Source of the DNA: Polymyxa betae A26-41
Lineage: Eukaryota > Protista > Endomyxa: Phytomyxea
Assembly (NCBI GenBank): GCA_003693705.1
Contig: RBZT01000572.1
Location: 1 to 37,335, forward strand
Length of the DNA stretch: 37,335 nucleotides
Direction of reading: 5' to 3'
The position numbers and the translations under genes were made by a program. Each line of letters begins with the position of its first letter. Within the stretch, counting starts at the first letter, position 1. The notes under the pieces are model-generated. The model saw only the letters and a program-made list of their open reading frames with translations, was not told the origin of the DNA and did not search any database. Shown here piece after piece: positions 1 to 37,335 of this stretch.

Positions 1-258
1 TGCAGCAGTAAGACTGCATGCACAATAATACAGTCACTTTGGAGAACCGAACTGAGAATAGCTCAGTTCGGTTAACGCCGTTTTTGAATCAACTTCTTGG
101 TCTCGTTGCGTTGTAGTTTTAGTTCCTCGTCGTTGTCTTCCTGTCGTTCTTCCTGTTCTTCGTTCTCCTCTTATTATTCTTCTACCTCTTCTTAGACTTC
201 TACTTAATTCCTAATTATATCTTCTATAGTTTATTCGTTATAGAGTTGGTTCTTGACA
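1..258. repeat. LTR family A, partial copy cut by the window edge
   Basis: Nearly identical to ~1164-1424; ends ...GGTTCTTGACA. Confidence 0.8.
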
Positions 259-275
259 ATAATGTCAGGAGGCGC

Positions 276-1111
276 TGTTTGAACCTGTCAAACAGAGACT
301 GTCGCGTGCCACTGGACGTGTGGCAACGATCATAGTTACGATACGTTTATGTTACTAAATCAGTCATGTATTGTGTCCCCAACCACGACATGTACTCATG
401 GCAGTAGAATTGCTTGTACAACCCTACGCAGTTTACGTTACCAAGCTGCGGTATTTCTACAGGTTATGGGCCCAGCCCACGGGGCCGGGTCGACTCAACG
501 ATCAGAGTCACGGTGAAAGTCAAGTTGAGGTCTCAGGCTGTTGGGGATGACGGATGGTCAGGGAGAGACGCTCGTAAAATTCTGGTTAACTGTCAAGAAC
601 GTCGCCGAGGTTTGACGATGGCGCTGACATACGGAGTTCACGGCAATGGGGTTAATTTCCAAGGCCGCACGGAAGCGGCGGGAGCTGCGGATCCATCACG
701 GAAGATGGAGCAGCAGGATCGAGGGCAACGGTTCGCCAAGGATCCAGGGAAACGAAAACCGGGATTGACCGGAAAACCCGGGACGATGCGCGCAGAGAGG
801 CGATTGCGAGTTGAAGACAAATTGCTCCAAATGATGAAGGTCCTGTAAGGGAGAAGTCAGGCAGGAGCACGACGACGAGAAGAACGGGGGGAGCAGATCG
901 CGACAGGTCCTCAGTTTGGGCGGGAGTGTTAGAACCTGTCAAACAGAGACTGTCGCGTGCCACTGGACGTGTGGCATGATCATAGTTACGTTACGTTTAT
1001 GTTACTAAATTAGTCATGTATTGTGTCCCCAACCACGTCATGTACTCATGGCAGTAGAATTGCTTGTACAACCCTACGCAGTTTACGTTACCATGCTGCC
1101 GTATTTCTACA
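276..1111 (+). mobile_element. TRIM / non-autonomous Copia-type LTR retroelement, 836 bp
   Basis: LTRs 276-461 and 927-1111 (TGTT(T/A)GAACC...TTTCTACA, few differences). 5-bp TSD GGCGC at 271-275 and 1112-1116, PBS at 462-475, purine tract GGGCGGGAG at 918-926. No recognisable pol inside. Confidence 0.9.
462..475 (+). promoter_or_regulatory. Primer-binding site, copia/hemivirus type (internal region of initiator tRNA-Met)
   Basis: GGTTATGGGCCCAG directly abuts the 5' LTR CA; this is the motif known from the Drosophila copia PBS. Confidence 0.8.
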
Positions 1112-2029
1112 GGCGCGACCCCGACCCGCCCTAATGTTACCAAAATGTAGTTTGGCGATAGTTTGCAGCAGTAAGACTGCATGCACAATAATACAGTCAC
1201 TTTGGAGAACCGAACTGAGCTATTAGTTCGGTTAACGCCGTATTTGAATCAAATTCTTCGTCTCGTTTCGTTGTATTTTAGTTCCTCGTCGTCGTCTTCC
1301 TGTCGTTCTTCCTGTTCTTCGTTCTTCGTTCTCCTCTTATTATTCTTCTACCTCTTCTTAGACTTCTACTTAATTCCTAATTATATCTTCTATAGTATAT
1401 TCGTTATAGAGTTGGTTCTTGACATTCCATCAGCACCCCATCTAGATAGCAAATCAGCCCAATGATTACCTTCTCCGGAGATATATATGATGAATTAGAG
1501 CAAGGGCACCGGGCGCAATTATCATTATCTATTAAATTTTATAATATAAATTTAAGGATTTGTGCGAGGTTTTCCACCGCATCAGAATTTTTAAAGCTGG
1601 ATCAATTTAGACGGTGGTTTTCCTATTTGGGAAATGAAAGCAGCAACGACAGCGACAGCCACGATGACCTACTGCTGCTTATGTTTGATGAGTCCGGCAG
1701 TGAAGAGACCCTCGATGAAGAAATCTGCTATCAACCTGGTCGGAAAGATCGTAAAAGGGAGCTATAATTTTCGATTGACAAGAATTTCTTGACATCAAGT
1801 TGTTTGCCCTTTTTTACGAGCCGCGACATCGACGACATCGGTCGGCTGCATATAATGCTACCAATCAAACCGACTATCAGATTTGATACGCAGTTTAAAA
1901 ATTCATTAAAATTTAATGCGTGGGATACGTTTTGATGGTTCCCGGTGGAAGACGAAATCATTAAATTTATCATTACTTTTAATGATAGTGATAAAGATAA
2001 TTGCGTGCGGTGCACATAGATAATTATAA

Positions 2030-2890
2030 TCCCGTATTTCAACCCCCAACGAATCAACATTTCTGCTGATTGCTTAGCACACTTCAAAGGATTGTACATA
2101 TGCAGTAAATTCCTATGATCCGTATATAAATGGAAAGGTGAAGGCATATGTTGAAGGTAAGATCTTCAGAGTATCGATAATCGCAAAAGCCTCTTTATCA
2201 ATAGTCGCCCAATCTAGTTCAGACCCATTGAATCGGTGGCCAACAAAGCCAAGAGGCTGATGTCTTTGTTGACGAATGGGTTTATTGATATCTTCAGGTG
2301 GAATCTGAGAAACCACTCCTGAACTAGCATGATGACTGGCGTCAAAAGACACATTGAACTATCTGATCGCTAGGATAAGCTAACTTAACAGGATTTGTAA
2401 TAGCATTTTTTTAATTCATTATATTAAAGCCTTTGTATGAATTCCATTCCAACCAAATCGCTGCAAGTCAACACGACTTGCGGCGTTTTTAGTTCGGCGT
2501 AATTACGATTTCATTGCATCTTCCAGTATATCTTGTAAAGATATAACTTTCTTATTATATTTTAAGATGGAACGAGCCATCCATTGTGATGCCATTAGAA
2601 TTTGCTGCAATTCATCAGCTTTTCTAGGAATTGGCATTTCAGTTAACGCAGCAATCCTCCGAGGATCGTGTCTCACACCCGCTGGACCAAATATTCGTCC
2701 TCAAAATTTCACCTCTTTCAAGAAAAGATGACATTTTTCGATATTGAATTTAAGATTAAAACTATCAGCTAATTCCAAAGTCCGATCAAGAATTGTGAAC
2801 CAAGTTTTCTCTTCATCTGCATACCCTAATTAATCATCAATCCAGATGATAAGAGATGTATATAACAAAGTTGCAAAGATTTCAGCCATA
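2030..2890 (-). pseudogene. Ty3/Gypsy pol remnant: C-terminal half of RT plus RNase H
   Basis: LIIWIDD* (YxDD-equivalent) at ~2825-2855; FDAS..SSGVVSQ; PLGFVGHRF...WATIDKEAFAI; FHLYTDHRNL. Stops and frameshifts present. Confidence 0.9.
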
Positions 2891-3101
2891 TGTATGGAAT
2901 TCGACAACGGCAACACTGTGACATTGCACATAATTAATTCGGTAATTCCGTCACGCAGATTTTTTTTGTACGGTACGAAGCTCATAGGATAGGTATTGAT
3001 ACCGTCGCGGACATCTTAACTGTCATAGATTACTAAGGGAGTAACTTGATTAAACAAGGCTTGCCCGGATACCCCTTCTGTCAATATCAAAGGCCGTTTT
3101 C

Positions 3102-3820
3102 TGTCATGCTCTACGAGCATGGACACGAAGCCCCTGGAACCCTCCAACGGGCGCGGCCTCCAACGGCGCCTCCAGCCCCTCGGGCCCACGCAGTTGCGCA
3201 CCCCCTCGCACCCCGCGCATTACGATCAACGCCTTCCTGATCGTCTTCGACTCCTACCTCCTCTCTCCCTCTTCCCCTCGACATTGTCTCCGTCTTCCGG
3301 ACCTCCTCCTGGCTCTCACGCCATCGCCTGGCTCCAGTCCAGCGCCCGGTCCCAGTCCTGTCATGCCCAGTCATGACATCAGGACGGCGCGGCCTCCGGG
3401 ACTATAATCTGCGACCGCGCTTCGGAAGGTTCCAGGACCCGAACGAGTTGTAGTGGAAGGAGCGGCCGGAATGTTCCAACCGCCGTAGGGTTTAGCCACG
3501 CGGAATGGGAGGTTTTCCCATTCCGGTTGTAGGAATACATTACCGATCTTGTTCTACCTCTCACATTACGACCTCAGTCTTCGTCGCTCTGACAAGTCCC
3601 GCGTCCCCGTTTCTCCTATTTCCGACCCAACGTCTCCGTCCCTTCTGCTCACGCTCCGCAAGCCGTCAACTATACTCGTCCCGACTACTCGCCCCGACAT
3701 CACCACTGCCCCGTCGCCTTACCTTCCTTATTTCGGTTCCATTGTTTGTTGAGTCAATAAAGCACAGTTTTCTTTAGTTAATTCGCATTGGTATCAGGAC
3801 TTCTTTCCCTCGTCCTAACA
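3102..3820. mobile_element. Solo LTR (family C-like)
   Basis: TGTCATGCTCTACGA...CGTCCTAACA, termini shared with 6785-7336; flanks TTTTC/TTTTG (4/5 TSD). Confidence 0.7.
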
Positions 3821-4169
3821 TTTTGGAATTGCTCTCGTCGAGAGGAACAAACAAAAAACGGCCCCGGTTTTCAAAATTTCGAAATTTTCGCGCAGTTTTA
3901 ATGGTTTTTAGTTGTAAGGAGATCGTCGGATTGCACCAATAGGGGCACATTTAGGTTTTCCACCGAAAAAATAAAGTGCACAGGTGTAAGGCAGAAATAT
4001 GCGCAGTCAGAAAAGTCCGTTGACAGCGCATTTCATTTTTGACATGGTACAAATCATCCACGTGCGGTGCGGCTTACTTAAATCGTTTGGCATGCCACGA
4101 AAACGAAAGCGTTTCGCTCACCTGGTTCGAATGAACGTGGCAAGGACCATCAGGGCTTCTGTGGTCTTT

Positions 4170-4360
4170 GAGGGCGGCGTCTGCTGCTATTATTGCGAAT
4201 TTGATTTCATTGCAATGTTTTGGGGTGCTGTTAAACTCTACACACGTTTGCATTGCAATTATTCTTTTAACGGTTTTGTCAAAAATTACCCTTTGCTTTA
4301 TCTTCTGTTTCCATCATCCAGATTCGCCGATTTGCTCGAAAATGCTTTAGGTTGGAAATT
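4170..4360 (+). pseudogene. IS630/Tc1-like (DDE_3) transposase C-terminal fragment
   Basis: YCEFDFIAMFWGAVKLYTRLHCNYSF resembles the HCELNFIE.xWGxAKxYxRxxC motif of fungal/protist Tc1-like elements. Confidence 0.6.
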
Positions 4361-4658
4361 TTTGGCATAATGATATTTGTTTGCTTAACTGTTCATAACT
4401 TTTGATTTATAGATGCACATTGGGGAGAAAATGCCGAGTTTAACAGTTAAAGAGATGGAGCGTACTGTCCGCAAGCTCAAAAGTCACCCAACGAATCCGT
4501 TGTGGTGATATACGGAGAACATATGGATAAAAAAACCGGGATTTTGCGATCGCAAATTTAATGCGCACTCACGCAAAATACTTTTTTGCGCACGCACGTT
4601 TGGATTCAGTTTGCACCATCCCGTCGGGTTATGACAGTTAAGAGGTCCCCGACGGTAC

Positions 4659-4973
4659 TGAGAAGTTGACTGATTCTGGGAAGGCTCAGTGCGGCTCGGC
4701 TGCGGCATACTCTCTGTCGCAGAGTCCGGACTTTGATTGTCCGCCGAACCGTTCGCGCTCCCGCTTGCCCGAGATGATGCAGAACGAGCGTTCGCCATCC
4801 AGCTAGGTACTCAGAACTCAGAGGTCAACGATAAGTGGTCAAAACAAAAGTGAGTTTAGTATCATAGATCATCTGGTACTCCAGGGCCGGTCACGTGCTC
4901 GCCCGCACGCGACCGCCGGCATCATGTGGAGGCCGGTCAGTGGGAGGTCGCACGCGCCCCACCATCTTCAACA
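4659..4973. mobile_element. Probable solo LTR, 315 bp
   Basis: TGAGAAG...TCTTCAACA flanked by a perfect 5-bp direct repeat GGTAC (4654-4658, 4974-4978). Confidence 0.5.
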
Positions 4974-5112
4974 GGTACTGTGACTGGCAAGACCAGACCA
5001 ACGAAAAAGTATCATACAGTCGCTTGCCCAAGATTTGGGGATCGATATCTCCCTGCGAACGCAACAGAGGTGGAACAGCTCTCCAGGTAGCGAACCTTTT
5101 TCCGCTTACAAG

Positions 5113-5918
5113 CAGGGATGCCTAAGAAATAATTCATGACTAAGAGTAATTCCTAATGACCCATTAGCTGATTAGCATCATTTATTCCGGGTAGAAGGTG
5201 GGAGGAAAAAATTAGAATATTTATTCCTTTGTGGGGATAATTCTCAAAGATTTTGGGAATAATTCCTATTTATTCCAAGTTAGAATGCATAATCTCAATA
5301 TTCCAGGGCAACCCTGCGTCCATCGGTCAAGCACCATTGCAAACTGATCCAGAAGCGTCGTTTTGATTTCCCTCAACTAAAAAGGTCAGTTTGGCCATAC
5401 TTTCTTTCAAGGAATCAACTGAAACTTGTTCAAGTTTGCTTAATAACCTAGGGTTTTCTTTTTCCCAAGAGTTGAAGGGATGCAAGTTTTCCACTTGATG
5501 CTTGTGAAGATGTTCTCGCCTGCTCAATAGTAACCGGGTGATGCCTGCTGATATGGTCCAGCAGGTTTGGTCATCCTCGGTTTTGCTTGCGGGACATCCC
5601 ACAGTGACAGTCTGACAGGTCCAGACGTGGTCCTCGCCATCCACAAAAGTTTTTGCAACAAGCTCCTTACTATCAACTCGGGCCATCTCTCCTTCAGCGG
5701 TCGTCGTTTTGCCAATAAAAAGCAGCCGCGGTGCCCGCTACGACTTTCGCATTTATAATTGGAGTATATCTAGGAATATATTCCCTATTCCGGAATAAAT
5801 AACGCCATGACAGACTAGAATAGGAATAATTTATTTCTGCGGCGGTCACATTAGGAATAGTATATTTTATTTATTCACCTGAAAGAATAAATAAATAATT
5901 TTTATTCCGGAATCCCTG
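5113..5918 (-). mobile_element. hAT deletion derivative retaining the BED-finger / N-terminal transposase fragment
   Basis: TIRs CAGGGATGCC / GGAATCCCTG; 8-bp repeat CTTACAAG at 5105-5112 and 5921-5928; AT-rich GGAATA subterminal repeats. Minus strand reads WTCQ..CG.SRKQ..NLLDHISRHHP and LDQFAMVLDRWT. Confidence 0.75.
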
Positions 5919-6202
5919 GACTTACAAGAGCAAACGTTTCTGAGTCTTTCTTTATCTTCGGGCGCAGCACACTCTGATTGAACCTTTGCTAAACCAAATT
6001 TGAAATTTAATGAAATTTAACTCGTTCTGATCGAAGGTAATTTTAAGAGCTTATGCTTTCAGTTTTAATAGCGGGTTCGACGACAGAACATGATCGAAAG
6101 TCACTCTCTCGAAGTAGTGTGTTCCGCTCCCCTTTACAAAATTCTGCGAGACGGAATTTATTATGTGCATGTCACTGTATTGCGGTTCTCGTATTCCGTA
6201 CA

Positions 6203-6711
6203 TACGAGCCTGAAAATGCGTTGCGGAGTTCAAAGCTCCTTGAATGGATCGGGTTGGCGTGAATACAGCCCTATCAGTCATAAAGAAGAATATTTCTAGA
6301 CATTGTTTATTTAAAGGCATAATTACAAAATTCTTTAAATGCGTCAAGAATAAACCATATTTTGGCTTTGGATAAATATTGAACTATCGATTCGAGTAAA
6401 GGCATCGGCCAAGTGTGGGCTCACATTGAGCATTCACAGCTCCAAGATCAACTACCATTCTATAGCCTTTCTCTTTTCTCACTACTTGAATAGGACTCGC
6501 CCATTCAGAGTTATAATTCTCATAAATAAGACCAAATGTTACCAGAGAATCAGTAAAAAACCTTTCAAAAATTCACTTTGATCCTTAGTATATAATCGTG
6601 CTTTACAACGAACGGATTTAGCGTCAGGTTTCAGATGAGTCATAAACGGAGTGACAGATGCTGTAGCACCAGGCGCCCTAACTTCAATTGAAAGACATTC
6701 TTTCGATGTAT
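6203..6711 (-). pseudogene. Ty3/Gypsy RT N-terminal half (same element as 2030-2890; probably continues 7724-7919)
   Basis: EWASPIQVV..GYRMVVDL; FFMTDRAVFTPTRSIQGALNSATHFQARM. Confidence 0.85.
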
Positions 6712-7723
6712 TGTTATGATCGAGTAAAAGGTCCCCTTTTATTGGTTAGATAAGCGGTGCGATGACTCGGGAGCGAAGGGTAGGTGTCATGCTCTACGAC
6801 CATAGACACCCAGCCGCTACCACAGACGGAGTCCCCCACGCAGTTCCGCTCCGAGTCGGAGGCCGGACTCCAGTGTGATCAACACCTTCCGTCCTCGACG
6901 TCGTGCTCGTCCTCTCTCATCGTCTGTTCGTCCCCAAGATCGTCCTCACCCTGCAGGCCCCTTCCGGCCAATCCTTCGTCCCCTCCAACGTCGCCAGTCA
7001 TTCCATCGCCACGCTCCTCGTACCCAGTGCTAAGCCCAGTGCCGTTCCTTATCTGCCTTGCCCTACCTCCGCATTCCGTGTACCCGTCGTTCCCGCCTGT
7101 GGTCTGTTGTCCTACACCGCCCCCGACGACCAGCCCCGGCATCACTCCCGTCCCACCTATCTGCGTCCCGCCTTAACGTTCACCTCGACGACTTACTGCA
7201 CTCTCCGATCCCCATACCATCTGCCCTGCTTCCTTGCCATTCTTCTTTCAATTATATTGTTGTGTTAATTTCATAAATATTGTTAATTTAGTCTAGTTCT
7301 GAACTTTTATCACGGTTAATCCTCCCCGTCCTTACAGTAGGACGCGGGGGACCGGTGTCCTGCAACGAAGCGACGTCAGGGAGTCCTCGGAGGCGGGGCA
7401 CGGAGTGGAGCGGAGAGAGGATCGGAGTGGAGCGTAGGAAGGACGGAGCGGTGCCGGTGAGACGGAGGCGGAGCGGAGATGAAAGGTCGGAGGGAAGTCG
7501 GAGGTGAGGCGAGGCGAGGGAACGAAGCAATAGAGAGTCGGAGACGAGATGAGAATCGTATGAGTTGAACGGAATGGCTGCGTGGAGGCCGCTCCTCTCC
7601 ATTCATAGTTGGGAGACGAGGGGACCCGCGCAGTCCGTGACAGTTAGGGCTCTTCGGAACAGTTCCTGAATTCGGTTTCGAAACGTCAATAAGATTATTT
7701 CGTCATGCTCAATGGGCATGACA
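6712..7723. mobile_element. Solo LTR family B, copy 1 (interrupted by LTR 6785-7336)
   Basis: TGTTATGATCGAGTAAAAGG...GGGCATGACA; flanks TGTAT/TGAAT; homologous to 15843-16223 and 18584-19137. Confidence 0.8.
6785..7336. mobile_element. Solo LTR family C, 552 bp, nested in LTR B
   Basis: TGTCATGCTC...CCTTACA with perfect TSD GTAGG (6780-6784, 7337-7341); absent from the other LTR-B copies. Confidence 0.9.
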
Positions 7724-7919
7724 TGAATCAGAAGACAAAACATGTGCAGCTTCTGCTCATACTCATGGCTCAAGCCATTTTGGAAGGCTTCTTTTACTTG
7801 ATTAACCAGACAAGAATATAATTCTGATTCAATATCATGCCCGATACCAGGATGTATTGAAGAATATTCAGTAACAAAGTTATCATTACAAGAATTTAAT
7901 CGTAGTAGACGATTGCAGT

Positions 7920-8033
7920 TGTTTTAGAAGTGGTTTAATATCAGTTCCTCACTCTGGACTGGTAACAGAGATCACATGTCATGCATGACGTCATCGTATT
8001 CGTCAGTGACGTCACGACCGCTCTCCAAAACCA
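7920..8033 (-). repeat. Probable short 3' LTR of the Copia element
   Basis: Imperfect inverted termini TGTTTTAGAAG / CTCTCCAAAACCA, directly downstream of Copia RNase H; G-rich tract precedes it on the minus strand. Confidence 0.5.
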
Positions 8034-8049
8034 GCCGCCCTGACCGGAG

Positions 8050-9660
8050 TGATCTTCAAAACCGATCGCACGCATGCCGGACCGTTCCATCATCACATCA
8101 AGACTCAACTTCGTCGGCGCCTTTGTTAAAGCATTAGATGGATTGTCTTTGCTCGCAACAGCCTCCAGACGCAGGAACCCTTCCCGAATGCACTCTCGCA
8201 CTCAATGGTACTTCATTCGGATATGCTTGTTCGCGTCCGAAACGCCAACAGTCTCAGCCGTCCACTTCACCGCCGCGTTGTCCTCGAACACAACACTCGG
8301 CCCGGATAATAGCATGCCGATCTCTTTCAGTAGCATTATTAGCCATACGATCTGGCGTGAGCATTCGAACGCCGCAATATATTCCGCATGACATGTTGAC
8401 GTGGCCACCAGACTTTGCAGTTTCGACCGCCACGACACCGCCGTACCGAAGAGAGTCACGATCATACCACCGACGGATTTTGACGTATCAGGATCATTTG
8501 CGAAATCCGAATCCATTGACCCGCTTGGCTGACTGAGCTCCTTGCCGTTCAATGCCTCCGGATCGAACTGCACAACAGCTTTCCGCTTCTCGGAGACCAA
8601 TCCAACGTGTTGATGCCGACTGAGATACCGTAAGACATGAACCGCGGCCTCCCAGTCCTTCTGCGAAGGTCGCGCCACAAATCTCGACAAAAGGCTCACA
8701 ACGAACGTAATATCGATCCGAGTCCCGATCGACAAATGGCCCATCGATCCCAATAGTTTTCGAAACGGAAGTTGTACCACCGGGTCGTTGGCACTCGCAC
8801 GCCGCAAGTCGAACTTGGTCGGCAATGGCACCATTGGTCCTCGTCTACATCCTGTCGTCTTCCGGAGGTACTTCCGAAAGCGTGCCAATACATCACGTAG
8901 ATATCGTGTCTGGTCCAGAGTGTATGCCTTTATCAGTTTGTAGTAGCCGCATCCCCAAAACCCATCTCGCAAGCCCAAGATCTTCAGTCTTCAATCTGGG
9001 TCCCAGCATGGTCTTCACCTCATTCACCATCGAGTTCTCAGTCCCGAACAGAAGAAAGTCGTCCACGAATACGCCCAATATTACGCTATGGAGTCCATGA
9101 TGAAGTACATAGAGACAGGGATCTCCAGTGGTCTGAACAAACACAAAATCCACCAGCGTCTTGTTCAATGTCTCATACCACAACCGCGGCGCCTCGACCA
9201 GACCATATCGCGCTCTCTTCAAACGCCAGACCTTCTTGATCGGATCGCCCTTCTCGAGCCCCGATGGCTGCTCCACGAAAACTGATGTTTTCAGAACACC
9301 ATTCAGAAAACGCCGTCTTGACGTCGAGCTGGTGTATGTCCATGCCCATCATAGTTGCGAGCGCGATCAGCACCCTCAATGTCGCATACCTTAGTGTTGG
9401 AGCGAAAGTATCTTTCAGAGCCTTCCATGGGTCACAGCACCCCAGCGGCACGAACCGCGCCTTGTAACGAACGCACATGCCCTTTTCGTCGCGTTTCGTC
9501 TTGTTCACGAACTTGCTAGGAAGCACGGCAGCATCAGAAGGCCTGTCCACAAAGTCCGCGATGTCCTCTTCGATTCAGCGCCTGGAACTCCTCCTGTTCT
9601 GCTTTATGACACTCCGCGCGTTCAGGACTGGACCGCGCCTCTAACTCCGACTTCGGGTCG
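8050..9660 (-). pseudogene. Ty1/Copia pol remnant (RVT_2 RT plus RNase H)
   Basis: YKARFVPLG, QLDVKTAF, LKRARYGLVEAPRLW, VFVDD, DSDFANDPDTSKSVGG, SKLQSLVATSTCHAEY, FEDN, KHIRMKYH; frameshifted. Confidence 0.95.
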
Positions 9661-10122
9661 CATCTCGATTCAGAGGCTCCACCCGTCAGCAATGCGAACA
9701 GTCCGTCGTCCGCTCCGCCGGCCGAACACAGACATGTCCATCCGTCGTGTGATTCCTGGGCATCGTTGAAGACATTCTCGCTGACATCATTCGCGCTGTT
9801 TTCGTCATGATCAGAGCCAGGCTCCGAACCTTAGGCGATCTCGTTGTCGACGTTCTCGTCGACCGGCATGCATGCATCTCTCTCCTCGCGCTTAACTCCA
9901 CTTTACGCACCGTCACCGTCGTTAAAACGGTCGTGGTTGAAGGTTGATCCGCTTTGCTGGCGGTTCCCTCGAGCGCTGTGCCGCCCTGTTGACGACGCCC
10001 GTTAGCCCGAACACGACGGCGCGCGTCCCGAGCTAAACCATTGTAATCGTTATCCACGAAACGTTCTGGTGAATGATGAATCCTGTAGCAGATCAACGGG
10101 TTCAGATCTTTGTGATTTGCGG

Positions 10123-13100
10123 CTAAATGAATTCTGTATTCAAGCTCCCATTTCCAGTCCGGTTATTCCGTGTGTCAATATTTGTAGAATATTTCCTGGA
10201 AAAGACTCTTATTTTATTATATATATAAACGGCCCTATATTCAGTATGTAATTTTTCCCAACAGGATTTGCGCTGTCGATGATGTGCTGACGAGCATATA
10301 TTCACATCGCATGTTCTACAAAAGGCGGTCGTCCTTCCATCGCACAGCACGCAACGTCTGCTGGAACCCGACGACATATCATGTGGCCATTCTGCCGATA
10401 CGGTCAAACGAACCAGAGCGTTTCCTGGCTTGTTATAGAAATCATCCTTTCGGTATTTAGGGACACTTAGAGCAGGTCCTCCTGTGGCAGACTGCTGACC
10501 GGACGACTGTGATAATGATGATCTGCGTCCAACGATTTCGTTGGAGCTGTTGTCCGAAAACCGTGACGAAGGAATCCATTCTTGAACCATTCTCGCAAGG
10601 AACTGAAGAAACGATTGTTCGTGGTTCAAGTGACTTTTCCATTTCTGATAACTGTCAAAGCTGTCGAGTTTGTGTTCATTCTCTAGAAGTCGGTAAAGAT
10701 GATGAGCATTGATGATAGCCGGCATGATGAATCGCAGGTAAATTTATCCGCGAGTTGTCAACGAACGGAAATCTACCTTAACGTTCTTAAGTTGCCTGGA
10801 AACGACATCCTGTCCGCCTTTCGTGTGATTCCACATCGAGACAACATAAGGAACAATTTCATGGCAAGGTGGCACGCTTTGAGATGTGGAACGACGTAAA
10901 CGTATCGCATTGGTCAACAACTTCCACAAATTTACTGTCGAGCTGTCCACGGCGTGGTGCAGAGCCTGACATGGAGCGTTGGCCAAAAAAGCTGGTTCGA
11001 GCATTGGTTGAACACGCGACGTGATCGAAGAAATGATGCCAGAATAATCGCTCAAATCACCAGTACTGAATTCGACTAGGGCGGCGTAAATAATTGCTTG
11101 ATCACTGGCAACGACAAAAAGGACACGAGCACATGTTGTGGTTGATGCGTGATGCAAGACCTGCCCGCGATAGTCATGCGTCCACACTAATGTTGAAAAC
11201 AGTTCAGAAGGTGCTTTCTGTGTGACATCGTGGCAACTGAGGCAAGATTTCACAAGTCTGTCATTCGCTTCTCGGACTGTGCTGACCGTAGTTGCAGTCT
11301 TGAGTTCCAGCACGCAGGCAAACTGTTGCCCAGCCTCTGCCCCACTGTTCCATTCCATCACGCAAATGCCATCCACAGAAGTCGCCATCGTTGGAACGTT
11401 CCGGTTACACAGAAGTCCTCTGTGCACGATCTCCTCGTTGACAATCACCAACCCAGGACAATGCAACTCGATCCAGGACGCCAACGCTCGCACAATGTTG
11501 GACTCGTTCGCACTGCCAACTTTGAGCGAGGAGTTCTTGAATGGTTTCAGGAACCACTTCTTCAACATTAAGGCGAACGTCTTCAATGACGGAGTCATAC
11601 AACGAATGCGACCGATCAAAGCTGATTTTGTGCCGTTGGTCTGAAGCACCAAGGTTGAGGCAAGCTCTTTCAATTGCGGAAGCGACATTTGGCTCAGTTG
11701 CTCTGCAGATAAGTCCGGACAATGTATTGTCGCAGAAGCTTCAGCGGACACAATTCGCATACCATTAAGCAACGTCATTTGCCCTTGCTCCAAGTATGAT
11801 TTGAAAGCGCGAACAGCTGCACAAGCTATTGCTGAGGTGATAAGGCAGCAGCCTGCTCTCATTAAGTGCCAATCAAATCCGCCTTGTGCATCAGTGAGTG
11901 CTAAAACGTTGACATCAATACTTTGTTGGATCCGCTCGTGCCCAGGAAGTGACATTGTAATCAAAGAAGGTTTCTTGGGAATATATATCCATAATGCAGC
12001 TTTTGGATTGCTGGCAATTAAAGTTGCAACATGTCCCCGACCACTTCTATAGGCAATCGCGAAGAGGTTCCTATCCCCATAACGTTTCCTAGCCATGTAA
12101 AGTGACATACATCCGATCTCGGACACCATCCTAGTAAGCCATTTGAGTGAACAAACTGCAAATGAGGCAATGATTACCGTCGCGCCCCGATATTGCTTTG
12201 AATGTCCCCGAAAACGAATGGAAACGATTTCATCCTTTTGTGGGTTCCAAGAATCTCGAAGCCGCATTTCAAGGGATACTCGATTAACGTTGGGCCGTTG
12301 TATCCACGGTCTAAGCATATCAAATTTTTGCCTTTGACCTTTTCAGGCAACTGCACTGAGTGTAGTTGCATAAGAAGCATACGCACAACATCTCCGAAGC
12401 TTTCTCCTCTACCAAGCAAACGCATACCAAGAAGCAACCCGGTCGTCAAAGATACTGCATTCGTGGATACTATTCCGAAAGCTTTTTTCGCATTGTTGAC
12501 CCTTGTAAACCCCATTGCCTCAGATAAGGCAGAGGTCAGCCGGTACTGACCGTCGTCAATCGATAAAATGGTGGTGGCAGGAATGAACGCCAGTTCACAT
12601 GCTGTTCTTGAAATCGCTAACTCTGTTCTTCTGACGAAAGTATCGCCTGAAAAAGGGCGATCCCACGTCACTGAATTGGATTCTAAGTGGTTCTTCCGTT
12701 TCAATGCATGCATAATTGTGTTGAACGAAGCTTGGTTGCAGTTCTCAGCATCTGGATACAGAAACGCGTATTGAGGATCAAAGAACATCGTTGGAGTGAC
12801 ACCATATATTGACAAGTAGATAAGAACTTTGATAAAGTCAGGAAGATCTCTGCCTGAACGGATTGCCCAACAGGAATCCCCTCCCGTAATGCATCACGCA
12901 ATTCAAAAACAATGCCATCCAAAAAATAATTGACGCAGTCACTCAAGTTGATGTGTTGACTGTTCATCACTCGTAGAGCATTGCTGCAGACAGCAAGGAT
13001 TTCCGTTTTCGCAGTTAACAGCAGTTCATGATCAGAATCGGTGGCAGATAAGCTGATAACATCCGGAAGTTCGATGCAATTCCATGCAGAATCCTTCTCG

Positions 13101-13195
13101 GTCTCAGAGGAATACCCCCAATCAACCTGTGCATCCCCAGCCGGGTCATCATTGAAAAAAGCGTCCAGGTCAGCCATAACGTAAGAAGCAGCCAA
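10123..13195 (-). pseudogene. piggyBac-like DDD transposase with inserted YqaJ/lambda-exonuclease and SAP domains, plus C-terminal Cys-rich domain (copy 1; 2 frameshifts, 1 stop)
   Basis: D1 LSIDD (~12555), D2 CLDRGY (~12310), GTHKR, D3 WNHTKGGQD (~10810), Cys-rich RRCVLC..TTAFCRTCDVNIC..CWEKLH. Between D2 and D3: AQGGFDW..R..ITS, SAP, GSANE, ATSVDG, ELK, YRGQVLHH. Confidence 0.85.
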
Positions 13196-13350
13196 CCCAC
13201 TTCAGTAATTGGGGGTACCCTAACGATCTACCCACGGTAAATTGGCCATGGCTAATAAATCTCATAAATATTATTTGTGCAAAATTTCAGTGTAATCAAT
13301 CTATTAGATTAGTCGTTATGATTGTCTAAAAACTAGGCTTTTTGCCTTGT

Positions 13351-13439
13351 GGCGGTATATATTATATACCGCCGGGGGGTTCGGTGATTTTTGGAAAATT
13401 GTGTGGCGGTATATTTTATATACCGCCGCTCGATCAGGG
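13351..13439 (-). repeat. Probable 5' terminus of the piggyBac-like element, with two 23-bp palindromes
   Basis: GGCGGTATAT-NNN-ATATACCGCC at 13351-13373 and 13405-13427, followed by GCTCGATCAGGG (CCC start on the minus strand, as in piggyBac). Confidence 0.65.
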
Positions 13440-13449
13440 CAAAGTGGCC

Positions 13450-14800
13450 CCGCAGGCGTCAAAGGTGGATTCATATGCTGAATAACATCGACGGGGTCAC
13501 CAACTTCGTCTCGTCATCACCGCTAGCTTTGCTGCAATCCTCCCAATCTTGGAGGTCAAATTTGCAATCATTATAGCTCAAGACCGTGCCGAAAGCAGAT
13601 GCTTCGTGTGAAGAAACAGCCGGAAGCGGAATCCTGCAAGATCACTGTTCTAGGTATGTCAATCATATGAATAAATCCTTTTGCGGAAATCGTTTCTTAA
13701 TAAGTCCATCATACATCTTCTGCAGAATAACCTCCATCTTAGCAACGTATCGTCTCCATTCATGTCACTAAGAGCAGTATAGCTGCCCGAGTGAAAAAGA
13801 AACAGCCACGAGCTTTTCGGAAACCGGCGAGCGTACGCATAGCCTAGAGTAGGAAACTTGTAAAGTAATAGCTGTCCAGCGCGCGATTGTTCCACCCTCC
13901 AAGTCATCGAATCAGCGCTTCAGATGCACCTGCCAATTCGGCAATTCGAGCACGAACTGCGGGCAGCATGGGTTTTAGCCTTTCTCGAAAGACCGATTTC
14001 TATAAAACACTGAATCAATATGCAGCTTGTGAGTTCTGTAATCGAGCGATTTTGTAGCGTCTTTGCCGCTCTTCCCAGTAAAGCAGCATGGCATGTTTGC
14101 ATTTTCGGCATGGAAACGCCAAAATAAGTCCAGACCAATAAATCCTAAAGTACATATTCGTACATCATTGGTCCTCAAGAAGGCTCCGAACCCCCCCTCA
14201 ACTGGATGTTCTTTCCCTAACGATGCACCAGTACAAGAGCATGGCATGTCCTGATTGGTTCGTTCTCAAATAAGACATAGTGCATATCAGAAAACTCCAA
14301 CTGCCTTAACAGTTTCACCACGAAGTAGAGCATAATGAGATATTGAAAAAGCAACCAGTTTTCGAAGGTTTTGTCCATAACCTCTGGGTCTCCGCCAAAA
14401 CACTTCCGCGATGCAAATTTTTTGTTCAGTCGCCGTATACCCGTTTACCAACCCCGCGATCGTCAAAATTGTCAGTTCGATTTTGCTGGGCTTGACATTC
14501 TGCATTTTCGGTAGCCTTTGTACATTGGGACCTCAAGGGTTTGGGTGTTACTACATCCGCATGGCTGTCTCTTGGCGCCACAAATCAACGATCGCGGCTG
14601 CGTAACCGAAAACGATGGATTTCTCAACATTCCTGAGAAGGCCATTAAAGACGTCCGTAAAACACAGAGAAAGTCTTCGAGTGACAGATTTTTGAGCTCA
14701 AAAAGTAAGGGAGGCCTTCTCTTGCTTCCAGTCATACTCAAAGATCTTCCAAACGTTTTTGACCCCACTAAAACGTCAGCGAAACCGATCCAAAAACTTT
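13450..14800 (-). pseudogene. Heavily degraded PIF/Harbinger-like transposase
   Basis: EDFLCVLRTSLMAFSGMLRNPSF (N-terminal helix pattern); LGYA; GLIKKRF near the C-terminus. Confidence 0.45.
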
Positions 14801-14849
14801 TGCTTTTGCAATTTTGTTTTATTGTATAGCGCCTAGAAAGGATGTTTCG

Positions 14850-15619
14850 CTATTCGAACCTGCTAGGGACCTTGTCATTGGATGTTCACCTAAAACTGAC
14901 GAACCGTTAGCTGGCCCCGATTCTGACCTCTCCCCACAGCCCAAACGATTGGAATTTACTACCCGGGCGGTGGTCGATTCCGTAACGACTAATGTGTTGC
15001 TGGCCGCTCTTGGACGCTTTTACGGGGATTGGTCGAATGGTATTAAGAAAGCCGGTACTCAAATCATCACCAAGGACATATGGCCCAAAGTGATTAAGCA
15101 TCCCATCAACGAGAGAAATTGATCGCATATGTAGATTTATGCTGAATATAAACGAGAGTACCCAACCTGCACAATCAGAGAGAAAGTGCTTAAGAATCAG
15201 ATCCGCACCGAAAAACTCGGTCTGAACACGAGCGACTCGGACAATCCTTCAGCTAAAATTTCTCTCCAGCCATCGGAAGTACTGGACATAATTAAAGCTG
15301 GAAATCCGAATTCCAAGTGTAGTTTGTTGGCGAAAAAAGAAATGATCATGGTCTTCTGAAGTCTAATAAGGGGAACTCGAATGCCTTGTCGCAGACTCAG
15401 TTGAAGAAGGTTCAAAAAACGACAGCCCAGACATTAGCTGAACAAGCAGAGCCGATTACGAGAATTAGCGAACACTATTGTGAATCACGCAAGTCGCAAG
15501 ACTTGCTAATCACACACCAGACGGACAGCGTTCAGCTGGAAAAGCAGAAGCAGGCGCTTTCCTTGAATCGCCTTACACAAGAGGAATATACTGCAAAAGC
15601 CAAATTCTTTTGTTTTTAA
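14850..15619 (+). pseudogene. Degenerate Myb/trihelix-like Harbinger accessory protein with coiled-coil tail
   Basis: LLAALGRFYGDW...KDIWPKV. A convergent Harbinger-like C-terminal tail (LFRIAAMLLNFLQRRR) lies on the minus strand at ~15670-15842. Confidence 0.4.
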
Positions 15620-15842
15620 ATCACACTACACCTTACCCACTTTTGTATTAAAATTCTACAAAGTTGTAATCATTAGTAATCATCATTCCAACGGTCGTCA
15701 GGTTCCACTGCTTCTTCGAGCTGCGCCGTCATATCCATTCGACGTCGCTGTAGAAAATTTAATAACATAGCAGCGATTCGAAACAAATGAGGAAACTTTT
15801 TTCGCGAGATGCTTCGAAAGTGTTCATCATCCGCTTCCATTT

Positions 15843-16223
15843 TGTTACGATCGAGTAAAAGGTCCCCTTTTATTGGTTAGATAAGCGGTGTGATGACTTT
15901 GGAGCAGAGGGTAAGACGCTGGGGACCGGTGTCCAGCAACGGAGCGACGTCAGGGAGTCCTCGGAGGCGGAGCGGCGGGGCACGGCGTGGAACGGAGAGA
16001 GGATCGCAGTGGAGCGGGAGAGCCGGAGCAGAGCGTAGGGTGCGGTACCGGTGAGACGGAGGCGGAGCGGAGACGATGGTCGGAGGGGAGTCGGAGGTGA
16101 GGCGAGGCGAGGGAACGAAGCGGTAGAGAGTCGGAGACGAGATGAGAAAACGTGTGAATTTTGGAGTTGATCGGAATCGTTGCATGGAGGCCGCTCCTCG
16201 CCATTCATAGTTGGGAGACGAGG
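15843..16223. mobile_element. LTR family B, copy 2 (truncated)
   Basis: Homologous to the other LTR-B copies up to ...GGGAGACGAGG; lacks the CATGACA end and a TSD. Confidence 0.75.
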
Positions 16224-16352
16224 AGCGTCTAGCTAAATACTGAGAATCGCCGAGCACAAAAACTGTTAGGATTTGTTATAATAAAACTGCGCCCCTTTCA
16301 AGATGCTGCGCTCCGCCAAGCTAACAGCTCGTGTCCTAATCGTGTTATCGGT

Positions 16353-16925
16353 TTATTCAAAGCGGCCGTGGTGAATATCTCGATCTGTCGCCGCATGGGC
16401 AGCGATCATTTCAGCTGCTGTTCTGCTATGCTGCTGAAGTGGATCGACCCGCACATGAAACTGGCAGCGAGCCGAATCGGCAGTGTGACCTGTAACGGTA
16501 TTGTTTCCATTTGAGGTACAGGTTGTGTATACAGGCAAACCACCTCTGGCCTGGTTATAGGAATGGTTATATTCGATCCTTTCTTCCAGACTCTGATCTC
16601 TTCGCTGAGATCCGCTCCTGGTGTTTCCCCATGGGGAACGTTACTGGGCTTGATAAGCTGCTCGCTGTCCACAGGCTTGAATATCGGCACTGTTAAATTC
16701 TGGAACCTTGACGGAATCATTAGGTTTCAGTAATGTTTTCAGCATTAGCAGATCTTGCTGTGATCTGTTGATGCATTCCTTCAACACCTCTGTTCCTCGA
16801 TCTTCGGAATTAGGTCTGGCCATGAAATCTTTCACTAAGGCAGCATTTTCTGAACTGCATCCCATATACTTTTTGGCAAGATCGTGGGCTGACGATATCG
16901 CGGGCCATGATTGTTCGATGGACAT
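16353..16925 (-). pseudogene. Unknown ORF with one in-frame stop and a degenerate zinc knuckle; possible MULE transposase C-terminus
   Basis: ORFs 16641-16925 and 16353-16538 share a frame; (Y)TTC...GH...SARCQFH. Confidence 0.3.
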
Positions 16926-17039
16926 GTGTGGCCCTCTCTTGTTGTTGCTGCTCTGTTAAAGCAACGCAAACAACTCTTTCAAAACTCGTTACTGCAGTTT
17001 AATTCTCGACGCTCCGACACCAGCGAAGTGTCCTCATAC

Positions 17040-17488
17040 TTTCTGATAATGCGCCAACGCAAGTGGATAAGGATTTAGAGCTGTCGCGTGTGCTGGCCCT
17101 ACCCTTGCCTCCGAATACGACGTCGCACATTCAGCCGATGGATGCTGGCATTCTTGCAGCCTTCAAAAAGAGTTATCAATCTTTTCACCTCTCTCATGCC
17201 ATCGATCGCGATGCTGCAGGTGACAAGGTTATTATTATGCTAGACATCATTAAGGAGATGCGGTGGTGCCGAGCAGCATGGAGTGTAGTGACAGCAGGCG
17301 TGTTGGCTAATGGCTGGCGCCATACTGGATTGCTGAAAGATGTCCTGCGGCCATCCCGCACTCCACTTTTTAGTGATGCTATCGGCGAAATGCTGTTGGA
17401 ACTTATCAAACAGCTGAACATTCGATCATCGATTACAGTCGAAGATTTGGCGGCCTGTGAATCTGAATTTGACGAGATACTGTGTTGA
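17040..17488 (+). pseudogene. pogo/Tigger (DDE_1, CENP-B-like) transposase fragment
   Basis: DNAP..; LPPNTTSHIQPMDAGILAAFKKSY; AAWSVV...NGWRHTG. Confidence 0.9.
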
Positions 17489-18583
17489 TTGAGGTGTTTT
17501 TTGAAGTTTCACATGAAAATTCAAACTGCTTTGAAGATGACCCGATTGTCGAGGGTCCTTCAGTGGATGAACAGATTCAGTTAGAGAAAATCACTCTGGG
17601 CCTTTTGTTGACGATCTAATTGAAAATGAAGATGCCATACGTCAAGTCCGCCGCATTTCGACGGACAATCAACAACGGAGCTTAAACAAAGCCGCATTCG
17701 TTCTTTTTAAAAAATACACATGACTTCGGTTGCTGTTGACCTTGAGACCCTGTTAGACATTTGGTTATGTTCCGACGGATTTAACAATTATGGAATATGA
17801 GGAACAGTTATCAGATAGGCTTCGGTAAAGAATTTTCTGATAGTAAAATGTTTCGCAATCGCATCAGCTCATCAGGAGAAAATGGAAAATCACCTTAAGC
17901 GGTACCCTTCACGCTCTGCTCGCACATGTTTTACTCAGTCCACAACCTGTAAAGACAGACAGACATTATTCTGCGTGATGGCACGAGGCTTTCCTAGATG
18001 ATGAAGGCAGCCTATTTTCTCATCACATCGGAAAGCATCCAAGCAGTTATTCCATGGGTCGCCATACGCTCCGGTTTGATTGCGCTGCAGGTTAGGGCAT
18101 GCAACTGCGGAGCAGAACTGGGTGAAATTAATAGGGGCTTTCCAGCAGCAGCTGGGTAGAATCTCACAAATAGAGAAATAATTCAAAAGACGGTTACCGG
18201 ATCGTGATGTTAAAGATATCCGTAAATTGGATCAAATTGCCGGCAGTCACCGGGAGTTTCGCCAAAACTGATGGTGGGTGCGCGAAAACTGCGGAGGGGC
18301 CTCCATACAAGTAAAACTGCCGGCGAAACTGAAAATACCATCGAAACCGCAGATGGCCAAGTTCCACCGGTAGTTTCGACACGGACAGCGTCAACCCTCG
18401 CCTCGATCCATCTCGTGCTGCTCTTCTACTGTTTTCTAGTTCCAATTCAAGCAAAATGGCATACTTCGATTTGCACTTCTTGCACCTGGAGAGCAGCTCC
18501 GACCCGGATCCCGTACCAGTTGCGAATGCGAACCGATCCCCAAGTCGGAAAAGTAAAGCTGGGAATGCTGCAGTTTACTGCTG

Positions 18584-19137
18584 TGTTAGGATCGAGTAAA
18601 AGGTCCCTTTATTGGTTAGATAAGCGGTGCGATGACTCGGGAGCGGAGGGTAGGACGCGGGGGACCGGTGTCCTGCAACTGGGCGAAGTCAGGGAGTCCT
18701 CGGAGGCGGAGCGGCGGGGCACGGAGTGGAGCGGAGAGAGGATCGGAGTGGAGCGGCGAGAGGATCGGAGTGGAGCGGAGAGAGGATCAGAGTGGAGCGG
18801 TGAGGGGATCGGAGTGGAGCGTAGGAAGAACGGAACGGTGCTGGTGAGCCGGAGGCGGAGCGGAGACGAAGGTCGGAGGGAAGTCGGAGGTGAGGCGAGG
18901 GGAGAGAACGAAGCAATAAAGAATCGGGACGGGATGAGAAACGCATGAATTTTGGAGTTGATCGGAATGGTTGCGTGGANNGGGGACCCGCGCAGTCCGT
19001 GATAATTAGGGCTCTTCCCCTATAGGAGTCGTCAGCAAGGGCGCAGCCCTCTGCGCAGCCCCTCAGGGAGGGCCAGTACGACTGCCTGGTGGTCGGCTGG
19101 ACGGCTGCGAGTACTGTCATGCTCAATGGGCATGACA
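18584..19137. mobile_element. Solo LTR family B, copy 3, directly upstream of the hAT transposase remnant
   Basis: TGTTAGGATCGAG...GGGCATGACA; flanks TGCTG/TGATG; NN at 18980-18981 replaces ~30 bp present in copy 1. Confidence 0.8.
18723..18821 (+). repeat. 22-bp tandem repeat x4.5 inside LTR B
   Basis: GGAGTGGAGCGGAGAGAGGATC units; only ~1.5 units in copy 1. Confidence 0.85.
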
Positions 19138-19966
19138 TGATGCCGAATGGCAGATACTGCAGCAAATATGTGATCGTTTCGAACGGTTCGAACAGGCCTC
19201 TAAATTGATGTCAGGAGCGAAGTATCCAACACTGTCCCTTGTCATGCCAGTATTTGTCGAGCTTTTTGCCGACATTGAAAGCCATGTTGAGAAGGCTGCA
19301 GATGAGGATCCGATGAAAAATGCGCAGACTGCTGCTCACAATGTTCTCTCAAAGTATAATTCATTTTTTGATGACTCAAATTTCTATCTCTTGGTCGGGC
19401 AGTTGGATCCTAGGCTTAAGCAGACTTACCTGGAGCAAAGTAATTCGAAATTTTTTACCCAGGACTTATCAAAAGCACTGTGACGTTGCTGAAAATGTTA
19501 GTTAATGACAAGATGATAAGGGATGGCAGCAATGAGCAGAGTACCGCTCCTAAGACGGCACCGCAACATCAAACTCTTTTGTTGAGCATGTTGTCCCATT
19601 GTGCCGCAGAAAACGATATCTAGGATGAGGTTGACAAATATCTTGGTTTACGATGTGAAGATCCAACAGTTGATCCTCTTGATTACTGGAAGTCTCACGA
19701 ACGACAGTTTCCAAATTCTAGTGCTGTCGCCAAAGACATCGTCCTTTCGTTACCGGGGTCTTCCGTTTCTGTTGAGTGTATCTTCAACACCGGAAGGGAT
19801 GTAATTGGACTTCGACGTCACTCTCAGGCCCCGGAGACTTTGAGTGTTTTGATGTTTGGAAAAAATGCCCTGCAATAACAGTCAATAAAGAGATCTTAGA
19901 TTTTACAGGAATCAGTGTTAGAACTGATTCGGGTACTACCCGAACCCGACCTCTATAGGAGCCCTA
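19138..19966 (+). mobile_element. hAT transposon 3' part: transposase C-terminus, dimerisation domain and right TIR
   Basis: AEWQIL..; SGAKYPTLSLVMP; LDPRLK; DEVDKYL...DPLDYWK..QFPN..VAKDI...SSVSVECIFNTG; ACCCG subterminal repeats; ends GGAGCCCTA. Confidence 0.9.
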
Positions 19967-20000
19967 GTTGAGGCTCTTGCGAATTTCCACGCTTCGCAGA

Positions 20001-21000
20001 CTAACTTTCATCATCCTCTACACATTCAAGATCAGCAAATTCGAGAATAGAATTCGCGCGAGCGTTCCAAATCTCTTCCACATATGAGGACCAGTGCTTA
20101 TTCTGCTGGATGAGCTTCTTAATCACATCCAGAGATTTGATTTCTTGTCGCTGGCAAATAGATATGAGATGCTGAGATATTTCAAACAAATTGAAGTTTT
20201 TCATATCATTCTTCATGAAAACATCCTGTTTGATTCGAGCGTTGTTTGATTCGGCACGCTGGGAGGAAACATGCCATCTGAGAAGAATCGTGCTATTTTC
20301 GTTGCACAAACTTCGTCATCATCATTCCTCAGTTTGGCGATGAATTTAGAAGCGTTGGAAAAGCTGCTGTATGTTTGCATGCATACGTAAAATGCTGAAG
20401 AGAGATCTCGTCAGTGGGGAGGACATTATTGATGACATTGCAGTTTCTGATGAATTGATTTCCAGTTGCACTGGCCATTACTGTTTTTGCTGACATCATT
20501 GATGTCGGGTAATGTTGACCACAAAGCATGTGATGTATAGGGCATTCTCGAGCCGTTATATTATAGGCTGAGGCTCCGTCAGTCAATAATGTGGCCCCTT
20601 CACGATCCAAAGTAAACGATTTTAGGCCACGGACGGCTGCGTTTGAATTCTCAGATTCAGCGAAGACGAATCCATTCATCACAGATTTGACTAAGCAGTC
20701 AACATTCGTGGCGACAATCAGCTTAAGGTCGTAGGCTGTAACCCGAATTGTGCCGTTAAGAATCGTGAAATCATTGTATGCCCCAGCATACTAAGCCATA
20801 GATGATCTTTGCAAAAGAACGTCATTGATCCGCATTGATTCGTCACAAAGGCATTCGAAAATCCCACCAGAGCTTGAAATTGATTTTCCGAGCTGCATGA
20901 AGCGGTTGATAGCATCTGAATCCGATCCAAACAAATATGACATTATACCATCTATGACCTGAATTTGATCCTGTTTTTTTGTCTTTCTTTTTGAGATCAA
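20001..21000 (-). pseudogene. Mutator-like (MULE) transposase remnant
   Basis: GFVFAESEN...LLTDGASAY...HHMLCGQH; SSQRAESNNARIK. Confidence 0.75.
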
Positions 21001-22498
21001 TACTGGAGATAAATCAGATGTTTTTCAACTAATACCTTGAAATAATCTTCTTTTTGCGTCATCAGTTCAAAAGTCCGTAAAACTTTCCTCACTCTCCTCA
21101 TTGCAGTCCGAGCTGAATGTAACGTTATTGTAACGTTATTGTTGCGATAATTATCTGAGGCTGCTTTTCTTCCTGAGACTGCATGCAGATTAGGAACCGT
21201 ACTGTTCGATCCTCCCTAGGTCCTTTGTATTCACGACGTTGAATTTGCTCGAGATGGCGACTCTCCATGATTACTTTGTTGAGGACTTCGACAGCGATGA
21301 CAGCCTGGAAGATGACATTGATTTATCGGAAGAGCAAGAGTGGCAGTTTCTGACAACAGCCCAGATCCCGGAATACAGTGAACGAAATTAAACAAGTTTG
21401 CCTCAATGCCAAGCGAGTCGTATTCCCATCCGAACCCTTAATCTCAGCGAATATTCCAATTATTTTCTGGATAGCATCTGCTCCTATGTTTATGACGCTG
21501 CTCTAGCGGGAGCAGAAGTTGAAAACCCAGTAACTGGCGTTGATCTGATCAATTTTATTCGCACGCTGACACCTCTTTCTGTGTACCGATGCGCCCCAAC
21601 GAAGTTGTTCGACATCAAAAACAGCCATCTCTTCCAGATTGCACAGAAGCTTGACCATATCTCATTCAAGAAGACTTTGAAAGCCTTGAACAACCAACCA
21701 GCGCAATCTTCTGATTCTGCACGATGGAACTCGCGTTTTGTTGCTGATGAGTGCATTCGACGCACTGAAAGGGCCTTTTCCCAAGCGTCATCCCGCACTG
21801 CTTACGTTGTCCGGTCAGATAATAAATAATCTCCTTTGATGACGACCAATACCGAATACGATCTACTCTTTCTGAGGCAATGGGCTTTGTTCGGATCAAC
21901 AATCCTAAGAAAGCCTTCGGGATTGCTTCTAAAAATGCAGTTTCTTTGATAAGCTCAATGGTTATCGAAATGCGTTTGATCGGAAAAGGGGAAAGCTTTG
22001 ACGAGGTGGTTCGGATTATCTTAATGTGGATTCAAGGCGTTGATCTGTTATCCCAAGTTCGCGCATCGGGCGTGTTAATTTGCCTTGATCGAGGTTACCT
22101 AGGGCCATCTTTGATTGAGTTCCTTATGGATGCTGAGTTTTCACTTATCGGTACTCACAAACGCGTCAATTGTTATCCCTTCACCTTTGGAAACAAACGC
22201 AACCGACTGTCTCAACGGGTGGTCGAGGAAATTGGATGCAAGCAGCCATTGCATATAGATCTGACAAGGGTCGTGTTGCCACACTTATCTGCACAAACAC
22301 CCGCTGAGGTTACGTATGCACCTGAAAGTTTAGATATATCTTAGAGCCTGTTCCAAGTGCAAAAATGCGATAAAAAATGCGGTAATTAAAACAATGCGGT
22401 CCAGGTATGACATCCGAAAAGTGCTGAAATTGACTGTATATTAAATGAATAAATGAGATCGTGAGTCCTGCGAACTGCGTTGTGTGCAGTCGATAACA

Positions 22499-23161
22499 AT
22501 GTCGTCTCCAGATGTCCCTGAAGTTTCCCCAACGGTCGACGCGACGTCAGCAAGCGTTCCTGCTACTACGAAGCGAGGCAGGCCTGCGAAGACTGAAGAC
22601 AGCGCTCCGGATGTACAATGGTCAACGGAAATGGTTGAAATGATGCAGGAATTTCATCGAACTTTCTTCGTCGATTCGAAAAACAAAAATACGAATGCGA
22701 AAGGATGGAATCGAATCACAAGTGAGGTCAATAATACCTTCAATATGGACATATCTGTAGACAAAGTTAAGCGGAAGTACCAGGATGTGCAGCGGGCCAA
22801 TCGACAGCTGACGAATATCGACGAAAAATCAACTGGAAACGTACAACTTCCCAGGAAACCGGAATACTGGGACTCACTGGTATCTCATTTCGGCGGTAAT
22901 GAGGGTTCGGCCCACGATTGTCTCAACAGGGTAACTCCTCAAGTTGGCAAGGCTGAAGACTCTGGATCACCTACTAAGAATGGGTTCTTGGAAGTCGCAG
23001 GCGTTGCCCAAAAGGCGCCATCTGTACAAACAGTGGGGACCCCTCGGAGACCCAAGCGTGCTGTGAGCGAACCTGACGTCTCGATCGGCAAGAGATCAAG
23101 GAGGGCTTGCTTGGCATGGGCCAAATGCTTGCCTCAGCTTTGGCGGCTCCAAAAGAGGTAG
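22499..23161 (+). CDS. Myb/SANT-like (trihelix) Harbinger DNA-binding protein; 3' end probably frameshifted
   Basis: QWSTEMVE...KGWNRITSEVN...VDKVKRKYQDV...TGN...KPEYWD. Confidence 0.75.
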   Translation: MSSPDVPEVSPTVDATSASVPATTKRGRPAKTEDSAPDVQWSTEMVEMMQEFHRTFFVDSKNKNTNAKGWNRITSEVNNTFNMDISVDKVKRKYQDVQRANRQLTNIDEKSTGNVQLPRKPEYWDSLVSHFGGNEGSAHDCLNRVTPQVGKAEDSGSPTKNGFLEVAGVAQKAPSVQTVGTPRRPKRAVSEPDVSIGKRSRRACLAWAKCLPQLWRLQKR

Positions 23162-23299
23162 AACCGAGTAAGCTGGACAGCATCGGAGCCTTGCTGGAGC
23201 GGCAGGCTGTACAGACGGAAGAAACGAATAGTCGACCTTAGTGCAGAATTTAGCAAGCAAACAGTAGAATCAGTGATTGGAATAAAGATACGTTTTGAT

Positions 23300-24431
23300 C
23301 CGATCTCGTTTTCGTTTCCCTGCGTGCTCCTGCATTATGCTGGGAATCCCTGTATCCAGCTCTGGAATACAGCTGCAGACATTGTCATCATTGTTCTGTT
23401 GGTCCCGAAGATCAATCAGAATGTTATGCAAGATGAAGCACGCCTCAATATTTTTGCCATCTGCAATGTGGCAGATTCGCCGGTATCGAAGTGCACTTTC
23501 TGGCTGAGTTTGGTTTGGAAGATGCGGAAGCGATTCTTGATCATGCCAAATGCTCGTTCCACAGTAATTCTGGTCTTGGAATGCAGGTAGTTATAATGTG
23601 ATTCGTCAGCTGGAATATCATCTCGAACAAACATTCTGACAATTTGAACCCGGCGTCTCCAAGACCATGAAGTCTCTTTGGTAAAACTGAGCCGATTTCG
23701 GATCCGAATTTGGAATAATTCCAAATTGCCTTATCGTTCGCCGATCCTGGTCGGAGATCATAGCTGAGAATTCGAGCGCGGTGGTCAACTACTACGAGGG
23801 CGTTAATCGCAGGAAAGCCCTTGCGACAATACCATCCTTCGTATTCATATGGCCTTTCTATAGCAATTAGGCACCCATCAACTGCGAAGCAGCACCCTGG
23901 GAATCCAGCTATCTGCTCGAAACCTTCCGCAAGTTGTAGCCATTTTTGTTCGGTTTCAGGCATTTTTATGACTCGGGGACCCAGGCAGTGAAGGATGACA
24001 TTGACTACCTGCCAAAAAAATCTGTTAGCGGCTGACTTCCCATTCTACACAGTTTAGCTGCGTCGCTAAGCGATCCAGAATGCATCAGGTAGCATCGCGG
24101 GACAGATACTCTATCGTACCCAGAAAACTGTGTTGTCATTTAGAGGCTCGTTTATTCGCAGCCAATGTTGCTCAATAAGCTCAGCAATACTGTCGAAAGA
24201 TGGTTTGGTACAACGAAAACTATCGCGGAACCAGCCGTCATCGTAAATTGAGTAGGCATCTGCAATTCGGAACTGACTATGACGTTTGCTGAATTTTCTA
24301 CGAGGTGTAGGATTGTTACGACCATCTGAAGGACGCCTCATCGACCCTAGAGCCATTACAGCCCCACAGACAGCGATCGCGCTAGCCTGAACGGCGCCGA
24401 CCACTGAGATGTTTCCAGGGATTGTCATCAC
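23300..24431 (-). pseudogene. Harbinger transposase (DDE_Tnp_4), frameshifted
   Basis: FRDSFRCTKPSF; AVDGCLI; CRKGFPAIN; PGSAND; LGDAGF; HSKTRITVERAFGMIKNRFRI. Confidence 0.93.
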
Positions 24432-27239
24432 ATTTATTGAAAATCAGGTTGCAGAGCTCATTTCCAATAAATGCGATGCTAAAAATAGAGCGCAAATTTG
24501 ATTGGAGGGTTGCTCATTTATTTTCCGCATTTTTTCACTTGGAACAAGCTCTTATACTCTGTAGAGGTTTGGGTGTATCGAGCGAAGCCTTCTGACAGCT
24601 TACCTGATAGCGACATTCCTTTGGAGCTGGTTTACATCTCGTTGGATCAGAACACTGCCGCGCTGACATCGTCCCAGGGAGGCTTCGAATGGCATGTTGT
24701 CAGTGCAGGAGCATCTTTAATCACTTCAACCGTAGCTCAGGAAGCTCTGATTTACTTTTATGTCGAATGCTTCAGCGGAAGAAGCCGCACTATTTCCCGC
24801 TCTCGGCATGGACATATCCTCGTCATCTGCGGAATCAACAGAAGACTCAGCTTCTCTGCGGAACAGATCCTTGTCCCAGTTGAAAGCTCAGTTAAGGCAA
24901 TTGGGTTTGCCGCTCACCGGCAACAAAGATTTGCTGATTGATCGCTTGAATGCTCCTGCTCGGTCTAATTACAGCGTTGTCAACAATCTGATGAAGAAGT
25001 GGTTCATGAAGCCCCTAAACAACTCTTTTGTCAATTTAGGTAGTGCCAACGAGATTAAAAATTTTGCATGCGCTAACAACTTTCTTCGTACAGCGCGGGG
25101 AGGAATGTAATATGCTCATTGGCACACCGGAACAACGAGGTTTACTTCTACAGAAGACGCGTTCAACCAGTTCTCATCTTGCGACATCCATCGATGGTTG
25201 TGCTGTCTTCAAGGACACGAACACCAGTCCCGCAATCGATTTCGCAGTGATTCTGGATTTTAAACTGCGACAGCTTCTTCAACGCAATCTGAAGCGGCTG
25301 TTAGGGTGGCGTTTGCCCCAGCAAGGGCCCGACAGCTAAACAAAGTGGTATTTCGAACGGAATTTAGAAGCTACATGCTTAAAGCCCTTGTTTGGACACC
25401 TCCATATCGGTCACAAATCCTACATCACGTATCTGTCACAGGAATGCGATGCTGTTTGTTTGTTGTTGCCAGTTTGACCTCAATCGTTTATGCATTGTTT
25501 GTTGATTTCTCCCAGAACTGCCTCTGTTATATTCCAACTTCCTTCAACGAATGTCGTACACAGCCTTGGAGGCATTTCTCAATGAGCCAGGGAACTTTCT
25601 AACTGGGGCCGACGATTTTCGGACGCGCTGTTGACATCGAAACTCTACAAACATGGCAAAAGTTGGCTAGGGCAATCAGGAATGAACTTATCCGCCGCCC
25701 AGCATCTGATATTGGTCCATATTGCGTGTCGAAATGGAACCATTGCAAAGGAGGGCAAGATGTCTGCTCCAGAATTCTGAAGAGCGTCAAGGTTGATTTC
25801 AGAAAGTTACGACCGCGTGCATTCATCTTCATCCGCTTTCTCATGCCTGCTTTGATGAACGCCCATATGCTGTTACGCCTGATCGAGATCGAACCCCATT
25901 TGGAGCGATTTCTGTCATATCAAGAACTGAAGGCAGCCTTGAGTGACCGAAGAACGATTTGGGAATTCCTGCGCGATTTCATTGACAATTGGGTTCCTTC
26001 ACTGTCTTTTATTCGCAGAGAGTCGGACGTTGGTTCCGTCCGTCAAACTGCCGAAGATCCTGTAGCGAGAATGAATTCCAGCCTTGCTAGGACGCCTAAG
26101 CGAAACATTCTCAGATGGCTCCAATCTAATGAAGGCAAACGTCTCCGATTATCTGCGGAACAGCATCAACGTGGTTCCAGAAAGAGGCGCAACTGCCCGG
26201 TGTGTCATACGCAAACCACTGTTTACTGTAAGACATGTGACATCAATGTTTGCGCCCAACTGGCATATGGAGCGAGACAAACTTGTTGGGAGAAGGTCCA
26301 CACAAGTCCAAATCTTATTGCCATCCATAAACAGGTCCGATCCGGCGAGAACAGACGGAGAGGACGCTCGAATTCACTTGATCCATAGATGGTATATTAT
26401 ACCATATAAGGTTTTTGATACGGGGTTTTCCCTATAAAAAGTCCCTGGAAATGTGTTGCGTTCGTATCGAAAAAAGACGTCACAAGTAGTCAAAATACGG
26501 ATATTTTTTGTTTTTGGAAAGTCAGTGACAAGAGCGAGAGCGTTTTCTAAGAAGTTTTTTACTAAAAACCGCTCGGTCCCGATTGGTGGGGCTCCAAATC
26601 CTTGCATGGACGGAGTCCGTTCGGGGTTAACACGGAACGAATTGCGTGAGCGGCCCAAACTACGATGGCGACGACGCTTTCGGCTGCGATCACGAGAACA
26701 ACTGTTAACATGGCTGGAACTGCTTTCAAACGACATAGTGAGCGGCGATCTAGATCCGCAAGCGAAAAACCTAAGTGTTAGATTTATAAATGGCACGCAT
26801 GATGGCATGCATTGGTAACCCCCAAAGGAGACCGTGTCTGCACTCTGCTCTCAACCCGTACCCGCGCTTGGGCAGCAAGTAACTAGAGTGCACACTGTAC
26901 AAAGAAACATTTCTGCGCGACTGTATAAGAAAATGTGCGAGACGGGCTCGCGCACGCCTAGAAATATTAACCGGATAAATTGATGATTTACCACAAGTTT
27001 ATAATTTCACGCTGACGTATATTTTCGCTTATACGAACGTAATCGTGATACATTGCATCAGCAATCTGGTCGCGCAAACGTTTGCCATCGGATTGATCCG
27101 GAAGATCCACCGCTACCCGTTCTTCCAACTTACCTTCCCGTTGGTTTCTTTAAGCTCTCTTTCGGATTCGGCCTGAATTTTTTCGCTGGCGCGAGTATTC
27201 AGGCGGATAAAATTGCTGGCTGTGCACAGAACAGTAACT

Positions 27240-27925
27240 AAATCTCTCTGGAAGTCGATGCTGTAGCCGGCCGGGTTGGTTAGCACAGGGAAACGATTTT
27301 TTCACACACCAAAAACCCTTTCAACTTCGTTGCGAGCACTGGCATGTCTCAGATTGAATAGAATCTTTACGTTCTGGGGTCTATGGGATATAGTTTCATG
27401 TGCAGATCTGTTGCAAAAAACCTGTTCACTCACCAAGTGGAGCCCTGCTGCCATTCCTTCAAGTGATATCGTACGCCTCTATACGGAGTGAACACGGTTT
27501 TCGTCAATTTAAACTCAGAGCCTGCCAAATCGAACTTTCCTACGTCAAGAAGTCTGTGAGCCTGGAAACCAGAGCAGAGTGTTGAACCAATGCAAACAGT
27601 GTATTTATTTTGCAAGGCGACAGCCATCAGCTGCCCATCAGCAGCAGCTCCCTCCCACCCCGAAAGGACATAGCTGAAAATCAAGTTGAAATCGCAAGCA
27701 GCTTGAACTTTTTGTGTAATCCTCTTGCGACCACGGAAGCGATCTGTATCTTCGACGACAACAGCAATCGGCAGATGGGCCCCGTCATCCGCCTTTCGAC
27801 AGTTACCAAATATGGATAGAATTTAGGATTTCGCTTGATTTTGGAAGGCATTGGACAGCTTTCGTGTGGGATTCGAATATTTAGGGGGAGTTTGACCAAA
27901 GCTTTTAGAACCCTGTGCAAGTGCT
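27240..27925 (-). pseudogene. PIF-type transposase remnant (catalytic part)
   Basis: KFYPY, DGTH, YVLSGWEGAAAD, TPYRGVRYHLKEW, FNLRHASARNEVERVFG. Confidence 0.9.
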
Positions 27926-27927
27926 TA

Positions 27928-30900
27928 CCGTAGGGCACACTATAACCACCGGTACACAAGGAAAACCGTCGATGTGTAGCGTAACATTGCGTGCTAAAAA
28001 ATTTAGGATTGTTGGTATTGTGTTCCCTGGTTTCATGCTGCTGGTCACAGAGTAACGTAAAAATTCATACCACCTACAGTACTGTAGGTATTTATTGCAA
28101 TTTAACCAGTTGGTTAGCGCTGTTCATGTGCGAATACACAGCATTCTCGCTGACTGAGCTCAGGTGCCTTTCAAACGCCTGATCGCCTTCGGACCAAGGG
28201 TCTTGCCCACACTGATCAAAAGTTCGTGCAATCCACCGACGACGCACATTCTGATCGTTGATTTCATCGAACGCCGACTCGATCATTTCAACGAGATTTT
28301 CTCTCGGAACAGCTAGATCGCGACCTGGCAGCTCCGACGCAGTTTTGTCCTTGATCGACTCATTGCGATATTTAAAGTGCTCCTACTTGATCAGTGCTTT
28401 GAGAGGCTTGTTCACGGAAATGTCGCATACCTGATGAACTGATGTCATTCCCTCCTGGATATATTCGAAGAATATTTTCGAATACGAGTCGGAAGAGTGG
28501 TTTTCCTCAAGCCATTCGGTAATTATTTTTCCGTAATGAGTTGTCGAGCGGTCGACGACGAGTCGGAGTCGCTTTCCTGGGAACATGTTTTGCAGCACCC
28601 CCAGATACTGTATGAAGGTATACTGGTTCGTCAGGTAGTGCTTGTTACAGATCACTGTTGATTTTGTATAGAGTCGCCATTGCGTCATGAGGTCGGCTAC
28701 AAACTCCCCAGTGTCGATGATAAAAGGGGGCAGCAAACTCGACGACAGTAATGACGCTGTAACCGTTACTGTCACCCCCCTTTTTCTCATTTTCTTCAGC
28801 AACAAGAGATCCGACCCGTTTCGTTCCGGTCGGGACCGCGGGAATCCTGCATCTTTGGCGGAGCTAACTACAGCTTAGGAATCCAATTTGGTGATCAAAA
28901 AGATACCCAGGTTTTCAAATGGTCGTCAGCAAAGACCATCATTTACGGGTATGGTTACGTCGCGTTCTTGAACGAATGCGATACTCTGAACGACTGTGTA
29001 CAATTTCACAGAAATTGCCCACAGATTGGATGACTGTCGCCAAAACCACATCAGCGCGCATCCGCCATGCTGGAATCCATCTAATGTAGATAATGTTCTT
29101 AGCGCGGATGAGACATTCGTTCAATTTTACTGTTCTGATGGCGTTCAAATCGTGTTTGGATCATTTTCTTGGCAAATTCGGTCTGTTCTTCATACTTGAT
29201 GGGAGGGGTGAGTTTGCAGTCTTTGCCTGCGTTGGGAATCCGATGTCGCATATTACCGACATAAAATTGAGTCGGTCTTCTTAGCAACAATTGAGAGCTT
29301 CTCTGCCGATATTGATCCTGAACAAAAGGTTAGTTGCTATGGTTTTATCTAATGTTGTTTACCTGTTTTGAAAACCAAACGTTGCTGCTGTTTTTAAAAG
29401 ATCAAGGAGCTTCGATGTTGAAACGAATTTCTTCAATATATTGTCTGAGATTTTGCTGTCAGGATCGCCCTTTTCGAAGATAAACTGTTTGGCTTTTGGG
29501 ATCATCCCAACAATATCTTTTTCATCATGCATGTTGCCAGTTCGATCCATTTATAAATATTTTCCTTCCGAAACCAGTTGCGAACTGTTTCTGGACGAAC
29601 AACGATTCCAAACACATCGTCGAACATGGTAAAGTTACTTGCACCAAGGTCACTGTGTAAATGAAATGTAACGAGTCGTGCGCGTAATTGCCAACTCAGC
29701 TCCTTGTGGCGAGAAGATGGCAAGGTACTACTTGTCATCATTGCTGCATTCGTGATGCTAAGTTGCTCCTCAACACTGTCGATCATGTTGGACAACAAGT
29801 CCATTATAATTTCACCGGAATGTCTATCAGATTGACGCTCGGAAAGCTCGGTGCGACGGCGACGCTCTTCAGTACAAGCTGTGTCGATTCTCGCGGCTGC
29901 AATGGGATTGACTCCTGACATTGCCGACCATTGAATTGCCTTGGCAATGTGTTTATTATATTCCGCTAATCGCTGCCGAGTCATCGGTTTGCTGTTGGGC
30001 TTCTTTTTTATCGCCCGATTGTTGATAACAGAAAGGCCCTTTCGCTTTGCTGCAGCTGATGTAGGTTTCTGAAACCACTCCAGAATCGATGGCTGCTTTA
30101 TCGTTTTTGACGCTCTTTGTTTCGATCTTCTTCAGAACTGGGGACTCAGTTGGCAATAATGCCTGAACCAGGGTGTTTCTTCTAATAGACGGTATCAATA
30201 ACGCAAAATGATTGAGCCTAATGGAATAAAGCGGCGGTACTGGTGTCAGCGGCCGCATATGCAGATGATGGTAAATGTACAATCAGAGTTCCGTTGTCAT
30301 AGCTTGGACAGTTATGTGATGATTTAAGAATGTTGCACTCGAGAATGTTTCAATACCCGTTGAATTATTTGAAACAGCAACGACATCGATCTCGAATACC
30401 AACGACAGCACGACCATCTCAAAGTTTTCAGCATATGTCCCCAGTCTACTTATTCCATTAACAGCAGTGACAAAAGCGACAGGTCCTGTTTGTTCTGGCT
30501 TTGCAAGCAGCTCATAAACTTTTCTGCCACAGCCCGTCCCTTTCCCATTGCGAAATTGTATATCATTCGGCGTATCGAAGCGACATCGTTCATCGGAACG
30601 AGTGGCGACAATGCTGCACAATGGAAAAAGCAGTTTCCGTCTCCAAAAAACGTCTCGAGGAATAAATGTTTTCCCTCCATACTCAAACAAGGTGAGCTTC
30701 GACCAACTCATTGAAATAGGATTTCTAACAAAAAACAATGTATTCAATGAACGAAAATATAAGAGAAGTCAGCGACGACGGAGCCCGCTTGTAACGACGA
30801 CAGAGTCGCGATGCCCAGCTCTTTGCCTTCCCAGAGATTGCTCGGCCTGGTCGTGCTGTGCAAGGATGTTGATATTGTGTGCTCAAAAAAGGCCCTCGTG

Positions 30901-30967
30901 GCGAAGTTACGTGACCAGCCTTTCGAATGGTGATATTAAAACCGTGTAGTTATAGTGTGCCCTACGG
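27928..30967 (-). mobile_element. pogo-family transposon, 3040 bp, carrying an OTU protease domain
   Basis: Perfect 19-bp TIRs CCGTAGGGCACACTATAAC / GTTATAGTGTGCCCTACGG; TA on both sides (27926-27927, 30968-30969). Confidence 0.9.
28092..30747 (-). pseudogene. OTU-like cysteine protease plus pogo HTH/DDE_1 transposase; frameshifted, with an internal inversion
   Basis: GDGNCFF (~30640); GTYAENFEMVVLS; NHFALL; inverted WLRRVLER..TISQKLPTDW and SADETF; PTGTKRVG; LVVDRSTTH; GMTSVHQVCDISVNKPLK. Confidence 0.8.
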
Positions 30968-30969
30968 TA

Positions 30970-31390
30970 TACTATTCTCATTAGCGATGCTAAGTAAACC
31001 ATTTTATCGACAATACCGGCTTATCGCCGCACAAAAATGCTGGAAACGGCATTGCAATCCCCTAATTTGCGTTGCTTTGTGCCCAGCGAAAAAGAAAAAT
31101 TGCTAGTATTTCTTCACACTGAACGTTTCTGGTTGGCACATGCCCACCAGCAGTCTGAAGCTCTATGGCAAGCCGTCGAAAAATATCGCTGCTCATTGGA
31201 AACTGTTCAACTGGCTGTTCGGGATGGCCCGACCACGTATTGTGGACAAAACGAGCTCCTGGAAGATCCTGTTTGTATTTTGGATTCCTCGTTAAGAATG
31301 TATCCGCACACAAGGCTTCAGTTCTTAAAGCAGCTTGAGTTCCGTCGCTGACGGTGAACAAGGAAATCTCGGATAATGTTTCTTGCATCC
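30970..31390 (-). pseudogene. PIF-type transposase N-terminal remnant
   Basis: SGHPEQ..QFPMSSDIFRRL...TRNVQCEEILAIFLF...RGLQCRFQH..ISRY. Confidence 0.75.
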
Positions 31391-31433
31391 ATTTTGAAAT
31401 TTCCGCCGCAATGTGTGTAGTATGGTTGTCTCA

Positions 31434-31534
31434 NNNNNNNNNNNNNNNNNNNNNNNNNNNNNNNNNNNNNNNNNNNNNNNNNNNNNNNNNNNNNNNNNNN
31501 NNNNNNNNNNNNNNNNNNNNNNNNNNNNNNNNNN
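31434..31534. other. Assembly gap (N run)
   Basis: 101 N. Confidence 0.99.
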
Positions 31535-31639
31535 TCGCCACTGGGGGCCCAGTGGCGTCGGAAACTGCGTGAGTCCGGACACCGGAAGCCCAGAACTACC
31601 CTGGTCGGCCTGGACGAGACCTTGGGGCCTGGAATCTAA

Positions 31640-32220
31640 TTCTACTAAATCATAATTCAATTGTGCTCTCAACTGTAAAGTCTTTGTTCGAAGGAGACCA
31701 ACGACACATGGGTATCCTCGTCGTCACTGCCTTAACTGGCAGGGTATCACTACTCCCGACGGTATTATCGTCAGTATGTTTGGTCCTGTAGAAGGTCAAA
31801 GACATGATTCTACAATGCTGGCAGAAAGTGCCATACTTCAACTGTTTCGATCTCATCCGGGCAAAATATTCGACGTCAAGTGTATATATGGCGATCCTGC
31901 CTATATTTGGATGCTCAGATTATGTATGTTGCCCATTCCCAATGGCAGAACCTGGATTGAAGGAAGCTGCCTTTAATGCCAATATGAGTTCTGTTAGAGA
32001 ATCAGTAGAATGGAGTTTTGGGCGTCTGAAAAGTTTGTGGGCATTTCTACAGTTTGATAAGAAAATGAGAGTACGTCAGACGCCGATCGGAAAAATGTGG
32101 CTTGTCGCAGTTCTGTTGACGAACTGCCACACATGCATGCAGAGCAAAGGAAATCAAATCTCAATGTATTTCAAGATCCGTCCACCTTCAATAGAGGAGC
32201 TGTTGGGTCTTCAGGAGTAG
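31640..32220 (+). pseudogene. Harbinger transposase C-terminal half
   Basis: HCLNWQGITTPDG; GPVEGQRHD; IYGDPAY; MSSVRESVEWSFG; LLTNCH. Confidence 0.9.
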
Positions 32221-32252
32221 TGACGACACTGATATCAACAATAAACATCCAG

Positions 32253-33237
32253 CTATTGTTTATTGGTACGGCAGTTTCTCAGCGAGCTTGAATATGAGTT
32301 CGTCACGGCGACGGTCGTTTTCCTGGCGGCGATCTGCCTCGCGGCGATCAAACTCCAGACGCTGAGCCATAAGTTAGAGTTTCTCACTCTCATTTTTTCC
32401 ATTTTGGCAGCGCTCTCTGTTATAAACGAGAGCATCGCCTGTATCGGGGATCCCCGCAATTTCCATTTGCGGCCCGCACGGTTTTTTGGTTTTGGAATAT
32501 TTTTCGAAGATGGTCGCCCTCGGTATCATCGACCTCATCGCAGTCGTCCAATGTGACGTACTACCCCATTGCGCATCGCCGGAGGTGATCGCCTGACGAC
32601 TTTATAGCCTCGGCCTTCTTATTGTCCTTGGCGCTGACTTCGGCTGCGCATTCGGTGTGATCAGTCATGCGACTGTCGATGTTTTCGAGAAGCAATTCTC
32701 TTTCATTGTACTCCTCGGTAACTCCTGATTCCCTCAGAGCTGCTTGGCTGTTATCCTTGAACAAGCCCAGGATCTTTCCGAACCTTGTTTTGCAGCCAAG
32801 GCCATCGCGCTTGACTCCAAAACCGCTGGTATTGGAGAGCTGATTCGCTATATCTTTCCAAACTTGCATTGTTTTCCCTCTACCGCATTCCCCATATGGT
32901 GCAAAACGATTCACAGCTTCTAGCAAAGGATATCGTCAGCATAGCAAAACTGACTTCGCTGAGCTTTTCCTCTTTGCGAGATGGGGGTTGCTTGTTGGGG
33001 ACTGTTGGGGGATGCAAAAAACCCATCCGGCATGGGCCGGCTGCAGTTCTCATTATTAGTGGATAGGGAATTTGCTGCAACGTTCATTTGGTGCTGATGG
33101 GTATCATTTTCAGACAAGGTTGCTAATTGAGAGGATGGCTTTTCAGGCACGATCGCGAGAGGACGTTCCGGCACGAGCACAACTCGACGAAATTGCTGAG
33201 GCGTCGATACAAGTTTCCTCGAATTCATCGAAACCAA
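32253..33237 (-). pseudogene. Myb-like Harbinger accessory protein, convergent with 31640-32220
   Basis: DDIL.LEAV...QVWKDIANQL...GCKTRF...SGVTEEYNERELLL. Confidence 0.7.
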
Positions 33238-33563
33238 TAAAAAATTTATAATAAATCTAAAGTGCTGTCGTCTCGTCTCGTCTGTGTGGCTGAGGGTACC
33301 TTCAGCGTACTGGTCCTACCTCTGACGACGCTGTGACTGGCGAAACTTAACGGTATGAGGTTATTGAGTAAAGGGCTGCGTTTTCTCAACAACCGTTGAG
33401 TTTGAGTTTCAGCGGCCTCACCCTTCGACTCTGTGACAGCTGCATCGAATGAAACCGAAATTCAAACGCAAACTCAATAGCGCTTCAAAAGTTCACTAAT
33501 TCGGTGACTGGACGGTTTTGAGTTTCAGTTTCGCTATTCGTACCTCGGTCCTCGTACGATCCC

Positions 33564-35475
33564 ATGTTGGAAAAAGAGGCAATCCTTTTTATTATCTCAA
33601 TTTTCGCTGCTACCGGTTCCGATATATCCGAGCTCCACGAAATCATGAATTACATTTTGCAGCATGGCTACTTACGCTTACGTCATCGTAGCCCGACTAT
33701 GATTAACTACAAGAACTATTTCAATGAAGATTTAGACAATGTAACCGCTAAGCACATGTTCAGGTTTCATTATTCCAGAACTTCGACAGTTGAAAATAGC
33801 TCTGCGGTTGCCAATTGTCAGTCATTATATAAATAGCGCACAGAACGCTGTGCCTGCTCTAAAATCTTTAACATTGGTATGTCGTCGTCTGGCGGAGCTT
33901 AGCCGTCTATTTACTGTCGCAAACGAGTTCGGTAGGTTTCCGTGGTCCTGTTTAAGAATCATCGGTATTACCGTCAACATTGTATATGAAACGCATCGCG
34001 ATTTCATATTCTTCAATAAGTTTTTAGCGACGCAAAAGATTGAAGAGTGCTGCAACGCCAATTACGCCATTTCCAGGCATGACGCTCCACTCTGCACTTG
34101 CTGGGCTTTCATAGATGGTAGCAAGCAGAATATCACAAGGCCTTCTGCCAGACGACGTTCAGGTCCTTATGAAAATCTCCAGCGATCTATTTTCAGTGGG
34201 CACACTCGCAGACACTGTTTAAACTGGCAGGGTATCACAACCCCCGATGGCATCATAATCAGTATGTTCCGTCCCATCGAGGGCAGACGGCATGATTCGA
34301 CTCTTTTAGCGATGAGCGGCATTGTCCCGAAATTACGGAGTCATCCCTCACGATGGCAAGCTAATTTTACGGAGATTCTGTCTATAGCTGCTCGGACTAT
34401 ATATGATGTCTATCTGCGATGGCTGTGCCTGGATAACCTGAGCCATCATTTAATTCTGCCATGAGCTCAGTCCGTTAGAGCTCCGATCGGGTCGGGTCGG
34501 GTCGGATACCAGCCCCATACCCGAACCGGACCCGACTTTTCCGAGTCGGGTCGGGTAGCGACCCGACATTTGTAAGGCGAGAGAAAAAATTCACAGAAAC
34601 GCTGTATAAACATCTTGATTGGGTGCGTTATTACCTAACGTCAATACACTTAGTGTCTCAGGCTGAAGGGAATGTCGACGCAATCTAAAAACATTGTCCG
34701 CAGTTGAAAACTTCTTAAATCCGACACAGGCGATCGAGGAATGGACAGTATGTCTCTTTCGACAAAAGATGTGAAACTGCATCGCATGCGATGTAAGTAA
34801 TGTAAAATACAGGATCAACAGAAGAATCCTCGCAGCGCAAGTTCAAATAAATTGTCAGCCTCGTCCATTATTGGCCTTCACAAACGCATTGAGAGAACAT
34901 CGAGGAACTTGAAAAATAAAGAATCTTCACCAGCTGCCCCTGTGGTAGCGGTGGGGACCTGTTCAGCAGTACCAATTTCTCCCAATCGGTCACTTTTTCT
35001 CCCAAATAGAGAATATCAGAAGTGAAACAGGTTCGAATAGGTCAGAGTAATCAATATTGAAGCCCCTTTTTTGAATAGTTGCGAAAGCGTCGGTGAAGAT
35101 ATGGGTGCTTTGCTCTAGCGGGTTGCCATATTCGTGATTGCAATGATGCAACTTGACAAAATACACAAATGGGAGCTGAACGTAAATCCGTGCGCGGTTT
35201 ATACAGCTCAACTTATTAACCGTCGGATACAGTCGTGTAGTCGGGTCGGGCATCGACCCGCTACCCGAACCCGACCCGAACCAGACCCGACCCGGGTTTT
35301 TCGGATACTACCCGAACCCGATCGGAGTCCTACAGTCCGTGAAAGCGTTGAATTGAGTTTTGGATGTTTGAAAAACTTTTGGTCGTCCTTGCAATTTGAC
35401 AAGCGTCAGAAAGTGCGCCAAATTCCAGTTGCTAAGATGTGGCTGGTGGCGAGATTATTGACAAACTGTCAGTAG
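33564..35475 (+). pseudogene. Harbinger transposase, paralogue of 31640-32220, interrupted by a hAT derivative
   Basis: WAFIDG; HCLNWQGITTPDG; EGRRHD; NSAMSSVR|ESVELSFG rejoins once 34476-35332 and one TSD copy are removed. Confidence 0.9.
34476..35332 (-). mobile_element. hAT non-autonomous deletion derivative, 857 bp
   Basis: TIRs TAGAGCTCCGATCGGGT / ACCCGATCGGAGTCCTA; perfect 8-bp TSD CAGTCCGT (34468-34475, 35333-35340); CGGGT/ACCCG subterminal repeats; internal DEADNYLNLRCEDSSVDP. Confidence 0.93.
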
Positions 35476-35711
35476 GGGGTATCAAAGTTGTTAAAACGCA
35501 ATTTTTAAAAATCGATTTTCCGTGGTTGATTTTCCGGCGTAAGAAGCGATTCTTAGCGATTCTTATTTAAAAAGCACCTCCGAGAGGTGCTTTTTAATTA
35601 AAAATCGCTTCTCACGGTTATGCGCCCAGATAAGCACGCCTCGAAATTTAACGGTAGGTTAACCTTATCGTCATTCGTTGTCGTTATTGGCTGTCGTTCG
35701 CGATCTTTACC

Positions 35712-36899
35712 ATGTCAACTAAAGGCACGCCTTCTTCACAGCCTAAACGCCGACGCAAATGCACCAGCCTGACCGAGTTTAGTGCCATGATCACCTTTCT
35801 CGAGATTTCTGAAAATTTCAAGTTAATCACCGGTTCCGCATCAAATGGCAAGCCAGTTGTTGCTGGTCAAAAACTTTCAAAGGCTAGGCTAGAAAGCCTT
35901 AGCAGATTTTGTCAACAAATTCCTTGACAATAAAGATCGTGTCTGGACCACACACGATGCTAAAAGCCGCTATGAAAGCTAGGTAAAGCTTTATAAACAC
36001 ACCAAGGCGATTAGCGAACAAACTGGGTTCGGTCTAACAGAGGACGATATGAACAAGAATATCAAAACGATTGCAGAGAAACTGGATATACTGTGCCATT
36101 ATTATAGCCGGATGCATCAGTTGTTTGGTGCTCGCCAAAATGTTACTCCTGCTGCAACCGCAGAGCTCGGCATCCCTGCCGGTTTTTTAACAAACCGTCG
36201 AAAAACTTGCCATGTGACAGCGATGGAAACAGTGAAGAATCCAGCGACAATTTTATCGACACAATCGCCGAAGAGCTCTCTATGGTCGATAATCACCAAA
36301 ACGTGGGACTCGAACCTGTTATGGCATCAGTCGTTGAATCCTCTGTACCTACCTCGCAGGATGTAGGGGCAGGCCAGGGAAAGGAATATCAATATCTGGA
36401 GAACCTGGCAGATGCTTTCGGTAGCCATCAGCAGAAAATGCAGGAGAAAACCCAACGTCGCTCAACCGACGAAAGTGACGACGAATGTCAAAAAAATGAT
36501 AGTAGAGCGCCACGAAAAGCTGCAAAATCCACCCCAGCCAGGGCGAAACGGTCTGAAATTTCTTCAAAAGGAATCGAGTTTCCTGTATTTACTCCTAAAC
36601 CCAACAAGCAGGCTCGCAAAGATTTTGCTTCCGTTTTCGCTGAAACGCAAAATGCCCAACTGGAGTTCGATACGAAAAATATGGAGCACGAATTGGCTCT
36701 GCAACGGCAACATGCAGACAAAGAGCAAGGTAAAATCGATACTGAGAAGCCACGGCTGAAGCTGGAAGAGCAAAATAGTGCTCACAGCCAGCTGCTCGCT
36801 ACAAAAGTGGCAAAAGCCAACCTTGTTGGTAGTTTAACGACGGCAGGCGCAACAATGGATCAAATTAAGCAAGCCTTACAGCTTGCATTCGAGAACTAG
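35712..36899 (+). pseudogene. Harbinger-associated Myb-like / coiled-coil protein, frameshifted
   Basis: NFKLITGSA...AKSRYES...TGFGLTEDD...KLDILCHYYSRMHQLFGARQN; charged C-terminal coiled coil. Confidence 0.65.
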
Positions 36900-36929
36900 C
36901 ATGTATTAAAATTAGGAAAAGAAATACAT

Positions 36930-37140
36930 TACCTTTTGTTGTACCAGGCGCCGAAGCTCTGATCCGTCTACAGTTGCACCAGTTTGACAGTGGCTGTCAG
37001 ATTCGTAGTCAGTTTCTGGAAGATAATGGATATTGTCTGCTGCAAGACGACGTCCGTTCACGAAATTGTTAAGCACGCAACATGCCGTTTATAGCACCTC
37101 TACTAGAAAGTGATAGTCGTTGGAGTGCTCTAAAATCGTA
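36930..37140 (-). pseudogene. Harbinger transposase C-terminal tail, convergent with 35712-36899
   Basis: ACCVLNNFV, the equivalent of the ACCxLHN motif. Confidence 0.5.
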
Positions 37141-37335
37141 ATGCTGTTTTAATCAAACTGTAATTCTTCCAGGGTAGTTCCGCGGTCCGTGACGCATGTC
37201 CGTGACGTAATTCCGACGGAACATGATTCAGGGCTTGGGGGCCTTCAGCTTCCGGCGGTCTTGACTTGAAACCCTTATGTTACCATTTGCGTAGTATCGC
37301 AATGTGGTTTAAATAGTGCGCTGTGACGCAGTATT

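What the first reader, a model, noticed from the sequence alone, without database searches (positions are those of the whole stretch)
10123..13439. piggyBac-like transposase with a YqaJ/lambda-exonuclease and SAP module inserted inside its catalytic core
SEEN: the joined minus-strand ORFs give ~1000 aa with piggyBac motifs in order: SIDD (D1), CLDRGY (D2), GTHKR, WNHTKGGQD (D3) and a C-terminal Cys-rich zinc domain. D2 and D3 are ~1.5 kb (~500 aa) apart. The spacer holds an ordered lambda-exonuclease/YqaJ motif set: AQGGFDW..R..ITS, G..NE, GL..ATSVDG, ELK, YRGQ..H, LFVV. ORF 10744-12318 runs from the nuclease into D3 without interruption. KNOWN: in T. ni piggyBac D346 and D447 are ~100 aa apart, and piggyBac excises seamlessly. 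YqaJ-type enzymes are 5'->3' dsDNA exonucleases and occur with some other eukaryotic DNA transposons (e.g. Kolobok), but I know of no description of one embedded in a piggyBac RNase-H fold. INFERENCE: a dual-nuclease transposase could resect the donor-site break and push repair towards sister/homologue-templated restoration, making cut-and-paste effectively replicative. Alternatively it could process transposon or target ends.
Basis: partly seen in the sequence, partly recalled or inferred. Interest (0 to 1): 0.92.

Follow-up and report, generated by a model that had tools for sequence, protein, structure and literature searches.

The report
piggyBac transposase with built-in exonuclease
The window holds a dead, truncated copy of a piggyBac-type jumping gene whose cutting enzyme carries a second, lambda-exonuclease-like nuclease plus a SAP DNA-binding motif inside its catalytic core. 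The same layout is conserved in hundreds of unannotated proteins from other organisms and was not found in the papers searched.

Summary
Window 10244-13439 (minus strand) is a decayed, 3'-truncated copy with two frameshifts and one in-frame stop.

The flanks are piggyBac-like:
- Termini are 5'-CCCTGATCG...CGATCAGGG-3' with 4-bp TTAA-like duplications (TTAG or CTAA).
- A 26-member family profile hits piggyBat (E 8e-5) and piggyBac (E 4.7e-3) colinearly.
- Pfam DDE_Tnp_1_7 passes its cut-off in one relative.
- The Cys-rich tail superposes on piggyBat's (Z 6.2).

The roughly 350-aa insert folds like lambda exonuclease (Z 10.8, rmsd 3.7 Å over 192 residues) with a SAP domain nested in it. It sits after the insertion-domain region and runs straight into the third catalytic Asp.

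A profile search found 531 cluster representatives. Every listed protein long enough to show it has the same order, with 479-774 aa between D2 and D3. The nuclease residues are as invariant as the DDD triad.

The host is a plasmodiophorid-like eukaryote of about 27 Mb. All copies examined there are broken, but short non-autonomous derivatives exist.

How the nuclease works is inference. I favour 5'-to-3' resection of donor ends. KolobokE and ISL2EU pair such nucleases with transposases, but not embedded. Other first-stage notes report this architecture elsewhere in this genome.

The parts
10244..13439 (-). Decayed, 3'-truncated autonomous copy of the piggyBac-like element. Its 5' end is at 13439.
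   Evidence: 95-96% nucleotide identity to G000:C993:5013-14396 over exactly this span. The end of the coding region and the 3' inverted repeat are missing; in C993 and in short derivatives they lie about 550 nt further on.
13431..13439 (-). 5' terminal inverted repeat core, CCCTGATCG.
   Evidence: Shared by six termini in the genome. Its reverse complement, CGATCAGGG, ends the 3' termini.
13440..13443 (-). 4-bp flank at the 5' end. It reads TTTG here. The partner is lost with the 3' end.
   Evidence: Complete copies elsewhere show TTAG/TTAG twice, CTAA/CTAA twice and CTAG/TTAG once.
13405..13427 (-). Subterminal palindrome GGCGGTATATAAAATATACCGCC, at bp 13-35 of the element.
   Evidence: A similar palindrome lies near the 3' ends. 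It is analogous in position to the palindromic internal repeat (bp 17-33) bound by the piggyBac Cys-rich domain (PMC7351741). That comparison is inference.
12878..13177 (-). N-terminal region, starting at MADLD. A frameshift follows between 12857 and 12878.
12177..12857 (-). piggyBac-like N-terminal helical region and first half of the catalytic core. D1 is at 12546-12563, D2 at 12300-12317 and GTHKR at 12234-12248. A second frameshift lies near 12132-12177.
   Evidence: D1 and D2 are invariant in 26/26 relatives. The D2 region aligns to piggyBat IYMDNYYNS...GTIRKNRGIP.
11890..12132 (-). Region that occupies the place of the piggyBac insertion domain (FAIAYRSGRGHVATLIAS at 12010-12063), plus the linker to the nuclease.
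   Evidence: The model predicts three strands here at low confidence. Placement is by colinearity with piggyBac residues 372-433 and is inferred.
10834..11889 (-). Lambda-exonuclease/YqaJ-type PD-(D/E)XK nuclease module, nested in the transposase.
   Evidence: The model of the C607 copy matches lambda exonuclease 3sm4_B at Z 10.8, rmsd 3.7 Å over 192 residues, across model residues 79-431. That range runs from GGVEWH to the residue just before the D3 motif. Pfam YqaJ gives E 0.054 for this copy and 5.4e-4 for P0001. The catalytic E, D, E and K are kept in 24 of 24-25 relatives.
11605..11697 (-). SAP DNA-binding motif nested inside the nuclease, between its N-terminal helix and the GSANE motif.
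   Evidence: Pfam SAP gives E 5.7e-4 here, below the cut-off, and E 7e-8 in P0001, above it. 13/26 relatives match. Structure match to the SAP domain 2kvu: Z 5.4, rmsd 2.1 Å.
10807..10833 (-). D3 motif, WNHTKGGQD.
   Evidence: The family region aligns to piggyBac PQMVMYYNQTKGGVD at residue 433 onward. W, N, K and D are kept in every relative that has the region.
10744..10746 (-). In-frame premature stop codon.
   Evidence: Contigs from paralogous copies read another base at 10744.
10246..10743 (-). C-terminal helical region and truncated Cys-rich domain (CVLC 10342-10353, CRTC 10309-10320, CWEKLH 10246-10263).
   Evidence: The equivalent domain of the C607 model matches piggyBat 9c0f_C residues 497-572 at Z 6.2, rmsd 2.7 Å. 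zf-Tnp_2 hits appear in 2/26 relatives.

Best explanation
Shown: window 10244-13439 (minus strand) is a dead, 3'-truncated copy of a cut-and-paste DNA transposon of the piggyBac superfamily. Its transposase of about 1,000 aa has the piggyBac order of parts: an N-terminal helical region, D1, D2, GTxKR, the region where piggyBac has its insertion domain, D3, a C-terminal helical region and a Cys-rich domain. A module of about 350 aa lies between the insertion-domain region and the D3 motif. That module is a lambda-exonuclease/YqaJ-type PD-(D/E)XK nuclease with a SAP domain nested in it. The layout defines a large, conserved and so far unannotated lineage, with one named member in Plasmodiophora brassicae.

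Inferred: the DDD core cuts and joins the CCC...GGG ends at TTAA-like 4-bp targets, as piggyBac does. The Cys-rich domain probably binds the subterminal palindromes.

Inferred, at about 40% of my own odds: the embedded nuclease, helped by the SAP domain, binds the 5'-phosphorylated double-strand ends left in the donor DNA after excision and resects them 5' to 3'. That would prevent the seamless re-ligation typical of piggyBac. Repair would then go by homologous recombination from the sister chromatid or homologue, which restores the element at the donor site and makes transposition effectively replicative.
For: Copies and ends:
- At least 12 diverged colinear copies exist in the genome.
- A sister copy on C993 and four derivatives of 547-626 bp define the termini as CCCTGATCG...CGATCAGGG. 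Four of five complete pairs have identical 4-bp duplications, TTAG or CTAA.
- The element on the metagenomic contig L031 ends ...CATCAGGG followed by CTAA.

piggyBac homology:
- The profile of 26 full-length relatives hits piggyBat 9c0f_C (E 8e-5, three colinear stretches) and piggyBac 6x67_C (E 4.7e-3, including the D3 motif) among 177,635 PDB sequences.
- DDE_Tnp_1_7 scores 28.3 bits against a cut-off of 22.4 in P0034. It matches 7/26 members at E up to 0.1, best 4.1e-7.
- The Cys-rich domain superposes on piggyBat's at Z 6.2.
- 28 of 30 named Atlas clusters nearest to the N-terminal part are DDE_Tnp_1_7.

Nuclease:
- Lambda exonuclease Z 10.8, LHK-Exo Z 10.0, phage exonuclease 3k93 Z 8.9.
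- YqaJ clusters come up by shape and by sequence features.
- The GxxNE, SxDG and ExKT residues are kept in 24 of 24-25 members. The Arg of the W-x-x-x-R-x-G-x-x-T-S helix is kept in 25/26. From memory, that Arg aligns with lambda exonuclease R28, which binds the 5' phosphate. The DDD triad is kept in 26/26, 26/26 and 19/19.

Lineage:
- 531 cluster representatives at E <= 1e-3.
- Every listed protein long enough to show it has the order N-part, nuclease, D3, Cys-rich domain. D2-D3 spacing is 479-774 aa, against 101 aa in piggyBac (PMC7351741).
Against: - No tool tested any activity. The direction of resection and the substrate are unknown.
- The window copy alone does not reach significance for DDE_Tnp_1_7. 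Single-sequence searches against the PDB found nothing.
- The model of the N-terminal half was poor (pLDDT 43), so the RNase H fold and the exact insertion point are not shown structurally.
- The duplications are mostly TTAG or CTAA rather than TTAA.
- Lambda exonuclease works as a ring-shaped trimer. An embedded domain may not form one.
- All copies examined in this genome are broken, so nothing shows current activity.
- Repbase and Dfam could not be searched.
Confidence: 0.72

Rival explanations
1. The identity is the same, but the embedded PD-(D/E)XK nuclease acts as an endonuclease. It would cut the strand that the DDD site does not cut, as TnsA does beside TnsB in Tn7. Hairpin formation would then be unnecessary.
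For: The module sits beside the piggyBac insertion-domain position, which in piggyBac lines the DNA channel next to the active site (PMC7351741). Its catalytic residues are as conserved as the DDD triad. Tn7's two-nuclease transposase is an established precedent; this is from my own knowledge.
Against: The best fold matches are processive 5'-to-3' exonucleases: lambda exonuclease, LHK-Exo and 3k93 at Z 8.9-10.8. No TnsA or restriction-enzyme-like chain ranks near them. The Arg that corresponds to lambda exonuclease's 5'-phosphate-binding residue is kept in 25/26.
Confidence: 0.12
2. The identity is the same, but the nuclease processes the excised transposon's own ends or the target. It might trim the 4-nt 5' overhangs or opened hairpins, or resect at the integration site. 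It would not act on the donor flanks.
For: Excised piggyBac ends also carry 5' overhangs. The location next to the target-binding channel is compatible with it.
Against: There is no obvious benefit. piggyBac integration needs only the 3'-OH ends, and the 5' overhangs let it bypass DNA synthesis (Mitra et al. 2008, as cited in PMC4122938). Nothing here tells the candidate substrates apart.
Confidence: 0.1
3. The nuclease-like module is catalytically silent. It would serve only as a DNA-binding or oligomerisation scaffold together with the SAP domain.
For: Pfam YqaJ scores stay just under the cut-off for single sequences (20.7 against 22 bits). No activity data exist.
Against: The metal-binding and catalytic residues E, D, E and K are kept in 24 of 24-25 members that share only 21-35% identity. 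That pattern is typical of active enzymes.
Confidence: 0.04
4. It is not piggyBac but a member of Kolobok. Kolobok also makes TTAA duplications, and its KolobokE lineage carries a lambda-exonuclease-like nuclease.
For: PMC9587614 reports that Kolobok generates TTAA duplications, that KolobokE encodes a PD-(D/E)xK lambda-exonuclease-like nuclease, and that Kolobok occurs in protists.
Against: Kolobok termini are 5'-RR...YY-3'. These are CCC...GGG. In KolobokE the nuclease lies downstream of the transposase domain rather than inside it. The Pfam, PDB and Atlas matches are all to piggyBac-type transposases and to the piggyBac Cys-rich domain. The third catalytic residue is a D in a KGGxD motif, as in piggyBac. 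No Kolobok sequence was on hand for a direct comparison.
Confidence: 0.02
5. It is an artefact. A separate nuclease gene or another element inserted by chance into one piggyBac copy, or the motifs are chance resemblances.
For: The window copy is broken in three places and nested insertions are common in this region.
Against: The same in-frame layout occurs in uninterrupted ORFs of 940-1391 aa from independent sources and in at least 12 diverged genomic copies. The nuclease fold runs directly into the D3 motif.
Confidence: 0.01

Closest known systems
piggyBac superfamily transposases (T. ni piggyBac 6x67/6x68; Myotis piggyBat 9c0f)
   Same: - DDD motifs in the same order and sequence context: DDDQ against piggyBac DEQ (my recollection of the piggyBac sequence), DRGY against piggyBat DNYY, GTxKR against piggyBat GTIRKNR, WNxxKGGxD against piggyBac YNQTKGGVD (for the last three).
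- N- and C-terminal helical regions and a C-terminal Cys-rich domain.
- CCC...GGG termini, 4-bp TTAA-like duplications and a subterminal palindrome near each end.
   Different: - 479-774 aa separate D2 and D3, against 101 aa in piggyBac.
- A complete lambda-exonuclease-type nuclease with a nested SAP domain follows the insertion-domain region.
- The duplications seen are mostly TTAG or CTAA, not TTAA.
- Sequence similarity is so low that Pfam misses most members.
KolobokE lineage of Kolobok DNA transposons (PMC9587614)
   Same: A DDD/E transposase that targets TTAA is combined with a PD-(D/E)xK lambda-exonuclease-like nuclease.
   Different: - In KolobokE the nuclease lies downstream of the transposase domain, not inside the catalytic core.
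- Kolobok termini are RR...YY.
- It is a different transposase superfamily.
ISL2EU transposons (PHIS superfamily; PMC4482050, PMC4122938)
   Same: A eukaryotic cut-and-paste element that carries a YqaJ-type exonuclease of unknown role.
   Different: - The YqaJ protein is a separate second ORF.
- The transposase is Harbinger-like with a THAP domain.
- The target site differs.
Lambda exonuclease, LHK-Exo and phage YqaJ recombination nucleases
   Same: - Same fold (Z 9-11).
- Same motif order: W..R.G..T.S helix, G..NE, S.DG, E.K, Y..Q.
- Conserved catalytic residues.
   Different: - Here it is not a free-standing ring-forming enzyme paired with an annealing protein. It is a domain inside a transposase.
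- It is itself interrupted by a SAP domain.
Tn7 TnsA/TnsB
   Same: A DDE transposase works with a PD-(D/E)XK-type nuclease at transposon ends. This is an analogy for a two-nuclease transposase, drawn from my own knowledge.
   Different: - They are two separate proteins.
- TnsA is restriction-endonuclease-like, not exonuclease-like.
- No sequence or fold match was seen here.

Membership tests
piggyBac superfamily | DDD catalytic triad in piggyBac-type motifs, in order | tested here: met
   D1, D2 and D3 motifs lie at 12546-12563, 12300-12317 and 10807-10833. They are invariant in 26/26, 26/26 and 19/19 relatives. The D2 and D3 regions align to piggyBat and piggyBac.
piggyBac superfamily | Significant sequence similarity to DDE_Tnp_1_7 or to solved piggyBac transposases | tested here: met
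   Met at family level. The A6 profile hits 9c0f_C at E 8e-5 and 6x67_C at E 4.7e-3. P0034 scores 28.3 bits against a cut-off of 22.4, and 7/26 members match at E up to 0.1. Not met by the window ORFs alone.
piggyBac superfamily | Terminal inverted repeats starting 5'-CCC and ending GGG-3' | tested here: met
   CCCTGATCG...CGATCAGGG in the window, C993, C455, C711 and the short derivatives. The L031 3' end reads CATCAGGG.
piggyBac superfamily | 4-bp target-site duplication of TTAA | tested here: inconclusive
   The 4-bp length is met: TTAG/TTAG twice, CTAA/CTAA twice, CTAG/TTAG once. Single ends read TTAA, CTAA, TTAC and TTTG. The sequence is TTAA-like (YTAR), not strictly TTAA, and the sample is small.
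piggyBac superfamily | C-terminal Cys-rich (cross-brace zinc) domain | tested here: met
   Model residues 548-622 match piggyBat 497-572 at Z 6.2, rmsd 2.7 Å, 23% identity. zf-Tnp_2 gives E 0.0014 and 0.017 in two relatives. The domain is truncated in the window copy.
piggyBac superfamily | RNase H-like fold with a three-stranded insertion domain after the fifth strand | tested here: inconclusive
   The model of the N-terminal half had pLDDT 43. Three low-confidence strands precede the nuclease in the second model.
YqaJ / lambda exonuclease (PD-(D/E)XK) | Fold | tested here: met
   3sm4_B Z 10.8, rmsd 3.7 Å over 192 of 228 residues. 1avq Z 10.6, LHK-Exo Z 10.0, 3k93 Z 8.9. Foldseek gives probability 0.95-1.00 for the lambda exonuclease chains, though with E > 0.001. 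YqaJ clusters in the Atlas.
YqaJ / lambda exonuclease (PD-(D/E)XK) | Catalytic E...D...ExK residues and the N-terminal W..R.G..T.S helix | tested here: met
   Present in the window copy. Kept in 24 of 24-25 members for the catalytic residues and 25/26 for the Arg.
YqaJ / lambda exonuclease (PD-(D/E)XK) | Pfam PF09588 above its curated cut-off | tested here: not met
   Best result is 20.7 bits against a cut-off of 22 (P0001, E 5.4e-4). The window ORF gives 14.2 bits. 3/26 relatives match at E <= 0.1. It is therefore a distant relative of the Pfam family, assigned by fold and motifs.
YqaJ / lambda exonuclease (PD-(D/E)XK) | Processive 5'-to-3' exonuclease activity and ring-shaped trimer | not testable with these tools
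   Needs biochemistry or a multimer model.
SAP domain | Pfam PF02037 above cut-off and helix-extension-helix fold | tested here: met
   P0001 scores 32.4 bits against a cut-off of 23.9, and 13/26 relatives match. Structure match to 2kvu: Z 5.4, rmsd 2.1 Å. The window copy is below the cut-off at 19.9 bits.
Kolobok (KolobokE) | Termini 5'-RR...YY-3' | tested here: not met
   The termini are CCC...GGG. The definition comes from PMC9587614.
Kolobok (KolobokE) | Nuclease encoded downstream of the transposase domain | tested here: not met
   The nuclease lies between D2 and D3 in every member.
Kolobok (KolobokE) | [quoted passage not shown] | not tested
   No Kolobok sequences or profile were on hand.
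ISL2EU | YqaJ protein as a separate ORF beside a THAP-DDE transposase | tested here: not met
   Here there is a single ORF with the nuclease embedded. The definition comes from PMC4482050.

The most novel reading that the evidence does not exclude
A whole lineage of piggyBac-type transposases works as a two-nuclease machine. The DDD site excises and integrates. The built-in lambda-exonuclease/SAP module resects the broken donor ends, so that homologous recombination copies the element back. This would turn a seamless cut-and-paste transposon into an effectively replicative one. Alternatively, the module cuts the second strand and replaces the hairpin step. Either case would be a transposition pathway not described for piggyBac.
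Probability: 0.3. Interest if true: 0.85.

Novelty: new variant of a known kind. Interest (0 to 1): 0.75.

Why it matters
piggyBac is one of the best-understood eukaryotic transposases and one of the most used in genome engineering. Its defining property is footprint-free excision.

A large natural lineage that has kept a second, exonuclease-type active site inside the catalytic core suggests a different way of handling the donor break or the second strand. The search found 531 cluster representatives at 50% identity. Public names are only 'hypothetical' or 'SAP domain-containing'.

That makes an open question testable: how cut-and-paste elements gain copies.

It also shows that the insertion-domain position of a DDD transposase can hold a whole enzyme. 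It adds a third, independent association of lambda-exonuclease-like nucleases with eukaryotic DNA transposons, after KolobokE and ISL2EU.

In practice, these proteins are missed by Pfam-based annotation of transposable elements.

Tried and rejected
- Pfam on the four window ORFs gave only weak SAP and YqaJ hits and no DDE_Tnp_1_7.
- Whole-genome six-frame searches with PF13843 and PF09588 found nothing. The first-look filter is too insensitive for this family, and PF13843 rang in no control genome.
- Single-sequence phmmer searches and the two small family profiles (A4, A5) against the PDB gave only SAP hits.
- The AlphaFold model of the N-terminal half (L031 exon 1, 15-row alignment) was unusable at pLDDT 43.
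- The first word-based protein search found only two relatives. The metagenome contig scan found one more locus.
- The 5' end of the L031 element was not found.
- The termini of the second window copy were not found by a simple pattern.
- Reads: only short assembled pieces that mix paralogous copies, and no RNA run. This gives nothing on expression or on whether the frameshifts are real beyond agreement with the assembly.
- Considered and rejected: Kolobok membership, a chance nested insertion, and an intron that removes the insert. The only intron seen is 52 nt and lies inside the nuclease's N-terminal motif.


Full report
**1. What is in the window.**

On the minus strand four open frames follow each other: 12704-13201, 12177-12893, 10747-12342 and 10126-10743. 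Together they read as one protein of about 980 aa, broken by two frameshifts and one stop. The frameshifts lie near 12857-12878 and 12132-12177. The in-frame stop is at 10744-10746.

The second and third catalytic Asp are 1,502 nt apart.

Comparison with a 95-96% identical sister copy on contig C993 shows that homology runs over window 10244-13440 only. Position 13440 is the last flank base, which happens to match in both copies, so the element itself starts at 13439. The 3' part is missing here: the end of the Cys-rich domain, the 3' untranslated region and the inverted repeat. ORF letters 10123-10243 are unrelated flank.

**2. It is a transposon family with piggyBac-type ends.**

The genome (G000, 27.1 Mb, 1,001 contigs) holds at least 12 diverged copies with 30-60% protein identity and the same colinear order. 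A second copy lies in this window at about 21254-26405. All copies examined are broken.

Four short non-autonomous derivatives of 547-626 bp exist on C634, C931, C648 and C455. Together with the C993 and C711 copies they define the termini as 5'-CCCTGATCG...CGATCAGGG-3'. Each end has a subterminal palindrome of the type GGCGGTATATAAAATATACCGCC.

The 4-bp duplications are as follows:

| Copy | 5' flank | 3' flank |
|---|---|---|
| C634 | TTAG | TTAG |
| C931 | TTAG | TTAG |
| C455 | CTAA | CTAA |
| C711 | CTAA | CTAA |
| C993 | CTAG | TTAG |
| C648 | no clear duplication | TTAA |
| C723 | not examined | CTAA |
| C778 | not examined | TTAC |
| Window | TTTG | lost |

A related element on a metagenomic contig ends ...CATCAGGG followed by CTAA. 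CCC...GGG ends and a 4-bp TTAA-like duplication are the hallmarks of piggyBac. Kolobok also makes TTAA duplications but has RR...YY ends (PMC9587614).

**3. The flanks of the protein are piggyBac-like.**

Single sequences are too diverged to show this. Pfam gives no DDE_Tnp_1_7 hit for the window ORFs and only E 0.16 for another copy, at the D2 region.

An exhaustive profile search with the N-terminal half found 531 cluster representatives at E <= 1e-3. Many are uninterrupted proteins of 850-1,391 aa. A profile of 26 full-length members (A6) then gave two hits among 177,635 PDB sequences:
- piggyBat transposase, E 8e-5, with three colinear stretches: the N-terminal region, the D2/GTxKR region, and the C-terminal helices plus Cys-rich domain.
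- T. ni piggyBac, E 4.7e-3, including PtvvalWNrlKGgvD against PQMVMYYNQTKGGVD from residue 433.

Further support:
- DDE_Tnp_1_7 passes its curated cut-off in P0034 (28.3 against 22.4 bits). It matches 7 of 26 members at E up to 0.1. zf-Tnp_2 matches 2.
- The modelled Cys-rich domain superposes on piggyBat's at Z 6.2, rmsd 2.7 Å.
- 28 of the 30 named Atlas clusters nearest to the N-terminal part are DDE_Tnp_1_7.

**4. The insert is a lambda-exonuclease-type nuclease with a nested SAP domain.**

I modelled a continuous 659-aa frame of the C607 copy. The nuclease core reached pLDDT 70-94.

| Match | Z | rmsd / aligned |
|---|---|---|
| Lambda exonuclease 3sm4_B | 10.8 | 3.7 Å / 192 of 228 residues |
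| LHK-Exo | 10.0 | 3.8 Å / 167 |
| Phage exonuclease 3k93 | 8.9 | 3.9 Å / 177 |
| SAP domain 2kvu | 5.4 | 2.1 Å / 47 |

Foldseek probabilities for the lambda exonuclease chains are 0.95-1.00, though its E-values stay above 0.001. Atlas searches by shape and by sequence features also return YqaJ clusters.

The aligned range, model residues 79-431, begins at GGVEWH and ends at the residue before the D3 motif. The nuclease therefore runs straight into the helix that carries D3. In window terms the module is 10834-11889.

By colinearity with piggyBac, the module follows the insertion-domain region and precedes residue 433. The piggyBac reference points are catalytic domain 263-457, insertion domain 372-433, and D268, D346 and D447 (PMC7351741). 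This placement is inferred, not shown structurally.

**5. The layout is conserved and constrained.**

Among the listed relatives, every protein long enough shows the order N-part, nuclease, D3, Cys-rich domain. None has the two halves without the nuclease. D2-D3 spacing is 479-774 aa.

In the 26-member alignment, at 21-35% identity:
- The nuclease core is about as conserved as the RNase H halves (0.29 against 0.33 and 0.25 mean pairwise identity).
- Its E, D, E and K are kept in 24 of 24-25 members.
- The helix Arg is kept in 25/26.
- The DDD triad is kept in 26/26, 26/26 and 19/19.

From memory, these motifs align with lambda exonuclease as follows: W24...R28 (5'-phosphate binding), the E of GKQYE, D109, and E129/K131.

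One metagenomic copy (L031) has a 52-nt GT...AG intron at 7914-7965 inside the nuclease's first motif. By codon arithmetic, splicing gives ...TASQ-G-GAEWH. I did not build or search the joined sequence. The two exons were used separately.

**6. Host and range.**

An HSP90 gene of the genome is 88% identical to that of Plasmodiophora brassicae and 92-95% identical to unnamed metagenome proteins. The host is therefore a plasmodiophorid-like rhizarian; this is inference.

The only named family members found are P. brassicae CEP03823.1, annotated 'hypothetical protein', and XXQ33955.1, annotated 'SAP domain-containing protein'. The others come from metagenomes and run assemblies.

**7. Mechanism.**

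What is shown is two sets of conserved catalytic residues in one polypeptide, piggyBac-type ends, and 4-bp duplications.

What is inferred:
- The DDD core works as in piggyBac.
- The Cys-rich domain may bind the subterminal palindromes, as the piggyBac domain binds its palindromic internal repeat at bp 17-33.
- The nuclease most likely resects 5'-phosphorylated donor ends 5' to 3'. That would channel repair into homologous recombination and restore the element. My odds are about 40%.

The exonuclease-type fold and the retained Arg favour this over a TnsA-like second-strand cut (about 12%), processing of transposon or target ends (about 10%), and a silent scaffold (about 4%).

**8. Known or new.**

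Lambda-exonuclease-like or YqaJ nucleases are known in KolobokE, downstream of the transposase, and in ISL2EU, as a separate ORF.

Full-text searches found no paper that describes a piggyBac transposase joined to a YqaJ or lambda-exonuclease domain. The seven papers that hold both 'piggyBac' and 'YqaJ' were judged from titles and abstracts, and one was read. A 2009 diatom study mentions elements 'weakly related to piggyBac' without detail.

Repbase and Dfam could not be searched. I therefore rate this a new variant of a known kind, pending that check.

Four other first-stage notes report the same architecture elsewhere in this genome. They are unchecked and were not used as support.

Noticed in passing
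window 21254-26405 (+): A second, strongly diverged copy of the same family, about 34-56% protein identity to relatives. About 2.4 kb of foreign DNA lies between its D2 region (to about 22358) and its nuclease part (from about 24778), and it has several stops.
   Followed up: partly
G000:C634:12963-13583, C931:35731-36348, C648:93888-94433, C455:54535-55086: Short (547-626 bp) non-autonomous derivatives. They keep about 290 bp of the 5' end and about 260 bp of the 3' end of the window's subfamily, with intact termini and 4-bp duplications.
   Followed up: yes
window 10121-10241: The stretch next to the truncation point is a very high-copy repeat. Summed contig depth is about 20-50 times that of the neighbouring bins in two runs. 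A Copia-like reverse-transcriptase fragment lies further on at 8893-9550 (minus strand).
   Followed up: no
G000:C993:6867-12475: The sister copy is split by a 5.6-kb insertion exactly in its SAP region. A third copy on C778 is split by about 1 kb of foreign DNA.
   Followed up: partly
L031:7914-7965: A 52-nt GT...AG intron lies inside the nuclease's N-terminal motif of an otherwise intact metagenomic copy. The genomic copies examined lack it.
   Followed up: partly
L056 (G000:C877:3327-5195): The HSP90 gene is 88% identical to that of Plasmodiophora brassicae. The genome therefore seems to belong to another plasmodiophorid-like organism.
   Followed up: partly
L031:3886-5241 and 5340-6251: A Harbinger-type transposase (DDE_Tnp_4/Plant_tran) and a NAM-associated ORF lie just upstream of the metagenomic element. 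They may have displaced its 5' end.
   Followed up: no
Atlas cluster, row 5: Some bacterial YqaJ proteins carry a Rho_N (SAP-like) domain. The pairing of a YqaJ nuclease with a SAP-like motif may therefore be older than its capture by the transposase.
   Followed up: no
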